Source of the DNA: a virus
DNA length: 48,884 bases
IMG/VR virus record: IMGVR_UViG_3300045988_153650
Coordinates: 1 to 48,884 of that record
Reading direction: 5' to 3' (one strand)
The number at the start of each line of letters is the position of its first letter. Position 1 is the first letter of the stretch. A program made the position numbers and the translations under genes. The notes beneath the pieces were generated by a model. The model had not been told where the DNA came from. It did no database searches and worked only from the letters and a program-made list of their open reading frames with translations. This document shows positions 1 to 48,884 of this stretch, piece by piece.

Positions 1-119
1 AACTGGAATTGACAGAAGTGAAAGAAAACAAACAGATCCAGTTTTATATGAAATGGTAGCTAATGCACAAGCAATTATAACTATAAGCAGAAAAAGACTT
101 TGTAATTGTGCAGATAAAG
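1..119. repeat. Left copy of 119-bp terminal direct repeat (identical to 48766-48884); circular-assembly overlap or terminal redundancy
   Basis: Compared base by base: aactggaattgacag...tgtgcagataaag is present at both window ends. Confidence 0.95.
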
Positions 120-304
120 ATACTGTAAAAGCTTGGAATATGGCTTTAGAAGAGTTAAATAAAATAAACCCAACTTTAGTAAGTTGTTGTGTAGCAGATT
201 GTGTTTATAGAGGTCATTGTATGGAGCATAAATCTTGTAATTATCACAAAACATTTGCTTTTAAAGAAGAATTAGAAATGTATAGAGAAAATATAAATCA
301 GTAA
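2..304 (+). CDS. ThyX-like (flavin-dependent thymidylate synthase-like) protein, C-terminal part; gene starts at 48509 and wraps across the window ends
   Basis: Frame open from base 2 and in phase with 48509-48884 through the overlap; joined product 186 aa; Cys/His-rich C-terminus. Confidence 0.5.
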   Translation, partial: TGIDRSERKQTDPVLYEMVANAQAIITISRKRLCNCADKDTVKAWNMALEELNKINPTLVSCCVADCVYRGHCMEHKSCNYHKTFAFKEELEMYRENINQ

Positions 305-334
305 AGTAAGGCAATAAGGGGGAGATAACTAAAG

Positions 335-817
335 ATGAAATTATTTGTATCAAGGAAAAAATATGATTTACTTAATAAAGAATATCTTTTATTGAATGAT
401 AAATATGAGGAACTTAAAGAAAACTTTAGAAAGATTGATGACTTAAATGGCGAACTAAATCTTGATATGTTGAATTTAGATTATAAAAGTAAGGATTTAA
501 TGTTTGAGAATGATAATTTAGAAAATCAAATATTATCATTAAATCAAGAAATAGATTTATATGATAATACAGTAAATGATCTAAGAGAAGAAAATGAAAA
601 GCTTAAAAAAGCTAATGAAGAGTTGGCAAAACTTTGGAATGATGCTAACAGAAAACTATGGTGTAATAATGAAAGTGCTAGGCAATTAAGAAAGTTATCA
701 AAAGATATATTAAATTCACAAAAGATAGATAAAAACCAACTAGCTACTTACATACATGACATATCATTTTACGTAGGTGGTGGTGTAGGTGTTGAGTTAA
801 AATCAAAAGATAAATAA
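335..817 (+). CDS. Coiled-coil hypothetical protein
   Basis: 160-aa ORF, GGGGGAG RBS upstream, E/K/L/N heptad-like composition. Confidence 0.6.
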   Translation: MKLFVSRKKYDLLNKEYLLLNDKYEELKENFRKIDDLNGELNLDMLNLDYKSKDLMFENDNLENQILSLNQEIDLYDNTVNDLREENEKLKKANEELAKLWNDANRKLWCNNESARQLRKLSKDILNSQKIDKNQLATYIHDISFYVGGGVGVELKSKDK

Positions 818-832
818 AAGGGGAGTAAGGGA

Positions 833-1000
833 ATGAGAATAGTAAAAGGGGATAAAGTAAAATATTTAGATTTAGAAGGTGTCGCTATAAGCAATCCATA
901 TATGTATATATCTGATATGGAAACTTATATAGATGTTTATTGTAATGATATAAAAGAAACAATGACATTAAAAATAAATGATTTAGAGAAGGTTGATTAA
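833..1000 (+). CDS. Hypothetical protein (55 aa)
   Basis: ATG 7 nt after GGGGAGTAAGGG RBS; fills the gap between flanking ORFs; stop abuts next ATG. Confidence 0.5.
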   Translation: MRIVKGDKVKYLDLEGVAISNPYMYISDMETYIDVYCNDIKETMTLKINDLEKVD

Positions 1001-1249
1001 ATGAATAGAATACATAATTTAGAGATATATAAAAAACTTAGTGCAGTCAATATGTATAATAAACTTGATGAAGAAGTAAAAGAAGTTGCAGGTGCTATAT
1101 TGATGAATGATAGAGAAAATCTAACAGAAGAACTACTTGATGTAATTCAATGTTGCTATGGTATAGCTTTTACTAAGGGAATAAATTTAGAAGAACATAT
1201 AAAAGAACATAATGAGAAGTTATTAAATAGAGGACATAAATTTATATGA
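1001..1249 (+). CDS. MazG-like nucleotide pyrophosphohydrolase domain protein
   Basis: KLDEEVKEV...EELLDVIQCCYGIA...EHNEKLLNRG matches the recalled MazG helix pair pattern (EExxE...EExxD). Confidence 0.55.
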   Translation: MNRIHNLEIYKKLSAVNMYNKLDEEVKEVAGAILMNDRENLTEELLDVIQCCYGIAFTKGINLEEHIKEHNEKLLNRGHKFI

Positions 1250-1431
1250 TATTAATTATAAAAATGATTTCAAATATAATAGGGTTTGTATTATTATTTA
1301 CTGTAACTAAAAAAAATATGTCATTGCATGAGTATATAACTTTATTAGTTGCAGTAGCATTGATTTGGTAATATGTGGAAGCTATTTAAATCAATTTTAA
1401 ATAAGGTTGTGTGTGAAAGGAGAATAATTGT

Positions 1432-1671
1432 ATGAGTAATATATCAGAAGTTATGAAAGAACAGATAAGAGAAGTAATATTTAGCAAATTTGAGCACTGG
1501 GAGATAGACGAAGAATTGAATGAAAGTAGATTTAAGGAAATTGTGAAAAAGAATATTGAAGAAAAATTTTGCATAAAAGCTGATATTAAGGACATTCCTA
1601 ACGAAGAAGGCAAGTACATTATTAAGGTTGAACCATATATTGAATGTATCGAATCAGAAATAAGAATATAA
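1432..1671 (+). CDS. Hypothetical acidic protein
   Basis: 79-aa ORF with AAAGGAG RBS; the antisense 1386-1679 track ORF is a low-complexity shadow. Confidence 0.6.
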   Translation: MSNISEVMKEQIREVIFSKFEHWEIDEELNESRFKEIVKKNIEEKFCIKADIKDIPNEEGKYIIKVEPYIECIESEIRI

Positions 1672-2159
1672 AAATACACAGAAGCTATTTGAAGCGATTT
1701 TAAAGGGGTTGCAAATCAAGCCCCTTATGTTTTATCATTGATAAAAATAAATATAAATAAACGGTTAATTCTAAAAGACATAAAATATGTACTTTTATGC
1801 CATTTAAAAATAAATAGCTTTATAATTAAGTAATTTCAATAGATAGAAGTGTATTTATTATGTCAGTTGATTTTGCTTTATTTTCAAATATGTCAGTTAA
1901 ATAGTATTAGTTTCAAAAGCTGAAATGCTTATACTAAACAATAATAAATTAATATTTGAGGATAAAGAACTTACGAAAGTAGGGGGTTAATATAGCTAAG
2001 GTTATTGATAAAACTAAGAAAAGAAGTAAATAAAAACACCGCAAAAACGGATAGGAAAATAAAAAACATATTTTAGGTAGTGTAGCACCTATATAGTATC
2101 GGCAGACTACACCTTACACCATGACCGATACTAAAAAACATATTTTAATAGGTGAAGTT

Positions 2160-2339
2160 ATGAAAGTTATAAGAGAATATAGAGTTATTTCAAATGAAGA
2201 TTGTGAAGTATTCCAAAAAGAATTTAATAAGTATCTTCAAGAATTTCAAGATAAAGGATATGAATTAGATATAAAATTTTCAACTTGTGTTTCGATTAAT
2301 AATAACTTAGTTCAAAGTGTTATGATACTTTGTTATTAG
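2160..2339 (+). CDS. Hypothetical protein
   Basis: Track ORF 2121-2339; internal ATG 2160 follows AGGTGA, whereas ATG 2121 has no RBS and lies inside a hairpin (agtatcgg 2096-2103 / ccgatact 2124-2131). Confidence 0.45.
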   Translation: MKVIREYRVISNEDCEVFQKEFNKYLQEFQDKGYELDIKFSTCVSINNNLVQSVMILCY

Positions 2340-2374
2340 TGCAAAGAAAAGAGGAGTTTTAATAGGAGGATATT

Positions 2375-2704
2375 ATGAGATATAAAATAGGTCAAGAAAT
2401 AGAAATAACGGAAGATTTTACACTTAAAACAGTAGGAGGAAGAGAACTTACTGTAAAGGCTGGAGATAAAGCAATAATAGATAGTAGAGCAAGAATTAAA
2501 TACATATCAGGACAAGCTAGAGATGTTATGCAGATGCTAGGAAAAGATATTGAAGTAAATGGATATGATCATAGAAATATAGCTAGTATGATACTTAATA
2601 GACTTAATGGTGTATTTGGAATAGAAGAATTTTTAGATTACAACGATATTAATGATGATGAAATGATAGATGAAATAGAAGATGTATTAATGGATATACT
2701 TTAA
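2375..2704 (+). CDS. Hypothetical protein
   Basis: 109-aa ORF, AGGAGG RBS. Confidence 0.65.
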   Translation: MRYKIGQEIEITEDFTLKTVGGRELTVKAGDKAIIDSRARIKYISGQARDVMQMLGKDIEVNGYDHRNIASMILNRLNGVFGIEEFLDYNDINDDEMIDEIEDVLMDIL

Positions 2705-2708
2705 TAAA

Positions 2709-2732
2709 TTTGGTACCGACATTAATGTCGGG
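2709..2732 (+). repeat. Hairpin motif TTTGGTACCGACATT... (copy 1), directly upstream of an RBS
   Basis: 15 nt identical to 35128-35142; ccgac/gtcgg stem. Confidence 0.7.
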
Positions 2733-2748
2733 AGCATAGGAGGTAGCA

Positions 2749-2910
2749 ATGATTGGATGTAAAAATGGATGTTTATGCAATGATATAAATAAAGAACTAT
2801 GTTGCATTGAATGCGAAGAATTTTCAGTATGTAAAGGTTATTGTTTTGTAATTGACAACATTGAAGGAGATATATTATTTGATTGCAAGAGGGCATTTGA
2901 GGTTGAATAA
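2749..2910 (+). CDS. Small Cys-rich protein (53 aa, 9 Cys)
   Basis: AGGAGG RBS then ATG; MIGCKNGCLCNDINKELCCIECEEFSVCKGYC... Confidence 0.55.
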   Translation: MIGCKNGCLCNDINKELCCIECEEFSVCKGYCFVIDNIEGDILFDCKRAFEVE

Positions 2911-2948
2911 AATAATTTATTTGTTGAGGTTAAAAGAGAGGTTTTAGA

Positions 2949-3104
2949 ATGTACAAGTTTTGGATTAGAGTTAGATTTTGTGGAGAAATCATAGATAGAT
3001 TTTTCTTAGATTATCCTAAGATGAATTATTTTATAACTAAACATAATATAAAAGATAGAGATATTATTTTTATAAAAACTAGAAAAGAATTGATATTAAA
3101 ATAG
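2949..3104 (+). CDS. Hypothetical protein (51 aa)
   Basis: ATG after AGAGAGG; below the track size cut-off. Confidence 0.4.
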   Translation: MYKFWIRVRFCGEIIDRFFLDYPKMNYFITKHNIKDRDIIFIKTRKELILK

Positions 3105-3121
3105 AAGAGGAGTTTTAATTT

Positions 3122-3421
3122 ATGAAAACAGAGCAATTAAAACTTTTAGGAAATATTATAGAGTTTCCTAAGAATCAAAAATTTAAAAATAAAGAGATAC
3201 AAGACAAGTTTTATGTTGCAACAGAACTTCTAAAAAGAATAATAGAACATGGACATGAGTTTAATATAACAGTCACAAGAGATGCAGCATTAGAGGTATT
3301 TGAAGAACGTGATCAAAAAATAAAAGATTTATTAGTCATAAGCACTAGTGAAGAATTTGAAAGAAATCTTGAATATAAAGATAAAAGTTATTTTTATGTA
3401 ATTGGCGATGAATTTAAATAG
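3122..3421 (+). CDS. Hypothetical protein
   Basis: 99-aa ORF with GAGGAG RBS. Confidence 0.6.
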   Translation: MKTEQLKLLGNIIEFPKNQKFKNKEIQDKFYVATELLKRIIEHGHEFNITVTRDAALEVFEERDQKIKDLLVISTSEEFERNLEYKDKSYFYVIGDEFK

Positions 3422-3433
3422 GTGGTGGAGATT

Positions 3434-3610
3434 ATGAATTACCAAAGAATGTGGTTTGCAATGAAAGAATTTTTACTAGATGGGAAAGGCAAAGGTGAAA
3501 TGTTAACGGATGATTTAATCGAAGAAATGTGCAAAATTGAAATATGTGAAAGTAGAGAGTGTAATAAGACTATATTTGATTTAGCTAAGAAGAATCATCT
3601 AAACACTTAG
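3434..3610 (+). CDS. Hypothetical protein
   Basis: Track ORF 3422-3610; ATG 3434 follows GGTGGTGGAG. Confidence 0.55.
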   Translation: MNYQRMWFAMKEFLLDGKGKGEMLTDDLIEEMCKIEICESRECNKTIFDLAKKNHLNT

Positions 3611-3631
3611 ATAATAAAAGGGAGATTTTAA

Positions 3632-3769
3632 ATGGAGGATTTTATGTTAAATTGCTTATTTTTTACAGGCTTGTTTCCACTTTTTGCTTTGTCTTTGTGC
3701 GTTGGGACTGCATTAATAGGAATATTTATAGTATATATTAAAAATATATTCAAACAGATAAAACAATAA
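3632..3769 (+). CDS. Small membrane protein (45 aa)
   Basis: GGGAG RBS; hydrophobic LFFTGLFPLFALSLCVGTALIGIFIVYI. Confidence 0.45.
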   Translation: MEDFMLNCLFFTGLFPLFALSLCVGTALIGIFIVYIKNIFKQIKQ

Positions 3770-3785
3770 TATCTAGGGGGGTATT

Positions 3786-4184
3786 ATGACTAAAGATAAA
3801 TATAAATATGTTGAAGGGTTATTAAGAAATTATAAAAAAAATAAATCAAGAATTAAAATATTAGAGTTAGGGCTAGTTACTGATGATGATTATACACTTG
3901 GGGCTATAGATTATTCAAAAGATAAAATACAAACTTCTAATAAAAGTGATTTATCAGATGCAATAGTTAAAAGAGAAAAAGAATTAGAAAAACTTAAGTA
4001 TGAAGTAAGCCTAACAGATGCACTCTTAGAAAGTCTAAATAATAAAGATAGATATATAATAGAAGCTTTTTATATAGAAAATATTAGAATGAATAAAATA
4101 GCCGTAAAGTTGAATTATTATGAAACTAAAAGCGTGTGGAACAACAAAGATAGAATAATGAATAGCTTAGTAGAGTTAGTGTAG
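3786..4184 (+). CDS. ArpU/RinA-family late-gene transcriptional activator (sigma region-4-like)
   Basis: YVEGLLRNYKKNKSRIKIL N-terminus and C-terminal HTH-like segment; last gene before the terminase operon. Confidence 0.6.
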   Translation: MTKDKYKYVEGLLRNYKKNKSRIKILELGLVTDDDYTLGAIDYSKDKIQTSNKSDLSDAIVKREKELEKLKYEVSLTDALLESLNNKDRYIIEAFYIENIRMNKIAVKLNYYETKSVWNNKDRIMNSLVELV

Positions 4185-4206
4185 GTGTAAAAGCCTACTT
4201 TTTTTA
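4181..4206 (+). terminator. Rho-independent terminator
   Basis: gtaggt/gcctac stem followed by T8. Confidence 0.7.
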
Positions 4207-4384
4207 TTGCCAAAAAAAAACTCAGAAGTATTGAAATTACTACATTCTTACTTTAAAATTGCATTTTATTTACAAATCATATGTAGTATTATATTAACAT
4301 AGATATTTTATGATAATTTCATAATTATTCTTAATCTCCTTATTACTTATATTATTTTTAATATTTTTATTTTGATTTTTTATC

Positions 4385-4414
4385 CTAGCATATCAGTTTA
4401 AATTGATGTGCTAG
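4385..4414. promoter_or_regulatory. Imperfect 11-bp inverted repeat upstream of the packaging operon (candidate late operator or activator site)
   Basis: ctagcatatca-N8-tgatgtgctag, 10 of 11 positions complementary. Confidence 0.4.
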
Positions 4415-4590
4415 TATTAAAACTCAAAGGGGATAATGAGTTGAAGGAGAGAAAAACTAAGGTTAAAACTAAGGTATGGAAAGAAATAGATGAAGTTGTA
4501 AAAGCTACTATTGAAATACCTAAGAGGGTACAATGGCTAGTTGAAGTCATGGAAGAAGTGCCAAAGGGGGAGAGAAGTCTAAGAGATTAG
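4408..4590 (+). CDS. Hypothetical small protein (start uncertain; TTG 4441 after AAAGGGG is an alternative)
   Basis: Track ORF; T-run after an imperfect hairpin downstream. Confidence 0.35.
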   Translation: MLVLKLKGDNELKERKTKVKTKVWKEIDEVVKATIEIPKRVQWLVEVMEEVPKGERSLRD

Positions 4591-4625
4591 GCTTCTTTTT
4601 TTATTTTATTTAAGGAGGTGAAACT

Positions 4626-5042
4626 TTGAGTTTAACCACAAAACAAGAAATATTCGTGCAGAGATTGATTGAAGGCTATTCTCAAAGAGAAGCCTATAAA
4701 TTCGCATATGAAGCTTCTAATATGAAAAATGAAACAATAGATAAAAGGGCTTCCGAATTATTCTCTAAAGGGGAGATTAAGGGAAGGTATGAGGAATTAA
4801 AAAACGAACTCAAACAAAAGATGTTTTATACAGTAGAAAAAGCTAATGATGATTTAGAATGGATTAAATTAAAAGCTAAAGAAGATATAGAATGTCGGGG
4901 AATAAAACAAGCTAATGCAACTACTTATCTAGGGGCAGTAAAACAACAAATAGACTTAAATGGAATTACTATAAAAGAAGCTAAAGAGGATATAGATAAT
5001 GTAATTAAGTTTGAGATAGTTGGTGCTAGAAATGAAAGCTAA
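4626..5042 (+). CDS. terS: Terminase small subunit
   Basis: [26 protein letters not shown] resembles the Terminase_2 N-terminal HTH; TTG start after AAGGAGG; overlaps terL. Confidence 0.75.
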
Positions 5043-6309
5043 AGTAGTAGCTAATAATCATTTTATTGATTTTTTAACTGACTGGAATTATAAATTTTAT
5101 TTTTTAGTCGGAGGATATGGAAGTTCTAAAAGCTATCATGTAGCAGAAAAAATATTATTAAAATTATCTACTGAAAAAAGACTTTGTTTGGTAGTTAGAG
5201 AAGTCTATGACACAATTAGAGATAGTTGTTTTAGTTTATTTGAAGAAGTAGCTAATAACATAGGAATTGGAAGTTATTTAAAATTTAAAACTTCACCCTT
5301 ACAAGTAATATTTCCAAATGGTAGCAAAATCATATTTAAAGGAATGGATAACCCACAAAAGCTAAAATCAATTAATGGTGTATCTATCATATGGCTCGAG
5401 GAATGTTCAGAGGTTAAATATGAAGGATATAAAGAGTTATTAGGTCGTTTAAGACATATGGAAATGAGTAATCACATTATTTGTTCTACTAACCCAGTAA
5501 GTAAAGCTAATTGGACCTATAAACATTTCTTTAAAAATGATGAAGCTAAAACACTTGTATTAGATGATAAAGTCTTGTATGAGAAGAGAATAGTTAAATT
5601 GAACAATACTTACTATCACCATAGCGTGTGTGATGATAATTCATTCTTGCCTAAAAGTTATATAGATGAACTTGAAAATATGAAAGCTTATGATTATGAC
5701 CTATACAGAGTAGCAAGACTAGGACAATTTGGAGTAAATGGAACTAAAGTATTACCACAGTTCAAGGAATTGCCACATGATAAAGTTATGGATTTTGTAA
5801 GCAAATGCCCTTCAAGATATATAAAAACTGGTATGGACTTTGGTTTTGTTACTTCTTATAATGCGATTATTCAAATGGCTATAGATGATAAAAATAAAGA
5901 TTTATACATATTCAAAGAGTATTACTCAAAAGGAAAAACTGATGACGAAATAGCTAAAGACATAGAAGAATTTAAGAAATTTATTATAATAGCTGATAAT
6001 GCCGAGCCTAAGTCAATAGCTTATTTTAATAGATTAGGTTACAAAATGAAAGCTTGTAAAAAGTTTGCAGGAAGTAGACTTGCAAACACAAAGAAGGTAA
6101 AAAGATTTAAAAATATTTACTGTTCAAGTGAATGTATAAATACAATAAAAGAACTTGAAAACCTAACATATAAAACAAATAGATTAGGTGAAATAGTGGA
6201 AGATGAATTTAATATAGATCCACATACATTTAGTGCTATTTGGTATGGTCTAGATGATTATGAGGTTGCAGATATAAAAAGATTTAACAGAGATAAATAT
6301 AACGTATAG
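5032..6309 (+). CDS. terL: Terminase large subunit (PBSX/XtmB-like)
   Basis: Walker A GGYGSSKS, Walker B-like [10 protein letters not shown]-terminal nuclease-size domain. Confidence 0.9.
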
Positions 6310-6319
6310 GAGGTGTATT

Positions 6320-6496
6320 ATGATTTTTAAATTATGCTATTTATTTACTTTTATAACATCAATGATGAATTTATTAGGATTTACTAATCTTGAATGGAAG
6401 CTAATATTTACGCCTTCTGTTTTAGCTTTATTGATAAACGTTGTTATGTTTATAATAGCTTTTATTGTATTTGTATTTTGCGAATACAATAAATAA
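6320..6496 (+). CDS. Small membrane protein (58 aa)
   Basis: AGGAGG RBS; two hydrophobic segments. Confidence 0.45.
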   Translation: MIFKLCYLFTFITSMMNLLGFTNLEWKLIFTPSVLALLINVVMFIIAFIVFVFCEYNK

Positions 6497-6511
6497 GATT
6501 GGAGGTGTACT

Positions 6512-7876
6512 ATGAGAAAAATAAAAATAGATAAAGATTATACTTTAACTAATGATTTAATACTTGATTTAATAGATAAACATTTAACAGAAAAATCGAG
6601 ATTAGAAAAACTTCTAAGATATTACAATAATGAAAATGACAAGATAAGTAATAGAGTATATAAAAATAAAAATAAGCCACAGAATAAGTTATCTCACCCT
6701 TACGCACAGTATATAACAGATACTGCGGTTGGTTATCTATTAGGTAAACCTATAGCTTATGTTACAGAGGATAAAAAGCTTCTTGAAGAACTTACAGATA
6801 TATTTAGGTATAATGATGAAGCTGACAACAATACTACTTTAGCTAAAATGGCTTCTATATATGGTTATGCTTATGAAATAATGTATATAGATAAATTTGC
6901 TAAAGCTAGATTTAAAGCAATTAATCCTAGTGAGTTAATAGTTTGCTATGATAACACTTTAGAAGAAAATATAATATTAGCTATAAGATATTATGATGAA
7001 ATAATTAGAGTTAATGATGAAGATGAAACAATAACTAGATTAGAAATATATACAAAACCTATTGAAAATGACAAAGGGCAAATAGTTAGCAATGGTAAAA
7101 TTATAAGAGGAACTATTGAAGATGGTAATGTAATTTTAACAGATGAAGAAGATTGTTATTTTGATGATATACCAGTGAATGTTTATATAAACAATGATGA
7201 ACTTTACGGAGATTTTGAAAAAGTAATAAGTTTAATAGATGCTTATGACCAAAGTCAGTCGGACACTGCTAATGACTTTGAATTATTTACTAATTGTATG
7301 TTAATAGTAAATGGCGAGTTAATAGATGACGAACAGGCTAAAGACTTAAATGACATAAATTTAATACAGTTTTTAAATTCAGATAGTGATGCAAAATATC
7401 TTATAAAAGATATACAAGATACTGCACTAGAGAATTATAAAAACAGATTAAATGAAGATATACATAGATTTAGCTTTGTACCTAATATGAGTGATACCGA
7501 GTTTTCTTCAAATGCAAGTGGGGTAGCTATGAAATTTAAACTTATGGGGCTTGAAAACTTAGTAGGAGTTAAGGAAAGTAAATTTAAAAAAGGTTTAATG
7601 AGAAGAATAGAGTTGTTATGTGCTTATACTAAAATGAAAAATAATAGCGACTATTCTTATTTAGCTATTGAGCCAGTCTTTACTAGAAATACTCCTAATA
7701 ATGAGTTAGAGTTATCACAAATAATGCAAAACTTAGATGGAATTTTAAGTGAAGAAACTATAATTGGGATGTCGCCTAGAGTTAGTGATATACAAGCAGA
7801 AATAGAGAAAAAAGAAAATGAAAGTAATAAGCTTTATGAGGACAATTATTCTGAATTAGGTGATATGAATGTATAA
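6512..7876 (+). CDS. Portal protein (SPP1 gp6-like)
   Basis: 454 aa directly after terL; family-like composition; GGAGG RBS. Confidence 0.85.
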   Translation: MRKIKIDKDYTLTNDLILDLIDKHLTEKSRLEKLLRYYNNENDKISNRVYKNKNKPQNKLSHPYAQYITDTAVGYLLGKPIAYVTEDKKLLEELTDIFRYNDEADNNTTLAKMASIYGYAYEIMYIDKFAKARFKAINPSELIVCYDNTLEENIILAIRYYDEIIRVNDEDETITRLEIYTKPIENDKGQIVSNGKIIRGTIEDGNVILTDEEDCYFDDIPVNVYINNDELYGDFEKVISLIDAYDQSQSDTANDFELFTNCMLIVNGELIDDEQAKDLNDINLIQFLNSDSDAKYLIKDIQDTALENYKNRLNEDIHRFSFVPNMSDTEFSSNASGVAMKFKLMGLENLVGVKESKFKKGLMRRIELLCAYTKMKNNSDYSYLAIEPVFTRNTPNNELELSQIMQNLDGILSEETIIGMSPRVSDIQAEIEKKENESNKLYEDNYSELGDMNV

Positions 7877-8765
7877 GTTATATAATGGGGACTGCTTAGA
7901 GGTAATGAAGGATATTCCTGATAATAGTATAGATATTGTTATAACAGACATACCATATGGAATAGATTTTTCAGAGTGGGATGTGCTACATAATAATACT
8001 AATTCTGCATTAGGTGGTGCGAGTGAACATCAAGCTAAGAACACTTCATTTAAAAGAAGGGGTAAGCCTATTAATGGATGGTCAAAGGCAGATAAGCAAA
8101 TATCATATGAGTACCAAGAATGGTGTAATAAATGGTCTAAAGAATTATTTAGAATAACAAAAGAAGCAAGTCCTATACTTATTTTTAGCAGTAGAAGATT
8201 TCAGCATAGAGTATGTAACGCTCTTGAAGATAATGGATTTATGATAAGAGATATACTTATATGGCAAAAAGATAAATGCAATGCTAAGGCACAGAGGATA
8301 AATAATGTATTACACAGAAGAGGCATATATGAAGAATGTTATGATAATTATAGAGTTGGTAATTTAGCTCCATATTATGAACCAATTATATTTGCAATGA
8401 AACCATACAGACACACATTAACAGATAGAATATTAGAAGATAAGATAGGTGGACTATATTGCAAAGACGATAAGATACCATCAAATATATTATATTGCCC
8501 TGCAAATAAAAGAAATAAGTATCATGAAACGGAGAAGCCAGTTGAGCTGATAGAAATGTTGATAGATATATTTTCAATATATGAAAATCATACTATTTTA
8601 GATTTTACTATGGGAAGTGGCTCAACAGGCGTTGCCTGTATGAATACTAATAGAAAATTTATAGGTATAGAACTTGATAATAATTATTTTAATATAGCTT
8701 CTAAAAGAATTGAGGAGGCTTTTTTTAATGCGCAAAATAAAGAAGGTACTATGAATGAAGAATAA
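7869..8765 (+). CDS. DNA methyltransferase, beta-class (N6-adenine or N4-cytosine)
   Basis: Motif IV DIPYG near the N-terminus and motif I FTMGSGSTG near the C-terminus. Confidence 0.85.
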   Translation: MYKLYNGDCLEVMKDIPDNSIDIVITDIPYGIDFSEWDVLHNNTNSALGGASEHQAKNTSFKRRGKPINGWSKADKQISYEYQEWCNKWSKELFRITKEASPILIFSSRRFQHRVCNALEDNGFMIRDILIWQKDKCNAKAQRINNVLHRRGIYEECYDNYRVGNLAPYYEPIIFAMKPYRHTLTDRILEDKIGGLYCKDDKIPSNILYCPANKRNKYHETEKPVELIEMLIDIFSIYENHTILDFTMGSGSTGVACMNTNRKFIGIELDNNYFNIASKRIEEAFFNAQNKEGTMNEE

Positions 8766-9648
8766 TTTATCTAGTAAAGAATATTGGACCAAAAGAGAAG
8801 CCTATAAACTTAAGAAAGGCTTAAAAGATTTAAAAAAAATAGAAAAAGAATTAGTTAATGAATATAAAAAAGCTATGAATGAGATAGGTAAAGAAATTAG
8901 TAATTTATTTTATAAATATGCTAAAGATAACAACCTGTCTTATTCTGATGCAAAAAAATATTTAAACAGTAGCGAATTTAGAGAATTTAAAAGAGATTTA
9001 AAATCTTATATGAAACTTATAGAAGAAACAGGTGATGAAGAGCTTTTACTAGAGTTAAACACTTTATCAATGAAAAGTCGTATATCAAGGTTAGAAGAAA
9101 TGTTTTATCAGTGCAGTAAATATATCAATGAAGTATATGAAAGCACCAATAAAAAGCTTCAAATAGCTTATAGTAGTACAATAAAAGATAACTATTACCA
9201 AACTATATATGATATACATAAAGCTATAGGAGTTGGTGCTAGTTTTTCATATATTGATAATGATATGATAAAAGAAATATTAGCTTTTCCTTGGAGTGGT
9301 AGGCATTATAGTCAAAGGTTATGGTCCAACAGAACTAAATTAAAAAATGCTATGGTTGAGGAACTCACTCAAATGCTTATACAAGGGAAAGGTGTAAAAG
9401 AAACTTCTAAAGCATTATCTAAGAGATTAGATGCAGATTTTAAAAATTGTATTAGGCTTATACATACAGAACATAGTTATTTTATGGAAATCGCATCACA
9501 AAAGGCTTATGAGGAATGTGATGTAACTAAATATAAAATACTTGCGACATTAGATAAACGTACAAGTGAAATATGTCAAAGGTTAGATGGGGAGGGGTTT
9601 AATGTTAAGGATGCAATAGTTGGTGTAAATATGCCTCCTTTTCATTGA
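8755..9648 (+). CDS. Head morphogenesis protein (SPP1 gp7 / Mu F-like), ends at an in-frame TGA
   Basis: Position after portal; ends ...GVNMPPFH then TGA inside the family PPxHxxCR motif. Confidence 0.85.
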   Translation: MKNNLSSKEYWTKREAYKLKKGLKDLKKIEKELVNEYKKAMNEIGKEISNLFYKYAKDNNLSYSDAKKYLNSSEFREFKRDLKSYMKLIEETGDEELLLELNTLSMKSRISRLEEMFYQCSKYINEVYESTNKKLQIAYSSTIKDNYYQTIYDIHKAIGVGASFSYIDNDMIKEILAFPWSGRHYSQRLWSNRTKLKNAMVEELTQMLIQGKGVKETSKALSKRLDADFKNCIRLIHTEHSYFMEIASQKAYEECDVTKYKILATLDKRTSEICQRLDGEGFNVKDAIVGVNMPPFH

Positions 9649-9792
9649 CATCCTTATTGCAGAACAACTACTATCCCATACATAGAAAATTTAAAAGGAA
9701 CTAGATTTGCAAGAGATAGCAAAGGTAAAAGAATAGAAATAGATGCAAGTGTAACATATAAAGAATGGGCTAAGATTTACAAAGTAGATTAA
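9649..9792 (+). other. In-frame continuation of the Mu F-like gene after TGA (HPYCRTTTIPY...); no start codon of its own
   Basis: 47 sense codons in the same frame with no ATG/GTG/TTG; completes the conserved motif. Confidence 0.55.
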
Positions 9793-9811
9793 CAATAGTT
9801 AGTCTTTTTTT
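9786..9811 (+). terminator. Rho-independent terminator
   Basis: agattaac/gttagtct stem (one G-U) followed by T7. Confidence 0.65.
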
Positions 9812-9906
9812 ATGTTTAAATTTATTAATACTTATACAGAGTAAAAGCTAAAGAAAACAACTATATATATTTAGTAATTATATTAGTAATTGTTATAGTA
9901 TTTATT

Positions 9907-10022
9907 GTGTGTGAAAAACCCTACTGGTGTAGTATGAAAAAACCATACTACTCGTGTGTGAAAAACCCAACTGGTATGATTTAACCAGTATGAAAAAACC
10001 ATACTACTAAAACCATACTACT
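9907..10022 (+). repeat. Iteron-like repeat cluster (GTGTGTGAAAAACCC(T/A)ACTGG x2, GTATGAAAAAACCATACTACT x2, AAAACCATACTACT)
   Basis: Five same-orientation copies in a noncoding gap; the same core TGAAAAACCCAAC recurs at 43901-43993. Confidence 0.8.
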
Positions 10023-10026
10023 TAAC

Positions 10027-10048
10027 GAAGCTATCAAGCTTCTTTTTT
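10027..10048 (+). terminator. Rho-independent terminator
   Basis: gaagct-atca-agcttc followed by T6. Confidence 0.7.
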
Positions 10049-10129
10049 ATTGTCTTTTTACTTGTTTAGACGTAAAAGAGAACTCGGAAAACTTAGCCTA
10101 CTATGGCTTTAAACTAGGAGGATTAAAAA

Positions 10130-10735
10130 ATGGAAAACTTAGAAAACAACGTTGTTAATAATGAAGTACAAGAAAATACAGAGGTAGAAGCTAAAGAAGT
10201 TAAGACTTTCACTCAAGATGAACTTAATAAAATAGTTGCAGAAAGAATAGCTAAAGAAAAAAAGAAATTAGAAGCTGAAAGATTAAAGCAACAAGAAATG
10301 CAAGAAAAGCTTATAGAAGAAGAATCTGAAAAACTTGCTAAAATGACAGAAGCTGAAAAGATAAAGGCTAAAGCTGAAAGAGAACGTAAAAAGTTTGAAG
10401 AAAAAGTTGCTAGATATGAAACAGAAAAGAAAGCTTTTGAGCAAGAGAAAATTAAAAATGAAACTATGAAACTTTTAAGTGAAAAAGGACTACCAATTGA
10501 ATTATGTCAATTTATAAAATCAGATACTGCTGATGAAATAATGGGAAATGTAGAAGTGTTTGAAAAATGTTGGTCAGAAGCTATAGAAAAATCAGTAAAT
10601 GCTAGATTAAGGATGAGTGGTGAGTTAAAAACTTCAACTACTACTAAAGCTACTTACACAGTAGACCAATTAAGAAATATGTCAGCAGAAGAAATAAACA
10701 AAAACTGGGATAAGATAAAAAATAATTTTAGATAA
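10130..10735 (+). CDS. Scaffolding protein (DUF4355-like)
   Basis: Highly charged coiled-coil protein directly upstream of the capsid gene. Confidence 0.7.
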   Translation: MENLENNVVNNEVQENTEVEAKEVKTFTQDELNKIVAERIAKEKKKLEAERLKQQEMQEKLIEEESEKLAKMTEAEKIKAKAERERKKFEEKVARYETEKKAFEQEKIKNETMKLLSEKGLPIELCQFIKSDTADEIMGNVEVFEKCWSEAIEKSVNARLRMSGELKTSTTTKATYTVDQLRNMSAEEINKNWDKIKNNFR

Positions 10736-10773
10736 GAAAGGATAGCTTATAAAAGCTATTATGGTGAAAAAAT

Positions 10774-11550
10774 ATGGCAGTAACTAACTTTATACCTTCA
10801 ATTTGGGAAGCAAGATTATTAGCAAAATTCCATGAAAGAAGTATAACAGACTTAATAACTACAGCACCTACAAAGGTAGAAGGAAACAAAGTAATATTTA
10901 ATAAGGTATCAGATGTAGCTATAAACAAATACACTGGAACTGTAGATTTTGAAGATTTAACAACTTCAAAAGTTGAATTAACTTTAGATAATAAAAATTA
11001 TTGGGCATTTAAAGTTGATGATGTAGATGCAGTTCAATCAGCAGGAGAATTAATAGATCCACACGTTGAAGAAGCAGGATATGGATTACAAGAAGCTACT
11101 GATAAATTTGTATTAACAGAAGCTTTAAGAACTACTAATGAAGTAACTAAAGATGAATCTGATAAAGCATATGATTTAATAGTAAAAGCTAATACTGCTT
11201 TAAATAAAAACAAAGTGCCTAAGGCTCAAAGATATGCAGTTATAAATGCAGAAGTTTTACAAGATTTACAACTAGATTCAAGATTTACATTACAATATAC
11301 AATATTAGAAAACGGAATAATAGAAGGTGCTAACATAAACGGTACTCAATTAGTATTCTCTGAAGAATTAAATGGTGGAAAATTTGCTATAGTAGTATTA
11401 CATAAATCAGCTATAGGATATGCTAAGCAATTAGAAGAAACTGAAGCTATGAGATTACAAAACTCTTTTGCTGATGGTATAAGAGGACTTCAAGTTGATG
11501 GTGTTAAAACTTTAAGAGAAGAAGCTATAGTAAAATACGTTCAAGAGTAA
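10774..11550 (+). CDS. Major capsid protein
   Basis: MAVTNFIPSIWEARLL... N-terminus typical of capsid proteins; position; strong terminator downstream. Confidence 0.8.
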   Translation: MAVTNFIPSIWEARLLAKFHERSITDLITTAPTKVEGNKVIFNKVSDVAINKYTGTVDFEDLTTSKVELTLDNKNYWAFKVDDVDAVQSAGELIDPHVEEAGYGLQEATDKFVLTEALRTTNEVTKDESDKAYDLIVKANTALNKNKVPKAQRYAVINAEVLQDLQLDSRFTLQYTILENGIIEGANINGTQLVFSEELNGGKFAIVVLHKSAIGYAKQLEETEAMRLQNSFADGIRGLQVDGVKTLREEAIVKYVQE

Positions 11551-11670
11551 CTGCGAAGTGCTTCAAAGTCAGTTGATGAAGTTAGTATAGCTTCTTTAAT
11601 TGATGAAGTCGAAGAAGTGGAAGTCCCACAAAAGAAAACTAGAACGAAAAAAACTAGAAAAGCTAAGAAG

Positions 11671-11695
11671 GTAGAGGAATAATCCTCTATCTTTT
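11671..11695 (+). terminator. Rho-independent terminator after the capsid gene
   Basis: tagagga-ataa-tcctcta followed by tcttttt. Confidence 0.75.
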
Positions 11696-11712
11696 TCATA
11701 TAGGTGATAATT

Positions 11713-12054
11713 ATGTTAGAAAACGTAAAATTAATGTTAAATCTTACTGATTATGAGCATGACAACTTAATATTATTATATTTAGCTAAAGTAGAAACTA
11801 TGGTTGTAGACTATTGCAATGTAAATGAGTTGACTGGGGGGCTAGAAAGCTTTATAGAAGATAAAGTTGTATCTATTATGAAGCCTTTAGTAAGTGGAGG
11901 TACTCAAAATACAGGCGAAATAAAGTCTATAAGCAGAGGGGACACTAAAATAGAATATAATGTTGGTGATGTTGCAGAAGCTTCAAACGGTGCAACATTA
12001 ACTTCATCTGATAAAGAATTTTTAAAGCAGTATAGAAGGGCTAGGTGCTATTAA
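11713..12054 (+). CDS. Head-tail connector (gp6-like)
   Basis: MLENVKLMLNLTDYEHDNLILLYL... pattern; ATG follows AGGTGA. Confidence 0.7.
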   Translation: MLENVKLMLNLTDYEHDNLILLYLAKVETMVVDYCNVNELTGGLESFIEDKVVSIMKPLVSGGTQNTGEIKSISRGDTKIEYNVGDVAEASNGATLTSSDKEFLKQYRRARCY

Positions 12055-12055
12055 T

Positions 12056-12403
12056 ATGACTGATATTGAAATATTAGAAAGCACTTACTTTGATAGATGT
12101 ACTATTAAGAGAAAAGTTAAAGCTAAAAATCCTAATACTGGTGTAACTGAAACTGTAGAAAAAATAATAGCTGAAAATGTTAAATGTGCTTTATCTAAGA
12201 AAGATACTCCTATAATGACGTCTGATGGAGTTGGCAAATTAGCTTTTTCTCATTTGTTATTTTTAAATCCTAACATTGATATTCAAGAAGGTGATACAGT
12301 AGAAGTTACTGTAATGGGTAAAATATCTATTTATTTAGCTTCTAAGCCCTTCTTTTATTCCTCGCATAGTGAGACTTTATTAAGCTATAAAGAGAGGACT
12401 TAA
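12056..12403 (+). CDS. Putative head closure / head-tail adaptor protein
   Basis: Size and position in the neck module. Confidence 0.5.
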   Translation: MTDIEILESTYFDRCTIKRKVKAKNPNTGVTETVEKIIAENVKCALSKKDTPIMTSDGVGKLAFSHLLFLNPNIDIQEGDTVEVTVMGKISIYLASKPFFYSSHSETLLSYKERT

Positions 12404-12404
12404 A

Positions 12405-12764
12405 ATGGAAATTCAAGGATTAGATGAATTTGCTAAAACTTTAGAAAATGCTAGTAATAATTTTGATGAAGAAGCTAATAAGAAATTAGATATTATTGCT
12501 AGTAAATTAATAGCTAAAGTAAAGCTAAAAACACCAGTTGATAGTGGATTGTTAAGGAGAAGTTGGCAACCTAAAAAGATAAGTAACCTTGAAAGGCTAG
12601 TGTTTAATAATTGCAGATACGGCCAATTCGTAAACTATGGACACAGGACAAGAAATGGAAAATCTTTTGTAGATGGAGTCTATATGCTTGAAAAATCAGT
12701 AAAAGAAATTGAATCAGAACTTGATAAAGAGTTTTCTATAATGATAGATAATCTTTTCAAGTAG
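12405..12764 (+). CDS. HK97 gp10-family neck/tail-completion protein
   Basis: TPVDSGLLRRSWQ hallmark motif. Confidence 0.75.
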   Translation: MEIQGLDEFAKTLENASNNFDEEANKKLDIIASKLIAKVKLKTPVDSGLLRRSWQPKKISNLERLVFNNCRYGQFVNYGHRTRNGKSFVDGVYMLEKSVKEIESELDKEFSIMIDNLFK

Positions 12765-12781
12765 AAAGTGAGATGATATTT

Positions 12782-13048
12782 ATGGATAAAAAAATATCAA
12801 TGACGGTTAGCGTTGATGTAGATATTGAGTTTGGATTTAGTGTAGCTTTAGAATACTTAAAAAAAGGATATAAAGTCACTAAGAAATCTTGGCACAAAGA
12901 AGGTATGTTTTTAGAAATACAGAATCCAACTGAAACGTCTAAAATGACTGCTTCTTATATCTATATAACTATAGATAATGAATATAGAATACCATGGCAT
13001 CCTAGTCAAGCGGATATGCTTGAAAATGATTGGATGGTTGTTAAATAA
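12782..13048 (+). CDS. DUF2829-family protein (Tad2-like candidate anti-Thoeris sponge)
   Basis: FGFSVALEYLKKGYKVTKKSWHKEGMFLEIQ...IPWHPSQADMLENDWMVV matches the recalled DUF2829 pattern. Confidence 0.65.
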   Translation: MDKKISMTVSVDVDIEFGFSVALEYLKKGYKVTKKSWHKEGMFLEIQNPTETSKMTASYIYITIDNEYRIPWHPSQADMLENDWMVVK

Positions 13049-13480
13049 ATGCTAACTTACAAAGATATTTTATTTTCTGCTACTAAAATTTTATCTGATA
13101 ATTTTAATTGTGATGTAATAGTTAAAAATGAAGAGGGGACTTTTGAGAATGAATGTTTTTATGTAACTTTAGTTCCAATTACAAGTAAAGCTTCTACTTT
13201 AAAAACTAACGAAAAGCAATTAATGATTTCAGTAAAATATTTTGGTAGTAGTAAATTAGATAATTATGATGTAGCAGATAAGCTAGAAGGTTTATTTGCT
13301 AGAAGTTTAAAAGTTAATAATAGAGTTTTAAATATATCTAACGTTGAGCCTAATTTTCTAGTTGATGAAGTAGGGGAAATGTTAGATTTTTTAATTTATA
13401 TAACTTATTTTGACTTTATAAAAATTGACAATGAAACTTGCGAAAATATGCAAGATATAAATTTAGATATGAAGGGGTGA
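13049..13480 (+). CDS. Putative tail terminator/completion protein (XkdJ position)
   Basis: Synteny only. Confidence 0.45.
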   Translation: MLTYKDILFSATKILSDNFNCDVIVKNEEGTFENECFYVTLVPITSKASTLKTNEKQLMISVKYFGSSKLDNYDVADKLEGLFARSLKVNNRVLNISNVEPNFLVDEVGEMLDFLIYITYFDFIKIDNETCENMQDINLDMKG

Positions 13481-13484
13481 TTGA

Positions 13485-14534
13485 ATGGGATTACCAATAA
13501 TAGATATATCATTTAAGCAATTAGCTAAATCAGCAGTAATAAGAAGTCAAAGAGGTATAGTCGCTTTAATATTGAAAGATACTACAAAGGCTTCTTTAAC
13601 TGTATTTGATGAAGGAGATATACCATCTGGTTTAACAGAAACTAATCAAGGATTAATAAAAGATGTATTAAAAGGATCTCCTAATAAGATAGAATTATTT
13701 GTATTAGGTGCAGAAGGAGAAATATCAGAAGCATTAACATATTTTGAAGGTGTAGAATTTAACTTAATGTGTATGCCAAGTGCTGAAACTTCTGATGTAA
13801 CTGCTATAAAATCATTTATAAAGAAAATGAATGATGTTGTTAAATATAAATGTGATGCAATACTTGCAAATGAAAAAGCTGATAGTGAAGCTATAATAAA
13901 CTATACTGCTAAAAATATAGTTGTAGGTGGTGAATCTGTAACTACTGCTAATCATACTGCAAGAATAGCTGGACTTATAGAAGGTACGCCTTTACATCAA
14001 TCTGTAACTTTTGCTACTTTATCAGATGTTGATTCTATAGAAAATCTTACTAAAGAACAAGCTGATAGTAGAATAGATGCAGGGGAGTTAATCTTAGTAA
14101 GGGAAATGGGGAAAGTAAGAGTTGCAAGAGGTGTAAACTCATTAACTACTTTAACTGATATAAAGGGTAATGCTTTCCAAAAAATCAAATTAAGAAAAAT
14201 ATTAAACTTAATACACAATGATTTAAGAAGGGTTATAGTTGAAAAATATATAGGTAAAGTTCCTAACAACTATGATAATAAATGCGTTCTTATAACTGAA
14301 ATAAAGAACTATTTAGATGAATTAGCTACTGAACAATTAATAGAAAAAGTAAATACTGTTGGTATAGATTTAATAGCACAAAAGAAATGGCTTAAAGATA
14401 ATACTAACTTAGATATAAATGCTATGACTGAACAAGAAATAAAAGAAGCCAATACTCAATCAAATGTATTTATAGCTATATCTCTTAAAGTTGTTGACGC
14501 TATGGAAGATATAGTAATAGCAGTTGAAATATAG
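13485..14534 (+). CDS. Tail sheath protein (XkdK-like)
   Basis: 349 aa directly upstream of the tube gene; PBSX gene order. Confidence 0.8.
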   Translation: MGLPIIDISFKQLAKSAVIRSQRGIVALILKDTTKASLTVFDEGDIPSGLTETNQGLIKDVLKGSPNKIELFVLGAEGEISEALTYFEGVEFNLMCMPSAETSDVTAIKSFIKKMNDVVKYKCDAILANEKADSEAIINYTAKNIVVGGESVTTANHTARIAGLIEGTPLHQSVTFATLSDVDSIENLTKEQADSRIDAGELILVREMGKVRVARGVNSLTTLTDIKGNAFQKIKLRKILNLIHNDLRRVIVEKYIGKVPNNYDNKCVLITEIKNYLDELATEQLIEKVNTVGIDLIAQKKWLKDNTNLDINAMTEQEIKEANTQSNVFIAISLKVVDAMEDIVIAVEI

Positions 14535-14545
14535 GAGGTGTATTT

Positions 14546-14971
14546 ATGGCTATAGATGAAAGAAAAATAATGAACGGTACTCATGGTACTGTTTTTTTAG
14601 ATGGAGAAGAAGTTGCAGAAGTAAAATCATTTCAAGCTAAATTAGAATTCCAAAAAGAAGAAGTAAAAGTCGCAGGAAAAATGGCAACAGGAACTAAATA
14701 TATGGGCTATAGTGGTAAAGGCTCATTAGCTTTACATAAAGTAAACTCAAGAATGATAAAAGCTATAGGGACTCAAATAAAAGAAGGAAAAGAGCCAAGA
14801 TTTACTTTAATAGGTAAATTAGCAGATCCTGATGCTGACGGTGTTGAAAGAATAGCTATAAATAATGTATCATTTGATGATTTAACTTTATTTGACTTTG
14901 AAGTAGGTGCATTAGGTCAAACTGAATGTCCTTTTACATTTACAGAATGGGATATTCTTGACTCTATATAA
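14546..14971 (+). CDS. Tail tube protein (XkdM-like)
   Basis: NGTHGTVFLDGEEVAEVKSFQAKLEF... pattern. Confidence 0.8.
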   Translation: MAIDERKIMNGTHGTVFLDGEEVAEVKSFQAKLEFQKEEVKVAGKMATGTKYMGYSGKGSLALHKVNSRMIKAIGTQIKEGKEPRFTLIGKLADPDADGVERIAINNVSFDDLTLFDFEVGALGQTECPFTFTEWDILDSI

Positions 14972-15054
14972 CTATAAAAAATTAGATTAGATGTTGAAAT
15001 TCAAAGCATTTTAAGATACAATCTAAATATATATAATAAATAGGAGGTTGTATC

Positions 15055-15846
15055 ATGGGTAAGTTTTTAGATTTAACAGGTAAAAGATTTGGATATTTAG
15101 AAGTTTTACATAGAAATGGGGTTGACTCTAATAATGGCAATATTATGTGGAAATGCAAATGTATATGTGGAAACATTAAAACGATGTCAAGTCAATCCCT
15201 TAAAAAATCAAAGACTTGCGGTTGTAAATATGAAGATTTGAGTGGAGTAAAAAGTGGAATATTAACCGCTATAAAGTTTTCCGAGAATAAAAATAGACAA
15301 AACTATTGGCTATGCAAATGTGAATGCGGAAATGAAATAGAAGTCCCAGCCACAAAATTAAGAACTAAAAGAATTTTGAGTTGTGGGTGTAAAAGCGGAA
15401 GGTATTCTCATGGTTTGCGAAACACTAAAATTTATAATATTTGGAATGCTATGAAGCAACGATGTTTAAATGAAAATTTTAAAGATTATCATTCATATGG
15501 AGGAAGAGGTATTTCTGTATGCTATGAGTGGTTAATCTTTGATAATTTTTACAAAGATATGGGAAGCGAATATGTTTCACATATTGAAAAATACGGAGTT
15601 AAAAATACTACTCTTGATAGAATAGATGTTAATGGTAATTATTGTAAAGATAATTGCAGATGGGCAACTGTCGAAGAACAAAGTTTTAATAAGAGGGACA
15701 CTATAAGACTTGAATATGACGGTAAAATTATGACCTTGAAAGAAATATCAATTAAATATAATTTGCCATTAACAACTCTTTATTGTAGATATGAAAAAGG
15801 TCAAAGAGGATATGATTTAATAAGACCTTATAGAACAAAGCTATAA
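15055..15846 (+). CDS. Free-standing HNH-like homing-endonuclease-family protein with tandem zinc-ribbon repeats
   Basis: WKCKCICGN..CGC and WLCKCECGN..CGC repeats, IYNIWNAMKQRC..YGGRGISVCYEW, LDRIDVNGNYCKDNCRWAT; own RBS and flanking gaps. Confidence 0.55.
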   Translation: MGKFLDLTGKRFGYLEVLHRNGVDSNNGNIMWKCKCICGNIKTMSSQSLKKSKTCGCKYEDLSGVKSGILTAIKFSENKNRQNYWLCKCECGNEIEVPATKLRTKRILSCGCKSGRYSHGLRNTKIYNIWNAMKQRCLNENFKDYHSYGGRGISVCYEWLIFDNFYKDMGSEYVSHIEKYGVKNTTLDRIDVNGNYCKDNCRWATVEEQSFNKRDTIRLEYDGKIMTLKEISIKYNLPLTTLYCRYEKGQRGYDLIRPYRTKL

Positions 15847-15860
15847 TTCATTTTAGTAAG

Positions 15861-15890
15861 GCTAGGATATTGCTCCTAGTCTTTATTTTT
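15861..15890 (+). terminator. Terminator-like hairpin
   Basis: ctagga/tcctag stem followed by ctttattttt. Confidence 0.5.
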
Positions 15891-15913
15891 ATATACAAAG
15901 GAGAATATGGACT

Positions 15914-16333
15914 ATGAGTAATGTAATAGATTTACTTTTAAACGCAGATTTAGAACAAATACAAAGACCTTCAAAAGAGGTTGAAATAAAAAGATTATCT
16001 AATATATTTGGAGAAAAGTTTACAGTTTTATGTAAGGCTTTAACTTATGACAAGTATAGCGAGATGCAAGAAAGTTGTATTGATATAACTACTAAAGAGC
16101 CTACATTTGACTTACAAAAGCTTCAAATAGAGTTAGTTTTCAATGGTGTATTTAATGCAGAAGATGGAACAAGATTTTTCTCAAATAAAGAACTTCATAA
16201 AAAGTTCAAAGTACCACATGGAAAAGAATTTATAAAGAAGCTTTTATTAAGTGGAGAAATAAGTGCATTAGCAGACACTATAACAGAACTAACAGGCTTC
16301 AAAGGTGATTTAATAGAAGAAGTAAAAAACTAA
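15914..16333 (+). CDS. Tail assembly chaperone (XkdN-like), short form
   Basis: Position between tube and tape measure; ends at TAA just after the slippery site. Confidence 0.75.
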   Translation: MSNVIDLLLNADLEQIQRPSKEVEIKRLSNIFGEKFTVLCKALTYDKYSEMQESCIDITTKEPTFDLQKLQIELVFNGVFNAEDGTRFFSNKELHKKFKVPHGKEFIKKLLLSGEISALADTITELTGFKGDLIEEVKN

Positions 16334-16515
16334 TTAAGACTGATGATAATACTTTCTTAATGTTTTATTTATTTCATAAGAAAAATATCATTAGTCCAAA
16401 AGAAAGCTATGACTTATTAAAGTCTATGGATAAAGGTGAAAAAGAAATACTTTTAGCTTTTATAAAACAAGAAATGGAAATAGAACAAAAGAAAAACTCC
16501 TTAGAGGAGGTGTAA
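15914..16515 (+). CDS. Tail assembly chaperone, -1 frameshift-extended form (G-T analogue)
   Basis: The -1 frame after 16330 reads KKLIKTDDNTFLMFYLFHKK...NSLEEV and stops 3 nt before the tape-measure ATG. Confidence 0.6.
16324..16330 (+). promoter_or_regulatory. -1 programmed ribosomal frameshift slippery heptamer A_AAA_AAC
   Basis: In phase X_XXY_YYZ; the -1 frame stays open to 16515. Confidence 0.65.
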
Positions 16516-16518
16516 TAA

Positions 16519-18000
16519 ATGAGCAGTACAGAAAAAATACTTAAAGCTAGGATTCAAGCAATAGATAATTTTACTAAGCCTGTGCAAAAGGTTATATCTC
16601 AAACTAAAGCATTTCAAGCTACTGCAAAAGCAGTAAAACCTTTAGTATTAAAAGCTAAAGATATGGCTAGTAAAGTTATATCTAAAGTAAAAGCACAAGT
16701 AGACAAATTTAAGGCTACTAAATTTGGTCAGTTTGTGCTTAAAGCTAAAGATATGGCTAGTAAAGTTTTGACTAAAGTAAATGGTATGTTACGGTCATTT
16801 GCAAGTAAGGCTTGGAGTGCTACCGTATCAGTAAAAGACAAAGCTTCTAGTGTATTATCAAGTATTCAAGGGAAACTTAGTGCTTTAGCAGTTGGTGCAA
16901 CTGTTATGGTAGGTGCTAAAACTGGATTTAATGAGTTGGCAAATGAGCAAACACAAAAGCTTACTATAAATAGAGTAATCCAAAATACTGGTCAATCTAA
17001 AGAACAAGCTAAAAAGTCAACTGATGAATATTATAAGTATTTAGAAGAATATGCAAATAAAACTCCTTTTGAAACAAGTGCAGTAACTCAATTTGGGGTT
17101 AAGTCTATGATGATGGCAAAAGGAGATATAGACCAAGCTAAAAAACTTACAGACCTTCAAGGAAATGTTAAGGCTTTTGTTGGAGATTTAAGAACTGAAC
17201 AAGAGGTTGCAGAGGCATTTTTTAGTGCTAGTAATAATAATATGGAAGCACTTAACAATATGCTAGGGACTCAATATAAAACTTTTGAAGAAGCTAAAGA
17301 AGGTATTGCCAAAAATCAAGGTGGATTAGTAAATGAAATGTCTACTACTTTAGGTGGTTTAATGTCTACTATAAGTGGTAAAGTTAAAAATAGCTTAAAA
17401 GGTGTAACTAAAGTATTTGCTGATATGCTAAGTGGTAGTATGAGTGGGATAATAGGCTTTATAGATAGTATATCACCTAAAATGGTTGCTATGGCTGAAA
17501 GTGTAAAAGCAGGCTTTGAAGCTTTCTCTAAGTCCGAACAAGCTAGTCAATATATGCAAATATTTAAAACTGTATTTGAAGTTGCTTGGGGAATGATAAA
17601 AAATGTTATAGAAGCAGTAAGACCAGTAGTTGAAGCTATATTTAATTTCATAGGTCAACATTCGCAAGAAATATCTACAATAGTTCAAATGTTTGGGAAT
17701 ATTTGGAGTAGTGTTTGGAAACTTGCAGGAACTCTTTTACAAGGTGCTTGGAGTATATGTGAGCCTATATTAAGTACATTAATCAAAGCTTTAGCTAAAG
17801 TTAGTGGTGCAGTAGAAACAATTTGCAGTTGGTGGAATAAAATGACTGAACTTCTTAAAACTCCTATAAATGCAGTTGTGAACGTAGCGAAAAAAGGTGC
17901 TAGTTGGGTAAGTGATAAGTTAGGATTATCGGAAGGTAGAAACGCATTTGGTAGTGGTAGAATTGCTCGTGATGGAACTGTAAGAACTTTACATGAGGGT
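16519..18000 (+). CDS. Tape measure protein, exon 1
   Basis: Ala/Lys-rich helical repeats (LKAKDMASKV x2); the track ORF runs on into intron sequence to 18036. Confidence 0.8.
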
Positions 18001-19287
18001 AACTTTTTTGCCCCTAGTTACAGAAATGTAGCATAGAAAATCGAGCAAAATCGGTGAAAGCTAAGTTAAAAATGAATAAACTAACTATATTTATGATATA
18101 ATATAAATATAGGATAGTTGAGGAAGTCATGAGCCTTGACGAAAAGGACATTCCGAAGTCCCTTCCTATTTTTTAATATTCGGAAATAAAACTGTCGGAG
18201 GTTTTTAAAATGAATCATTATGTATATGAAGTAACTAATAATATCAATGGAAGAAAATATATAGGCAAAAGAAGTTGTAAATGTCCTATTGAAAAAGATT
18301 TGTATTTTGGTAGTGGAATAGCTATTAAAGAAGCCTTGAAGAAGTATGGAGTTGAGAATTTTTCTAAAGATATTATAAAGACATTCAACACTAGCGAAGA
18401 AGCTTTTAAATATGAAGAATATTTAATATCTAAATTTGATTGTGTAAATGATGTTAAGTATTACAATATGGCTAGAGGTGGAATTGGTGGTGTTGGAACT
18501 TTAGACGGCAAAACCGAGTTAGAAAAATGGGAAATTTATAACAGAATGAAAAACACTTTAAAAGGCAAAATGGCAGGAGAAAATAATCCTATGTATGGGA
18601 AAAGGGGTAAGGATAACCCTAAATATGGGATTCCATTAACCGAACAACAGAAAGAAAGCATAAGTAAATCACTTAAAGGTAAGCCCTTTACTGAAGCCCA
18701 CAAAGAAAATATTAGAAAATCTAGGATAGGTATGAAATTAAGCGAAGAACATAAAAAGAATATAAGCCTAGGTGGTAAAGGAAGAAAAATAAGTGATAAA
18801 TGCAGAAAAGCATTAAGAGAAGCTAATATTAAATCTATTATTCTTTTAAATGATTTATCTATATATGAATCAATAGTAGATGCTATGAAAATTCATAATA
18901 TTGCTAGACAAAGTATAGGGAAAGTATGTATGGGTAAAAGAAATTATGCAGGAATTATAAATAATGAAAAAGCTATATGGATGTATTTAGAAGATTATAA
19001 TTATTGCATAGAAAATTCCATTGATTTTAATAAATATAAAAAAGAAAAATATTATAAATAAAATATAGTTAGGCACTCTAAGGAGTGTCTTTTTAATATG
19101 CTAATACCGAGGTAACTTTATAGATTGCGAAAGGCTATAAAGTACCGTAGAGCGTACCAGTTGAATAAATATAATACTGGCAAGAGTGTTCGATACCCTA
19201 ACGTATAGTCGAGGGTAAAAATGTACGCCCATCTTATGGGAAACTATAAGGAGTAGTAGGATAAAAAGCCTATGAAATAAGAATATG
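18001..19287 (+). mobile_element. Group I intron carrying a GIY-YIG homing endonuclease ORF
   Basis: Exon ends in U, intron ends in G; GGGU pairs with GCCC 10 nt into the intron (P1); several GC-rich stems at 19090-19270; flanking frames join in phase. Confidence 0.7.
18210..19061 (+). CDS. GIY-YIG homing endonuclease (I-TevI-like, NUMOD3 repeats)
   Basis: YVYEVTNNINGRKYIGK..., repeated GxxNPMYGK / HKENI / HKKNI motifs; GGAGG RBS. Confidence 0.85.
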   Translation: MNHYVYEVTNNINGRKYIGKRSCKCPIEKDLYFGSGIAIKEALKKYGVENFSKDIIKTFNTSEEAFKYEEYLISKFDCVNDVKYYNMARGGIGGVGTLDGKTELEKWEIYNRMKNTLKGKMAGENNPMYGKRGKDNPKYGIPLTEQQKESISKSLKGKPFTEAHKENIRKSRIGMKLSEEHKKNISLGGKGRKISDKCRKALREANIKSIILLNDLSIYESIVDAMKIHNIARQSIGKVCMGKRNYAGIINNEKAIWMYLEDYNYCIENSIDFNKYKKEKYYK

Positions 19288-19467
19288 GAAAAAGTTTTAA
19301 CTAAGAGAGAAACTGATGCCTATTTAAAAGGTCAAAATACTCAAGGTGTAAATATAACTATAAATGGCTTAACAGTAAGAGAAGAAGCAGATATAAATAA
19401 AATAGCTAATAAATTAGTTAAAAAGATTAATCAAAGTAAAATGGTATATGCAGGAGGTGCTTATTAA
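19288..19467 (+). CDS. Tape measure protein, exon 2
   Basis: Joins as ...RTLHEG|EKVLTKRETDAYL, restoring the HxGExVLT-type motif common near TMP C-termini. Confidence 0.65.
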   Translation, partial: EKVLTKRETDAYLKGQNTQGVNITINGLTVREEADINKIANKLVKKINQSKMVYAGGAY

Positions 19468-20126
19468 TGTTAACTGAGATATGGTTTAAAACTAAAGACA
19501 AAGCAGTAAGGCTTCCAGTTATACCTTCTGAATTTGAGCGAGTTATTGATGCTGGTTATGATACCAACGCTATTATAGGTTTAGGTGATGTGGCAGTATT
19601 AACATCAAATGGATTAGCACAATTATCTTTATCAAGCTTCTTTCCTAATCAAGAATATAGCTTTAATGAATATTCTAACGTTCCAAAGCCTTATGATCTA
19701 GTTAAGTATTTTAAAGAATGGAAAAATAAAGGCACAGTAGTAAGAGTAATATTGACTGGTACTGACATAAATCAAGAAATGTATATAACTAATTTTAGTT
19801 ATGGTGAAAGGGACGGTACTGGGGATGTATATTATAATATGGATCTATTAGAATATAGACCTATTACAATACCAGTAATTACAGAAAGTAATTCAAATAA
19901 TACTCAAAATACAAGTAGACCTGCTGATACAAATAATAAAAGTAATTCTAGTAATAAACAAAAAACACATAAGGTTGTGAAAGGTGATTGCCTTTGGGAT
20001 ATTGCACAAAAATATTATGGTAAGGGTAGTTTATATCCTAAGATAAAAGAAGCTAATAAATCTAAATATCCATCTTTAGCTAAAAATAATGTTATTTATG
20101 TTAATTGGGAGTTGATAATTCCATGA
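19467..20126 (+). CDS. LysM-domain tail protein (XkdP-like)
   Basis: C-terminal HKVVKGDCLWDIAQKYYG...IYVNWELIIP LysM. Confidence 0.8.
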   Translation: MLTEIWFKTKDKAVRLPVIPSEFERVIDAGYDTNAIIGLGDVAVLTSNGLAQLSLSSFFPNQEYSFNEYSNVPKPYDLVKYFKEWKNKGTVVRVILTGTDINQEMYITNFSYGERDGTGDVYYNMDLLEYRPITIPVITESNSNNTQNTSRPADTNNKSNSSNKQKTHKVVKGDCLWDIAQKYYGKGSLYPKIKEANKSKYPSLAKNNVIYVNWELIIP

Positions 20127-21556
20127 TTAAATTAATATGTCAAAAAGCTAATGGTAAGAAGTTAGATATAACTAATTTATTAACTACTATAACATGGAGT
20201 GGAGATTATAAAAGTTGTGCTAGAAAATTAGAATTTTCATTAATTAGTAGTGCAAATGATATAAATGTTCCTAAAATTGATATACCTTTAATGAGTGTTA
20301 TTATCTTTTATGAAGATGACAAAGAATTATTTAGGGGTTTTGTATATGAAAGAGAAAAATCGAGTGATAATAGTATAAGCTTTTTATGTTATGACTATTG
20401 TGCAAAGCTTAATGATATAAAAGTATCTTATAACATAAAAAATGAAACTGCTTCTAGTATATATAATAAATTTCTTACTGAATATGGACTAAATAAAGGG
20501 GATATAGTTCAAGCTAACACTAAAATAAAGAAAGTTTTTTTAGGTGTTACTGCTTATGATATGATTATGAGTGCATATACAGAAGAAGCTAAAGCAACTG
20601 GTAAAAAATATATGCTATATAGTAAAGGCAATAAATTTTATTCTACTGAAAAAGGCATTGTAAAGCTTAAATTAGCTTTTGAAGAAGGTAAGAATATATT
20701 ATCAAGCAACTTCAAGGAAAGCGTGTCAAATATGGTTAATAAAGTATTAATCGTTGATGATAACGGAAATAAAGTATCAGAAGTTAAAAATGATGATTGG
20801 TTAAAAACTTATGGATTATTTCAAGATGTCTATAAAAAGCAAGAGGATAAAGATGCTAATGCAGAAGCTAAAGCAATGTTAAATGGAGTTGAACAAACTT
20901 GCTCTTTAACTGGCTTTGGTGATACAACTTGTATTACTGGTTATGGAGTTCGAGTTAAAGATACATATACTGGCTTAGTAGGTTTATTTTATATAGATAG
21001 TGATACTCACACTTGGGAAGGTGGAAAATATACTATAGATTTAGAATTGAACTTTAAAAACATCATGGATGAAGTATCAGCAGGGCAAGATGAACAAACT
21101 GAAAATAGTTCAGCTTCATCAAGTAACAGTAGTTCAAGTAATTCTAATAATTCATCAAGTGGAAGTAATTCAAGTAGTTCATCGAATTCAATAGGTGATA
21201 AGATAGTTGCAGAAGCTAAAAAGCATCTTGGCAAAAAATATGTTTGGGGGGCAACAGGGCCAAATACATTCGATTGTAGTGGGTTATCTCAATTTTGCTA
21301 TAAGAAAGTTGGAATATCTATCCCTCGTACTTCTTTGGCACAAAGTAAAGGTGGTAAAGCAGTTAGTAAATCTAACTTACAACCTGGGGATTTACTATTT
21401 TGGAAAACTACAAGTGCTGAAGTTGGTCATGTTGGAATGTATGTTGGTAATGGTCAATTTATTCATGCTCCTAATAAATCCAAGCCAGTAAAATATGATA
21501 GTTTAAGCAATTCTTATTATTCTTCAAGATTTGTAAGGGCAAGGAGGTATTATTAA
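20123..21556 (+). CDS. XkdQ-like tail/baseplate protein fused to an NlpC/P60 endopeptidase
   Basis: ATGA overlap with the upstream stop; Ser/Asn linker; FDCSGLSQFCY...GHVGMYVGNGQFIHAP catalytic Cys/His. Confidence 0.8.
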   Translation: MIKLICQKANGKKLDITNLLTTITWSGDYKSCARKLEFSLISSANDINVPKIDIPLMSVIIFYEDDKELFRGFVYEREKSSDNSISFLCYDYCAKLNDIKVSYNIKNETASSIYNKFLTEYGLNKGDIVQANTKIKKVFLGVTAYDMIMSAYTEEAKATGKKYMLYSKGNKFYSTEKGIVKLKLAFEEGKNILSSNFKESVSNMVNKVLIVDDNGNKVSEVKNDDWLKTYGLFQDVYKKQEDKDANAEAKAMLNGVEQTCSLTGFGDTTCITGYGVRVKDTYTGLVGLFYIDSDTHTWEGGKYTIDLELNFKNIMDEVSAGQDEQTENSSASSSNSSSSNSNNSSSGSNSSSSSNSIGDKIVAEAKKHLGKKYVWGATGPNTFDCSGLSQFCYKKVGISIPRTSLAQSKGGKAVSKSNLQPGDLLFWKTTSAEVGHVGMYVGNGQFIHAPNKSKPVKYDSLSNSYYSSRFVRARRYY

Positions 21557-21557
21557 T

Positions 21558-21908
21558 ATGAAAGATCCATTTTTAAGTTTATATGAGATTATGGGTGAAG
21601 CTACTAAAATTGAAGCTTCTTTTTTTATTGCTAAAGTAATATCTCCATTGCCCAATTTAAAAGTTAATCTTAATGATCTAGTTTTAGATAAAGATGATTT
21701 TTTAATTAGTAAATGGCTACTAGATAGAAATGAAGATTTATTTACTGAATATCAAGGTCATTCTCATGGTGGAGATACTACTGGAGATGGAAACCATAGG
21801 CACCAAATTAAGTTTAATATACAAGATAAATTAGAAGTTAATGATAAAGTTATATTACTTAGAATTGATGATAAATTTATAATTTTAGATAAGGTGGTGA
21901 GTATATGA
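21558..21908 (+). CDS. XkdR-like baseplate protein (DUF2577-like)
   Basis: Synteny and size. Confidence 0.55.
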   Translation: MKDPFLSLYEIMGEATKIEASFFIAKVISPLPNLKVNLNDLVLDKDDFLISKWLLDRNEDLFTEYQGHSHGGDTTGDGNHRHQIKFNIQDKLEVNDKVILLRIDDKFIILDKVVSI

Positions 21909-22324
21909 GTTTATTCCCTTTTATAAGCAATACTGATGAAGTAAAAGTTGATAATAGCTTTCCAATGTATAAGGAGATAGCTTGGGACTTTAAAAGAAAT
22001 ACTCCAATAATTCAAAATAGAGATTTTAAAATAGTTGAAGGTAATGAAGCTATAAAAGTATGGGTGTATAAAGCTATATTAACTCCACGCTATAATTATT
22101 CTATTTATACTTGGGATTATGGAAGCGAATTACTTGATTTAATAGGTAAAGCATATACTCCATCACTTACTAAAGAAGAAGCTAAAAGACTTATAAAAGA
22201 AGCACTTGAAATTAATCCTTATATTTTAGAAGTTGAAATAACTGATATAAATTTTAAAGATAGTTTATTAAGTGCTGATATAAAAATAGTTACGATATAT
22301 GGAGAAAGTGAGGTGACTATTTAA
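21905..22324 (+). CDS. XkdS-like baseplate protein (DUF2634-like)
   Basis: Synteny; overlapping start and stop. Confidence 0.55.
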   Translation: MSLFPFISNTDEVKVDNSFPMYKEIAWDFKRNTPIIQNRDFKIVEGNEAIKVWVYKAILTPRYNYSIYTWDYGSELLDLIGKAYTPSLTKEEAKRLIKEALEINPYILEVEITDINFKDSLLSADIKIVTIYGESEVTI

Positions 22325-23364
22325 TGTTTAGTAATCAAACATATGAGGTTATAAAACAAAGAATACTTGATAATGTAAATATAGATATAGATAAAAGGGA
22401 AGGTAGCTTTACTTCAAATATGGTAAGTGCCTTAGCAGAAGAACTTGCAAAAGCTTATATAAATATGAGTGATATATTATCACTTGGTTTTATAGAAGAT
22501 AATTTTGATACTTACTTAGATAAAAGAGTTTCAGAATTTGGGGTATATAGAAAAGAAGGTGTAAAAGCTACTGGAGAAATGAAAGTCGAAGGTAAAGAAG
22601 GGGCTATAATAACAAATGGTACTCTTATAAAAGCTAATGATTTATATTTTACAGTATTAAATGACATAGAACTTCCAACAGATAATATTTTATATGTAGA
22701 AGCTAATGAAGCAGGATATAAATATAATTTACTTGCTAATACTGAATTTGAGTTAGTTGAAAAGAATGATAAAGTAACTAGATTAGTAAATGAAGCTGAT
22801 TTCTCAAAAGGTGTAGATATTGAAAGTGATGAAGATCTAAGAAAAAGATTTGTTAAAGTTGTAAACAATCCAAGTACAAGTGGAAATAAAGCACACTATG
22901 AGGAATGGGCTTTAGAAGTTGACGGTGTAGGTCGTGCAATAGTCTATCCTCTATGGAATGGCAACGGTACTGTGAAAGTTATGATAATAGGTAACGATAA
23001 TAAATCAGTATCAGGAGATATAATTAATAACTGTAAACTTCATATAGAAGAAAATATGCCAATAGGATGTCAATTGACTGTAACTACTCCGAGCCTTTTA
23101 AACGTGTCTGTAAAAGTTTCTATTGAGTTGAAAGAAGGATATGACATAGAAGATGTTAAGCTAGACTTTGAAGCTTCTTTAAACGAGTATTTAAAAGATG
23201 TTACAAGTGAATTAGTTTATTCTAAAGTGTATGGCTTATTAGTCAATCATGCAGGAGTAGAAGATGTAACTAATTTCACAATAAATGATAATAATATAAA
23301 TATATCAATATCAGAAGATAAAATAATAAATATATCAGAAATAATTTTAAGCGAGGTGGTTTAG
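22324..23364 (+). CDS. Baseplate J-like protein (XkdT-like)
   Basis: 346 aa; synteny; family-like N-terminus. Confidence 0.75.
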   Translation: MFSNQTYEVIKQRILDNVNIDIDKREGSFTSNMVSALAEELAKAYINMSDILSLGFIEDNFDTYLDKRVSEFGVYRKEGVKATGEMKVEGKEGAIITNGTLIKANDLYFTVLNDIELPTDNILYVEANEAGYKYNLLANTEFELVEKNDKVTRLVNEADFSKGVDIESDEDLRKRFVKVVNNPSTSGNKAHYEEWALEVDGVGRAIVYPLWNGNGTVKVMIIGNDNKSVSGDIINNCKLHIEENMPIGCQLTVTTPSLLNVSVKVSIELKEGYDIEDVKLDFEASLNEYLKDVTSELVYSKVYGLLVNHAGVEDVTNFTINDNNINISISEDKIINISEIILSEVV

Positions 23365-23907
23365 TTGAGTTTAATCAATAAACTACCTTCTTTTTATGAT
23401 AATGATATTACTAGACCTATGCAAGATTCTTTTACTGTAGAAGCTGATTTAATCAATAATGAAGTAGAAAAAACACTTGAACAATTCTTTGTAGATAGTG
23501 CGACCTATGGACTTGATTATTGGGAAAAGATGTTAGGTATATCTAAAAATAATAATGATACTCAAACAAGACGAGAAAATATAAAAGCTAAAATGAGGTC
23601 AAGAGGTACTACTAGCATTGAAGTTATAAAAAATATTTGTGAAGCCTATTCAAATGGTATAGTTGAAATAGTAGTCAATCATTCAGATTATAGCTTTGTT
23701 ATAGACTTTGTAGGTAGTATAGGAGTGCCTAAAGCATTTGCAGAACTTGATAAAACTATTGAAGAAATCAAACCTTGCCATTTAGCTCATAGTTACAAAT
23801 TTAATTACAATACTCATAGTAATTTAGCAAATTATACTCATGAACAATTAGCGAATTATACTCATGATGAAATTAGAAACTCAAGTGAATTGAGAGGTGG
23901 TCAATAA
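23365..23907 (+). CDS. XkdU-like tail protein (DUF2313-like)
   Basis: TTG start; FFVDSATYGLDYWEKMLGI motif; tandem LANYTHEQ/LANYTHDE repeat at the C-terminus. Confidence 0.6.
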   Translation: MSLINKLPSFYDNDITRPMQDSFTVEADLINNEVEKTLEQFFVDSATYGLDYWEKMLGISKNNNDTQTRRENIKAKMRSRGTTSIEVIKNICEAYSNGIVEIVVNHSDYSFVIDFVGSIGVPKAFAELDKTIEEIKPCHLAHSYKFNYNTHSNLANYTHEQLANYTHDEIRNSSELRGGQ

Positions 23908-24254
23908 TGGCTAAAAAATATATAAAAAATGAAAAAGGAATAGTAAGAGCTATAACAAGTGATAATTTACAACTTGAAAAGCCTTTACTTAATGAAAACT
24001 ATGATATAGAAGTCCATAACAGAAATATGGATAAAATAGATAGTGCTATTCAAGAAGTAAAAGGAAAAGTTGACGGATTAGAATTAACTGCTCAAAGAGT
24101 AAGTATTGCAGATTCTGCTAATAAGTTTGAAGCTACTAATGTAGAAGATGCACTTTTAGAGAATAAAACAAGTATTTTAAGTCTGCAAAGTGAGTTAAAC
24201 GGTCAAAGAATTAGAGGAATAGAAATAGCTAATTCTTTAATTAGTAAGTTATAA
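23907..24254 (+). CDS. Putative tail fibre-associated protein
   Basis: Position; coiled-coil segment. Confidence 0.45.
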   Translation: MAKKYIKNEKGIVRAITSDNLQLEKPLLNENYDIEVHNRNMDKIDSAIQEVKGKVDGLELTAQRVSIADSANKFEATNVEDALLENKTSILSLQSELNGQRIRGIEIANSLISKL

Positions 24255-24280
24255 AATTTTAACAGAAATGAGGTGATTTA

Positions 24281-25630
24281 ATGTCGGCAGAATATTTAGG
24301 GCAAGTTGCTAATCTTGTAACTTGTGAAGAATTGATTGAACTTACCAATTTTACTGGTGGATCTTCTAACTCTACAGGCGATATTACTTGGGGTAAAATA
24401 TTAGAAAATGGGAAAATATATCTAGTTTCACAAGCATTACCTAAAAGAAATATAAGTTGGTCTACTTTAAATTCACAAGGTCTTATATTTGGGAAAACTA
24501 TAACTATAGGTAAAGATAAATATATATGTAGGTCTATGACTGGTTTAAATGATGATAATTCATATGGTGGAGAGTGGTCTAGGTGGGTAATTGATTTATT
24601 AATTCCACAAGGAATGAATTTTTCAAATTTAGCAGGAAGGTACAGATTTACACAAGACATACTTGATGAAAAAGCTGTTTTGGTAGGATATTATAATAAT
24701 TCATCTACATATACAACGCTAAATATAAACGATTCATCAACTAATTATAGTTGGAGTCCCGTATTAGAATTATTGCCAAGGTGTGAATTTTCTATTAATA
24801 GTGAGGATTTAGGTAAAATATTTAATCCAGTCTGTATTAAATATGTTGTACTAGGTGATACTCATACACTTATTGAAAAGATAAACGGAACACAAATACG
24901 AACACTAGATAACCAAGTAAGTGGAACAGAATATGTTTTAGATTTAACTTCTCAATGGGATAATATAAAATATGGTAAACATAAAATAGAAATAATAGCA
25001 ATCGACAACAGTAATGGTATTCAATCTACTATAACAATAACATTTGATAAAATAAAAGAAATAACGAAGCCTATCCCAACTACATCAAGTTTAAAAGAGT
25101 TTGTAGACCATATAGAAAATATTGATAGAGATATTAATTATCTTAATATTAAGCTTGCAAATAATTTGAAAGAAAAAGAAATAGAATGCAATGATAGTGA
25201 AAGAATAACAGATTTAATTGATAAAATTGAAAATATAGATTTTGTCAATTTTGATTATGGCTATTCATTTTTAATTGACTCTACTACCTTCTCAACTCCA
25301 TTAAGTACTTCGTACAATTTAAGCAATGCTACTTATTATAAATTTAATATATTTGATATTCTAAGGGATAAAATAAGCACATACACTCTAAGTCTTAAAT
25401 TGGCACATTCGACAGTAAATAGCACCAATTTTACTTTTACGATATGTGATTCTTCACAAAATGTATTGCACGAAATTAGTATACCGACATTTAAATATGA
25501 ATTTTCAATTGATATTGACCTTGATTATATGCCGAGTGATAACAAGCTTGGTTTTTTTATGTACAATGTTAATACATCAACTGGACTTAATACTAATTGT
25601 TCATTAAGTTGTGATATAAAAATTACATAA
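24281..25630 (+). CDS. Putative tail fibre / receptor-binding protein
   Basis: 449 aa after the baseplate genes; Ser/Thr/Asn-rich C-terminal half. Confidence 0.55.
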   Translation: MSAEYLGQVANLVTCEELIELTNFTGGSSNSTGDITWGKILENGKIYLVSQALPKRNISWSTLNSQGLIFGKTITIGKDKYICRSMTGLNDDNSYGGEWSRWVIDLLIPQGMNFSNLAGRYRFTQDILDEKAVLVGYYNNSSTYTTLNINDSSTNYSWSPVLELLPRCEFSINSEDLGKIFNPVCIKYVVLGDTHTLIEKINGTQIRTLDNQVSGTEYVLDLTSQWDNIKYGKHKIEIIAIDNSNGIQSTITITFDKIKEITKPIPTTSSLKEFVDHIENIDRDINYLNIKLANNLKEKEIECNDSERITDLIDKIENIDFVNFDYGYSFLIDSTTFSTPLSTSYNLSNATYYKFNIFDILRDKISTYTLSLKLAHSTVNSTNFTFTICDSSQNVLHEISIPTFKYEFSIDIDLDYMPSDNKLGFFMYNVNTSTGLNTNCSLSCDIKIT

Positions 25631-25643
25631 GGAGGTATTGAAA

Positions 25644-25913
25644 ATGGAATATAAATTTAGTTTTAAAACAGAAGAAGAAAAAGAACAACTAATAAAAGAT
25701 AATTCTCATTTGACGCTTATAAAAATGGCTTATCATTTAGAAGAAAAGCATTTAATTTTTACAGACGAAGAAATAATATATGAATTAACTGAAAATGAGA
25801 TATTAGAAAATAAAATATCCATTTTAGAAGCCGAAAATGAGAAGTTGAAACAAGAATTATCAATAACTCAAGATGCAGTAAATGAATTAATTTTTAATTC
25901 TTTAAATATGTAA
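25644..25913 (+). CDS. Hypothetical coiled-coil protein (XkdW position)
   Basis: ATG 8 nt after AGGAGG. Confidence 0.5.
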   Translation: MEYKFSFKTEEEKEQLIKDNSHLTLIKMAYHLEEKHLIFTDEEIIYELTENEILENKISILEAENEKLKQELSITQDAVNELIFNSLNM

Positions 25914-25926
25914 AGGTGGTGTTTTT

Positions 25927-26061
25927 ATGGTAACTTATTTAGCTATGCAAATATTAAAAGGGAAAATATCTTATGCTCAAACAATAGAAAAATTCCCACA
26001 GTATAAAGAGGATATAGACTTAATATTAATAACAGAGGGGAGAGAGGACTTAATAAAATAA
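25927..26061 (+). CDS. Small protein (44 aa, XkdX position)
   Basis: GGTGGTG RBS; synteny. Confidence 0.4.
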   Translation: MVTYLAMQILKGKISYAQTIEKFPQYKEDIDLILITEGREDLIK

Positions 26062-26078
26062 GTTCTTTTTTTATTATG

Positions 26079-26110
26079 GCTAGGGAATTAATTTCTCTAG
26101 CTTTATTTTT
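26079..26110 (+). terminator. Rho-independent terminator
   Basis: gctagggaa/ttctctagc stem (one G-U) followed by tttattttt. Confidence 0.65.
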
Positions 26111-26131
26111 ATTTTAAGGGTGGTGTATTGA

Positions 26132-26410
26132 GTGGAACAAATGATAAGTAACTTAGGTTTTCCTGTTGCTTGTGTATGTGCTTTAGGTGTTTATTTTGTG
26201 CAAAAGGATAAAGCTTCAAGAGAAGATATAAATAAAATCATAGACAATTTAAGAGAAGATAATAAACTAGATAGGGAACTATACAGAGATACAATAGATA
26301 AATTCGATAGTAAATTAGATAAATTTGCTATTGCATTAGAAAATAACAATAATGAGTTAGGGGCAATAAAAGAAGATATAAGAAATATAAAAGAGAAGGT
26401 AGGTGTATAG
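26132..26410 (+). CDS. BhlA/UviB-family holin-like protein
   Basis: N-terminal TM GFPVACVCALGVYFV then a charged coiled coil; directly upstream of the endolysin. Confidence 0.6.
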   Translation: MEQMISNLGFPVACVCALGVYFVQKDKASREDINKIIDNLREDNKLDRELYRDTIDKFDSKLDKFAIALENNNNELGAIKEDIRNIKEKVGV

Positions 26411-26411
26411 A

Positions 26412-27086
26412 ATGAGAGTATTAGTAAGCGCAGGACACACTTTGAATGGAGTTGGAAGTGGTGCAGTTGGTTTTATAAATGAAAGTCAAGAAAATAGAGT
26501 ATTAGCTAAATTCATAGTTGAACATCTTAAAAAACTAGGTCATGAAGCAGATTATCATGAAGTAAATAGTGGAAGTGATTATATAGAGAAACAAGCTAAA
26601 AAAGCTAATTCTAAAAATTATGATTTAGTTGTTCAAATACACTTTAATAGTTCAGATAATGCAGCTGCTAATGGTACAGAAGTAATATACAGAAGTAGTA
26701 AAGGAAAAGTATTTGCTCAAAAAGTTCAAGATAAGTTAAAAACTGAATTTAAAGATAGGAAAATAAAGCATGATATAAATGATTTAAAGCGTGATTTAGG
26801 TTGGTTAAGATTAACTAAATCCCCTGCAATATTAATAGAAACTTGCTTTGTGTCTAATAAAAGTGATACTGATAAATATACATCTAATAGGAAAAAGATA
26901 GCTAAATTAATAGCAGAAGGTATAGCAAATCAAACTATAGTTGAAAATAGTAATTCTAGTGCTTCATCTACTGATAAAAAACTATATGCAGTTTGTGTAA
27001 CTGCTTGTGAATATGATTCAGCTAAAAAAATGCAAGAAGAACTAATAAGTAAAGGCTACAAAGATACATACTTAATTCCTAGATAA
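26412..27086 (+). CDS. Endolysin, N-acetylmuramoyl-L-alanine amidase (Amidase_3) with SPOR-like C-terminus
   Basis: VSAGHTLNG...ESQENR...VQIHFNS...NGTEVIY; C-terminal YAVCVTACEYDSAKKMQEELISKGY. Confidence 0.85.
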   Translation: MRVLVSAGHTLNGVGSGAVGFINESQENRVLAKFIVEHLKKLGHEADYHEVNSGSDYIEKQAKKANSKNYDLVVQIHFNSSDNAAANGTEVIYRSSKGKVFAQKVQDKLKTEFKDRKIKHDINDLKRDLGWLRLTKSPAILIETCFVSNKSDTDKYTSNRKKIAKLIAEGIANQTIVENSNSSASSTDKKLYAVCVTACEYDSAKKMQEELISKGYKDTYLIPR

Positions 27087-27088
27087 TG

Positions 27089-27117
27089 TTTATTTTATTG
27101 TTAAAATATGGTATAAT
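27089..27117 (+). promoter_or_regulatory. Candidate extended -10 promoter (TGgTATAAT)
   Basis: tatggtataat at 27107-27117; weak -35. Confidence 0.4.
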
Positions 27118-27219
27118 ATAATAAAAACTAATGATAGTTTTTTAAAAATAACATTACACAAAGTAAGAATATATTATCTTTATTTTAATCTTGTATTTTT
27201 TATGTTTTTTATTTTTAAA

Positions 27220-27241
27220 GTTTTGTAATTGTTTTGTAATT
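27220..27241. repeat. Tandem 11-bp repeat GTTTTGTAATT x2
   Basis: Read directly. Confidence 0.8.
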
Positions 27242-27252
27242 TTAGTTAGAAA

Positions 27253-27285
27253 AAAGCTATTGTTTTGTTGCGATAGCTTTTTTTA
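27253..27285. terminator. Bidirectional-type terminator hairpin
   Basis: aaagctat-N12-atagcttt flanked by an A-run and a T-run. Confidence 0.65.
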
Positions 27286-27408
27286 CTTGCTACAATATAA
27301 ATATATCCAACTTTAATTTGCAATACTCGAGTTGTAGAGTATAAATTCAACAGTTAATCGGCTAAAGATTTCAATATCAACAAACAACCATATAAATTCA
27401 GTAAAAAG

Positions 27409-27439
27409 GGAAGCTATGGGGATTTGGGCTTCTTTTTTT
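27409..27439 (+). terminator. Rho-independent terminator
   Basis: ggaagc...gcttct stem followed by T7. Confidence 0.5.
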
Positions 27440-27753
27440 ATGTTTGAAATTAGGCAAATAAAAAAGACTGCTTAAAAGCAATCTTCTTTATTGACGATAT
27501 AATTAATAATAAAAGAAAGGAGATACTAAAACATAGCTAAATTTTAGTACATATATATAATTCTATAAATACGATTAAATTCCTTCATGTTCAATAAAAT
27601 ATTGACAAATTTTATTATAAAAAAGTATAATTAATTTGTACAATAAGTTTATAATTATTGTCTAGATTTTTGAAATTCCACAAGAAATCATTACATCCAA
27701 ACAAAATTAAATTCCTATATTTTAATGGCTTATACTTTTCTGTATAGGCTATT

Positions 27754-27927
27754 TTAGTTTGACTTGCATACGCAACATCTATCATATTCAAATCTTTGAT
27801 GCTTACCACAAGATCTACAATATTGGAAATTATTATTATAACTACTATGACTATAAAAATTGTCTTGGTGATTTCTTTCCCAGTATGAGCCTTTTTCTTC
27901 CTTATCTTGATTAAATATATTAAACAT
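27754..27927 (-). CDS. Small zinc-ribbon-like protein (57 aa)
   Basis: CRSCGK...CCVCK; ATG after GGTGG; competes with the overlapping 119-aa track ORF. Confidence 0.4.
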   Translation of the reverse strand: MFNIFNQDKEEKGSYWERNHQDNFYSHSSYNNNFQYCRSCGKHQRFEYDRCCVCKSN

Positions 27928-28020
27928 ATAACCGACCACCCTTTAAAATCTAATTTAAAAGGTATTATGGGCATATCTGAATATATTTATACATTAAAAT
28001 GTTTAAATAAAATGATATTT

Positions 28021-28182
28021 TTATTCATATATTTTATCTAATATATCTTCACATATTAAATCACATATTTCTCCTGCTCTTTCTTGTAGTTCATGTTCAG
28101 ATACTAATTTACCAATTTCATCTTCCCATCTTATACAAACATAGCCTTCACTATCTAATAAAATCTTACCTAAAACTTCCAT
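28021..28182 (-). CDS. Hypothetical acidic protein (53 aa)
   Basis: Internal ATG preceded by GGAGGAAGG; the longer track ORF overlaps the upstream gene. Confidence 0.5.
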   Translation of the reverse strand: MEVLGKILLDSEGYVCIRWEDEIGKLVSEHELQERAGEICDLICEDILDKIYE

Positions 28183-28207
28183 ACCTTCCTCCAATAAAAG
28201 AATTATT

Positions 28208-28525
28208 TTATTCAATTTCCCTATGGATTTCAAATTCCTCATAAACACTCCAATGATATTGTCTATCCTCATTATTTTCAATGCCCTTTTCATTGCAACC
28301 ATATAAGACCATATATTCTTTTTTAATACCTTTATATATAAAATATCTAATTTGGTTATTTAATTTATCTTTTATAATATCTCCATATTGGAAGGGAAGT
28401 TTTTGAAATATTGTATCATCAATATATTCTTGGTACTCTTCTTGTATCGGTCTTATTTCTTCATCCCTTAATCTTTTAAATTTATAAATTTCATTGCAAA
28501 GTTCATCTTTATCTAATTTGCACAT
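28208..28525 (-). CDS. Hypothetical protein (105 aa)
   Basis: AGGAGG RBS. Confidence 0.65.
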   Translation of the reverse strand: MCKLDKDELCNEIYKFKRLRDEEIRPIQEEYQEYIDDTIFQKLPFQYGDIIKDKLNNQIRYFIYKGIKKEYMVLYGCNEKGIENNEDRQYHWSVYEEFEIHREIE

Positions 28526-28562
28526 ACCTTCAACCTCCTTATTAAATAAAAATTATATTTCA

Positions 28563-28703
28563 CTAAAAACACATACTTTTACATTTACAGCTATAACAAT
28601 TATGACCTTCTTGATTGTCACAATGACATTCTTTTTCTTTATCCGCATCCATACCACATTGTACATAACAACACTTACCACACTCTGTATTCACTATATC
28701 CAT
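28563..28703 (-). CDS. Cys-rich mini-protein (46 aa, 10 Cys)
   Basis: MDIVNTECGKCCYVQCGMDADKEKECHCDNQEGHNCYSCKCKSMCF; AAAGGAG RBS. Confidence 0.55.
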   Translation of the reverse strand: MDIVNTECGKCCYVQCGMDADKEKECHCDNQEGHNCYSCKCKSMCF

Positions 28704-28736
28704 TACATTCTCCTTTCTGAATAAAACTATTTTATG

Positions 28737-28913
28737 TTATTTACTTCTCTTATCTTCAAAACTAAATGGATTTATTACTTTCCACCTTGAAATGTGTTCG
28801 TCTGTATCTAAACATCTTTGTTGACAACCACATTCACAATTTACGTCAAGCCCTTTTTTGAGTTCTTTTATAGCTATTATTTTCTTGCAATTTAAACATT
28901 GTATCTTTTCCAT
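28737..28913 (-). CDS. Zinc-ribbon mini-protein (58 aa)
   Basis: CLNC...CECGC..C; AGGAGG RBS. Confidence 0.55.
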   Translation of the reverse strand: MEKIQCLNCKKIIAIKELKKGLDVNCECGCQQRCLDTDEHISRWKVINPFSFEDKRSK

Positions 28914-28990
28914 ATTTCTTTATTTCCTCCTTAAATCTAATATAAATTTCATAAGTTCGCTTCCTTTAAAATTTTGATTTTGTTTATATT

Positions 28991-29119
28991 TCATTTACAA
29001 TTATTCTTGCACTTCCAAGCTGTATGCCAAGCATCAAAGAATCCGAAGAGTCCGCCAGTTTTTATAAATCCTACAAACCTCAAACTACTTCCACACTTAC
29101 TACATCTTTCTTTCCACAT
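28991..29119 (-). CDS. Mini-protein (42 aa)
   Basis: CSKCG...CKNNC; AGGAG RBS. Confidence 0.45.
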   Translation of the reverse strand: MWKERCSKCGSSLRFVGFIKTGGLFGFFDAWHTAWKCKNNCK

Positions 29120-29151
29120 AATATCTCCTAAAATCTAAATAAAAGAATTAT

Positions 29152-29328
29152 TTATTCATAATTTATTCTTTTTAAATAATCTTCAATTTTCTCATATCCC
29201 CTACAAGAATCTCTATAAGTATTAATTATCATGGTATCACATCTTTTACACACTAGGACTGGTGCTCCATTAATTTTTACATCTTCATTATGAATACAAG
29301 TTGTATCATCACATAATATTTTTTTCAT
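29152..29328 (-). CDS. Zinc-ribbon mini-protein (58 aa)
   Basis: CDDTTC...CKRC; AAGGAGAAAG RBS. Confidence 0.55.
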   Translation of the reverse strand: MKKILCDDTTCIHNEDVKINGAPVLVCKRCDTMIINTYRDSCRGYEKIEDYLKRINYE

Positions 29329-29349
29329 CTCTTTCTCCTTAAATAAAAA

Positions 29350-29526
29350 TTATATTTTATCTTTCTCAATAACTATCTTTCCTTCTGATTCAGTTATTTT
29401 TATTTGTCTATCTTCTATGCTAATACCTAACGTTTCAATAACCCAACTTGGCAAACTTAATTTGTAAATGTAAGAGTTTGGTCTATCTTTAACCTTCTGT
29501 ATGCTTATATTTCTAATTGTTTCCAT
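29350..29526 (-). CDS. AbrB/MazE/SpoVT-type swapped-hairpin DNA-binding protein (58 aa)
   Basis: YIYKLSLPSWVIETLGISIEDRQIKITESEGKIVIEK pattern; AGGAGGGA RBS. Confidence 0.6.
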   Translation of the reverse strand: METIRNISIQKVKDRPNSYIYKLSLPSWVIETLGISIEDRQIKITESEGKIVIEKDKI

Positions 29527-29580
29527 AGTCCCTCCTATCTAATCAGTAAAGGCTTTTTATAGTGAGCCACCACTTTTGTA

Positions 29581-29742
29581 TTAAACTCTTTCTATTCTTG
29601 TTATAGTCCATTCTTTATTTTGATTATCCCATTGTTCAAAATTTTCTCTAGCTTCTTCTTTAGTGTTACAAGTTACTGTGCAGTTGAATTCTTCCCCAAC
29701 TTTATTTCCTCTTTTTCTGTAATAAACATTGTATTCTCTCAT
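29581..29742 (-). CDS. Hypothetical protein (53 aa)
   Basis: AGGAAGG RBS; first gene after the 29.8-kb promoter. Confidence 0.5.
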   Translation of the reverse strand: MREYNVYYRKRGNKVGEEFNCTVTCNTKEEARENFEQWDNQNKEWTITRIERV

Positions 29743-29786
29743 TCTTAATACCTTCCTTTTCTCTTTTATTTAACTTCCTTAATTAT

Positions 29787-29815
29787 ATTATATCTCGTTA
29801 GTACCTAACTGTCAA
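29787..29815 (-). promoter_or_regulatory. Consensus sigma-A promoter TTGACA-17-TATAAT with operator GTTAGGTACTAAC in the spacer
   Basis: Minus strand reads ttgaca gttaggtactaacgaga tataat. Confidence 0.75.
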
Positions 29816-29838
29816 TACTTATATTATTGTTTTTATTT

Positions 29839-30318
29839 CTATATTGCATTTATATCGTTTAAATGTTGCTCAAAGCTTAAGTGATTAGCATAAACTTCTT
29901 TTATAGCTTCTATTCTTCTGTTAAGTCTTTTAAGTTCTTTTTCTTCTTCTTTTTTGAATATAGCTTGTAATTCACTATTTGTTTCTACTCTTGCATCTTT
30001 AGTTGCTCCAAGTTTTTTATTTGCTTTTCTGTCAGCTATGTATATATATCTATTTATTAAAAAACAATTACTTGAATGTCTGTTATTAACTAATATTTCT
30101 TTTCCGTTCATTATTAAAGTTTTTACTGTTCTTCCTTCTCCCATTTCAACTTTAACATCTGTTCCTCTACTTGTTCTATATTCTATCATTTTATTTTCTC
30201 CTTTTCTTATTAGAGAATGTGCTAATGATAATGCTAATCTGAAAGTTGCTTTATAGCTATCACCTTTTCTTATTATTTTTTTAGTTATTTCATGTGCTTT
30301 CTTCATAACATTTCTCAT
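29839..30318 (-). CDS. Hypothetical protein (159 aa)
   Basis: AGGAGG RBS 8 nt upstream; MKKAHEITKKIIRKGDSYKATFRLALSLAHS N-terminus resembles proteins common on Firmicutes mobile elements. Confidence 0.7.
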   Translation of the reverse strand: MRNVMKKAHEITKKIIRKGDSYKATFRLALSLAHSLIRKGENKMIEYRTSRGTDVKVEMGEGRTVKTLIMNGKEILVNNRHSSNCFLINRYIYIADRKANKKLGATKDARVETNSELQAIFKKEEEKELKRLNRRIEAIKEVYANHLSFEQHLNDINAI

Positions 30319-30355
30319 TTTTATATCCTCCTTATTTATTAATTATTATACTTTA

Positions 30356-30384
30356 ATTATATGTTAGTAACTAACAAAAGTCAA
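30356..30384 (-). promoter_or_regulatory. Near-consensus promoter TTGACT-17-TATAAT with operator GTTAGTTACTAAC in the spacer
   Basis: Minus strand reads ttgact tttgttagttactaaca tataat. Confidence 0.75.
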
Positions 30385-30407
30385 CTATATTTATAAACTT
30401 TTTTTAA

Positions 30408-30539
30408 TTATTCTTCTATTACTATTGCAATTATTTCTTTGTTTTGGTCAATTATAACTTTTTTACCTTCTACTAAATGCCATTTCCAATAGTTTGGTAC
30501 TTCTATTATTTTATCATTTTCAAGTAATTTTATTTTCAT
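30408..30539 (-). CDS. Hypothetical protein (43 aa)
   Basis: AAAGGAGAA RBS; first leftward ORF next to the origin region. Confidence 0.45.
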   Translation of the reverse strand: MKIKLLENDKIIEVPNYWKWHLVEGKKVIIDQNKEIIAIVIEE

Positions 30540-30616
30540 ATTTTCTCCTTTGTGGTATGAGTTGCTTAACTCTACTAGGTTCTTGTAAAATTATTCCAAT
30601 TATATTGTATATGAGT

Positions 30617-30643
30617 TTATCCACAATATCCACATAATCCACA
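30617..30643 (+). promoter_or_regulatory. Three head-to-tail DnaA-box-like 9-mers (TTATCCACA, ATATCCACA, TAATCCACA)
   Basis: The first matches the consensus TTATNCACA exactly; the other two have one mismatch each. Confidence 0.7.
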
Positions 30644-30684
30644 AATATTGTTTATAGCTTAAACCGTTGAAAATACTGCACACG

Positions 30685-30790
30685 TTCCGTGGAATTGACG
30701 GTATAAGTGAAAATATAATACCCACACATTCCGTGGAATTGACGGGGTACATTCCGTGGAATTGACGGGGTACATTCCGTGGAATTGAAC
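30685..30790 (+). repeat. Four direct iterons TTCCGTGGAATTGA(C/A) (30685, 30729, 30752, 30775); the last three are phased at exactly 23 bp
   Basis: Read directly; located in the divergent intergenic region. Confidence 0.9.
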
Positions 30791-30799
30791 AAAGATAGA

Positions 30800-30868
30800 T
30801 AAGTTATTATAGTGAAGTTATTATAGATATATATATATATAATAAAAAAATAACTTTTAATAAAAAAC
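30800..30868. other. AT-rich tract with (AT)7 and A-runs (candidate DNA unwinding element)
   Basis: agatatatatatatatataataaaaaaataacttttaataaaaaac. Confidence 0.5.
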
Positions 30869-30869
30869 A

Positions 30870-30898
30870 TTTACATATTTTATTTGATAGTGTATAAT
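30870..30898 (+). promoter_or_regulatory. Promoter TTTACA-17-TATAAT driving the Rep-like ORFs
   Basis: tttaca tattttatttgatagtg tataat. Confidence 0.65.
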
Positions 30899-30928
30899 AA
30901 TATTAACAAACAAATAAGGAGGTTAAAA

Positions 30929-31264
30929 ATGAATATCAATTTTGAAATGGCTATAAGTAATAATATTGATGTAAAAGATATAACTCTTATAAGTTACTTA
31001 TCTTTAATATCAGAAAAAGAAAAATTAGGTGAAGAATTTGAGTTTGCATATAGTAGAATAATAAATGATTTGTCTATAATATTTAACAGTAAAAGTTATG
31101 AAGCTAATTCTGTTAAACTTAGAAGAATGTTAGATAAAGAAGGTATGAAGAAATTTATAACAAGGGAAATCTTAAAAAAGGGTAGAGAATTTGGAACTGT
31201 TGTTTTATTTAAGCTTAATAAATCAAATATAGAGAAACTTAATGTAAAAGGAATAGTAAAGTAA
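30929..31264 (+). CDS. Putative winged-helix DNA-binding protein (111 aa)
   Basis: ATG after AAGGAGG; the track TTG start at 30884 is unlikely. Confidence 0.6.
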   Translation: MNINFEMAISNNIDVKDITLISYLSLISEKEKLGEEFEFAYSRIINDLSIIFNSKSYEANSVKLRRMLDKEGMKKFITREILKKGREFGTVVLFKLNKSNIEKLNVKGIVK

Positions 31265-31281
31265 TAAAGGGGGATAACTAA

Positions 31282-32166
31282 ATGAAATATATACACGGTT
31301 TTTTAAGTAGCAGATTGAAAGAGGAAAAAATAAGCCATGATGAAAGCTTAGTTATAAGATATTTATTAAACTTTATAAATAGTAACAAGATGGAAAAGGT
31401 GCTTGTAAATGGTGAATTTTATTATTGGGTAAAATATGAAAAAGTAGCTACAGATTTAGAAATATTAGGAGTTAAAAAACAAGCTATAAGCGATATGTTA
31501 ATTTATGATTTAGGAGAAAAACCAAGTGATTGGGAAGAAAGGCTTAACTCAATGAAAGAAAGTAGCAGAAAGAAAAAGATGAAATCTAAATTTATAGGAA
31601 TATTTAAAAGATATACTAAAAAAGATGCAGAAGGCACTAAATCTTATTTTGCCCCTACTGAAAAATTATATTCACTTCTTCCAAGCATAACGGAAGATGA
31701 TGAAGATATGAAAAATAAAAAAGCCCCTACTTTGCCACAAGTAGAAGCCGAAGAAATCAAACCTAATAAAAGTATATGCAATTCTGATATAAATAATACT
31801 TCATTTGATGAAAAAAATCAATGTAAAAAAGTAGAAAGTGAAGTAGTGAAAATTATAAATAAAAGTTGTGTAAATATTAGAAAGCAAGATTTAAAAGATT
31901 GTGAAGAAGAATTTACTGATATAGATAAATTAAAAGAAGCTTTAAGTATATGCGAGAAAAATAATTCTCATGGTATTAAATCATTAAGAATGGCTTATAA
32001 GTACGGGAATAGAAATAATGATAATGTGATTAAAAAACAAGGAACTTTATTTATGGCCGATAGTAAAGTTATTGTAGATGGAAAATTAAAAAGTGTATCT
32101 GATATGACAGATGAAGAAATTGAGCAAAAGATTCGAGAAAAATGGGGAAGAAACTTTGTAGGTTAA
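31282..32166 (+). CDS. Putative plasmid-type replication initiator (RepA_N-like N-terminus)
   Basis: ISHDESLVIRYLLNFINSNKMEKVLVNGEFYYWVKYEKVATDLEILGVKKQAISDML resembles the RepA_N pattern; adjacent to the iterons. Confidence 0.5.
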   Translation: MKYIHGFLSSRLKEEKISHDESLVIRYLLNFINSNKMEKVLVNGEFYYWVKYEKVATDLEILGVKKQAISDMLIYDLGEKPSDWEERLNSMKESSRKKKMKSKFIGIFKRYTKKDAEGTKSYFAPTEKLYSLLPSITEDDEDMKNKKAPTLPQVEAEEIKPNKSICNSDINNTSFDEKNQCKKVESEVVKIINKSCVNIRKQDLKDCEEEFTDIDKLKEALSICEKNNSHGIKSLRMAYKYGNRNNDNVIKKQGTLFMADSKVIVDGKLKSVSDMTDEEIEQKIREKWGRNFVG

Positions 32167-32193
32167 TTTGATAACTAAAGGAGATATTTAAAT

Positions 32194-32640
32194 ATGGAAA
32201 ATTTTATAAATGAATTTAAAACTTATTGCGAAACAGTAGAAAATACAACTGCACTTGAAAAGATTAAGCAACATTACTTTGATTATATGCTTGATCTTGA
32301 AACTTTTGTAGATGATCACATTGAAATAAATTTATCTAAAGCTAGTAACAAAGATATTATAGATGAAGCTAATAGACTAAGTGTGATTTTGAAATCTTTA
32401 ATTAAAACTGCTAGTTGTATAAATAATATTGATGCTAGAGATGTTTACTTATTATTTTACGAAGATAGTAAATTCCATATAAAAGAAGTATTTGATGAAG
32501 TTATGCAATCTTGTTATTCACAACTATATAAAAAAGTATATCCAAATGAAATAGATTTATATAAGTATGAGCTAGAAGAAAGTGATTTGCCTAAATGGTA
32601 CATTGATTTATGCAATATATTAGATAAGTACGGCATATAA
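32194..32640 (+). CDS. Hypothetical protein
   Basis: 148-aa ORF with AAGGAG RBS. Confidence 0.65.
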   Translation: MENFINEFKTYCETVENTTALEKIKQHYFDYMLDLETFVDDHIEINLSKASNKDIIDEANRLSVILKSLIKTASCINNIDARDVYLLFYEDSKFHIKEVFDEVMQSCYSQLYKKVYPNEIDLYKYELEESDLPKWYIDLCNILDKYGI

Positions 32641-32734
32641 TAAAAACGAATTTAAAAGGCATTGAGAGAGGTTTTAAGCTTCTCTTGATGTAAATATAAC
32701 AAGGGATAAAATATCAAAATAAGAGGGGATAAAA

Positions 32735-33316
32735 TTGAATACGGAAGCTAAAAGAACAAGGAAAAAATGGACTAAAGAAGAAGATAATTTTCTAGTTGAG
32801 AATTGGGGAAAAATTAAAATAGATAATTTATGTAAAAGACTAGGTAGGACTAAAAGAGCAGTAGAAGAAAGAGCATATAACACTTTAAGATTAGGGCATC
32901 AAGCTCAATGGTACACTTTATTAGAAATTCAACATATAACTGGGATAAACAAAGATACTATAAGGAAAAGAATTGTTAAGACTAATTTTAAGTGTATGAG
33001 AGCAAGAACTAAGCAAAAGCCTTATATGCTTGATGAAGTTCAACTTAAAAAGTTTCTAAAAGAAAATCAAGATTTATGGCATACAAAAAATCTAACTATA
33101 AATATTTTTAGCAATGAAAAATGGTATTTAGAAAAAGTTGAAGCTGATAAGTTTAAGACTAATAAATACAATAAAGCTTGGTCAGAGTATGAAGATAATA
33201 TAATGCTTGATAGATTGAGTAGGGGATTTACTTATGAAGATATAGCTAAGGAACTTAACAGAACTACAGAAGGTGTCTTTGGTAGGCATAAATATAAATA
33301 CAGATTAAAATTATAG
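32735..33316 (+). CDS. Protein with two Myb/SANT-like (RsfA-like) HTH domains
   Basis: KKWTKEEDNFLVENWG...GRTKRAVEERA and KAWSEYEDNIMLDRLSRG...NRTTEGVFGRHKY; TTG start after GAGGGG. Confidence 0.5.
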   Translation: MNTEAKRTRKKWTKEEDNFLVENWGKIKIDNLCKRLGRTKRAVEERAYNTLRLGHQAQWYTLLEIQHITGINKDTIRKRIVKTNFKCMRARTKQKPYMLDEVQLKKFLKENQDLWHTKNLTINIFSNEKWYLEKVEADKFKTNKYNKAWSEYEDNIMLDRLSRGFTYEDIAKELNRTTEGVFGRHKYKYRLKL

Positions 33317-33364
33317 GGGGATAGCAACAGTTAAAATAAATCTATAAAAATATAAAAGAACCTA

Positions 33365-33526
33365 CTATTTTTTAGTAGATTCTAATAATTCATATATAGC
33401 CTTATCTAATAACTTAGATATAGGTATCATACTTTCCTTTGAATATTGTTGTAGTTGTTCCCAAAGTTTAGTATCAATTGCATTTGATATTCTTGTTCTA
33501 GTTTTTAATTTATATTTATCACTCAT
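33365..33526 (-). CDS. Ribbon-helix-helix (CopG/Arc-like) protein (53 aa), divergent from tnpB
   Basis: TRTRISNAIDTKLWEQLQQYSKESMIPISKLLDKAIYELLE; GAGGTGA RBS; hairpin plus T-run after the stop. Confidence 0.55.
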   Translation of the reverse strand: MSDKYKLKTRTRISNAIDTKLWEQLQQYSKESMIPISKLLDKAIYELLESTKK

Positions 33527-33568
33527 TTATAATCACCTCAATTTAATCATACTACATCAAGTAACTAC

Positions 33569-33597
33569 TTGCAAGTGCTTTAAGTTTGTGTTATAAT
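33569..33597 (+). promoter_or_regulatory. Promoter TTGCAA-17-TATAAT (extended TGt) upstream of tnpB
   Basis: ttgcaa gtgctttaagtttgtgt tataat. Confidence 0.65.
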
Positions 33598-33614
33598 TAA
33601 ATTAAGAAAGTGAG

Positions 33615-34760
33615 GTGATAAAAATAAAGGGTTTTACAATAAGATTATATCCAACTAAAGAACAAGAAGAACTAATGCGAAAGCATATAGGTTGTCAGAG
33701 ATATGTTTATAATTGGGCATTAGCTTTAAATAATGAATTATACAAACAAGAAGGTAAAAAGTATAGTGCAACTGAATTAGGAAAAATACTAACTCAATAT
33801 AAAAAAGAGGTAAAATGGCTTAATGAAGTTTCAAATGCTACATTGAAAGAAGCTATTAGAAATTTAGATAAGGCTTATACTAATTTTTATAAGAAAAAAG
33901 CTAAACTACCTAAATTTAAAAGTAAGAAAACACATAATAATACTTTTTATAGTAGATATGACAAAATAAAATTCTATGAAAATGATACTGTAAACTTAGA
34001 AAAAATAGGTAAGGTTGAATGTAAATCAAGTTATGATATAGATTTTACTAATGTAGCTAAATTCTCTAATCCTAATGTTACTTTTAATGGTAGATGTTGG
34101 GTACTTACATTTAGTATAGATATTGAAAATGAGTATATTGAATTAACTGATAAAGTGTTAGGAATAGATTTAGGAATTAAGCAGTTAGCAATAGTTAACG
34201 AGGAAGGTCTAGATATACCTAATATCAATAAAACTAAAAAAGTTATAGATTTAGAAAAGAAATTAAAGAGATTGCAAAGACAATGTTCAAGAAAATATGA
34301 AAATAATAAGATAGGGGGATATTACCAAAAAACTAAGAACATTGCAAAACTTGAATTAAAGATTAAAAAACTTCATAGAAAACTTAAAAATATTAGATTA
34401 AATCATATTCATCAAGCTACTACTAAGATAGTGAAAATCAAACCGTCTATGATAGTAATGGAGGATTTGAAAGTATCTAATATGATGAAAAATAGACATT
34501 TAGCTAAATCAATTCAACAACAAGGTTTTTACACATTCATAGAACAAATGAGATATAAATGTGAATGGAATGGTATTAAATTCGTTCAAGTTCCAACATT
34601 TTATCCTTCAAGTAAAATGTGTAGTTGTTGTGGCAATATCAAAAAAGATTTAAAGCTATCAGATAGAGTTTATAAATGTGATAATTGTAATTCTATATTT
34701 GATAGAGATAAAAATGCTAGTCAAAATTTAGTTAATTATGGGTTAGAAATATCACTTTAA
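33615..34760 (+). CDS. tnpB: TnpB (IS200/IS605-family OrfB, RuvC-like RNA-guided nuclease)
   Basis: FTIRLYPTKEQ N-terminus; RuvC D (GIDLGIK), E (VMEDLKV), D (FDRDKNAS); zinc finger CSCCGN...CDNCNS. Confidence 0.9.
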   Translation: MIKIKGFTIRLYPTKEQEELMRKHIGCQRYVYNWALALNNELYKQEGKKYSATELGKILTQYKKEVKWLNEVSNATLKEAIRNLDKAYTNFYKKKAKLPKFKSKKTHNNTFYSRYDKIKFYENDTVNLEKIGKVECKSSYDIDFTNVAKFSNPNVTFNGRCWVLTFSIDIENEYIELTDKVLGIDLGIKQLAIVNEEGLDIPNINKTKKVIDLEKKLKRLQRQCSRKYENNKIGGYYQKTKNIAKLELKIKKLHRKLKNIRLNHIHQATTKIVKIKPSMIVMEDLKVSNMMKNRHLAKSIQQQGFYTFIEQMRYKCEWNGIKFVQVPTFYPSSKMCSCCGNIKKDLKLSDRVYKCDNCNSIFDRDKNASQNLVNYGLEISL

Positions 34761-34885
34761 AGATATTCTAATTTGGGTATTCGTTACAACCCACACCAAT
34801 AGGTACAAAGTCTATGGAGTGTTATATCAAACGAAAGTAGCTAAGGCGAAATCGGACACTGTGAAGTAGAAAAGAAACGAAAATC
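34700..34885 (+). ncRNA. Candidate TnpB omega RNA (reRNA) scaffold; boundaries approximate
   Basis: Locally GC-richer, stem-rich noncoding tail right after the tnpB stop (gggtattcgttacaacccacaccaataggtac...ggagtgt...gacactgtgaag). Confidence 0.45.
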
Positions 34886-34929
34886 TTTAATTTATATATT
34901 TTTATAGATTTTTGGTAACGGAAGATGTG

Positions 34930-35097
34930 ATGATTAGAATATTTGATGATAATAAACATATATGCGAATGTTGTGATAATGATAGTATTATACTTATAGA
35001 TTTTACAGAAGATACTAAGCCACATGATTTAGGGAATAGAGTATATCTTTGTAAGGAGCATAAAGAAAAGTTAATAGATTTATTATTGCCGTTTTAA
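34930..35097 (+). CDS. Small Cys-containing protein (55 aa)
   Basis: ATG after GGAAG; HICECC...CKEH. Confidence 0.5.
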   Translation: MIRIFDDNKHICECCDNDSIILIDFTEDTKPHDLGNRVYLCKEHKEKLIDLLLPF

Positions 35098-35127
35098 ATT
35101 TAAATAAAATCAAAATTTTAAGGGAAG

Positions 35128-35157
35128 TTTGGTACCGACATTGATTTCGGTACCAAA
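35128..35157 (+). repeat. Hairpin motif TTTGGTACCGACATT... (copy 2), 11-bp perfect stem, directly upstream of an RBS
   Basis: tttggtaccga-N8-tcggtaccaaa; first 15 nt identical to 2709-2723. Confidence 0.8.
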
Positions 35158-35167
35158 GGAGGTAAAT

Positions 35168-35365
35168 ATGAAATTTATTAAGAGATTGCTTTGTAAACAT
35201 ACATATACATATACAATAACTAATTTTGGTGGAGATGCCATAAATCAATTCGGATGTAGAAGTTGGAGAATGTGTAGAGAATGTGGGAAAATAATTAAGG
35301 CTGGACTAGATAAAAATTGTAAAAGAATTAATGAACCTTATTATAGAGAAAATTCATTAAAATAA
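35168..35365 (+). CDS. Small zinc-ribbon protein (65 aa)
   Basis: AAAGGAGG RBS; CKH...CRECGK. Confidence 0.55.
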   Translation: MKFIKRLLCKHTYTYTITNFGGDAINQFGCRSWRMCRECGKIIKAGLDKNCKRINEPYYRENSLK

Positions 35366-35392
35366 AACTTTTAAAGAGATTAGGAGGAAATT

Positions 35393-35638
35393 ATGGATAT
35401 CAAAGATATAAAAATAGGTTGTATTGTTCAAGTATTTGACTATTGTAAACAAGATTTGGAAATGTATAAGGTTTTAAATATTTATGTTTCTGAAGATAAT
35501 GAAATAATGTTCAAATGTAATAAAATGAAATTTAATGAAGAAAAAGAATTAGTAATAACCTTAGTAACAACCAATGTTATGAGATTTATTGATGGTAAAG
35601 ATGTTATGAGTATTTATAATAAAATTAATCATGAATAA
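35393..35638 (+). CDS. Hypothetical protein
   Basis: TAGGAGG RBS. Confidence 0.6.
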   Translation: MDIKDIKIGCIVQVFDYCKQDLEMYKVLNIYVSEDNEIMFKCNKMKFNEEKELVITLVTTNVMRFIDGKDVMSIYNKINHE

Positions 35639-35674
35639 AAGTCTTTAAAATAAAGTTCTTAAGGAGATGTTAAT

Positions 35675-35917
35675 ATGTGTAAGCATAAAAATATAGTTGT
35701 AATTCATTATGTAAATGAGGAAACAAATGGATTTATGGGTTGTGAAGTTAGATGTTATGATTGCGATACATATTTATTCAAAAGTAAGGATAAAGGTTAC
35801 AAATTAGCATATGAATATATTGAAAATAATAAAGATAAATTCGATACTTTATTTGATTATACTTGCGACGACTTAAATAAAAAATTTAACATTAAAAACG
35901 GATTTAATTTCGGTTAA
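35675..35917 (+). CDS. Hypothetical Cys-containing protein
   Basis: AAGGAG RBS; CKH...CEVRCYDCD. Confidence 0.6.
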   Translation: MCKHKNIVVIHYVNEETNGFMGCEVRCYDCDTYLFKSKDKGYKLAYEYIENNKDKFDTLFDYTCDDLNKKFNIKNGFNFG

Positions 35918-35949
35918 AATAAAATTTTTAATGAAACTAGGAGGAAGTT

Positions 35950-36162
35950 ATGAAAACTAAAAAATATGGTTATAGAATTTATTTTAGAATAAATGGTAGA
36001 GTAGACTTTGTAGAAATAATACATGGAAATAAAAGTATTTATGAGGATGAAAATATATTGCCTCAAATGCAAGATTATATGAAAGAAAATGATTTAAAGT
36101 TCTTGTATTTAGATGATGTTAATGATGAATTGAGATGTATGGATAATTGGATGTATAAGTAA
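35950..36162 (+). CDS. Hypothetical protein
   Basis: TAGGAGG RBS. Confidence 0.6.
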   Translation: MKTKKYGYRIYFRINGRVDFVEIIHGNKSIYEDENILPQMQDYMKENDLKFLYLDDVNDELRCMDNWMYK

Positions 36163-36290
36163 TGTGTGTAATAAGCTATAGGATTAATTTTCTATAGCTT
36201 TTTTATTTTTATAAACTTATGTATCATTTTCATAACTTATACATATAATAAAGTAACAAAACGTTATATAAGATATGAGGGGGATTAATT

Positions 36291-36512
36291 ATGAAAATAT
36301 ATACTTTAGAAAGCAAAAACGAAGTTTTGGCTATATTAACTCACAATGATAACATGAGCTATAGAGATTTTAAAAATATATGCCAAGAAGCTTCAGAAGG
36401 CACAGAGAATGACTTTTACAGTTTAAAGGATATATTAATCAATGATTATAAATTTCAAGTTGTTGAAGCTTGTGGAGGATTTGAAGTGGCTAAAAAGAAA
36501 GGAAGTTTCTAA
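36291..36512 (+). CDS. Hypothetical protein
   Basis: GAGGGGG RBS. Confidence 0.6.
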   Translation: MKIYTLESKNEVLAILTHNDNMSYRDFKNICQEASEGTENDFYSLKDILINDYKFQVVEACGGFEVAKKKGSF

Positions 36513-36581
36513 TGGGTATTGTTGCAGTTACTTATTTAGGATATATAGCTATTATAGTAGCTTTAATATAGGGGGATTAAT

Positions 36582-36698
36582 ATGAATTGGGATAAAGGTT
36601 GTTATGAATGTTATGAGTATGAAATAATATCAGAAACTGAAACTTATTATCTATGTAGATGTATCAGATGTGGTAATTTCTTTAAAACCTATAAGTAA
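36582..36698 (+). CDS. Zinc-ribbon mini-protein (38 aa)
   Basis: GGGGGA RBS; CYEC...CRCIRCG. Confidence 0.4.
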   Translation: MNWDKGCYECYEYEIISETETYYLCRCIRCGNFFKTYK

Positions 36699-36819
36699 AA
36701 AAATAAGGTGGGGAATTATCCTCACCTACTACTATTACTACTAATATTTTTATCATTTTTATATAAATTCTTTATAATATATTTTTCTTATATTGTAGCA
36801 GATTTGAAGGGGGTTAGCT

Positions 36820-37986
36820 ATGATAATAAATTTAGGTAAATATTCTTTTTTAAATAATGCAAAAGAAAAAATTATTAATTTGATTTGTGATAAATTTAAT
36901 ATAGCCGACTATCCAAATTTGCATAGTTTTATAGATGTTAAGCAGTTAGATGTTATAAATGTATATGATAATGAAGTTTTGTATAAGTTTAAATTAAGAC
37001 TTAAAAGACATGGAGAAGTTACAATAAATAATTTAGAAGATTATAGAGAAGTAATTGAAAATATAGTTGAAAGACCTATAAATTTTAAGATAGTTGATTA
37101 TAAAAATATATATGTAGAGGTATTATATTCAGAACAAGAAAAAGAACAAGAAAGTATAGGTATTGATAATATAATTAAATATGAATATATGCCTACAGAA
37201 GCTTTTAATGAGTATAAAGTTGATAATACTATAAAATATCAATTCAAAGAAGGAGAAAAGGAAGGACTTAGCTTTTATTTAGGTAAAGATTTAGAAGGTA
37301 ATGACTTTAAGATAGATATGTTGGACGGTAGCTTATTAATAGGTGGCATGACTGGGGCAGGAAAATCTAATATTGTAAATGTATTGATTACAAGCTTAAT
37401 GCTTACTTATACTGAAAAAGAATTAGTTTTCTTAGGTTGTGATATGGCTGAATCTGATGTGTATTATTTCAGAAATCATAAGCATTTTAGAGGAATGTCT
37501 ACTACTTGTGGTAAGTTTTTAGAGCAAGTTGAATGGTTAGAAAAGAAGTTTAAAGAAAGATCAAAAATATTAAATGATGCAGGGTGCAGAAATGTAGTAA
37601 GTTATAATCAAAAGCATGATACAAAAATGAGTTACCTTGTATTTGTAATAGATGAAGTTGTATTATTGACTAGAAATAGTAAATGTAAAGATAAGCTTCA
37701 CGATATAATGTGTGTAGGAAGAAAGTATGGATGTTATTTTATATTATGCTTACAAGATGCTACAAAAGACACCATAGGTAAATGCAAAATGAATTGCCCA
37801 CAAGTTATAGGACTTAGAACTAATGATGAAACTGATAGCAATACTATTATAGGCAAGGGGCATAATTTACAAGATATAAAAGACGTAGGAAGATGTAAAG
37901 TTAAAAATAAAAATGGAGTTACAGAAGTTCAAAGTTATTTTATAGAAGAAGATTTAATAGATAAATTATTAAAAGACTGTAAATAG
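36820..37986 (+). CDS. FtsK/SpoIIIE-family P-loop ATPase (no TM segments)
   Basis: Walker A GGMTGAGKSN, Walker B LVFVIDEV, downstream GLRTND...; about 170-aa unknown N-terminal domain. Confidence 0.75.
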   Translation: MIINLGKYSFLNNAKEKIINLICDKFNIADYPNLHSFIDVKQLDVINVYDNEVLYKFKLRLKRHGEVTINNLEDYREVIENIVERPINFKIVDYKNIYVEVLYSEQEKEQESIGIDNIIKYEYMPTEAFNEYKVDNTIKYQFKEGEKEGLSFYLGKDLEGNDFKIDMLDGSLLIGGMTGAGKSNIVNVLITSLMLTYTEKELVFLGCDMAESDVYYFRNHKHFRGMSTTCGKFLEQVEWLEKKFKERSKILNDAGCRNVVSYNQKHDTKMSYLVFVIDEVVLLTRNSKCKDKLHDIMCVGRKYGCYFILCLQDATKDTIGKCKMNCPQVIGLRTNDETDSNTIIGKGHNLQDIKDVGRCKVKNKNGVTEVQSYFIEEDLIDKLLKDCK

Positions 37987-37996
37987 GAGGCTTAAA

Positions 37997-38392
37997 ATGG
38001 TTTCATATTGCTATAGGTTTAAAGATATTAATAATAACGTAATTTATGTTGGTAAAACTGTAGATATAAACAAAAGAATGGCACAACATTTTGGTGGTAA
38101 AGGTCATCTTGATAAAGATTGTTATAAATCTGTAGCAGTAATAGAGTATCAAAAGTATAAGACTGAAAGTGATGCTTTAATTTATGAAACTTATTATATA
38201 ACAAAATATTCTCCTAAGTATAATAAATTAGGTCAATCAAGAGATAAGCCAACAATTCAGCTAGATGAAAAAGAATGGAAAACTTATCAAGTGCTCAAAA
38301 AGCAAGTTGAAAATAGCACTCCTTACTGGGGCTGCTTAACTTATATATTAATAATTGCTTTAATATATGCAATATTTCAGTTGATAGCTTGA
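37997..38392 (+). CDS. GIY-YIG nuclease-domain protein with a C-terminal transmembrane helix
   Basis: YCYRF...VIYVGKT...R..QH...YETYYITKYSPKYN; C-terminal WGCLTYILIIALIYAIFQLIA. Confidence 0.7.
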   Translation: MVSYCYRFKDINNNVIYVGKTVDINKRMAQHFGGKGHLDKDCYKSVAVIEYQKYKTESDALIYETYYITKYSPKYNKLGQSRDKPTIQLDEKEWKTYQVLKKQVENSTPYWGCLTYILIIALIYAIFQLIA

Positions 38393-38400
38393 GGTGAAAC

Positions 38401-38571
38401 ATGAACGAGAAAATAAATGAAGCTATAAAGAAAAGTGGATTAAAAAAGAAGTGGATAGCTGCACAGTTAGATATAACATATAACAGTTTAAGAAGGAAAT
38501 TAAAAGGTGAAATTCATTTTAGTAAATTAGAATTAGAAAAAATTTATTCCATCTTAGAGAAATATCTTTAA
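38401..38571 (+). CDS. Small HTH protein (56 aa)
   Basis: GLKKKWIAAQLDITYNSLRRKL. Confidence 0.5.
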   Translation: MNEKINEAIKKSGLKKKWIAAQLDITYNSLRRKLKGEIHFSKLELEKIYSILEKYL

Positions 38572-38675
38572 TTATGTGTTATAATTATATTACCATATGT
38601 AGTATTAAAATAAATTTAAATGGGGTATAACACTTTTACCTTGAAATTTTGTAAAATTCTATTGACTTAAAAATG

Positions 38676-38710
38676 TACTTCCTAAAATTGGAGGTATATT
38701 TTTTTATTTT
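38676..38710 (+). terminator. Rho-independent terminator
   Basis: tacttcc/ggaggta stem (one G-U) followed by T-runs. Confidence 0.5.
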
Positions 38711-38711
38711 T

Positions 38712-38742
38712 TTGTATCTTTTCGATACAATTATGATATAAT
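38712..38742 (+). promoter_or_regulatory. Promoter with palindromic operator TTGTATC-N5-GATACAA and extended -10 TGATATAAT
   Basis: ttgtatcttttcgatacaattatgatataat. Confidence 0.65.
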
Positions 38743-38774
38743 AATTATATAAGTTATGAATGGGGGGAGAATAA

Positions 38775-39803
38775 ATGGATATAAATGAATTAAGATTAAT
38801 GCAGAACTATCCTTTAGAATTAAAAATAATGAAAACTCAACAAAGGATCAGAGAATGGGTGAGCGAGTATGGAACAGACGGAGTATATGTGGCTTTTAGT
38901 GGGGGAAAAGATAGTACAGTATTACTCCATATAGTAAGAAACTTATATCCTAATATAGAAGGAGTGTTTGCTAATACTGGAAATGAATTTCCTGAGATAG
39001 TACAATTTGTAAGAAAGCAAGAAAATATTAAATGGGTAAAGCCTAGAAAATCTTTTGCTAAAGTATTGAAAGAAGAGGGTTACCCTATAATAAGCAAAAA
39101 AACAAGTAGAATGATAAGAGATTGCCAAAACCCTACCGAAAGAAATTCCAAGAGCAGAAAACTTTACCTTTCAGATTATGCACTTGATAAAGATGGGAAT
39201 TTAACTACTATAAAAAATAATAGTTTTAAGATAGCTCATAAACATAGATATTTGATAGATGCACCTTTCAAAATAAGTGAAAAGTGCTGCAATTATTTAA
39301 AAAAATATCCTATGCAAGATTATGAGAAACAAAGTGGTAAAAAGCCTATAATAGGAACTCAAGCAAGCGAGAGCAAAATGAGAGAAAGTGCATATTTGCA
39401 AACTGGGTGTAATAATTTTAAAGGTGGTAAATGTCAACCTTTGGGCTTTTGGACTGAACAAGATGTATTGGAGTATATTTATAAATTTAATTTAGAAATA
39501 GCTTCTGTATATGGTGAAGTTATATTAGAGGATGGAAAATATAGAACTACTGGTGAAACTCGTACTGGATGTGTAGCGTGTGGATATGGATGTAGTATGT
39601 GGCGAAGCGACGAAGATAATAGATATTTAAGACTAGAACAAACTCACCCAAAACTTCATAATCACATAATCAATAATTTAGGATTTAAAGAAGTTTTAGA
39701 TTATATGAATATAAAATACACAAATAAAGAAGATCTAAAAATAGAAAAAGAAAAAGTTGAGCTAGGAAACTTGGAGGTAGAGCAGTTAAAATGGATAATT
39801 TAG
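38775..39803 (+). CDS. PAPS-reductase-family PP-loop protein (IbrA/DndC-like fold)
   Basis: PP-loop VAFSGGKDSTV; C-terminal Cys cluster GCVACGYGC. Confidence 0.85.
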   Translation: MDINELRLMQNYPLELKIMKTQQRIREWVSEYGTDGVYVAFSGGKDSTVLLHIVRNLYPNIEGVFANTGNEFPEIVQFVRKQENIKWVKPRKSFAKVLKEEGYPIISKKTSRMIRDCQNPTERNSKSRKLYLSDYALDKDGNLTTIKNNSFKIAHKHRYLIDAPFKISEKCCNYLKKYPMQDYEKQSGKKPIIGTQASESKMRESAYLQTGCNNFKGGKCQPLGFWTEQDVLEYIYKFNLEIASVYGEVILEDGKYRTTGETRTGCVACGYGCSMWRSDEDNRYLRLEQTHPKLHNHIINNLGFKEVLDYMNIKYTNKEDLKIEKEKVELGNLEVEQLKWII

Positions 39804-39967
39804 AATTGCTAGAAATAAAGATAAAAGAAAAATATACATTGCAAGAATTTGCAGAAGATGTTCTTGGAATTACTAGAAATAGCTTATACAGAAAGCTTCA
39901 TAGGGGAGTTAGATTTACCAAGTTAGAGAAAGACAAGGTAAAAGAAGTTCTGAATATAGATTTATAA
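39791..39967 (+). CDS. Small HTH protein (58 aa)
   Basis: YTLQEFAEDVLGITRNSLYRKL; overlaps the upstream stop. Confidence 0.5.
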   Translation: MDNLELLEIKIKEKYTLQEFAEDVLGITRNSLYRKLHRGVRFTKLEKDKVKEVLNIDL

Positions 39968-39976
39968 AAGCAAAAG

Positions 39977-40013
39977 ATTGAGAAGTTTGTCGATAATTTC
40001 TCAATAAATTTTT
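39977..40013 (+). terminator. Terminator-like hairpin
   Basis: attgagaa-N13-ttctcaat followed by aaattttt. Confidence 0.4.
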
Positions 40014-40021
40014 AAAAATAA

Positions 40022-40051
40022 TGTATCGTTTCGATACAAATGTGATATAAT
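40022..40051 (+). promoter_or_regulatory. Promoter with palindromic operator TGTATC-N5-GATACA and extended -10 TGTGATATAAT
   Basis: tgtatcgtttcgatacaaatgtgatataat. Confidence 0.65.
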
Positions 40052-40099
40052 ATAAATATAGAAAAGGGAAAGATAAAATAAAATTTGGAGGTATTGGAA

Positions 40100-40351
40100 A
40101 TGAAAATAAAAATAGATGAAAGATTCAAAGAAGAAGTATACAACGAGTTACAAGAGAAAAGAAGAGAAGTTGATAAAATGAAAAATAAATTCATAGAAGG
40201 GAAATGCAGTGATTATGCACTTAGTGGGAAAATTGATTTCTATGAAAAAGAAATTAGTTATCTAGAAGGTAGATTAACTACTTTAGAACTTATAGAAAGT
40301 GGATGTTTTTACACAATAGTAAATAATGAAGGGGTTGAAGCTTATGTATAA
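40100..40351 (+). CDS. Hypothetical protein
   Basis: ATG after GGAGG. Confidence 0.55.
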   Translation: MKIKIDERFKEEVYNELQEKRREVDKMKNKFIEGKCSDYALSGKIDFYEKEISYLEGRLTTLELIESGCFYTIVNNEGVEAYV

Positions 40352-40484
40352 GTTTGATAGTGAAGCTTTTATAAAAGAAATGGAAAGTCTTGAGGGAGTA
40401 GAGGAAATTCCCCTAGACTATGAAGATTTTGAATTAGAGGAATATGAGAGAATGAATGAAAGAGATTTAAAAGGAGGTATGTAA
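40344..40484 (+). CDS. Acidic mini-protein (46 aa)
   Basis: Overlapping start; fills a gap. Confidence 0.4.
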   Translation: MYKFDSEAFIKEMESLEGVEEIPLDYEDFELEEYERMNERDLKGGM

Positions 40485-40485
40485 T

Positions 40486-40632
40486 ATGTGTGAAGGGTAT
40501 TGGGAAACTTGCAAGTGTGAAGATTGTAAAAAGGTTAAAGAATTATTTTCAGATATAAGTTTTTATTGGGATAATGAAGAGGAAAGAGAAGAGATAGAAA
40601 GAATAATAGAAAATATGGGACATTCAATATAA
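40486..40632 (+). CDS. Mini-protein (48 aa)
   Basis: AAGGAGG RBS; CEGYWETCKCEDC. Confidence 0.4.
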   Translation: MCEGYWETCKCEDCKKVKELFSDISFYWDNEEEREEIERIIENMGHSI

Positions 40633-40706
40633 ATTAATGGGGCTAGGTTGGGAACACTCAATACTAGCCCTTAAGAGGTGAAAAGACATTTAAAGGAGGG
40701 GATAAA

Positions 40707-40928
40707 ATGGAGGAATTAGAATTTATAAAAAATGAAAGAGTAAAGCTTCAAAATATTTATTTGAAAGAAGCTAAAAACATATGGACTAATTTTGAAGGTA
40801 TAGAAGCTGATAAGAAGCACAAAAAATCTTACAATGAATATAGAAACAAAGATTACTTTTTAGAGGGCTTACAAGCTAAAATAGAGGATATTTTGAAGGA
40901 TTTAGAATATTACAAAGAGAATAAATAA
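40707..40928 (+). CDS. Hypothetical protein
   Basis: AAGGAGGGG RBS. Confidence 0.6.
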   Translation: MEELEFIKNERVKLQNIYLKEAKNIWTNFEGIEADKKHKKSYNEYRNKDYFLEGLQAKIEDILKDLEYYKENK

Positions 40929-40943
40929 GGGGAGTACAATAAA

Positions 40944-41048
40944 ATGAGTATAGTTATATTACAAGAGTTTATAAAGGAATTTGGAGTAAAAGCAGATAAA
41001 AGATTTTTTCACTTAATACAATATAAGAAGATAAAGGAAGGTAAATAG
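40944..41048 (+). CDS. Mini-protein (34 aa)
   Basis: GGGGAG RBS. Confidence 0.3.
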   Translation: MSIVILQEFIKEFGVKADKRFFHLIQYKKIKEGK

Positions 41049-41050
41049 GA

Positions 41051-41746
41051 ATGGAGATAAGATTACTAAAAGCTAATGAAATAGAGTGTAGAATAGGGAC
41101 TTTTAAAGAAGGGAAGGGAATTAGCTTATTGCTTTACAAAGATGCTAGGGTTGATATGAGAATACTTGATGAAGTATTTGGGTTTGACGGTTGGGAAAGA
41201 GAGCACCAGCTTATAGACGGTAAATTATTTTGCACAGTAAAAGTGTGGAGCGAAAAAAGGAATTGCTGGATAAGTAAGCAAGATGTAGGAACTGAAAGTA
41301 ATACAGAAAAAGAAAAAGGGCAAGTATCAGACAGTTTTAAAAGAGCGTGTTTTAATCTAGGTATAGGAAGGGAATTATATACTTCGCCTTTTATATGGAT
41401 TCCAGCTTCAATGGGTTATAGTAAGTACGAAAAATTTGAAGTTAAAGAAATAGGCTACAATGATGATAGAGAAATAAATATGCTAGTTATAGTTGATAGT
41501 AAAGGTAAAGAATGTTTTAGATTTGGAGATAAAACTAAGCAAGTAAAACAAGTAAAAAGAGAAGTTACAGAAGCTATGGTAAAAGCACTTTATAAAATAG
41601 CTAACGATAAAGGCTATAGTGATGATATGGTTGAAAAAGCTTCTAAAAGGGACTATAAGAATAATGTAATAGATATATCAATGAAAGATTATATGACATT
41701 AAAAGCTAAATTAGAAGGACTTGAAGCTAAAAAAGTAGGGGCTTAA
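41051..41746 (+). CDS. Rad52/Sak-family single-strand annealing protein
   Basis: YKDARVDMRILDEVFGFDGW...KGQVSDSFKRACFNLGIGRELY. Confidence 0.75.
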   Translation: MEIRLLKANEIECRIGTFKEGKGISLLLYKDARVDMRILDEVFGFDGWEREHQLIDGKLFCTVKVWSEKRNCWISKQDVGTESNTEKEKGQVSDSFKRACFNLGIGRELYTSPFIWIPASMGYSKYEKFEVKEIGYNDDREINMLVIVDSKGKECFRFGDKTKQVKQVKREVTEAMVKALYKIANDKGYSDDMVEKASKRDYKNNVIDISMKDYMTLKAKLEGLEAKKVGA

Positions 41747-41777
41747 TTGTCCTTATTTTTCAGTATAGGGGGAAGGT

Positions 41778-41876
41778 ATGAATTTATTTAATGATTTAAT
41801 TTTGATGGTAGCAGGATTTGATTTATTTGTGATGTATTTAATATATAAAGCTATAAGCTTTTACAGAAATAATTAA
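41778..41876 (+). CDS. Small hydrophobic peptide (32 aa)
   Basis: GGGGGAAGG RBS. Confidence 0.3.
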   Translation: MNLFNDLILMVAGFDLFVMYLIYKAISFYRNN

Positions 41877-41887
41877 GGGGGCATAAA

Positions 41888-42508
41888 ATGGGGGAGAAAA
41901 AAGGAATTGATATAAAAAAGTGTGCTTATAAGGTTATTGTAGATAGCAGAGAAAAGTCTATAAATCACATACTAACTAAATTTGAAGAAGGCTTTGAGCT
42001 TAAACCTAGCCACCACGATATGTATAGGGGTATCAAGAGTAAATATAGTAATCCAGTAGCTTATTATAAGCAAGATAAAGGCTTAAAAACTGGAGATTTT
42101 ACTATATGTGTGCAACTACCAAGTGGAGAACAAATTAACTTCAAAGATAAGGTTGTAATAGAAAGAAAACAAGGACTTAATGAACTTTGTTCAAACTTGT
42201 TTGATAAAGATAGTAAAGATAGTGAAGGACTTAATAGATTTGAGCGTGAGTTAAAGCGTGGGTATGAGCAAGGGATAAAGATTTATTTATTAGTCGAACA
42301 GTCTGACTTATACAGTAAAATTTATTCTAGTAAACATTTCAGATACGATAAAGCTTCTAAAGTAAACCCGTCAAGCTTTGTTGCTATGTTAGAAAGTTTA
42401 TTAGTTAGATATAATGTTAATCTAGTTTATTGTGATAAGAAAGACAGTGCCAGAATTATAAATGATATTTTGTATTATGAAGCTAGAGAATATTTAAAAA
42501 AAATTTAG
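41888..42508 (+). CDS. ERCC4-type (Mus81/XPF-like) nuclease, candidate junction resolvase
   Basis: VDSREK ... TGDFTI ... VIERKQGLNEL (GD-ERK signature). Confidence 0.65.
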   Translation: MGEKKGIDIKKCAYKVIVDSREKSINHILTKFEEGFELKPSHHDMYRGIKSKYSNPVAYYKQDKGLKTGDFTICVQLPSGEQINFKDKVVIERKQGLNELCSNLFDKDSKDSEGLNRFERELKRGYEQGIKIYLLVEQSDLYSKIYSSKHFRYDKASKVNPSSFVAMLESLLVRYNVNLVYCDKKDSARIINDILYYEAREYLKKI

Positions 42509-42546
42509 TTAAAATTAAAATTTTAAAGGAAATTGGAGAGAGAATC

Positions 42547-42747
42547 GTGAGAAAATATGGATTAAAATATAGAACTATTGTTGATGAAGATATGAACATT
42601 ATAAAAAATGTTTATAGTCCAGTTTTATATATAAATAACGAAGAAGTTTTTATATCTCAAGGAGATGCAATAATGGAATTTGATAATAGGGAAGATGCTT
42701 TAACACAAGCAAAAGAAACTTATATCAAGATTAAGGATAAGATTTAA
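42547..42747 (+). CDS. Hypothetical protein
   Basis: GTG start after GGAGAGAG. Confidence 0.5.
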   Translation: MRKYGLKYRTIVDEDMNIIKNVYSPVLYINNEEVFISQGDAIMEFDNREDALTQAKETYIKIKDKI

Positions 42748-42780
42748 TTAAAAAAACTTTTAAGAGGTTAGGAGGTAGTT

Positions 42781-42966
42781 ATGAAAATAGGAAAATTAAA
42801 ATGTGTCAGAGATGTTAAATGCAATAACTGTGGTAAGGTGCTTAAAGAAGATATTGATTATAGATATTCTGTAACAGGAGGATATTCTAAAACTGGATTG
42901 TTATTTTGCGAGGATTGTTTTTTAGATTTAAAAAGAACAATAAGTGAAATGTGGATAATAATATAA
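42781..42966 (+). CDS. Zinc-ribbon protein
   Basis: TAGGAGG RBS; CNNCGK...CEDC. Confidence 0.55.
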   Translation: MKIGKLKCVRDVKCNNCGKVLKEDIDYRYSVTGGYSKTGLLFCEDCFLDLKRTISEMWIII

Positions 42967-42978
42967 GGGGTGATTGAT

Positions 42979-43095
42979 ATGAAAGAATTTAGTATATATG
43001 TAAACGGAAAGTTTGTTTTTAAAGGGTATAATGTTTTTAAAAAATATTTTGAGTTATGTGATTTGTATGGTGAAGAAAATGTTGAAATAAAATAA
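42979..43095 (+). CDS. Mini-protein (38 aa)
   Basis: GGGGTGA RBS. Confidence 0.35.
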   Translation: MKEFSIYVNGKFVFKGYNVFKKYFELCDLYGEENVEIK

Positions 43096-43142
43096 TTCAT
43101 TAAATCAATTAAAATAAAGTTTTTAACAAAATTAATTAAAAG

Positions 43143-43167
43143 GACTATAGAAATATAGTCTTTTTTT
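43143..43167 (+). terminator. Rho-independent terminator
   Basis: gactata-gaaa-tatagtc followed by T7. Confidence 0.7.
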
Positions 43168-43258
43168 GTCGCAAAAAAACGAACATTAAATAATTCAAAG
43201 TATCATATTTTGAGATACAATATTAATAAAGCTAAAATAAATAAAGGAGAGGGTTTGA

Positions 43259-43426
43259 ATGTTTAATTTAGGGGATAAAGTTGAAGTTAATTTACATAAT
43301 AAAAGTATTCACAGGGAAGGGGTTATAATAGAAATGAAGCCACACAAAGGCAAAATAGTTTACAAAGTTCTATTTGAAAGCGATAAGGTAAGTTGGTTAA
43401 GTGGTTCTGAGCTTATAAAATTGTAA
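43259..43426 (+). CDS. Hypothetical protein (55 aa)
   Basis: AGGAGAGGG RBS. Confidence 0.45.
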   Translation: MFNLGDKVEVNLHNKSIHREGVIIEMKPHKGKIVYKVLFESDKVSWLSGSELIKL

Positions 43427-43449
43427 TTTATTTCTAAAGAGGTGATTTT

Positions 43450-43629
43450 ATGAAGGTAAAAGAATATAGACTTTTAAATGGATATACACAAACTGAAATT
43501 GCTAATATTTTGAATATAAAACAAAATAGTTATAGTAATAAAGAATTAGGGAAAAGGGCTTTTACAATAGAGGAGATAAAATTATTAAAAGAATTGTTTG
43601 AAGTAACTTATGATGATTTATTAAATTAA
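43450..43629 (+). CDS. XRE-family HTH protein (59 aa)
   Basis: LLNGYTQTEIANILNIKQNSYSNKELGKR. Confidence 0.65.
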   Translation: MKVKEYRLLNGYTQTEIANILNIKQNSYSNKELGKRAFTIEEIKLLKELFEVTYDDLLN

Positions 43630-43642
43630 TAGGGGGGAGTAA

Positions 43643-44374
43643 ATGAGTTATACAATTGTAGATAATGAAATAATTAGAGCAGATTTAAAAGCTACACCGA
43701 AAATAGTCTTAATATCTATATTAAGTTATCATAACAAAGAAAAGGGATACTCTTATCCAAGTCATAGTGATTTGATGCGAGATTGTTGCATAAAAGATAA
43801 GAATACACTTATAAAAGCTATAAAAGAACTAGAAAATTTAGGATATTTAAGAAAAGAAACTATTAAAGGGGTTGGGAATAGGTATTATGTTAAAGGTGTT
43901 GTGAAAAACAATACTACTGAAAAAATAAGTAGTGTGAAAAACCCAACTACACCAGTAGGAAAAACCCAACTGGAGGTGTATGAAAAACCCAACACAATAA
44001 ATACTAAAACAAATACTAAAACAAATATTAATAATAAAAAGAAACAAATATACAAAGATTTATCTTTTATAGATTTAAGCTTAGTAAAAGTAACAGAAGA
44101 AGAGTATACCAAGTTAATTGAGTTAGCGAAAGGTGATAGCGAATTAATACATGATAAAATGCTAAGTTTGGAAGTAGGGATAGCTAACAAGAAAAAAAAG
44201 TATTTAGGATATAAAAATCATTATTTAACATTGAGGCAATGGATAAATAAAGATAACAAAAAAACACCTACTGCAATAGGTGCTGAAAATAAAAATATTA
44301 AAGTTAATCCTAGTATATGCAAACAAGTAAATAAATATACTCAAGAAGTTGAAATTGGGGGTTGGGGTGTATGA
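43643..44374 (+). CDS. Replication initiator / replisome organizer (N-terminal winged helix, DnaD-like C-terminus)
   Basis: LISILSYHNKEKGYSYPSHSDLMRDCCIKDKNTLIKAIKELENLGYL; iterons within the linker; followed by the primase-helicase. Confidence 0.65.
   Translation: MSYTIVDNEIIRADLKATPKIVLISILSYHNKEKGYSYPSHSDLMRDCCIKDKNTLIKAIKELENLGYLRKETIKGVGNRYYVKGVVKNNTTEKISSVKNPTTPVGKTQLEVYEKPNTINTKTNTKTNINNKKKQIYKDLSFIDLSLVKVTEEEYTKLIELAKGDSELIHDKMLSLEVGIANKKKKYLGYKNHYLTLRQWINKDNKKTPTAIGAENKNIKVNPSICKQVNKYTQEVEIGGWGV
43901..43993 (+). repeat. Iterons inside the initiator gene: GTGAAAAACAATACTACT, GTGTGAAAAACCCAACT, GGAAAAACCCAACTGG, TGAAAAACCCAAC
   Basis: Four same-orientation copies; same core as 9907-10022. 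Confidence 0.8.
43996..44030 (+). repeat. AT-rich tandem repeat AAATACTAAAAC x2 next to the iterons
   Basis: Read directly; encodes NTKTNTKTN. Confidence 0.7.
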
Positions 44375-46176
44375 ATTTGAAAAATATAATTGATGATATA
44401 AAAAAATATATAGATGCTGAACAAGTTAAAAATAAAATAGCTACTGATTTAGGATTAAAATTTAAAAATAATAAATGTTTATGTTTTTTACATTCTGAAA
44501 GTAATCCAAGCATGAGTTTTGATGTTAAAAAGAAAAAATTCAAATGTTTTTCATGTGGTCAAAGCTATGACATATTTAATCATTATCAACAATACTATAA
44601 GTTATCATTCCTAGAGGCTGCAAAATCCATTGTAAGAGATTTTAATTTAAATATAGATGTAACTATCAACGAGTCAGATAGAAAACCTAAAAAACCTCCT
44701 ACAAAGCACAAGAGTTATAATGATGCAATATTAAATTATTGCAATAAAAGAAGCATATCAAAAGCTACATTAGATTATGTTGGAGTTAAGGGGAATTTTA
44801 ACAATAAAGATGGAAATAGTGTATGTTTTGAATATAGAAATGAATTAGGAGAACATTTATGTAATAAGTATAGATTTACTTCCAAAAATGCTAATCCTAA
44901 AATGAAATTTGAAGAAGGTACTAATGTAAATACTTTATTCAATATGGATAAGGTGAATATATCAGAGCCTTTATTAATAACAGAAGGTGAATTTGATTGT
45001 TTAAGTGCTATAGAGGCAGGCTTTAAAAATGCAGTATCAATACCAAGTGGAGTAAATTCAACAAATCAATGGATTACAAGTAACTGGACTTTTATTGAAC
45101 AGTTTGAAGAAGTAATTATATGGTTTGATAATGATGAGCCTGGAATAAAAGGTGCTAGAGAAGTGTTTAATAGACTTCCGAATAATTCAGTTAAAATAGT
45201 TAGATGTGAAGTAGCTAATGATATAAATGAATTATTGCACAAGTATGGGAAGTTAGCAGTATTAAAACAAATAGAAAAAGCTTCTACGCCTACACTAGAA
45301 GGTGTTGCAACACTTGATATGATAGAGGACTTTGATGTACATGAAGCAGAAACTCTTAAAACTGGTATAGATTACATTGATGATAAGCTTGTAGGGATGG
45401 TGTTTGGAAGTCTTAATGTTTTAAGTGGTAGAAATGGTAGCGGTAAATCAACTATATTAAATCAAATATATATTGCAGAAGCTATTACTCAAGGCTATAA
45501 AACATTTTTATTTAGTGGCGAGTTAATAGGGGGGAATGTTAAGTACTGGCTACTTCAAACTTTAGCTAATGAAGAACAATTTGCAGAATATACTGCTAAA
45601 GATGGTCATAAATATAAAAAAGTTACAATTCAAGCAAAAGAAAAAATAGTTAATGATATGAAGGATAGGTTTTTCTTATATGATAGTGATGATTATAGAA
45701 TTGAAGCTATAATTGAGAAAATGACTATCTTAGCTAAAAGATATGGAGTAAGAGTATTTGTCATAGATAATCTTATGACTATTGAAAGTAGTTTGAAAGA
45801 TAAATATGAAGCTGAAACTGATATAGTTAAAAAACTAAAAAACTTTGCTAAAAAATATAATGCAATAGTTCATTTAGTTGCACATCCTAGAAAATCGATA
45901 AATGAAACTATAAGCAAAGATGATGTAGCAGGTAGTGCTAATATAACAAATTTAGCCGACTATGTAACTGTAATAGAAAGAAACTTTGATAAAGATAAAG
46001 AGTATGATGCTTCTTTAAATATATTGAAGAACAGACATACAGGCGTAAATGTTGAAATGAAGCTAAAGTTTAGCATTGAAAGAAAGAGATTTTATAGCCC
46101 TAGTTTGAATGAATTAAGCAAAAGATATTTAGATGATTTTGAACAAGTAGAAATTGATGAATGGGAAAATATATAG
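44371..46176 (+). CDS. Bifunctional primase-helicase (zinc finger + TOPRIM + DnaB/RecA-like ATPase)
   Basis: CLCFLHSESNPS...CFSCG zinc finger; TEGEFDCLS TOPRIM; Walker A GRNGSGKST; Walker B VFVIDNL. Confidence 0.85.
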   Translation: MNLKNIIDDIKKYIDAEQVKNKIATDLGLKFKNNKCLCFLHSESNPSMSFDVKKKKFKCFSCGQSYDIFNHYQQYYKLSFLEAAKSIVRDFNLNIDVTINESDRKPKKPPTKHKSYNDAILNYCNKRSISKATLDYVGVKGNFNNKDGNSVCFEYRNELGEHLCNKYRFTSKNANPKMKFEEGTNVNTLFNMDKVNISEPLLITEGEFDCLSAIEAGFKNAVSIPSGVNSTNQWITSNWTFIEQFEEVIIWFDNDEPGIKGAREVFNRLPNNSVKIVRCEVANDINELLHKYGKLAVLKQIEKASTPTLEGVATLDMIEDFDVHEAETLKTGIDYIDDKLVGMVFGSLNVLSGRNGSGKSTILNQIYIAEAITQGYKTFLFSGELIGGNVKYWLLQTLANEEQFAEYTAKDGHKYKKVTIQAKEKIVNDMKDRFFLYDSDDYRIEAIIEKMTILAKRYGVRVFVIDNLMTIESSLKDKYEAETDIVKKLKNFAKKYNAIVHLVAHPRKSINETISKDDVAGSANITNLADYVTVIERNFDKDKEYDASLNILKNRHTGVNVEMKLKFSIERKRFYSPSLNELSKRYLDDFEQVEIDEWENI

Positions 46177-46184
46177 GAGGTAAA

Positions 46185-46343
46185 ATGGGAAGATTAGAAA
46201 AAAGTCAATGGGGACACAATATAAATAACGAACTTAAATACGCATATGAAAAAGCATATAAAGAAGCTGAAGTTAAAAATATAAGTATGAGCAAAGAAGA
46301 ATTTGACAAATATATAAAAGAATTAGAAATGAAGAATAGATGA
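46185..46343 (+). CDS. Hypothetical protein (52 aa)
   Basis: ATG after AGGAGG. Confidence 0.5.
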   Translation: MGRLEKSQWGHNINNELKYAYEKAYKEAEVKNISMSKEEFDKYIKELEMKNR

Positions 46344-46360
46344 AAAAATAGGGGGATAAG

Positions 46361-46540
46361 ATGATGATAAGCCTAACTGAATATGAAATGATTTTAATTA
46401 GAGAGTGTCTGAATAATACTTTGAAGGACATTGAAGCAGAAAATTCAAGACTTAATAAAAGATTTTCGGAAAGAGCAATCCTAGGTCTTGAAAAAGATTT
46501 ACTTTCTATAATTAAGAAGATTCAAGGAGAGATTGAATAA
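46361..46540 (+). CDS. Hypothetical protein (59 aa)
   Basis: GGGGGA RBS. Confidence 0.45.
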   Translation: MMISLTEYEMILIRECLNNTLKDIEAENSRLNKRFSERAILGLEKDLLSIIKKIQGEIE

Positions 46541-46701
46541 TGAATGATAAATGTAATAATAAAACTTGCATATATTATAAAACTTGCTTAATAGATAATT
46601 TTAACAGGGATAAAAAGTGTACTGGAAATTTAAGTATTAAAAATCCAGCACATCCTAATTATCAAGCTATTACAAGGGGTAATGATGAAAAAAAGGAGTA
46701 G
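46540..46701 (+). CDS. Mini-protein (53 aa)
   Basis: Start overlaps the upstream stop; CNNKTC..C..C. Confidence 0.4.
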   Translation: MNDKCNNKTCIYYKTCLIDNFNRDKKCTGNLSIKNPAHPNYQAITRGNDEKKE

Positions 46702-46709
46702 ATACACAA

Positions 46710-46919
46710 ATGACAAGTAGTGTTATTAAAGATAGAGATAAATTAATTAGTGAATATGAAAAACTAATAGACAGACTTTATAAGGCAGAAAAATGGGCTA
46801 GTGATAATGACTATGCTTGGGAGTTTGTAAAGGCTTCTAAGTACAAAATATGGCACGAGAGAGATAATATAATAAAAGAAATAGAATTTGCGAGAGAATT
46901 ACTAGGCTTACCAAATTAG
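46710..46919 (+). CDS. Hypothetical protein
   Basis: AAGGAG RBS. Confidence 0.6.
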   Translation: MTSSVIKDRDKLISEYEKLIDRLYKAEKWASDNDYAWEFVKASKYKIWHERDNIIKEIEFARELLGLPN

Positions 46920-46932
46920 GTAAGTCTTTTTT
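46905..46932 (+). terminator. Rho-independent terminator
   Basis: ggcttacc-aaatta-ggtaagtc followed by T6. Confidence 0.7.
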
Positions 46933-46981
46933 ATTGTCAAAATAAGGCGAACGAAAGTTGGAATAAATATATATGTACATA

Positions 46982-47010
46982 CATACATACGCATAATTTT
47001 GTGGTATAAT
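46982..47010 (+). promoter_or_regulatory. Extended -10 promoter (TGgTATAAT) whose -35 region lies in an (ACAT)3.5 microsatellite
   Basis: gtacatacatacatacgcataattttgtggtataat. Confidence 0.5.
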
Positions 47011-47040
47011 ATAGTTATAAGGCAGTTAAGAGGTGAACAA

Positions 47041-47175
47041 ATGAAAACAAATAAAAATATAAGTATAGATATTGAAATATTAAAAGAAATGCTTGAGTAT
47101 TGTGAAAGATACAATGTTTCTTTTAGTAAGTTAGTAGTAGACTTATGGACTTATTTTAAAAAGAAAAACAAGTAG
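47041..47175 (+). CDS. Ribbon-helix-helix (CopG-like) mini-protein (44 aa)
   Basis: ISIDIEILKEMLEYCERYNVSFSKLVVDLW; AGGTGA RBS. Confidence 0.5.
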   Translation: MKTNKNISIDIEILKEMLEYCERYNVSFSKLVVDLWTYFKKKNK

Positions 47176-47185
47176 GGGGATTAAT

Positions 47186-47320
47186 GTGCTAGAAGAAGCT
47201 AGGGAGTTAATGATTAAATTTATTGAAACTTATGGGTTTAATGGCGAGGTAACGATAGCATCTAGTGTTTTAGTTGATAAAATATTAAATAAAGAGGGGG
47301 AGAAAAAGTGTCAAGTGTAG
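47186..47320 (+). CDS. Spo0E-like aspartyl-phosphate phosphatase family candidate (44 aa)
   Basis: GTG start after GGGGGA; LEEARELMIKFIETYGFNGEVTIASSVLVDKIL parallels the Spo0E/YisI pattern I..R..L......G....TI..SQELD.LI. Confidence 0.45.
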   Translation: MLEEARELMIKFIETYGFNGEVTIASSVLVDKILNKEGEKKCQV

Positions 47321-47640
47321 CAGATATTGTTTACAATCATATAGTTTGCAGCAAAGGTGATGAAATTGTATCTATAAAATTAGATTATAATGAAAACTTA
47401 GTGCATATACTCACTCAATATATGTATAAAAGTGCTAACAAAACTTTTAAAAGCTTGATAGAAAAAGAAGAAGCTGAAAAGAAAGCTAAATTTAATAGTG
47501 TTATACTTATGCCACACTTCTTGAAGGAAAGTAGAAAATGGGAAAATAAAATAGGAATACCTTTAAAATATTGGTCAGAAGCAGAACATATAAAGTTTAA
47601 AGCATATTTTATGAAAAAGTATGAAGGGTTAGTAAAATGA
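47308..47640 (+). CDS. Hypothetical protein
   Basis: GTG start after AGAGGGGGAG. Confidence 0.55.
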   Translation: MSSVADIVYNHIVCSKGDEIVSIKLDYNENLVHILTQYMYKSANKTFKSLIEKEEAEKKAKFNSVILMPHFLKESRKWENKIGIPLKYWSEAEHIKFKAYFMKKYEGLVK

Positions 47641-47720
47641 TGAGGTTATTAGTTTTAGGAATAACTTGTTATTTAATGCTTGAACTAGCAATAATATTAG
47701 CAGAAAAGGAAGGTAAATAA
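47637..47720 (+). CDS. Small hydrophobic peptide (27 aa)
   Basis: ATGA overlap; LLVLGITCYLMLELAIILA. Confidence 0.3.
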   Translation: MMRLLVLGITCYLMLELAIILAEKEGK

Positions 47721-47722
47721 AT

Positions 47723-48124
47723 ATGAATAAAATAATAATTAGTGGTCGTTTAGTTAGAGATGCAGAATTAAGTTATATAGCTTCTACTTCTACACCTAAA
47801 ATGAATTTTTCTTTAGCAGTAGAAAGAGCATATCAAAAGGATAAAAATAATAAAAAAGTTGATTTTATAAATTGCGAACAACTTGGGAAGCACGTTGAAA
47901 ACTTATGTCAGTATGTAACAAAAGGAAAGCAAATATTAGTAGAGGGCGAGTTAAACATTGATAATTATGAAAAAGACGGAGAAAAGCGTTCATTTACTAA
48001 AGTAAAAGTTGATAGATTAGAGTTTTTAAGTGGGAATTCTAATGCTAATACTGAAAATAAGCAAAATAATGAATATAAGATAGAAGAATTTAATGATTTT
48101 GATGAGGATGAAATACCGTTTTAA
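47723..48124 (+). CDS. ssb: Single-stranded DNA-binding protein
   Basis: OB-fold N-terminus MNKIIISGRLVRDAEL; acidic tail DEDEIPF. Confidence 0.9.
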   Translation: MNKIIISGRLVRDAELSYIASTSTPKMNFSLAVERAYQKDKNNKKVDFINCEQLGKHVENLCQYVTKGKQILVEGELNIDNYEKDGEKRSFTKVKVDRLEFLSGNSNANTENKQNNEYKIEEFNDFDEDEIPF

Positions 48125-48143
48125 TGAGTAGGGGGGGAGTATT

Positions 48144-48506
48144 ATGAATTGTAAATGTAATTATTGTGTGCATGGCTACACTACAATACTTTCGGAAACT
48201 GGTATGGGATGTAATAATTTGAATTTATGTACAGATAATAGTTCATTTAAACCAACAAAGGAGTGGATTGAAATGACTGATAGAATCAAGAAGGAAAATA
48301 AAGAAATGGTTAATCACCCTTCTCATTATAATAAAGGGAAATATGAAGCTATTGAAGTTATCGAAGATTGGCAACTTAACTTTAATCTTGGAAATACAGT
48401 AAAGTACATTGCTAGAGCAGGTCATAAAGACGACACAATACAAGACTTGAAGAAAAGTCTTTGGTATTTGCAAAGAGAAATTGATAGATTAGAAAAAGGG
48501 GAGTAA
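48144..48506 (+). CDS. DUF3310-family protein with Cys-rich N-terminal extension
   Basis: VNHPSHYNKGKYEAIEVIEDW...GNTVKYIARAGHK...DLKKSLWYLQREI. Confidence 0.75.
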   Translation: MNCKCNYCVHGYTTILSETGMGCNNLNLCTDNSSFKPTKEWIEMTDRIKKENKEMVNHPSHYNKGKYEAIEVIEDWQLNFNLGNTVKYIARAGHKDDTIQDLKKSLWYLQREIDRLEKGE

Positions 48507-48508
48507 TT

Positions 48509-48884
48509 ATGAAAGTAACTGTAACTCATTTGATGGGAACTAATAGAGAAATAGCAGACTATGCTAGGACTACAATAGGATTAAATGGCGGAGATAAAAA
48601 AGTATCAGATGAATACATGAGAAAATTATATTTATGCGAACATAGTCCTATCAGAAATCAATGGTATAAAATTAGATTTGAAGATATTCCATATTGTATA
48701 GGTATGCACTTTGCTAGGCACAAAATAGGAGTTGAACATTTTTTCTCGACTCAAAGAAGTGATAGAACTGGAATTGACAGAAGTGAAAGAAAACAAACAG
48801 ATCCAGTTTTATATGAAATGGTAGCTAATGCACAAGCAATTATAACTATAAGCAGAAAAAGACTTTGTAATTGTGCAGATAAAG
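48509..48884 (+). CDS. ThyX-like protein, N-terminal part (continues at base 2 across the circular junction)
   Basis: GGGGAG RBS; CEHSPIR...FARHKIGVEHFFSTQRSDR resembles the ThyX RHR-x7-S...SQRY motif. Confidence 0.55.
   Translation, partial: MKVTVTHLMGTNREIADYARTTIGLNGGDKKVSDEYMRKLYLCEHSPIRNQWYKIRFEDIPYCIGMHFARHKIGVEHFFSTQRSDRTGIDRSERKQTDPVLYEMVANAQAIITISRKRLCNCADK
48766..48884. repeat. Right copy of 119-bp terminal direct repeat
   Basis: Identical to bases 1-119. Confidence 0.95.

Follow-up and report, generated by a model that had tools for sequence, protein, structure and literature searches.

The element at 9.87–10.02 kb of this phage genome is probably a second, distal copy of the replication-origin module, that is, an oriR-like putative binding site for the protein encoded at 43643–44374. 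The preliminary description of this DNA had proposed such a site, and the proposal is now supported by repeats that are confined to two loci of the window (the whole stretch of 48,884 nucleotides that was analysed, IMG/VR record IMGVR_UViG_3300045988_153650), by an architecture of repeats and AT-rich 12-mers that both loci share, by the co-variation of the repeats with the type of initiator among related phages, and by the position of the element, which is that of oriR in the phage SPP1. From these sequence comparisons, we infer that the 43643–44374 protein binds both arrays.

The window holds a complete phage genome of ~48.77 kb with ~28% G+C, closed as a circle; its first and last 119 nt are identical, and the genome is therefore circular. 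The distance between the two repeat clusters, which had been given as 34 kb, is right along the window, but the clusters are also just 14.8 kb apart the other way round the circle. One cluster lies in the head region, which includes the genes of the large terminase (5020–6309), an SPP1-type portal (6512–7876), a DNA methyltransferase (7869–8765), and the major capsid protein (10774–11550). The other lies in the replication region, where the genes of a Rad52/Erf-like annealase (41051–41746) and an ERCC4 nuclease (41888–42508) adjoin the replication genes.

Two repeat arrays with adjoining AT-rich elements

The first cluster lies in a non-coding gap of 337 bp (9793–10129) between the gene of a MuF-like (SPP1 gp7-like) minor head protein (8755–9792, plus strand; Pfam Phage_Mu_F, 3e-14; phrog_115, 2e-104 across a TGA) and the head scaffolding protein gene on its right (10130–10735, plus strand; Pfam DUF4355, 6e-17; phrog_172). 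The gap had previously been put at approximately 320 bp; its present length assumes that the MuF-like gene, its left neighbour, continues past an in-frame TGA at 9646–9648 to the TAA at 9790–9792. This TGA recurs in five relatives, and in the stretch compared among these five, the first 9 of the 47 downstream codons show synonymous changes only. The use of TGA as a sense codon throughout the genome (code 4) was rejected because TGA terminates 7 of 45 long open reading frames and only the MuF gene gains a homologous extension, and selenocysteine at this TGA was rejected because a conserved downstream hairpin is absent. No credible open reading frame was found within 9793–10129, where a 39-residue frame on the minus strand (9883–10002) is an artefact of the repeats.

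The iteron array of the gap occupies 9907–10022 on the plus strand and consists of four full repeats and one partial repeat of ~23 nt each, which agrees with the five same-orientation repeats reported before at these sites. Two A-type repeats, GTGTGTGAAAAACCC(T/A)ACTGGT, lie at 9907–9928 (A1) and 9954–9975 (A2), two B-type repeats, AGTATGAAAAAACCATACTACT, lie at 9931–9952 (B1) and 9987–10008 (B2), and the partial repeat B3 lies at 10001–10022; the anchored spacings are 24, 23, and 33 nt. Tandem Repeats Finder reported a 24-nt period with 3.0 copies at 9907–9975 and a 14-nt period with 2 copies at 9995–10022. The A-type (GTGTGAAAAACCCAACTGG) and B-type (GTATGAAAAAACCATACTAC) repeats are variants of one unit with the core consensus TGAAAAA(A)CC(C/A)(A/T)AC, and intermediates between them, for example TGAAAAACCCAACTAC and TGAAAAACAATACTACT, are found among the copies inside the initiator gene.

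A core that is frequent genome-wide had been held out as a possible refutation, and this is not what was found. With up to one mismatch, the core TGAAAAACCMWAC has six matches in the 48.9-kb window against 0.34 expected, and none of 100 shuffles reached six. All six matches are on the plus strand and they form two clusters only, at 9912 and 9959 in the gap and at 43902, 43935, 43958, and 43981 in the initiator gene, the latter being the four same-strand copies that had already been noticed. When the eight full sites were aligned on the first C after the A run and the window was scanned with the resulting weight matrix, all eight had scores of at least 19.7 bits; the site that ranked after them in the window had 14.0 bits, the level of simulated sequence. 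The core sequence named for a scrambled control is GAAAAACCC.

The gene at 43643–44374 (plus strand, 243 aa; Pfam HTH_36, 4e-12; phrog_270, phrog_428, and phrog_186) encodes a protein that matches several PHROG "replication initiation protein" families, including "replication initiation O-like", and that is identified as the initiator by its family and gene context. It consists of an N-terminal HTH_36 DNA-binding domain, a repeat-containing linker, and a C-terminal tail, of which ~40 aa are shared with the two other initiator types described below (types 2 and 3). Directly downstream and overlapping the end of the initiator gene is the gene of a fused primase-helicase (44362–46176, plus strand; CHC2 zinc finger, Toprim, DnaB_C), which the initiator presumably loads at the origin. 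The shared C-terminal residues are presumably the part that meets this conserved primase-helicase. The in-gene iteron array (43899–43996, plus strand) has four repeats in codons ~87–117 of the 243 and would be the equivalent of oriL; its anchored spacings are 33, 23, and 23 nt, and Tandem Repeats Finder reported a 23-nt period with 2.5 copies at 43936–43993. There were no substitutions at 43900–44099 against contig 142192, in an aligned stretch (43449–45000) that is 92.7% identical overall.

Both arrays adjoin an AT-rich element. In the gap, this element covers 9866–9908 and holds ~2.8 copies of a 12-mer (Tandem Repeats Finder, period 12, 2.8 copies at 9872–9905), and in the initiator gene, an array of the 12-mer AAATACTAAAAC, also with 2.8 copies by the same program, lies at 43999–44031 on the plus strand and adjoins the in-gene repeats. 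The A+T content is 84% at 9793–9906 and 87.5% at 43997–44060, compared with 72% overall. When the gap and the initiator gene were compared locally, this AT-rich segment, in inverted form, gave the best match, with 9883–9910 (TTAGTAATTGTTATAGTATTTATTGTGT) matching the reverse complement of 43992–44019 at 93% over 28 nt (E 2e-7 in a small search). The spacings, counted from the repeat nearest the AT-rich element, run 24-23-33 nt at the gap locus and 23-23-33 nt at the gene locus. As in iteron-type origins, there are at least three direct repeats of ~17–24 bp with helically phased spacing, and the gene cluster lies within the initiator gene. The AT-rich element of the gap is a candidate DNA-unwinding element.

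The two modules differ in orientation. If the AT-rich element is taken as the reference, the gap repeats of type 1, to which the window belongs, and of type 3 run opposite to those of the in-gene module, whereas the gap and gene copies of type 2 and of SPP1 are collinear. Because of this inversion, the gap copy of types 1 and 3 is perhaps unable to fire as an origin. We speculated that the inverted arrangement might preserve binding of the initiator yet block productive loading of the helicase.

Repeat type and initiator type among the relatives

The IMG/VR relatives carry portal, MuF, scaffold, and capsid genes that are 85–99% identical to those of the window. Three types of initiator DNA-binding domain occur among them, each with its own repeat at the same position among the head genes, and the gap repeat matches the repeats in the genome's own initiator gene for all three types, in five genomes. 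Type 1, with the repeat TGAAAAACCCAAC in the initiator gene and in the MuF-scaffold gap, is represented by the window and contig 3300045988_142192, whose initiators are 95% identical. Type 2, with CTAACAACAAT in the linker-coding part of the gene and in 3–4 tandem copies in the gap, is represented by contigs 3300045988_138726 and _151297, and type 3, with three copies of GTATTAAAATTRATAC in the gene and five in the gap, by contig 3300045988_125016. The N-terminal domain of the type-2 initiators is unrelated to that of type 1, and the type-3 initiator is 34% identical to type 1.

When each gap was compared with each initiator gene, the matrix of best local scores was block-diagonal. Same-type scores were 34–40 bits for type 1, 36–56 bits for type 2 (two paired genomes), and 74 bits for type 3, while all cross-type comparisons gave 20–28 bits. 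Against the type-2 gene of a further contig that lacks a matched head gap (L066), the type-2 gaps scored up to 78–86 bits. The two type-2 genomes differ strongly in their identity to the window, with 92% versus 30% for the large terminase and 97% versus 41% for the scaffold protein. The genes between the two loci are thus mosaic, and the co-inheritance of one block fails to explain the matching. We read the match between gap and initiator as the result of selection for a distal site suited to the initiator that the genome carries.

A pattern scan of metagenomes returned mostly chance matches among the matches listed, together with at least five related loci (L245, L289, L295, L313, and L328), of which L295 has the same sequence as contig 142192 across the initiator region. 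Three effectively distinct type-1 sequences were found, and conservation within the type is therefore weakly sampled. A fourth repeat type, GGTACTAAAAATAGTAC, was seen in the gap of contig 148823; its search gave 81 mostly unrelated matches, a second site is absent from that contig, and no initiator was paired with it.

The MuF-scaffold junction is a hot spot of insertion in the relatives, where extra genes are found, including homing-endonuclease-like genes in L245 and L289, and the location by itself therefore says little. Such tolerance would suit a reading in which the array is a functionless remnant, left when the origin segment was copied into a permissive site between genes by partial duplication or by repeated gene conversion, and a duplication is also suggested by the partial initiator gene copy (the DNA-binding domain) that lies beside the repeats in the gap of several relatives. 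We consider this reading highly improbable. The gap repeats fit the genome's own initiator in all three types, in five genomes, even though the genes in between have been exchanged as in a mosaic, and full repeats with ordered spacing are retained; moreover, the type-1 variants keep the repeat cores while the spacers change, and the same arrangement recurs in the distant phage SPP1.

The DNA-binding domain found in the gap of these relatives forms a stand-alone paralogue of that of the initiator, and the paralogue's own repeats recur in its promoter region, an arrangement that looks like autoregulation. In one relative (L059), the repeat cassette precedes not only the scaffold gene but also that of the small terminase, which hints at a possible link to the late operons rather than to fork arrest.

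Transcription signals around the gap

The cassette is bracketed by two terminator-like hairpins on the plus strand. The left one follows the MuF gene at 9786–9811 and consists of a hairpin at 9786–9805 (AGATTAAC-AATA-GTTAGTCT) plus seven T; its folding energy is -7.7 kcal/mol (z = -3.7), it is kept in relatives, and the terminator scan missed it because it has fewer than three G-C pairs. The right one is the intrinsic terminator at 10027–10048 that had been described before, and both the scan and the fold bore out its hairpin at 10027–10042 (GAAGCT-ATCA-AGCTTC) and the run of six T. It is part of a conserved boundary ahead of the scaffold operon, since the terminator followed by TTTATTGTC is kept before the scaffold gene in all relatives with any cassette type and even in those without a cassette (L009 and L011).

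An array that lies between two terminators and directly upstream of the scaffold and capsid operon could, when bound by the initiator, serve the transcriptional control of the late head operon as an operator, an insulator, or a coupler of replication and transcription, and not serve replication. The relative in which the cassette heads two late operons and the relatives whose gap paralogue has its own repeats in its promoter region also fit such control. This explanation is nevertheless unlikely, because the AT-rich 12-mer array that is typical of origins is kept and would be needless for an operator, the cassette is not kept in one orientation relative to the operon, and the consensus scan identified no late promoter beside the repeats. 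In addition, the equivalent site of SPP1 has been treated as an origin or a barrier (PMC6316719, PMC3485210).

The preliminary description also offered an alternative in which the region is the gene of a structured small RNA of ~140 nt, running from TATAGT (~9894–9899) to the terminator at 10027–10048, so that the repeats would matter as RNA hairpins. The terminator is a good one, TGTTATAGT reads as an extended -10 element, and the fold (-33.4 kcal/mol, z = -5.1) is more stable than that of shuffled sequences. The hairpins do exist, but they are the partly palindromic repeats themselves, which account for the folding energy. The letters of the proposed promoter, TTAGTA-17-TATAGT at 9871–9899, are likewise present, but the consensus scan did not call it, and its TATAGT falls within the AT-rich array of 12-mers that is matched, in inverted form, by the array of the initiator gene. 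Rfam gave no match for 9700–10200 at the gathering score, nor at E ≤ 1. The terminator is part of the operon boundary that stays in place without a cassette, and the relatives swap the whole sequence for unrelated repeats that match their own initiator gene. In contig 125016, the type-3 repeats are inverted relative to the terminator, and in the variant of L245 and L289, the main hairpin loses 3 of its 8 pairs whereas the repeat cores stay intact. We therefore regard a small-RNA gene as very unlikely. Elsewhere in the window, Rfam at gathering thresholds gave a single match, RAGATH-18 at 34811–34872.

Comparison with SPP1 and possible roles of the distal array

The G38P protein of SPP1 binds the direct repeats of oriL, which lies within gene 38, and those of oriR, and in each origin, an AT-rich unwinding region accompanies the repeats (Godinho et al. 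2018, PMC6316719). The order of the SPP1 head genes is broken by a segment that holds oriR and the extra genes 8–10, is "bracketed between transcriptional signals", and lies between the MuF-like gene 7, which it directly follows, and the scaffold gene 11 (PMC6316719). In the SPP1 record (NC_004166), gene 7 ends at 4728 and gene 8 starts at 5064, and the 335-bp gap between them opens with a terminator. We found that this gap matches gene 38 over 48 nt at 87.5% identity, at nt 395–441 of the gene, in its linker-coding middle. The second cluster of SPP1 is thus in the same position as that of the window, and the precedent, which had been invoked only for its two loci, is closer than claimed.

The two phages are alike in several respects. 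Both have repeats in the middle of the initiator gene, where the linker is encoded, and a second cluster with these repeats in the late region, between the MuF-like gene, which immediately precedes it, and the scaffold gene; an AT-rich segment adjoins the cluster, and transcription signals bracket the segment. Both also carry annealase and nuclease genes for recombination-dependent replication, and the clusters are ~12–13 kb apart on the circle in SPP1 (PMC3485210, PMC6316719) compared with 14.8 kb here. The differences concern the components. The initiator of the window has no BLASTP similarity to G38P (E 4.5; Pfam gives HTH_36 only), whereas homology with G38P is seen in the type-2 initiators that the sister phages encode (E 1e-18 to 2e-19). 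The repeat sequence is unrelated, SPP1 has G39P plus G40P where the window has a fused primase-helicase, the extra genes 8–10 are absent from the gap of the window, and the two copies that are collinear in SPP1 are opposed here by the inversion of the gap copy relative to its AT-rich element. Because its initiator shows no detectable homology with G38P, the window would work like the SPP1 system and yet is not a member of it by initiator homology.

In phage lambda (O and ori-lambda) and in lactococcal phages (replisome-organizer genes), the initiator gene contains approximately four repeated sites for its own product, with an AT-rich region after them; the specificity of these initiators resides in the N-terminal domain, and the C-terminal part contacts the helicase system. 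The window resembles them in its repeated sites within the initiator gene, the AT-rich region that follows, and the PHROG "O-like" matches, but these systems are described with a single origin, whereas the window has a second matched copy far off among the head genes. The incA locus of plasmid P1 and the incC locus of plasmid F are extra initiator-binding repeats outside the origin, which may titrate the initiator or pair with the origin ("handcuffing"). The array in the gap is also an extra repeat array outside the origin and could titrate or handcuff in the same manner. Unlike incA and incC, it has an AT-rich element of its own and lies 14.8 kb from the origin, not beside the rep gene. No partition or other plasmid-maintenance genes were found in the open reading frames scanned, and in particular no partition or integrase domains in those at 27.6–34.8 kb, a part of the window's frames; a plasmid prophage thus finds no support in these frames. 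In the literature searched, the coverage of which was incomplete, we found no description of distal arrays of this kind outside SPP1.

In the SPP1 model, bound oriR stalls the fork of theta-mode replication, which leads to recombination-dependent synthesis of concatemers (PMC3485210). A similar course can be proposed for the phage studied here. The initiator would bind the repeats that lie where its own gene encodes the linker, the presumed primary origin, and would load the adjacent primase-helicase there. The same initiator would bind the array in the head-gene gap, further round the circle. By analogy with oriR, the bound distal array would most likely act as a roadblock or a second assembly site at which the theta-mode fork stalls, and the annealase and the ERCC4 nuclease could then convert replication to recombination-dependent concatemer synthesis. 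Its downstream role as a fork barrier, a second origin, or a titration site is speculative.

The role of oriR has so far rested largely on one phage, SPP1, and on binding in vitro. What is new here is the SPP1 oriL/oriR layout, as predicted from sequence, in an uncultivated low-G+C phage with an initiator DNA-binding domain unrelated to G38P. The same two-site layout thus appears in an unrelated AT-rich lineage, and its distal site tracks the DNA-binding domain through three specificity types. This co-variation is comparative evidence for selection on the distal site, and we believe that the series is the main added value of the analysis, since it supplies natural, matched, and swappable pairs of initiator and site with which the function of the site can be tested. 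For annotation, it follows that a repeat-rich MuF-scaffold gap can be an origin-like element and is not necessarily a promoter or an RNA gene.

As a more tentative idea, which we regard as possible but doubtful, the matched distal array may be a selected and general trait of phages with an SPP1-type head module rather than a peculiarity of SPP1, and the cassette would be swapped together with the DNA-binding domain. The gap copy might bind without firing and serve as a programmed barrier to the fork, which would set the time at which theta replication gives way to the synthesis of concatemers, and the stand-alone DNA-binding domains, each with its own repeats, could modulate replication or interfere with co-infecting phages.

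A distant DNA search of GenBank phage records gave no match with 43400–44600, and with 9000–11000, only the MuF and capsid coding parts matched, in Clostridium and Bacillus phages. The tRNA and tmRNA scan found none. When the host was sought with the portal protein in a genome scan, the sole close match was a 2.7-kb contig in the genome bin of an uncultured member of the Bacilli, and the remaining matches were distant Bacillus and Lysinibacillus prophages.

Variants of the cassette in the MuF-scaffold gap

The interval between the MuF-like gene and the scaffold gene, which carries the candidate second origin module, is occupied differently in several related phages. A fourth repeat type, GGTACTAAAAATAGTAC, occupies this slot on contig 3300045988_148823 (L086, 7440-7560), where four copies were counted by eye and three by motif search, and the TATAGTATTTATT-like AT-rich element again lies ahead of them. 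In the type-2 relatives L082 (gap 8135-8972), L083 (5450-6203), L084 (4946-5701), L085 and L089, the gap also contains a gene of approximately 92 codons. The product of this gene in L084 is a stand-alone paralogue of the N-terminal DNA-binding domain of the type-2 initiator (36-38% identity, E values of 1e-15 to 1e-17). The gene is accompanied by separate repeats of its own, ATTTATGTGAT or, in L082, TAGACAGTTGA, which were found again in its promoter region and beside the CTAACAACAAT repeats. The protein may be a regulator of the distal origin module or a competitor for it.

Variants of the type-1 cassette, the type of the window, were found on the metagenome contigs Ga0079226_10279843 and Ga0079226_10272595 (L245, 230-830, and L289), in which inserted extra genes separate the cassette from the MuF gene; judged by eye from their translation, these genes look like homing endonucleases. 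Both contigs terminate within the repeats, as would be expected of a sequence that recurs within one genome. In a more distant relative (L059, contig 3300029305_005099), the late region holds two type-2 origin-like cassettes, one immediately before the small terminase gene (5070-5200) and the other immediately before the scaffold gene (9860-9960). Type-2 repeats are present in the initiator gene as well on the sister contig 3300031555_005414 (L061 and L070). Together with the two late-region cassettes, this would bring the number of copies per genome to three.

The sequence TTTATTGTC(T/C) lies directly 3' of the terminator, in the window at 10049-10129 and in the equivalent leaders of L003-L011 and L205. 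Together with the scaffold-gene leader, it is kept whatever the cassette type, and also in relatives that lack a cassette. It may represent the head operon's late promoter or an element of its leader.

In-frame TGA of the MuF-like gene

The MuF-like gene (8755-9792) contains an in-frame TGA at 9646-9648, within the conserved motif PPFH*HPYCRTTT; elsewhere in the genome TGA is an ordinary stop. The identical TGA, always followed by C, occurs in L082, L085, L088, L089 and L245. Of the 47 codons that follow it, the first 9 were compared, and these show only synonymous differences among the relatives named; the extension beyond the TGA therefore appears to be translated. Other relatives have GTT or CCA at this position, with the canonical H-x-x-CRSC motif. 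Since no conserved hairpin was found downstream of the TGA, we believe that programmed leaky readthrough, giving forms of 297 and 345 aa, is more likely than the insertion of selenocysteine.

Genome ends and a TnpB-type locus

An identical direct terminal repeat of 119 nt occupies positions 1-119 and 48766-48884, and this is the assembly signature of a complete circular genome. The metagenome contig L295 spans the end of the window: 48185-48520 aligns with 6059-6394 of L295, and approximately 311-700 aligns to L295 from 7018 onward. A TnpB/IS605 OrfB-type gene with OrfB_IS605 and Cas12f1-like TNB domains (33615-34760) is followed by a RAGATH-18 RNA (34811-34872, 70.9 bits). The region 33615-34872 looks like a transposon-associated nuclease with its guide-like RNA within the phage genome.

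What the first reader, a model, noticed from the sequence alone, without database searches (positions are those of the whole stretch)
18001..19287. Group I intron with a GIY-YIG homing endonuclease splitting the tape-measure gene
Seen in sequence:
- The tape-measure frame (from 16519) runs into unrelated residues (NFFAPSYRNVA, then stop at 18036).
- About 1.25 kb later, a 60-codon ORF in the right phase encodes a typical TMP C-terminus.
- Joining U18000 to G19288 gives ...RTLHEG|EKVLTKRETD.
- The exon ends in U, which can pair as GGGU with GCCC 10 nt into the intron (a P1 stem with a G-U wobble). The intron ends in G.
- The flanks (18001-18209 and 19062-19287) are noncoding, GC-enriched and stem-rich: ctttatag/ctataaag with a GAAA-type loop, ccagt/actgg, taccct/agggta, cccat/atggg.
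- The central ORF has GIY-x10-YIG and NUMOD3-like repeats.

Established knowledge: phage group I introns commonly carry GIY-YIG or HNH homing endonuclease genes.

Caveat: the splice sites are predicted and could be off by a few nucleotides.
Basis: partly seen in the sequence, partly recalled or inferred. Interest (0 to 1): 0.62.

Follow-up and report, generated by a model that had tools for sequence, protein, structure and literature searches.

The report
Group I intron splitting tape-measure gene

Summary
Window 18001-19287 is a group I intron of subgroup IA. It splits the tape-measure (TMP) gene between codons ...RTLHEG and EKVLTK....

- **Junction:** more than 100 uninterrupted homologues of 552-553 aa read straight through the predicted junction.
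- **Structure:** the roughly 250-nt RNA core (18001-18061 plus 19100-19287) belongs to a family found in more than 119 viral contigs. On 38 members the hand-drawn P2-P9.1 structure, with the P3/P7 pseudoknot, is 90% paired against about 40% in slid controls. 46 of 58 pairs show compensatory changes.
- **Splice sites:** P1 and P10 covary with the exons in relatives inserted at the same site.
- **Proven relative:** the published self-splicing JCL1032 terminase intron is a family member.
- **Rfam:** it finds no group I core here, but it also misses JCL1032, so that negative carries no weight.
- **Endonuclease:** the 283-aa ORF sits in the P5 loop. Its model folds like the I-TevI GIY-YIG catalytic domain.

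Group I introns with homing endonucleases in TMP genes were described in 2008 (Bacillus cereus prophages). This scan has also met them on other DNA many times. This is a new member of a known kind, of low interest.

One side observation may deserve a look: a highly conserved, structured leader precedes the endonuclease gene and is shared with introns that carry HNH genes.

The parts
16519..18000 (+). TMP exon 1 (494 codons, ends ...CAT GAG GGT)
   Evidence: ORF list; phrog_991 tape measure protein 7.9e-20; uninterrupted 552-553 aa homologues
18001..19287 (+). Group I intron (subgroup IA), 1287 nt. It starts AACUUUUUUGCCCC and ends ...AAUAUG (omega-G at 19287).
   Evidence: Junction set by intron-less alleles; family homology; covariation
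17997..18013 (+). P1 and the internal guide sequence. Exon GGGU (17997-18000) pairs with GCCC (18010-18013), with a U.G wobble at the splice site. CUUUUUU (18003-18009) is the P10 partner of exon 2.
   Evidence: Read from the sequence. Compensatory P1/P10 variants occur in same-site relatives: L129 (GACGGU/GCCGUC; GAAAGAG/UUCUUUU) and L136 (GCCGGU/GCCGGC; GAAGCAA/UUGUUUU).
18017..18036 (+). P2 hairpin GUUACA-GAAA-UGUAGC (18017-18032), followed by the in-frame stop TAG (18034-18036) that halts ribosomes before the core
   Evidence: MFE fold. The stop sits at the same intron position in L129, L136 and L137, as TAA, TAA and TGA.
18041..18061 (+). 5' strands of P3 (UCGAGC 18041-46), P4 (UCGGU 18051-55) and P5 (AGC 18059-61), with A-rich J3/4 and J4/5
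   Evidence: P3 is 99% paired and all 6 pairs covary; P4 is 100% paired. An ORF-less copy, L004, joins this piece directly to the 3' half.
18062..19099 (+). Insertion in the P5 loop that holds the endonuclease gene. It is closed by P5a: UUAAAAA (18066-72) with UUUUUAA (19090-96).
   Evidence: ORF-less family members have 3-30 nt at this position. Other members carry HNH, LAGLIDADG or GIY-YIG ORFs at the same spot.
18085..18209 (+). Leader of the endonuclease gene: extended -10-like TGATATAAT (18094-18102), a structured segment, and the SD GGAGG (18197-18201)
   Evidence: 96.8% identical to L129 although the protein is only 72% identical. Shared with HNH-bearing introns L063 and phage LY4. RNAalifold finds 13 of 31 pairs compensatory.
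18210..19061 (+). GIY-YIG / NUMOD3-type homing endonuclease gene (283 aa)
   Evidence: phrog_314 homing endonuclease 2.7e-43. TIGR01453 group I intron endonuclease 1.3e-12, below its cut-off. The AF2 model's best PDB match is the I-TevI catalytic domain: probability 1.00, TM 0.65.
19071..19096 (+). Terminator-like hairpin (19071-19090) plus a U-run directly after the endonuclease gene. The U-run doubles as the 3' strand of P5a.
   Evidence: the hairpin is conserved in L129, L136 and L137
19100..19287 (+). 3' half of the ribozyme core, in order:
- P5' 19100-02; P4' 19106-10.
- P6 19111-14 with 19143-46; P6a 19116-23 with 19135-42.
- P7: G19150, bulged A19151, and GCGUA 19152-56, pairing with UACGC-C 19224-29.
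- P7.1 19157-61 with 19176-80; P3' 19188-93.
- P8 19194-99 with 19212-17; P9 19233-39 with 19244-50; P9.1 19256-60 with 19269-73.
   Evidence: blastn to 39 phage records; family HMM 4.6e-37; covariation; MFE fold z = -3.9
19288..19467 (+). TMP exon 2 (59 codons plus stop, begins GAA AAA GTT). GAAAAAG (19288-94) forms P10. The ATG at 19285 belongs to the intron and has no SD.
   Evidence: phrog_991/16692 TMP C-terminus

Best explanation
Window 18001-19287 is a mobile group I intron of subgroup IA inside the phage's tape-measure gene.

**Inferred mechanism**
1. The late tail transcript contains exon 1, the intron and exon 2.
2. Ribosomes leaving exon 1 read 11 intron codons and stop at UAG 18034-36, just after P2. 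This leaves the catalytic core free to fold.
3. The guide sequence pairs with the end of exon 1 (P1: GGGU with GCCC, U.G at the splice site) and with the start of exon 2 (P10: GAAAAAG with CUUUUUU).
4. The core forms: P3-P9 with the P3/P7 pseudoknot, and a G-C pair next to a bulged A in P7 as the guanosine pocket.
5. An external guanosine attacks after U18000. The freed exon-1 3'-OH then attacks after omega-G19287. The ligated mRNA encodes a 553-aa TMP reading ...LHEG-EKVLT....

**The endonuclease**
The 283-aa I-TevI-like GIY-YIG endonuclease is encoded in the P5 loop with its own -10-like element and SD. It is inferred to cut intron-less TMP alleles of co-infecting relatives, so that repair copies the intron in (homing).

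**Shown here:** the anatomy, the exact junction, the conserved and covarying RNA structure, family membership with a proven self-splicing intron, and the fold of the endonuclease model.
**Inferred:** that this copy splices, and that the endonuclease is active and targets this site.
For: 1. **Junction.** More than 100 uninterrupted homologues (552-553 aa, 80-95% identical) read GRIARDGTVRTLHEGEKVLTKRETD across the site. DNA of two intron-less alleles reads CATGAAGGG|GAAAAAG and CACGAAGGA|GAAAAAG. The window reads CATGAGGGT|intron|GAAAAAG, so only the intron-bearing allele has the U needed at position -1.
2. **RNA family.** The 3' half matches 39 phage records in unrelated host genes. More than 119 viral contigs carry the core motifs, some without an ORF and others with a 0.5-1.2 kb insert in P5.
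3. **Covariation on 38 members.** 90.4% of cells are paired, against 33-41% for slid partners. 46 of 58 pairs have changes on both sides. No shuffle of 500 reaches the observed value on any measure. P3, P6/P6a, P7.1, P8, P9 and P9.1 all covary.
4. **P7 outside the pattern-selected set.** P7 varies with compensation there: GCAUA/UAUGC in L129, L136 and JCL1032, and GAGUA/UACUC in L137.
5. **P1 and P10.** Both covary with the exon sequence in same-site relatives L129 and L136.
6. **Proven relative.** The JCL1032 terminase intron is annotated as a joined CDS and reported as self-splicing (Riipinen & Alatossava 2004, cited in PMC6669764). It matches the family HMM at 1.1e-25.
7. **Thermodynamic fold.** The MFE fold of the ORF-deleted intron recovers P2, P3, P4, P5, P6, P7.1, P8 and P9, with z = -3.9.
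8. **Endonuclease.** phrog_314 2.7e-43, TIGR01453 1.3e-12, and a model whose best PDB match is the I-TevI catalytic domain. It is full length compared with its homologues.
9. **Mobility.** Close relatives lack the intron. A phage with a divergent TMP carries the same intron and endonuclease at the same motif.
Against: - Rfam's group I model (RF00028) gives no hit, even at E <= 10. It also misses the ORF-less homologue L004 and the proven JCL1032 intron, so this weighs little.
Splicing of this copy is inferred.
- P7 is invariant in the main alignment because the search pattern fixed it.
- P2 scores only 55% paired in the MAFFT alignment, whose 5' end is poorly aligned.
- The endonuclease misses the Pfam and NCBIfam cut-offs, and it has no PDB match by sequence.
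Confidence: 0.9

Rival explanations
1. The element is a group I intron by descent, but this copy no longer splices. It would be a decaying element in a defective or plasmid-like prophage, so the TMP is truncated.
For: No RNA data could be obtained. The contig is one piece of a draft genome, and its viability as a phage is unknown.
Against: - The window's core scores 128 bits against the family HMM. That is within the range of other members and above the proven JCL1032 intron at 84 bits.
- All helices, the U at -1, omega-G, P1 and P10 are intact.
- The endonuclease ORF is full length, with the family's invariant residues.
- Near-identical copies of the endonuclease (98%) occur in contigs from at least three independent sequencing runs.
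Confidence: 0.06
2. The TMP is truly split by a free-standing homing-endonuclease gene, with no RNA splicing. The two pieces would act as separate proteins, or the 60-aa piece would be lost.
For: The Rfam covariance search is negative. Free-standing endonuclease genes do occur in this phage, for example the HNH gene at 15055-15846.
Against: - The non-coding flanks form a conserved, covarying group I fold.
- The guide sequence tracks the exon sequence in relatives.
- Exon 2 has no SD, and its ATG is the last three bases of the intron.
- ORF-less copies of the same RNA interrupt genes elsewhere, which a free-standing endonuclease gene cannot explain.
Confidence: 0.02

Closest known systems
Group I introns in tape-measure genes of Bacillus cereus-group prophages (TMP-IVS1, IVS2, IVS3a/b; Tourasse & Kolsto 2008, PMC2504315)
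   Same: - Subgroup IA introns inserted in frame in a phage TMP gene, at conserved motifs.
- Some carry a GIY-YIG or HNH endonuclease gene.
- A stop codon lies early in the intron, before the core.
- Several alternative insertion sites exist in one gene. Here a second site, NVKAFVG|D, is occupied in relatives.
- That paper lists Staphylococcus phage ROSA as a relative of its term-IVS2 intron. The window's core is 94% identical to ROSA's intron over 85 nt.
   Different: The host is different: a gut phage of a low-G+C Firmicute, whose TMP homologues carry Romboutsia and Peptostreptococcaceae labels. The TMP is a short 553-aa myovirus-type protein, and the insertion site is different (LHEG|EKVLT, 59 codons from the C-terminus).
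Lactobacillus delbrueckii phage JCL1032 terminase-large-subunit intron (Riipinen & Alatossava 2004; record EU409559)
   Same: It belongs to the same RNA family: family HMM 1.1e-25 over nearly the whole 3' half, with the same P3-P9.1 layout and the same GGAUAAAAAGCC loop. It is reported as self-splicing.
   Different: It has no ORF and no P2, sits in the terminase gene, and its P7 is GCAUA/UAUGC instead of GCGUA/UACGC.
Phage T4 td intron with I-TevI
   Same: A subgroup IA phage intron that carries a GIY-YIG endonuclease with a modular DNA-binding tail. The endonuclease has its own expression signals inside the intron. The window protein's model matches the I-TevI catalytic domain best.
   Different: By my recollection the td ORF sits in the P6 loop, whereas here it sits in the P5 loop. 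The catalytic domain is of the SegE-like branch and is not detectable against I-TevI by sequence. The host gene is structural, not a nucleotide-metabolism gene.
Intron in the HK97-gp10-like tail-completion gene of Staphylococcus phages ROSA and vB_SepS_BE28 and of Clostridioides phage phiCDKH02
   Same: These are the nearest sequenced RNA cores, at 78-94% identity over the 3' half. The ORF sits in the same P5 loop.
   Different: They carry an HNH ORF or an unassigned ORF instead of GIY-YIG, and they interrupt a different gene. The records do not annotate them as introns.

Membership tests
Group I intron | The 5' exon ends in U, which forms a U.G wobble with the internal guide sequence (P1) | tested here: met
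   U18000 pairs with G18010 within GGGU/GCCC. P1 changes in step with the exon in L129 (GACGGU/GCCGUC), L136 (GCCGGU/GCCGGC) and L137 (GUCGGU/GCCGAC). Intron-less alleles have G or A at this position instead of U.
Group I intron | The intron ends in G (omega-G), and P10 pairs the guide sequence with the 3' exon | tested here: met
   The intron ends at G19287. Exon 2 GAAAAAG pairs with CUUUUUU (18003-09), which lies directly 5' of the P1 strand. Compensatory P10 variants occur in L129 and L136. A terminal UG is conserved across the family.
Group I intron | A conserved core of P3-P8 with the P3/P7 pseudoknot and the P4-P6 domain | tested here: met
   90.4% of cells paired against 33-41% for slid partners; 46 of 58 pairs compensatory; 0 of 500 shuffles reach the observed values. 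P3 is 99% paired with 6 of 6 pairs covarying. The P3 and P7 strands cross, forming the pseudoknot.
Group I intron | A guanosine-binding P7: a G-C pair next to a bulged nucleotide in the 5' strand | tested here: met
   G19150, bulged A19151 and GCGUA pair with UACGC-C19229. This is invariant in the pattern-selected set, but compensatory variants occur in L129, L136, L135 and L137. That this arrangement is the G-binding pocket rests on established knowledge of the Tetrahymena P7, not on a test here.
Group I intron | Subgroup IA hallmark: an extra helix between P7 and P3' (P7.1/P7.2) | tested here: met
   P7.1 (19157-61 with 19176-80) is 97% paired, and all 5 pairs have changes on both sides. I could not decide between IA1 and IA2.
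Group I intron | A match to the curated covariance model (Rfam RF00028) | tested here: not met
   No hit at the gathering threshold or at E <= 10. The model also fails on the ORF-less homologue L004 and on the proven JCL1032 intron. The test is therefore insensitive for this family and does not exclude membership.
Group I intron | Uninterrupted homologues of the host gene correspond to the ligated exons | tested here: met
   More than 100 homologues of 552-553 aa are colinear with the 553-aa spliced product. The DNA of two of them was checked.
Group I intron | GTP-dependent self-splicing, or ligated exons in RNA | not testable with these tools
GIY-YIG homing endonuclease (I-TevI-like) | A GIY-YIG catalytic domain | tested here: met
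   - Sequence evidence is suggestive only: Pfam SegE_GIY-YIG 23.6 bits against a cut-off of 25, and TIGR01453 48.2 bits against 56. phrog_314 scores 2.7e-43.
- In the AF2 model, residues 1-85 have pLDDT above 88. Its best PDB matches are the I-TevI catalytic domain entries 1LN0 and 1MK0: probability 1.00, TM 0.65, covering the whole domain.
GIY-YIG homing endonuclease (I-TevI-like) | Conserved motif residues: two Tyr about 10 residues apart, a catalytic Glu and an Asn | tested here: inconclusive
   Y6, Y17-I18-G19, E69 and N86 are invariant in 30 homologues. The Y6...Y17 spacing equals that of I-TevI as I recall it. I could not assign the catalytic Arg, and no residue-level structural superposition was made.
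GIY-YIG homing endonuclease (I-TevI-like) | A modular DNA-binding tail (NUMOD3 or helix-turn-helix type) | tested here: inconclusive
   This sequence scores NUMOD3 at E = 1 only. Homologues score for PF07460, PF22083 and PF07453. The second-best structural match is I-HmuI, at probability 0.95 but low TM.
GIY-YIG homing endonuclease (I-TevI-like) | Cleaves the intron-less allele near the insertion site | not testable with these tools
   This needs an enzyme assay.

The most novel reading that the evidence does not exclude
The roughly 125-nt leader in front of the endonuclease gene (18085-18209) may be a conserved regulatory RNA/promoter cassette of its own.

- It carries an invariant TGnTATAAT.
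- It has a covarying multi-hairpin fold. One hairpin loop, (U)AUCCGA, is complementary both to a downstream UUCGGA and to the UCGGAGG Shine-Dalgarno sequence.
- It is 97% identical to L129's leader although the proteins are only 72% identical.
- It also precedes unrelated HNH endonuclease genes in other introns (L063 and Bacillus phage LY4).

It could be a switch that limits endonuclease translation to certain transcripts or times, and that moves between introns together with, or independently of, the endonuclease gene.
Probability: 0.3. Interest if true: 0.45.

Novelty: new member of a known kind. Interest (0 to 1): 0.2.

Why it matters
**For annotation.** The phage's TMP is one 553-aa protein, not a 505-aa gene plus a 60-aa orphan. 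The 283-aa ORF is an intron-borne homing endonuclease.

**For RNA family libraries.** This intron family is abundant in phages of Firmicutes, in crAss-like phages and in cyanophages (more than 119 viral contigs). It includes an experimentally proven member, yet Rfam's group I model does not see it. Split structural genes of this type will therefore keep being misannotated until a dedicated model exists. The alignment and structure produced here could seed one.

**For biology.** This is a further example of selfish introns targeting conserved motifs of essential phage structural genes, which is already established.

Tried and rejected
- **Rfam scans.** I scanned the whole window at gathering thresholds and 17900-19400 at E <= 10. 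Neither gave a group I hit. Controls on ORF-less L004 and on JCL1032 were also negative, so I discarded the result as uninformative rather than as evidence against.
- **PDB sequence searches with the endonuclease.** Neither the single sequence nor a 30-sequence profile matched I-TevI. Only the fold comparison made the link.
Rejected in favour of the conserved P9, CUUAUGG/CUAUAAG.
- **My first P7 drawing.** I drew six contiguous pairs, GCGUAC/GUACGC. I corrected this to five pairs plus G-C across a bulged A, because C19157 belongs to P7.1 in the family.
- **Further intron copies.** blastn and a family HMM found only this one in the window and in the 3.1-Mb genome.
- **Other mechanisms.** An intein, translational bypass and a group II intron were considered and dismissed. 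The insert has stop codons in the TMP frame, its own SD-led ORF, no reverse transcriptase, and a group I fold.
- **Own covariance model.** I did not build a calibrated model, because about 290 positions would exceed the tool's time limit. I used nhmmer profiles and pair counting instead.
Full report
**1. Observation**

The window is one whole 48.9-kb contig of a 3.1-Mb draft genome. Its ORFs are laid out like a complete myovirus-type phage genome.

The TMP ORF (16519-18036, phrog_991) ends ...RTLHEG-NFFAPSYRNVA-TAG. A 283-aa ORF follows at 18210-19061. After a further 226 non-coding bases comes a 60-codon ORF (19285-19467) that matches TMP C-termini. The distance from 18001 to 19287 is 1287 nt, which equals 429 x 3. 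Joining T18000 to G19288 gives a 553-aa product. G+C is 37-38% in the two non-coding ends, against 27% in the ORF and in the window as a whole.

**2. The junction is exact**

I searched with residues 380-553 of the spliced product. The search found 360 proteins. The best 120 are mostly 552-553 aa long, 80-95% identical, and cover the query end to end. Eight that I read all contain GRIA(R/K)DGT(V/I)RTLH(E/Q)GEK(V/I)LT without interruption.

Two intron-less alleles were fetched as DNA:
- L008 reads CATGAAGGG|GAAAAAG.
- L009 reads CACGAAGGA|GAAAAAG.
- The window reads CATGAGGGT|intron|GAAAAAG.

Shifting the boundaries by one base would restore the L008 sequence equally well. Homologous introns in Staphylococcus phages also end at the same aligned G. 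Only the intron-bearing allele has U at -1.

**3. The flanks are a conserved RNA**

Megablast and blastn of the 3' flank hit 39 phage records. In these the sequence sits in unrelated genes:
- an HK97-gp10-like tail-completion gene in Staphylococcus phages ROSA and BE28 and in Clostridioides phage phiCDKH02;
- terminase genes;
- other TMP genes;
- crAss-like phages and a cyanophage.

It often lies directly after an HNH or LAGLIDADG ORF.

One record, MT835539 (locus L004), has the window's 5' piece (18035-18062) and 3' piece (19098 onwards) only 3 nt apart. This defines 18062-19099 as an insertion in a hairpin loop.

A pattern built from three invariant core motifs found more than 119 viral contigs. 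In part of them the P4 motif lies 55-70 nt before the P7 motif, so they have no ORF. In others the distance is 0.5-1.2 kb.

**4. Structure**

From the window sequence I drew the following elements:
- P1: GGGU with GCCC.
- P10: CUUUUUU with exon 2 GAAAAAG.
- P2, P3, P4 and P5, with the insertion in L5 closed by a 7-bp P5a.
- P6 and P6a.
- P7: G, a bulged A, and GCGUA pairing with UACGC-C.
- P7.1, P3', P8, P9 and P9.1.

P3 and P7 cross, which gives the group I pseudoknot.

I tested this on a MAFFT alignment of 37 ORF-less family members plus an ORF-deleted construct of the window (A2). The results:
- 90.4% of cells are standard pairs, against 33-41% when the 3' partners are slid by 1-3 columns.
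- 46 of 58 pairs have compensatory changes.
- The covariation score is 0.541, against 0.166 in shuffles, and 0 of 500 shuffles reach it.
- P3 is 99% paired and all six of its pairs covary.
- P7.1 is 97% paired, P9.1 97% and P8 92.5%.

There are two limitations. P7 and P4 are almost invariant, and for P7 this is because the search pattern fixed it. P2 scores poorly (55%) because the 5' ends are badly aligned.

Outside the pattern-selected set P7 does vary, and it does so with compensation: GCAUA/UAUGC in L129, L136 and JCL1032, and GAGUA/UACUC in L137.

An energy-only fold of the ORF-deleted intron recovers P2, P3, P4, P5, P6/6a, P7.1, P8 and P9 by itself. The MFE is -64.1 kcal/mol and z = -3.9.

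**5. Splice-site helices follow the exons**

Relatives of the endonuclease led to phages with the same intron at the same TMP motif but with different exon sequences.

| Locus | Exon 1 end / guide (P1) | Exon 2 start / guide (P10) |
|---|---|---|
| Window | GAGGGU / GCCC | GAAAAAG / CUUUUUU |
| L129 | GACGGU / GCCGUC | GAAAGAG / UUCUUUU |
| L136 | GCCGGU / GCCGGC | GAAGCAA / UUGUUUU |

These are compensatory changes in both P1 and P10.

L137 carries a related intron and endonuclease at a second TMP site, NVKAFVG|D, with P1 GUCGGU/GCCGAC. Relatives P0011 and P0020 (331-332 aa) start MDLRTE, exactly at exon 2 of that second site.

In all four introns the TMP frame stops at the same intron position, just after P2 and before P3. 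The stop codons are TAG, TAA, TAA and TGA. Tourasse & Kolsto describe this property for phage introns in general.

**6. Link to a proven intron**

The terminase large-subunit CDS of Lactobacillus phage JCL1032 is annotated as joined from two pieces. The intervening sequence has the same layout and the same conserved loops. It matches the family HMM at 1.1e-25 over positions 7-180 of 182. The window scores 4.6e-37. JCL1032's introns were reported as self-splicing by Riipinen & Alatossava (2004), which is cited as the proven case in PMC6669764.

Rfam finds nothing in JCL1032 either.

**7. The ORF**

Sequence evidence:
- phrog_314 homing endonuclease, 2.7e-43.
- TIGR01453 'group I intron endonuclease', 1.3e-12, which is below its cut-off.
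- Pfam SegE_GIY-YIG, just below its cut-off.
- Homologues carry GIY-YIG, NUMOD3, NUMOD1 and I-HmuI-NUMOD-like domains.

An AlphaFold model built from a 30-sequence alignment has mean pLDDT 77.6. The N-terminal 85 residues and residues 210-280 are above 88-90. Its best PDB matches are the I-TevI catalytic domain entries 1LN0 and 1MK0 (probability 1.00, target-normalised TM 0.65), followed by I-HmuI.

Y6, Y17-I18-G19, E69 and N86 are invariant among the homologues.

Across the intron family, the same L5 loop holds LAGLIDADG, HNH and GIY-YIG ORFs. This is the known pattern of independent endonuclease invasions into one intron lineage.

**8. Mobility (inferred)**

- Phages with a 95%-identical TMP lack the intron.
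- A phage with a 586-aa TMP carries the same intron, endonuclease and exon 2 at 80.7% identity. The alignment starts only 12 nt before the intron, so the upstream exon 1 is not alignable at the DNA level.
- 98%-identical copies of the endonuclease occur in contigs from at least three independent runs.
- One intron-less-TMP relative (L009) carries a family intron in its gp10-like gene instead.

**9. What is known, and novelty**

Group I introns (IA1 and IA2) in TMP genes were described for Bacillus cereus-group prophages. Some of them carry GIY-YIG or HNH genes and they occupy several sites per gene. The same paper lists JCL1032 (TMP), phiSH1 and ROSA as relatives (Tourasse & Kolsto 2008, PMC2504315).

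This scan's own notes list 53 findings in at least 47 genomes that hold the same key words. Several follow-ups on other DNA reached the same conclusion, for example e1-3009489, e1-3459159 and e1-1939441. None of these bears on this window's sequence.

The verdict is a clean, well-supported new member of a known kind.

**10. Limits**

Splicing and endonuclease activity are inferred. I did not decide between subgroups IA1 and IA2.

**11. Side observation**

The 125-nt leader of the endonuclease gene is more conserved than the gene itself. It is 96.8% identical to L129's leader, while the proteins are 72% identical. It carries an invariant TGnTATAAT and a covarying fold, with 13 of 31 pairs compensatory among six sequences. 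It also precedes HNH genes in other introns. It may regulate endonuclease expression, but this was not pursued further.

Noticed in passing
window 18085-18209: The leader of the intron-borne endonuclease gene is 96.8% identical to L129's leader although the proteins are only 72% identical. It has an invariant extended -10 (TGATATAAT, 18094-18102) and a covarying multi-hairpin fold. A loop, UCCGA, is complementary both to a downstream UUCGGA and to the SD UCGGAGG. The same leader precedes unrelated HNH genes in L063 and in the terminase intron of Bacillus phage LY4. It may be a shared regulatory cassette.
   Followed up: partly
window 15055-15846: A free-standing HNH endonuclease gene (phrog_374, 2.6e-80) lies between the tail-tube and tail-chaperone genes. 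It is absent at that spot in relatives L008 and L009. It is 38% identical (3e-38) to the HNH encoded inside the homologous intron of Staphylococcus phage ROSA. No intron core lies near it.
   Followed up: partly
window 34811-34872: An Rfam RAGATH-18 RNA hit (70.9 bits, 2.7e-12) lies just downstream of the 381-aa ORF 33615-34760.
   Followed up: no
window 19071-19096: A terminator-like hairpin plus U-run sits inside the intron, directly after the endonuclease gene. It is conserved in L129, L136 and L137. The U-run also forms the 3' strand of P5a, so it may end endonuclease transcripts, help close the P5 loop, or both.
   Followed up: partly
L009:1-400 (also L001, L002, L005): A close relative with an intron-less TMP carries an intron of the same family, with a 267-aa ORF, in its HK97-gp10-like tail-completion gene. 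Staphylococcus phages ROSA and BE28 and Clostridioides phage phiCDKH02 carry one at the same kind of gene. Their records annotate two fragments and an 'HNH endonuclease' (or even a 'dUTPase') rather than an intron.
   Followed up: partly
L137:2821-4097; proteins P0011, P0020: Relatives of this phage have a second occupied intron site in the TMP, NVKAFVG|D(L/M)RT (near residue 229 of the window's TMP). It holds a related intron and a 45%-identical GIY-YIG gene. Many 331-332-aa 'proteins' in the databases are exon-2 ORFs of that split.
   Followed up: partly
L004, L135 and the window: Rfam 15 (RF00028 and all other families) detects no member of this intron family, including the experimentally proven JCL1032 terminase intron. 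Yet the family occurs in more than 119 IMG/VR contigs.
   Followed up: yes

Follow-up and report, generated by a model that had tools for sequence, protein, structure and literature searches.

A leftward mini-gene operon with a shared promoter-spacer dyad and a candidate AbrB-fold auto-repressor in a Clostridium-type phage

The window analyzed here, i.e., the whole 48,884-nucleotide stretch of DNA, is an integrase-less, circular phage of the Clostridium type, in which a leftward block of eleven small genes is read from two promoters that carry the same 13-bp dyad, 5′-GTTAG-N3-CTAAC-3′, between their -35 and -10 hexamers. On balance, we favor the reading that this block is an auto-repressed operon of accessory mini-genes, with a logic similar to that of acr-aca operons and a repressor of the AbrB fold. 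The evidence comes from the anatomy of the operon, its conservation in related phages, the fold assigned to one of its products and the co-occurrence of dyad and gene.

Anatomy of the leftward operon

The 48.8-kb contig is circular, as indicated by a 119-bp overlap between its termini. A search of this contig for tyrosine and serine recombinases gave none, in agreement with the preliminary description, which had seen no integrase. The leftward block is the only stretch of the window with negative GC skew, and all that had been claimed earlier about its sequence was confirmed, including the tightly packed ORFs of 42-159 aa, which number eleven, lie on the minus strand and are preceded by Shine-Dalgarno sequences. 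A scan of positions 26000-33000 placed no terminator-like sites inside the block.

Promoters scoring at least 11/12 are only four in the 48.9-kb window, all between 27602 and 30898. The two that lie on the minus strand are the consensus promoters reported previously, and both drive the leftward block: P1 (29787-29815; TTGACA-17-TATAAT, 12/12) and P2 (30356-30384; TTGACT-17-TATAAT, 11/12). As had also been noted, both spacers contain the same dyad. Its P1 copy, GTTAGGTACTAAC, is located at 29797-29809 of the minus strand (spacer positions 1-13), while its P2 copy, GTTAGTTACTAAC, is located at 30363-30375 of the same strand (spacer positions 4-16). The two copies thus differ in their register to the hexamers, which marks the dyad as a separate element. 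These two exact copies are the only ones in the window, where about 0.03 would be expected, and two or more were obtained in none of 300 shuffles. Copies with up to two mismatches are not enriched in the window (15 versus 23 expected), and none of them lies at any other of its promoters. In the 3.1-Mb host genome, we found only three other copies, none in promoter context; judged from its sequence, the host genome is without a regulon that uses this dyad.

Across 15 variants of the operon, two genes are present in all cases: AbrB58, which encodes a 58-aa protein (29350-29526, minus strand), and the terminal gene z57. The remaining genes belong to 26 cargo families that are shuffled among the variants, most of them seen once. 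Upstream of P2, g43 (30408-30539, minus strand; 43 aa, AAGGAG ribosome-binding site) has homologues with 90-98% identity in ten of the 15 related operons and is missing from L131 and L162, both of which carry the dyad. The 159-aa cargo protein g159 (29839-30318, minus strand; five of the 15 variants) is built of two modules: its gene contains an internal ribosome-binding site and ATG at codon 44 (30189), and its library matches are free-standing proteins that span either residues 1-55 or residues 44-158, with only weak matches to PHROG 12732 and Pfam Gp111. The first ORF downstream of P1, g53 (29581-29742, minus strand; 53 aa), occurs in four of the 15 variants and had no match in a family search.

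A variable cargo block (28021-29328, minus strand) consists of six ORFs with ribosome-binding sites: c58a (29152-29328), c42 (28991-29119), c58b (28737-28913), c46 (28563-28703), g105 (28208-28525) and g53b (28021-28182). The first four are Cys-rich or contain CxxC motifs and, together with z57 (27754-27927), make five such ORFs, where "five or six" had been estimated; c46 has 11 cysteines instead of the 10 counted earlier. In relatives, other small genes take the place of these six. Four of them (c58a, c42, c46 and g105) recur with 98-100% identity in L007, a 101-kb contig of an unrelated phage, where they lie in an array of small genes. Searches of the operon cargo against Pfam, PHROGs, NCBIfam and PADLOC gave no informative match and no known defense, anti-defense, takeover or toxin family. 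These small interchangeable zinc-ribbon and Cys-rich proteins are probably host-takeover, anti-defense or exclusion factors.

Conservation of the dyad and the candidate repressor

For comparison, we located operon-strand promoters by their hexamers alone in about 20 related metagenomic phage loci. All of them carry the dyad, in one to three copies per operon, with invariant arms and variable centers (GTA, TTA, GCA, TAA, TGT) and flanks (Fisher p = 0.003 and 0.015); the former value is that of the P1-type spacers (n = 10 distinct), in which none of the ten arm positions and five of the seven other positions vary. The P2-type promoters of L005, L006, L130, L131, L143, L145, L162 and L176 likewise keep the arms, around the centers TTA, GTA, TAA and TGT. 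Moreover, the early and replication modules adjoining the operon are exchanged for unrelated types in the relatives, and the dyad is unchanged. At the sequence level, the invariant arms amid variable positions support the earlier proposal that P1 and P2 may be repressible, which would occur through the spacer dyad.

An AbrB/MazE-type signature had been noticed in AbrB58, and both modeling and profile comparisons assign it to the AbrB/MazE/SpoVT fold. Its AF2 model has a beta-beta-alpha-beta-beta topology of moderate confidence (pLDDT 69), and the ten best matches of a PDB fold search were all AbrB, MazE, SpoVT, C56 or C68, although with weak E-values (0.07-2). A direct Pfam search with AbrB58 gave no match; its family profile, however, reaches ORFs of related genomes with matches to PF04014, which pass the cut-off in two cases, and hhalign relates it with 96.6% probability to phiCDKH01_07, which scores 23.9 bits on PF04014. 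The residues invariant among 32 homologues (R5, N6, Q10, K11, R15, P16 and N17) are N-terminal, polar and basic. In L131, L138 and L162, no other gene lies between the promoter and AbrB58.

Distant AbrB-like homologues of independent lineages were found in phiCDKH01 and in two prophage-like loci (L164 and L165), also behind promoters with spacer palindromes. Their sequences, 5′-TCACGT-C-ACGTGA-3′, 5′-TTGGT-T-ACCAA-3′ and 5′-TATTCGT-T-ACGAATA-3′, respectively, differ from each other but share the same build, i.e., two arms around a GT-N-AC center. In a control set of 740 promoter-like sites of the host genome, palindromes with a gap of one base and arms of at least five bases occurred at 3.1% of the sites, and none with a GT-N-AC center was found.

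Based on these comparisons, AbrB58 is the best candidate for the repressor that would read the dyad, given its AbrB/MazE fold, its presence in all 15 operon variants, the palindromes in the promoter spacers of its distant homologues, and the loss of the dyad where AbrB58 is missing though z57 remains; the dyad thus tracks the AbrB-like gene and not the zinc-ribbon gene. This retains the AbrB-like protein from the earlier pair of proposed operator-binding repressors, the other of which, a further phage HTH protein, is disfavored. AbrB58 is 69-100% identical among close relatives, so common ancestry, instead of a function, may account for its being found together with the dyad. No dyad promoter was found within the 1.5 kb of contig upstream of a divergent AbrB58 homologue (L179-L181).

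Proposed regulation, known systems and alternative explanations

In the model that we favor, P2 and P1, as near-consensus sigma-A promoters, would need no activator and would fire once the DNA enters the cell. AbrB58, produced from the operon itself, would then bind the dyad as a dimer and block RNA polymerase at its own promoters, so that an early burst of expression would be followed by a low, self-limited level. The repeated promoter-operator cassettes would double as recombination points at which cargo is gained or lost. Such a logic would be that of anti-CRISPR operons and their Aca repressors, with a swapped-hairpin protein in place of a helix-turn-helix one.

In the Pectobacterium phage ZF40, Aca2 represses the strong, N17-spaced promoter of the AcrIF8-Aca2 operon via inverted repeats, also from the prophage (PMC6765145). 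Both systems have a strong promoter whose -10 box is perfect, with 17-nt spacing and an inverted repeat within it, and a small conserved regulator in one operon with variable small genes. In both, the regulator would act only locally, and repression is expected once the early burst is over as well as during carriage. They differ in the operator, which here consists of one 13-bp dyad located in the spacer; in the place of the regulator, at the middle or head of the operon versus its end; and in the predicted AbrB/MazE swapped-hairpin fold of AbrB58 versus HTH or ribbon-helix-helix, the latter represented by Aca14, which indicates that non-HTH folds serve as Aca (PMC13551039). AbrB58 cannot be claimed as an Aca, since none of the cargo genes encodes a known Acr. 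In archaeal viruses, anti-defense genes are marked by a common strong promoter and regulatory sequences (PMC11065993). The SIRV2/Aca8 system of early and anti-defense genes described there resembles ours in that one strong promoter and a motif are repeated before small, poorly conserved genes, the motif also preceding the repressor gene; in contrast, its promoters are of the archaeal BRE/TATA type, Aca8 is a winged-helix protein, and most of the genes concerned are transcribed as single units, at the termini of the genome. Genes 07-11 of the Clostridioides difficile phage phiCDKH01 (MN718463), where gene 07 is listed as a putative regulator (PMC8270841), have the same setting as our operon: they lie between the lysis genes and the lysogeny/early region, convergent on the endolysin, behind a promoter that scores 11/12 and whose 17-nt spacer holds a 6-1-6 palindrome. 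Unlike our phage, phiCDKH01 has an integrase, two AbrB-like copies and small hydrophobic peptides as cargo. With the B. subtilis AbrB N-domain, E. coli MazE and C68/C56 of Sulfolobus pSSVx/pSSVi, AbrB58 shares the predicted topology, the small size and transitive PF04014 links, but it lacks a C-terminal domain, a toxin-binding tail and a toxin as partner. The site here is a sharply defined dyad, in contrast to AbrB, for which there is no strict consensus.

MazE-type proteins repress their own synthesis through palindromes that they bind in their promoter. The block could also be read as a toxin-antitoxin or addiction module that stabilizes a plasmid-like prophage, with AbrB58 as a MazE-type antitoxin and autorepressor or as a SymE-like toxin, and z57 or a cargo peptide as its partner; the convergent small RNA would serve as type I antitoxin, targeting the mRNA of the operon at its 3′ end. 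The fold, the separate circular contig without an integrase, the adjacency of AbrB58 and z57 in minimal operons, the hydrophobic peptides that precede the AbrB-like genes of phiCDKH01, and the label "Toxin SymE" carried in BFVD by a viral protein 98% identical to AbrB58 are in line with it, as is the overlap of the 3′ end by a conserved convergent promoter and terminator, which recalls Firmicute type I systems. We nevertheless consider it unlikely: AbrB58 is only a 58-aa DNA-binding domain without a toxin-neutralizing tail; up to seven unrelated genes separate it from z57, and its downstream neighbor varies; z57 occurs without AbrB58 and is hydrophilic, with no membrane helix; known toxin families were unmatched in database searches; SymE_toxin does not match AbrB58 and matches phiCDKH01_07 weakly (15.6 bits versus a cut-off of 29); and the promoter scan placed no antisense promoter at the 5′ end of AbrB58.

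Phages commonly shut off their early promoters with a protein made later, as phi29 does with p4. The dyad might be a genuine operator read by another factor, either a host regulator or a different phage protein encoded by the rightward early genes, with AbrB58 in an unrelated role; the operon would be a classic immediate-early unit that a later phage product turns off. The Myb/HTH regulator at 32735-33316, present in most relatives, is disfavored as such a reader, since its identity is only 28-44% in relatives whose dyad arms are unchanged. We regard this explanation as rather improbable, in view of the constant dyad beside swapped neighboring modules, the host genome without a dyad regulon, and the three further AbrB-like lineages with their own palindromes of the same build. 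The dyad could even lack a regulatory role, as a trace of recent common descent or a homology patch for cassette recombination at constitutive moron promoters. Around the promoters, the DNA of the relatives is closely similar (about 90-97% identity), and single-promoter relatives carry hybrid cassettes, with a P2-type upstream and a P1-type downstream flank, which indicate recombination inside the promoter cassette. The PeSL cassettes of T4-type phages recombine in the same way between repeated strong early promoters that flank small ORFan genes of a hypervariable region (PMC2839356, PMC4122927), but they combine a promoter with a terminator stem-loop, whereas here the palindrome is part of the promoter spacer and resembles an operator bound by a protein. 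Variation that spares the ten arm positions, two registers, and the palindromes near distant AbrB-like genes, alike in build and different in sequence, against 0/740 control sites, make this last explanation very improbable.

The 3′ end of the operon

In the product of the conserved terminal gene z57 (minus strand; 57 aa), the N-terminal half is disordered and carries an invariant HQDNF...YNNNFQ motif. A zinc ribbon (CxxC-x10-CxxC) comes next, whose four cysteines are invariant in 84 homologue clusters. Its AF2 model is confident in the C-terminal hairpin only, and its fold matches are generic zinc ribbons (E above 2). More distant phages have z57 with neither AbrB58 nor the dyad.

We also observed a conserved element at this end that is absent from the preliminary description (27602-27764, plus strand). 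It comprises a convergent promoter (27602-27631; TTGACA-18-TATAAT, 12/12), a candidate small RNA (27638-27764; about 125 nt) and the terminator hairpin of the latter (27724-27753), which abuts the z57 stop codon and is followed by a T-run on the plus strand only. Most relatives keep a consensus promoter at this position; the sequence downstream of it is highly conserved, with a constant terminator stem and a variable loop. The candidate RNA had no Rfam match and folds with -22.6 kcal/mol (z = -3.0). Together, z57 and this small convergent transcript close the operon, and they would form a module that is older and separable. A bidirectional terminator, read from the sequence as a hairpin between an A-run and a T-run (27446-27476) and conserved in the relatives, is likely the end of leftward transcripts that pass the z57 hairpin.

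Promoters and palindrome of the leftward operon

The sequence corresponds to the complete contig C93 of a 3.1-Mb genome (30% GC), and the 119-base overlap of the contig ends points to a phage genome of ~48.77 kb that is circular or circularly permuted. Based on PHROG scans, the terminase, head, tail, holin and endolysin genes follow the standard layout on the plus strand and end at position 27086, while the early and replication genes (Myb/HTH regulator, TnpB, FtsK-like ATPase, Erf, initiator and primase-helicase) are also located on the plus strand, from 30.9 kb. The region occupied here by the leftward operon is where temperate phages normally place their lysogeny module. As the preliminary description had proposed, this operon consists of tightly packed minus-strand ORFs: positions 27754-30539 are occupied by eleven ORFs that encode 42-159 aa and have ribosome-binding sites, and five of them, at the lower end of the anticipated five or six, encode CxxC or Cys-rich proteins. 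The lack of an integrase was also borne out, since no tyrosine or serine recombinase was detected on the contig by searches that identified 6 and 9, respectively, in the rest of the genome. The operon region has no near match in the phage GenBank collection.

A whole-window scan for sites with at least 11 of the 12 consensus promoter positions returned only four, all of them within 27602-30898. Two are the promoters already described for the operon, P1 (29815-29787, minus strand, TTGACA-17-TATAAT) and P2 (30384-30356, minus strand, TTGACT-17-TATAAT), and the others are a rightward early promoter at 30870 and a convergent plus-strand promoter at 27602. The shared dyad, 5′-GTTAG-N3-CTAAC-3′, was confirmed in both operon promoters: it occurs exactly twice in the window, once in each spacer, where ~0.03 copies are expected, and none of 300 shuffles yielded two. 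Relaxed versions of the dyad show no enrichment in the window and none lies at another promoter; the dyad itself is found neither at the rightward early promoter (30870-30898) nor anywhere else in the window, and the three further copies in the host genome have no promoter among their contexts. In P1 the dyad begins with the first position of the spacer and in P2 with the fourth, a difference in register indicating that it is not merely part of one duplicated promoter. The perfect window copy reads GTTAGT-T-ACTAAC, with a GT-N-AC centre and a one-base gap. A near-copy with two mismatches (GTTAGGTATTAGC, minus strand) is located at 29419-29431, within the coding sequence of the 58-aa protein AbrB58, and is probably due to chance.

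Conservation and gene content among related loci

Using protein-guided and pattern-guided searches, we assembled a set of ~20 related loci, drawn from gut metagenomes and IMG/VR. All of them share the same layout, in which the lysis genes are followed by the convergent small-gene operon and then by an origin-like region with early genes of varying type. When the operon promoters of these relatives were scanned by their hexamers alone, independently of the dyad, every operon-strand promoter with at least 11 of the 12 consensus positions proved to contain the dyad, which is present between one and three times in each operon. The 10 arm positions are invariant across the distinct spacers, while 5 of the 7 other positions vary in the P1-type spacers (Fisher p = 0.003) and 4 of the 7 in the P2-type spacers (p = 0.015), values that overstate independence, as the sequences are related. 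The dyad centres observed are GTA, TTA, GCA and TAA, and TGT in the most divergent member. Such invariant arms in an otherwise variable spacer are, at the level of sequence, the footprint that would be expected of a dyad read by a protein.

A loose promoter-plus-dyad pattern retrieved mostly chance matches from IMG/VR, and a stricter 21-base pattern retrieved the operon family together with unrelated, GC-richer metagenomic contigs. The latter (L034/L144/L148, L146/L147/L149/L155 and L135) carry consensus promoters with GTTAG-N3-CTAAC in the spacer and the centres AGG, CCC and CAA; their downstream genes are not AbrB-like, and in L135 the dyad is found a second time, near +15.

The comparison of gene content across fifteen operon variants showed that AbrB58 and z57, the terminal 57-aa zinc-ribbon protein, are present in all fifteen, and that g43, a 43-aa ORF located upstream of the dyad promoters, is present in ten. 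The remaining 26 families constitute a cargo that is inserted both before and after AbrB58, most families being seen once or a few times. Four cargo genes of the window recur with 98-100% identity in the small-gene array of an unrelated 101-kb phage contig. This array (IMG/VR contig L007, 2647-9435) comprises ~50 small same-strand genes of a much larger phage and has c58a, c42, c46 (twice), g105 and another cargo family in common with the operon, at 91-100% identity; it has no strong promoter and no dyad.

Searches of the cargo proteins against PHROGs, Pfam, NCBIfam and PADLOC were all negative or uninformative. The largest of them, g159 (29839-30318, minus strand), is a fusion of two modules, each of which was also found as a separate protein in a library search. 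Exactly at the module junction (codon 44, position 30189) there is an in-frame ATG preceded by a strong internal ribosome-binding site, so an additional 116-aa product may be made. Residues 10-70 of g159 weakly and repeatedly matched giant proteins, which are ankyrin-repeat proteins, and these matches were judged uninformative; tblastn gave no match to g159 in the phage GenBank collection.

In nine relatives with single-promoter operons, among them L068 and L156, the promoter is a hybrid with a P2-type upstream flank and a P1-type downstream flank. Such hybrids show that recombination has taken place within the promoter-operator cassettes and imply gain or loss of g159 in this way. One further locus has three promoter-operator cassettes and two AbrB-like copies. 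Recombination within cassettes has been described for the PeSL motifs of T4-type phages (PMC2839356), and the operon resembles these in that its repeated promoters flank cargo and its hybrids show within-cassette recombination. Nevertheless, a T4-type PeSL combines an early promoter with a terminator stem-loop, whereas the palindrome of the operon is contained in the promoter spacer and does not constitute a terminator. No terminator-like site was placed inside the operon in a scan of 26000-33000.

AbrB58 as the predicted reader of the dyad

The ORF at 29350-29526 (minus strand) had been credited with an AbrB/MazE-type signature. AbrB58 has no direct hit to Pfam PF04014 (clan CL0132) at E <= 0.1, and Pfam, PHROGs and NCBIfam offered nothing direct except PHROG 2329, a family of unknown function. 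The profile of the AbrB58 family (A3) found no AbrB match among PDB sequences, its best match there, small heat-shock proteins, being dismissed as a chance resemblance. With the same profile, weaker relatives were retrieved among the ORFs of further genomes from the same bacterial family; these ORFs match PF04014, and two exceed the curated threshold (25.9 and 26.3 bits vs 24.7). The sole match of AbrB58 in the phage GenBank collection, phiCDKH01 of C. difficile (E = 0.4), was later confirmed by hhalign, with an alignment of A3 to phiCDKH01_07 at a probability of 96.6% and E = 5e-10; phiCDKH01_07 scores 23.9 bits on PF04014.

The AF2 model of AbrB58, based on 32 homologues and of moderate confidence (mean pLDDT 69), shows the beta-beta-alpha-beta-beta topology of the family, with strands at residues 8-11, 19-22, 42-47 and 50-55 and a helix at 27-33. 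Its top 10 PDB folds all belong to C56, MazE, C68 or AbrB-N proteins, with weak E values (0.07-2) and TM scores of 0.4-0.5; SpoVT and VapB appear further down the list, and the BFVD matches include proteins labelled SpoVT/AbrB and SymE. The N-terminal segment contains invariant polar and basic residues (R5, N6, Q10, K11, R15, P16 and N17). Weighing the topology and the PF04014-linked relatives, including phiCDKH01_07, against the direct Pfam result and the fold E values, we regard the AbrB/MazE fold of AbrB58 as well supported but not proven.

The preliminary description had named this protein or another phage HTH protein as the possible repressor. The Myb/HTH regulator of the early region was discarded, since it diverges to 28-44% identity in relatives with the same dyad arms; the replication genes beside the operon are likewise exchanged for other types in relatives. 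The co-occurrence pattern also led us to reject z57, whose homologues in more distant phages lack both AbrB58 and the dyad, and g43, which is absent from two loci that keep the dyad (L131 and L162). Co-occurrence points instead to AbrB58, which is the first gene downstream of the promoter in three variants. The most independent evidence for AbrB58 as the predicted dyad reader comes from the promoter sequences of distant homologues. In phiCDKH01, a unit with an AbrB-like gene starts at a TTGACT-17-TATAAT promoter with the spacer palindrome TCACGT-C-ACGTGA, and in two prophage-like loci of other genomes, promoters just upstream of an AbrB-like gene hold TTGGT-T-ACCAA and TATTCGT-T-ACGAATA. These palindromes and the perfect window copy are built alike, with two arms, a centre of the form GT-N-AC and a gap of one base. 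As a control, 3.1% of 740 promoter-like sites of the host genome contain a palindrome with a one-base gap and arms of at least 5 bases, and none has the GT-N-AC centre. Additionally, the short centre-to-centre distance of 8 bp between half-sites would be more suitable for recognition by a beta-sheet or a loop than by an HTH dimer.

Three contigs (L179-L181) carry a divergent AbrB58 homologue (P0075) downstream of a 228-aa gene, with no dyad promoter within the 1.5 kb of upstream contig, and are a possible exception to the co-occurrence. In phiCDKH01 (MN718463, 4644-6059), each of the two AbrB-like genes (07 and 10) is preceded by a gene for a 42-aa peptide (09 and 11, respectively) with a charged N-terminus and a hydrophobic tail, and gene 08 encodes a 55-aa membrane peptide. 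The spacer of the promoter preceding gene 11 holds TCACGT-C-ACGTGA, and that of the promoter preceding gene 09 holds TACG-N3-CGTA. These peptide and AbrB-like genes may be small toxin/regulator pairs.

The operon 3′ end and the proposed regulatory circuit

The convergent promoter (27602-27631, plus strand) matches the consensus at 12 of 12 positions and points into the operon end. A consensus promoter occupies the same position in most relatives, being missing in L068 and L156. Downstream of it, there are ~125 highly conserved bases with a terminator hairpin (27724-27753) at their end, directly adjacent to the stop codon of z57 (27754-27927, minus strand); the stem of this hairpin is kept in relatives and its loop varies, and its T-run lies on the plus strand only. 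The fold of the conserved stretch is more stable than that of shuffles (z = -3.0), and there are no Rfam matches within 27-31 kb, even at E <= 1. We propose that this promoter and the conserved stretch (27602-27764, plus strand) specify a candidate small RNA of ~125 nt (27638 to about 27764), convergent with the operon and associated with z57, which would be antisense to operon read-through. Anti-Shine-Dalgarno pairing with the z57 leader was dropped as an idea, as only ~4 nt pair by eye. The structure model of z57 and a fold search with it indicate a generic zinc ribbon only. In the more distant z57-only phages, too, a promoter and a terminator converge on z57; in five ENA metagenome contigs of this kind, z57 adjoins the endolysin gene. 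Because these contigs keep both elements without AbrB58 or the dyad, z57 and its convergent transcript look like an older module that can exist apart from the rest of the operon.

The feature is genuine and not a product of chance, and we interpret the operon as most likely a self-repressed accessory operon. As a circuit it would be of an ordinary type, built on a repressor of unusual fold, a clearly delimited family of operators and a hypervariable cargo. Consensus promoters with optimal spacing do not need an activator, and P1 and P2 would be active without one. An AbrB58 dimer bound to the dyad between the -35 and -10 hexamers would exclude RNA polymerase and, because the repressor would be a product of the promoters that it blocks, expression would begin with a burst and then settle at a low level. 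As the dyad has no other occurrence in the window, the circuit would be local and not a master switch of the phage; a role of AbrB58 as master lysogeny repressor was rejected for the absence of the dyad from every other promoter. The operon likewise does not match a CI/Cro-type switch, in which the operators of a CI-like repressor also control the divergent lytic promoter and an integrase is usually located nearby: the dyad is missing from the rightward early promoter, and the contig has no integrase or resolvase.

The operon could also be read as a toxin-antitoxin module, in keeping with the AbrB/MazE-type fold of AbrB58, a BFVD homologue carrying the automatic label 'Toxin SymE' and the convergent candidate small RNA. 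This reading is possible but fits poorly: AbrB58 ends right after the last strand of its domain, with no toxin-binding tail, its downstream neighbour differs between variants, and z57 occurs alone elsewhere. For a type II system (MazEF or VapBC type), no toxin family was matched, and neither an adjacent conserved toxin nor a C-terminal extension was found; for a type I SymE/SymR system, AbrB58 does not match SymE_toxin (PF08845) and no plus-strand promoter-like site for an antisense RNA over the 5′ end of its mRNA is present within 29300-29600, the BFVD label being the sole pointer to such a system.

A self-repressed accessory operon has a closer counterpart in the Aca proteins, which control anti-CRISPR operons in the same manner, including basal repression from the prophage (PMC6765145). 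Like these operons, the one described here has a conserved inverted repeat in its own strong promoter, whose binding by the regulator is a prediction. It differs in that Aca proteins contain an HTH domain (RHH in Aca14), whereas the modelled fold of AbrB58 is AbrB-like, and in that no cargo protein matches an annotated family in PHROGs, Pfam, NCBIfam or PADLOC, so that no demonstrated or homologous acr gene was recognised in the operon. A ribbon-helix-helix Aca has recently joined the HTH families, in an account that does not mention AbrB-type regulators (PMC13551039). If AbrB58 is the repressor, its fold would be the third DNA-binding fold, after HTH and RHH, in self-limiting early accessory circuits of phages. 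An operon of this type was not found described in the literature searched.

As a tentative and rather doubtful extension, small AbrB-fold proteins of Clostridia phages might represent a so far overlooked class of local autorepressors resembling the Aca proteins, each lineage reading its own GT-N-AC palindrome in a consensus-promoter spacer; portable cassettes would both regulate and exchange very small genes for counter-defence or host takeover, drawn from a pool common to unrelated phages. In that case, the motif could serve as bait for new anti-defence genes in Clostridial phages. To our knowledge, almost no genes of accessory or anti-defence islands are known in these phages, and a consensus promoter with a spacer palindrome beside an AbrB-like mini-gene is a signature that could locate such islands. 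The 26 or more cargo families, some of them common to the 101-kb phage, are ready candidates for toxicity and defence-inhibition screens. The operon also shows how an integrase-less, possibly plasmid-like phage arranges the usual region of the lysogeny module.

Other elements were observed in the surroundings. Repeats of 23 bp are present within 30617-30898. After the endolysin terminator, the non-coding stretch 27260-27440 (plus strand) is near-identical in four phages, with a conservation above that of the flanking genes; it holds a TTGCAA-16-TATAAA promoter-like site and has a terminator at its end. A RAGATH-18 RNA (Rfam RF03064, 70.9 bits) is located at 34811-34872 (plus strand), directly 3′ of the TnpB-like gene at 33615-34760.

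Follow-up and report, generated by a model that had tools for sequence, protein, structure and literature searches.

The segment at positions 30,617 to 30,898 of IMG/VR record IMGVR_UViG_3300045988_153650 raises two linked questions: does this phage genome carry a plasmid-type origin of replication, and if so, is that origin used to maintain the phage as a plasmid? The window, by which we mean the whole 48,884-nucleotide stretch that was analysed, has a 119-nt terminal overlap that closes the assembly into a 48,765-bp unit, in keeping with the closed genome of ~48.8 kb claimed in an earlier sequence-only reading. It encodes terminase, portal, head, sheath, tape measure, baseplate and amidase, and so possesses the full set of structural, packaging and lysis genes looked for in a phage-plasmid. 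The phage was assigned to the gut Clostridium phages, within a myovirus clade that has no integrase. A nucleotide search of 50,697 phage records returned no relative, just short matches beside homing endonuclease and transposase genes, and the portal protein of the nearest cultured phages is merely ~35% identical. Among 185,579 GTDB species genomes we found distant prophage homologues alone and no close relative. The features on which the argument rests are the following:

30604–30632, minus strand: leftward promoter-like site TGGATA-17-TACAAT with a putative function, overlapping DnaA boxes 1 and 2 (consensus scan, 9/12)
30617–30643, plus strand: three contiguous DnaA boxes, TTATCCACA, ATATCCACA and TAATCCACA (sequence, simulation, conservation)
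30644–30681, no strand: conserved spacer containing GTTGAAAATACTG (conservation)
30682–30794, plus strand: four 23-bp iterons, with units at 30682, 30726, 30749 and 30772 (repeat counts, conservation)
30795–30869, no strand: AT-rich unwinding element with two copies of AAGTTATTATAG, (AT)7 and A-runs (duplex stability, 10–12% GC)
30870–30898, plus strand: rightward promoter TTTACA-17-TATAAT of the ORF1-ORF2 operon (11/12 consensus positions)
30929–31264, plus strand: ORF1, a predicted 111-aa winged-helix protein (AF2, mean pLDDT 80)
31282–32166, plus strand: ORF2, a 294-aa putative replication initiator (homology, predicted structure)
43643–44374, plus strand: second initiator, with an N-terminal winged helix and a Phg_2220_C/DnaD-like C-terminus (PHROG matches to replication-initiation and DnaD-like loader families)
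43900–44028: second candidate origin inside the second initiator gene, with three 23-bp GAAAAACCCAAC units and a weaker fourth, followed by AT-rich 12-mers
44362–46176, plus strand: phage-type primase-helicase with Zn-ribbon DnaG, Toprim and DnaB_C domains (Pfam domains)

From 30617 to 30898 the elements follow one another in the order DnaA boxes, spacer, iterons, two AT-rich 12-mers, (AT)7/A tract and near-consensus promoter. The plasmid-type anatomy read from the letters alone (DnaA boxes, iterons, AT-rich element and adjacent initiator) therefore stands, and it is strengthened by the comparison of relatives described below. The three contiguous DnaA-box 9-mers lie on one strand, where they had been reported. 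Single boxes with at most one mismatch are not enriched across the genome (19 found versus 16.6 expected), and a same-strand cluster of three within 40 nt arose in none of 300 Markov-1 simulated genomes. In six of seven relatives the boxes are 100% identical, next to flanking segments with 78–96% identity, and the spacer at 30644–30680 is 100% identical in all seven.

The motif TTCCGTGGAATTGA occurs exactly four times in 48.9 kb, with all copies at the origin (30685, 30729, 30752 and 30775); in 100 shuffles its mean count was 0.15 and four copies were never reached. These are the four direct repeats noticed earlier, the last three phased at 23 bp, and they are unique in the genome. The true repeat unit is a 23-bp sequence, ACATTCCGTGGAATTGACGGGGT, with start-to-start spacings of 44, 23 and 23 bp, an internal dyad (TTCC-gt-GGAA) and a common half, GACGGGGTA, in each iteron, and the iterons are 92–98% conserved among relatives. 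Beyond them, copies of AAGTTATTATAG at 30801–30812 and 30815–30826 precede the (AT)7 and A-run, and this tract gives way, as had been proposed, to the rightward promoter. When nearest-neighbour duplex energies were ranked over ~48,800 positions, using window sizes of 40, 60 and 80 bp, the least stable duplex in the genome fell at 30819–30858, 30818–30877 and 30819–30898, respectively. The locus thus has what is looked for in an iteron-type theta replicon, namely at least three phased direct repeats of ~17–23 bp (here four 23-bp units), DnaA boxes within the origin, as read from sequence, and an adjacent AT-rich DNA unwinding element. The iterons begin ~50 bp from the leftward promoter-like site, which is followed by a small leftward gene at 30423–30539. 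They stop ~80 bp short of the rightward −35 hexamer instead of covering it, so that the classic layout for Rep autoregulation is absent. After the rightward promoter the next plus-strand terminator-like site lies at 36173–36200, and transcription of the ORF1-ORF2 operon seems to continue through further early genes as far as 36.2 kb.

This arrangement is found again in relatives, which carry four different types of iteron:

W type: TTCCGTGGAATTGAC
H type: CATCATATGATAAGAC
T type: CCGTAATTTTAC
R type: TGTAAAATTTNTTTAC

All four lineages have, at the position of the boxes, 2–3 DnaA-box-like 9-mers, of which one or more match TTATCCACA exactly, together with 3–5 phased repeats, 2–3 AT-rich tandem repeats and a promoter. 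An internal dyad is present in each repeat type, and origins of the H, T and R types have tandem AT-rich 13–17-mers at the equivalent position; a motif resembling part of the spacer, GTTGAAAT(A/T)(G/C)CT, was spotted by eye in other origin types. A change of iteron is always accompanied by a change of ORF1 and of the ORF2 N-domain, while the DnaA boxes stay. A constant site for a host protein beside variable sites for element-encoded proteins is what would be predicted for an origin. In the T-type lineage an unrelated RHH-like protein replaces ORF1, and the ORF2 N-domain is still 69–72% identical to that of the H type; within the H type, the N-domain of one sequence (L024) is 75–77% identical to the others. 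Either ORF1 or the ORF2 N-domain may therefore be the reader of the iterons. We propose that iterons, ORF1 and the ORF2 N-domain form a specificity cassette that would be exchanged jointly, with the DnaA boxes and unwinding element as the constant scaffold.

Both ORFs downstream of the promoter, which are preceded by strong ribosome-binding sites, had been described as winged-helix-like, and the predicted structures agree. In ORF2 the prediction places a winged helix at residues ~1–135 (pLDDT 80–92), followed by a disordered linker and a C-domain at ~180–294 that is poorly modelled (pLDDT 30–55). The suggestion that ORF2 resembles RepA_N initiators fared unevenly. The HMM searches proposed for checking it, against RepA_N (PF06970) and Rep_3, gave no match, with nothing for PF06970 at E 0.1 or better and no hit to any other Pfam, PHROG or NCBIfam model, and we rejected direct membership of either family on the basis of these empty family scans. 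Nor was the tandem WH1-WH2 arrangement of Rep_3/RepE/pi/TrfA proteins present, as ORF2 is predicted to carry one winged helix and an unrelated C-domain, with no Pfam match and no PDB Rep protein found by sequence or fold. A PDB fold search yielded generic PadR, MarR and HxlR-type winged helices alone, all at E > 0.04, with no specific Rep structure; the sequence profile of the ORF2 family gave weak PadR and Lrp helix-turn-helix matches alone.

What survives of the RepA_N suggestion concerns the C-domain and the locus. The ORF2-type C-domain is elsewhere fused to RepA_N heads (P0123, P0128 and P0151) and to HTH_36 plus DnaD_N heads (P0127 and P0142), and residues 132–294 of ORF2 are 74% identical to the C-domain of P0123 and 58% identical to that of P0128. 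ORF2 thus has the C-terminal effector domain common to these family members. The syntenic protein P0123 matches the RepA_N model (33 bits versus a cut-off of 30), as do P0128 and P0151, and in a sibling phage (locus L094) a true RepA_N protein occupies the syntenic ORF2 slot. Like the RepA_N proteins of pSK41 and pAD1, ORF2 has a two-domain plan, with a winged-helix head and an effector tail; unlike them, its N-domain does not match PF06970 and a head-only paralogue, ORF1, precedes it. In RepA_N plasmids the iterons lie inside the initiator gene, whereas in the phage they are upstream.

The N-domain leads to a different group of initiators. Homology searching gave 233 representatives related to ORF2 (a second, profile-based search recovered mostly the same close relatives), and of 101 N-domain relatives 14 have a Phg_2220_C C-terminus and four a DnaD/DnaB_2 C-terminus. 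ORF2 therefore has an N-terminal winged helix homologous to the origin-binding head of DnaD-type initiators (18/101 N-domain relatives). Its best viral fold matches are of the same kind: one is a Phg_2220_C protein (E 6e-7), and others bear the names replication initiator or replisome organizer. Annotated homologues of ORF2 hold the position of the replication gene in the C. difficile plasmid pCd18_3, in C. botulinum plasmids and in phage CDKM9. In contrast to DnaD-type initiators and replisome organizers (Phg_2220_C PF09524, DnaB_2, lambda O-like), ORF2 lacks a C-terminal Phg_2220_C or DnaD domain in Pfam and NCBIfam scans, and no DnaA boxes or iterons lie ahead of the genes for those relatives; in the phage's own gene at 43643–44374 the candidate origin is internal. 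For the C-domain we found no solved homologue in the PDB. A DnaD-like identity for it was considered and is unsupported: a PDB profile search gave just spurious designed-PPR repeats, and hhalign against the Phg_2220_C-type protein of the same genome gave 0.1% probability. By homology the ORF2 N-domain is the head found on DnaD-type initiators of clostridial phages and plasmids, and both halves of ORF2 are initiator parts, though no curated model fits the protein. We therefore consider ORF2 a putative replication initiator of a previously undescribed type.

ORF1 matched no family in Pfam, PHROGs or NCBIfam, and its homologues are confined to the phage's own clade. Aligned with the ORF2-N family by hhalign it scored 89% probability (E 2e-6), which suggests that it is a distant winged-helix paralogue of the ORF2 N-domain. 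Other lineages have an 88-aa HTH_36/DnaD_N protein or a 53-aa RHH-like protein in its slot, and ORF1 is a candidate co-initiator or copy-control DNA binder.

The canonical order of elements, their statistically exceptional occurrence, the least stable duplex, the conservation and the four-type comparison all argue in the same direction, and we consider it likely that 30.6–30.9 kb is a theta-type, iteron-controlled, DnaA-assisted origin with ORF1 and ORF2 as its cognate DNA-binding proteins. At such an origin, dimers of the phage winged-helix protein or proteins would occupy the four dyad-containing 23-bp iterons, with ORF2 acting as initiator and ORF1 as a head-only partner or competitor, while host DnaA would occupy the three adjacent boxes. 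The combined complex would then melt the AT tract at ~30.80–30.87 kb, the weakest duplex of the genome, and the ORF2 C-domain, a module also present on RepA_N- and DnaD_N-headed initiators, would recruit the priming and helicase machinery. The closest structural parallel is RK2/RP4, whose oriV is described as combining DnaA boxes and iterons with a 13-mer-containing unwinding element (PMC4980987). The two share the succession of a DnaA-box cluster, phased iterons and an AT-rich element of short tandem repeats (PMC4980987), as well as DNA binding by a winged-helix initiator (TrfA in RK2/RP4; predicted for ORF2). They differ in that the phage initiator is unrelated in sequence, with no Rep_3 or TrfA match, and its gene adjoins the origin; each phage iteron has an internal dyad, and the setting is a tailed-phage genome in a low-GC Firmicute host.

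Whether an origin of this kind serves plasmid-like carriage is a separate matter. The sequence-only reading assigned the 30.6-kb locus to DnaA-dependent prophage maintenance and the module at 43.6–46.2 kb to lytic replication, as in P1 with its oriR/RepA maintenance and oriL lytic replicons. The second replication module is confirmed and has an iteron array of its own within the initiator gene; a homologue of that initiator (in L003) bears PF09524, and the array at ~43.9 kb is a candidate lambda-O-style iteron origin. The genome would on this count possess two separate initiator-plus-iteron modules, and the primase-helicase at 44362–46176 could be a replisome part usable by either origin. Reliance on host DnaA would fit host-coupled maintenance: because the origin would depend on host DnaA, the circular genome could replicate on host machinery, independently of the 43.6–46.2 kb module. 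As previously claimed, the ORFs of at least 180 aa yielded no tyrosine or serine recombinase, integrase or protelomerase. Phage-plasmids need an initiator but not an integrase, and Clostridia frequently carry phage-plasmids (PMC7969092). Like P1, this tailed phage has no module for chromosomal integration, its DnaA-box iteron origin adjoins the initiator gene and a second replication module lies apart. Unlike P1, it has no ParA/ParB-parS, no incA-type control array and no recognisable immunity repressor; its iterons lie off the initiator promoter, its initiator shows no sequence homology to P1 RepA, and its plasmid state is conjecture.

One relative bears on both sides of this P1-like division of labour. 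IMGVR_UViG_2541047518_000003, which comes from an isolate-type genome entry and whose contig was reconstructed by a gene-by-gene walk, is a free, wrapped-around unit of 48.19 kb that contains neither host DNA nor an integrase, and its structural module differs from that of the present phage (sheath-protein scan). It has an origin of the 30.6-kb type, but the second initiator and its iteron array were not found there. Since this relative has one origin alone, the 30.6-kb-type module need not be specific to maintenance and can be the sole origin of a phage. Among clostridial plasmid prophages, for instance the ParA-carrying pCd18_3, the role of replication protein falls to relatives of the ORF2 N-domain. 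In these elements (pCd18_3 and C. botulinum, 38–55 kb) an ORF2-N-family protein is the first large early gene or the replication protein. They are phage genomes of much the same size kept outside the chromosome, a state that is conjectural for the present phage. The similarity is 34–37% identity over the N-domain alone, however; pCd18_3 (L007) encodes a site-specific recombinase besides ParA, and the upstream DnaA-box/iteron array is absent from these prophages. Every contig carrying the two ORF2 homologues that we looked up is shorter than ~55 kb, and none of the contigs seen in these look-ups had host flanks.

Other observations point away from carriage. Large phage-plasmids, being low-copy elements, are expected to encode partition systems (PMC7969092), and neither ParA, ParB, ParM nor TubZ, nor a recognisable toxin-antitoxin pair or CI-type repressor, was found in the ORFs scanned, a set that leaves out several small plus-strand ORFs; in place of a partition gene there was just an FtsK/SpoIIIE-like ATPase at 36820–37986. 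These absences count against a plasmid state, as do the want of a close relative in the GTDB species genomes scanned, the operon reading into early genes and the several homing endonucleases encoded in the genome, a common trait of virulent phages. Of a plasmid-type replication module the phage has the architecture and the initiator-type domains, while no curated plasmid-replicase profile matches ORF2. We regard use of the origin for plasmid-like carriage as a real possibility, though not the one we would favour; otherwise it would be the early or primary origin of a non-integrating phage. The specific P1-like assignment of the two modules is correspondingly tentative.

A different reading would make the region a regulatory switch rather than an origin, with the dyad repeats as ORF1 operators over divergent early promoters, DnaA modulating the leftward promoter and ORF2 acting elsewhere. 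The region does sit between divergent transcription units, a promoter-like site overlaps DnaA boxes 1 and 2, the internal dyads are typical of dimeric regulators, and the small DNA binders in the ORF1 slot, one of them RHH-like, are interchangeable; there is also precedent in phage T5, for whose DnaA boxes a non-replicative role has been proposed (bioRxiv 10.1101/866236). Yet the repeats overlap neither promoter, given the distances noted above. A switch would also leave unexplained the conserved AT-rich tandem repeats at the least stable point of the genome, the RK2-like order of elements, and the adjacent gene, which is always of initiator type and RepA_N in one lineage. We therefore hold a switch to be improbable. 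A T5-style injection-stop role for the boxes was likewise set aside, as they adjoin iterons, an unwinding element and an initiator gene, not a terminal repeat. That the array is instead a centromere-like partition site bound by ORF1 seems very improbable: short direct-repeat arrays do lie upstream of small RHH or winged-helix genes (compare RHH ParR/ParG and winged-helix TubR), and clostridial plasmid prophages use TubR/TubZ, but there is no ParA, ParM or TubZ NTPase in the operon or among the scanned ORFs, ORF2 has no NTPase motif, and neither DnaA boxes nor an unwinding element belong to a centromere.

Returning to a DnaA-assisted iteron origin, the most far-reaching form of the argument would be that a widespread, integrase-less clade of gut Clostridium myoviruses persists as plasmids via such an origin. 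Its boxes and unwinding element would be fixed, and a swapped cassette of iterons, small binder and initiator head would give incompatibility or immunity-like types; the head would belong to an undescribed winged-helix family interchangeable with RepA_N on a common C-terminal effector, and the present phage would have two origins, one host-coupled and one self-contained. We put this forward as a rather doubtful proposal. If true, an uncultured and apparently common group of gut Clostridium phages would join the phage-plasmids and show how they use host DnaA. The lifestyle matters in practice too: the ability to persist in plasmid form makes a phage a vehicle of gene transfer and unfit for therapeutic use. 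The analysis also offers a putative function for a large unannotated family (233 representative clusters) whose head domain has no Pfam or NCBIfam model, and the four matched iteron/initiator specificity types on one scaffold would be useful for work on origin recognition, incompatibility and Clostridium vectors.

The locus at 30617-30898 is probably a functional DnaA-assisted iteron origin served by a cognate initiator, and the mechanism we propose for it draws on anatomy and homology. Every element that the sequence-only reading had placed there was located in the window:

30617-30643: three DnaA-box 9-mers, head-to-tail in one orientation
30682-30794: iterons, with a true unit of 23 bp, ACATTCCGTGGAATTGACGGGGT, and an internal dyad, TTCC-gt-GGAA
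After the iterons: two copies of AAGTTATTATAG, then (AT)7, then A-runs
Downstream of this AT-rich stretch: predicted promoter, TTTACA-17-TATAAT
30929-31264 (+): ORF1
31282-32166 (+): ORF2

The three-box cluster was seen in 0/300 simulated genomes, while single DnaA boxes show no genome-wide enrichment in the window. All four of the window's copies of TTCCGTGGAATTGA lie at the origin locus (100 shuffles gave a mean of 0.15 copies, and none had four), and the AT-rich stretch has the lowest duplex stability of the whole genome at 40, 60 and 80 bp. Across seven relatives, the DnaA boxes are fully conserved (100% identity) in six, as is the spacer in every one. Iteron identity is 92-98%, as against just 70-96% for the ORF2 C-domain and for the genes that flank the locus. 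The non-coding element has therefore been selected at least as strongly as the genes. Reading the locus as an operator region, which we consider unlikely, accounts for fewer of its features, as does reading it as a centromere, which is very improbable.

Both downstream products (111 aa and 294 aa) have confident winged-helix predictions, which in ORF2 cover residues 1-135. The proposal that ORF2 belongs to the RepA_N initiators fails, because Pfam, PHROGs and NCBIfam offered no model that fits the protein, yet its N- and C-terminal halves are each an initiator module. An exhaustive search yielded 233 representative relatives, whose matches divide by domain. Among 101 relatives of the N-domain, the C-terminus is Phg_2220_C in 14 and DnaD/DnaB_2 in four, and the ORF2-type C-domain (~135-294) is found behind RepA_N heads in three relatives' proteins (P0123, P0128 and P0151, all above the Pfam cut-off) and behind HTH_36 + DnaD_N heads in others. 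The P0123 gene occupies the same syntenic slot in a sibling phage, with the same genes on both sides. Annotated ORF2 homologues occupy replication-gene positions: one is the first large early gene of the ParA-bearing C. difficile plasmid pCd18_3, and another lies between Bet and SSB in phage CDKM9. Hundreds of metagenomic homologues are carried on phage-sized contigs (~37-54 kb) from gut metagenomes, labelled "uncultured Clostridium sp." at NCBI. The best viral fold match of the predicted ORF2 model is a Phg_2220_C protein (E 6e-7), others being named DNA replication protein, replication initiator or replisome organizer; against the PDB, the model matched generic winged-helix regulators only. 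ORF1 consists of a head alone, paralogous to the ORF2 N-domain (hhalign 89%, E 2e-6), and its homologues were found solely within the window's phage clade. Antisense within the ORF2 linker region, a terminator-like hairpin with a T-run (31722-31749, -) could be due to chance or be part of an antisense control element.

Distant relatives have the same architecture in the same place with other repeats, giving four origin types.

Origin types, which differ in iteron sequence (W, the window's own type; L-numbers, relatives' loci)
W: window clade and L056; three DnaA boxes; 3-4 x TTCCGTGGAATTGAC iterons; AT-rich AAGTTATTATAG x2; ORF1 slot, 111-aa winged helix; ORF2 head, undescribed winged-helix family
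H: L009, L024, L058, L060, L088; 2-3 DnaA boxes; 4-5 x CATCATATGATAAGACGGGGTAA; AT-rich 2-3 x ATTATTCTATTAAA; ORF1 slot, 88-aa HTH_36/DnaD_N; ORF2 head in the W family, 43-48% identical to W
T: L020; two DnaA boxes; 5 x CCGTAATTTTAC-type iterons; AT-rich 2 x ATTATTCTATTAAA-like; ORF1 slot, 53-aa RHH-like; ORF2 head in the W family, 50-52% identical to W
R: L094; two DnaA boxes; 4 x TGTAAAATTTNTTTAC iterons; AT-rich 3 x 13-mer AACTAGATTAAAA; ORF1 slot, 88-aa HTH_36; ORF2 head, RepA_N

Exact TTATCCACA occurs at least once in each type. A fixed site for a universal host protein, iterons that vary with the element's own DNA binders and then an unwinding element constitute the signature of an iteron origin, and RK2 oriV has the same order of elements (PMC4980987). 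Very distant homologues (Phg_2220_C proteins of Clostridium prophages and plasmids) have no upstream boxes or iterons. L088 is a mosaic, in which the left flank, boxes and ORF2 tail are W-type and the iterons, ORF1 and ORF2 head are H-type, so that iterons and DNA-binding heads move as a single cassette. When the window's iterons were compared with those of the L024, L020 and L094 origins, each type proved to have an internal dyad (H, TCAT-ATGA; T, GTAA-tt-TTAC; R, TGTAAA-n5-TTTACA), and W and H iterons have a common constant half, GACGGGGTA. These patterns suggest dimer binding and bipartite recognition, in which either ORF1 or the ORF2 N-domain would read the variable half. One R-type iteron copy (ATGTAAAATTTCTTTAC) is retained between the first and later H-type iterons (L088 ~255-280, L009 ~1196-1215), and the motif GTTGAAAT(A/T)(G/C)CT is found in W, H and R origins, with a weaker variant, ATTGCAAATACT, in T; together these point to repeated recombination inside the origin. 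The locus joins a known origin logic to an undescribed initiator head family, a split pair of head-only (ORF1) and full-length (ORF2) proteins, and cassette exchange with RepA_N upon a fixed host-facing scaffold.

The picture of two replicons is correct at the sequence level, since a second predicted initiator gene (43643-44374; Phg_2220_C-type C-terminus, PHROG matches to DnaD-like loader families), adjoined by the primase-helicase gene, holds its own iteron array. Its inter-domain linker (43900-44028) contains three 23-bp GAAAAACCCAAC units and a fourth, weaker copy, with AT-rich 12-mers after them, an arrangement matching the usual lambda-O-style phage origin, in which the array lies within the initiator gene.

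Carriage as a P1-like phage-plasmid is plausible, if tentative; its main rival is a non-integrating phage for which the locus serves as the early or the primary origin. The lack of a recognisable recombinase or protelomerase was borne out across all window ORFs of at least 180 aa, among which we found no integrase, serine recombinase or protelomerase, no transposase besides TnpB, and no ParA, ParB, ParM or TubZ. Non-integrated carriage of the origin family is supported by an H-type phage from an isolate-type genome entry (IMGVR_UViG_2541047518_000003; sequence covered by L143-L146 and L150), whose whole contig holds neither host DNA nor an integrase. In the rebuilt 49,878-bp contig, a unit of 48,190 bp wraps around on itself with 1.3 kb of overlap: positions 1-359 are a 359-nt chimeric duplicate of its own tail gene (24534-24891, 99.7% identical), and the end (48543-49878) repeats positions 353-1687 (99.8% identical), which indicates an assembly wrapping a 48.19-kb circular or concatemeric genome. 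Its origin cassette is inverted, with transcription towards the lysis genes, and the vicinity of its primase has no second initiator or iteron array; the module can thus be a sole origin, and so is not maintenance-specific. Against stable lysogeny we count the failure to find partition genes or a CI-type repressor among the ORFs scanned, the window's many homing endonucleases, the absence of close relatives from 185,579 GTDB species genomes, and the apparent co-transcription of ORF1-ORF2 with the early genes that follow, as far as a terminator-like plus-strand site at 36.2 kb.

The window assembly closes circularly through a 119-nt terminal overlap into a 48,765-bp unit of 27.6% GC, and its recognised genes are those of a contractile-tailed phage: terminase, SPP1-type portal, major head protein, sheath, tape measure, baseplate J and amidase; Erf, ERCC4 nuclease, SSB and primase-helicase; and an FtsK-like ATPase, several homing endonucleases and a TnpB element. 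The leftward block (27.6-30.5 kb) encodes nothing but small unknown proteins and one ankyrin-like protein; the latter's gene (29839-30318, -), the biggest leftward gene adjoining the origin, has a 159-aa product with weak ankyrin-repeat similarity (E 5e-4, designed ankyrins) and is missing in several relatives. The TnpB (IS605 OrfB-type) gene (33615-34760) is directly followed by a RAGATH-18 RNA match (34811-34872, 70.9 bits), and the whole insert (33615-34872) is missing in close relatives L003-L006. Of three free-standing genes for homing-type endonucleases (15055-15846, 18210-19061 and 37997-38392), two are GIY-YIG and one, which sits in the tail region, is HNH; such sets and their positions differ between the window and its relatives. 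After the SegE-like GIY-YIG gene (18210-19061), positions 19102-19271 are 82-94% identical to Staphylococcus phages ROSA, IME1365_01, Rosita and BE28, where the counterparts sit at or beside HNH endonuclease or dUTPase genes; the stretch may belong to a homing element or mobile intron that different genera have in common. The FtsK/SpoIIIE-like ATPase (36820-37986), which has a PAPS-reductase-like protein encoded near it (38775-39803), is kept throughout the phage group, distant relatives included.
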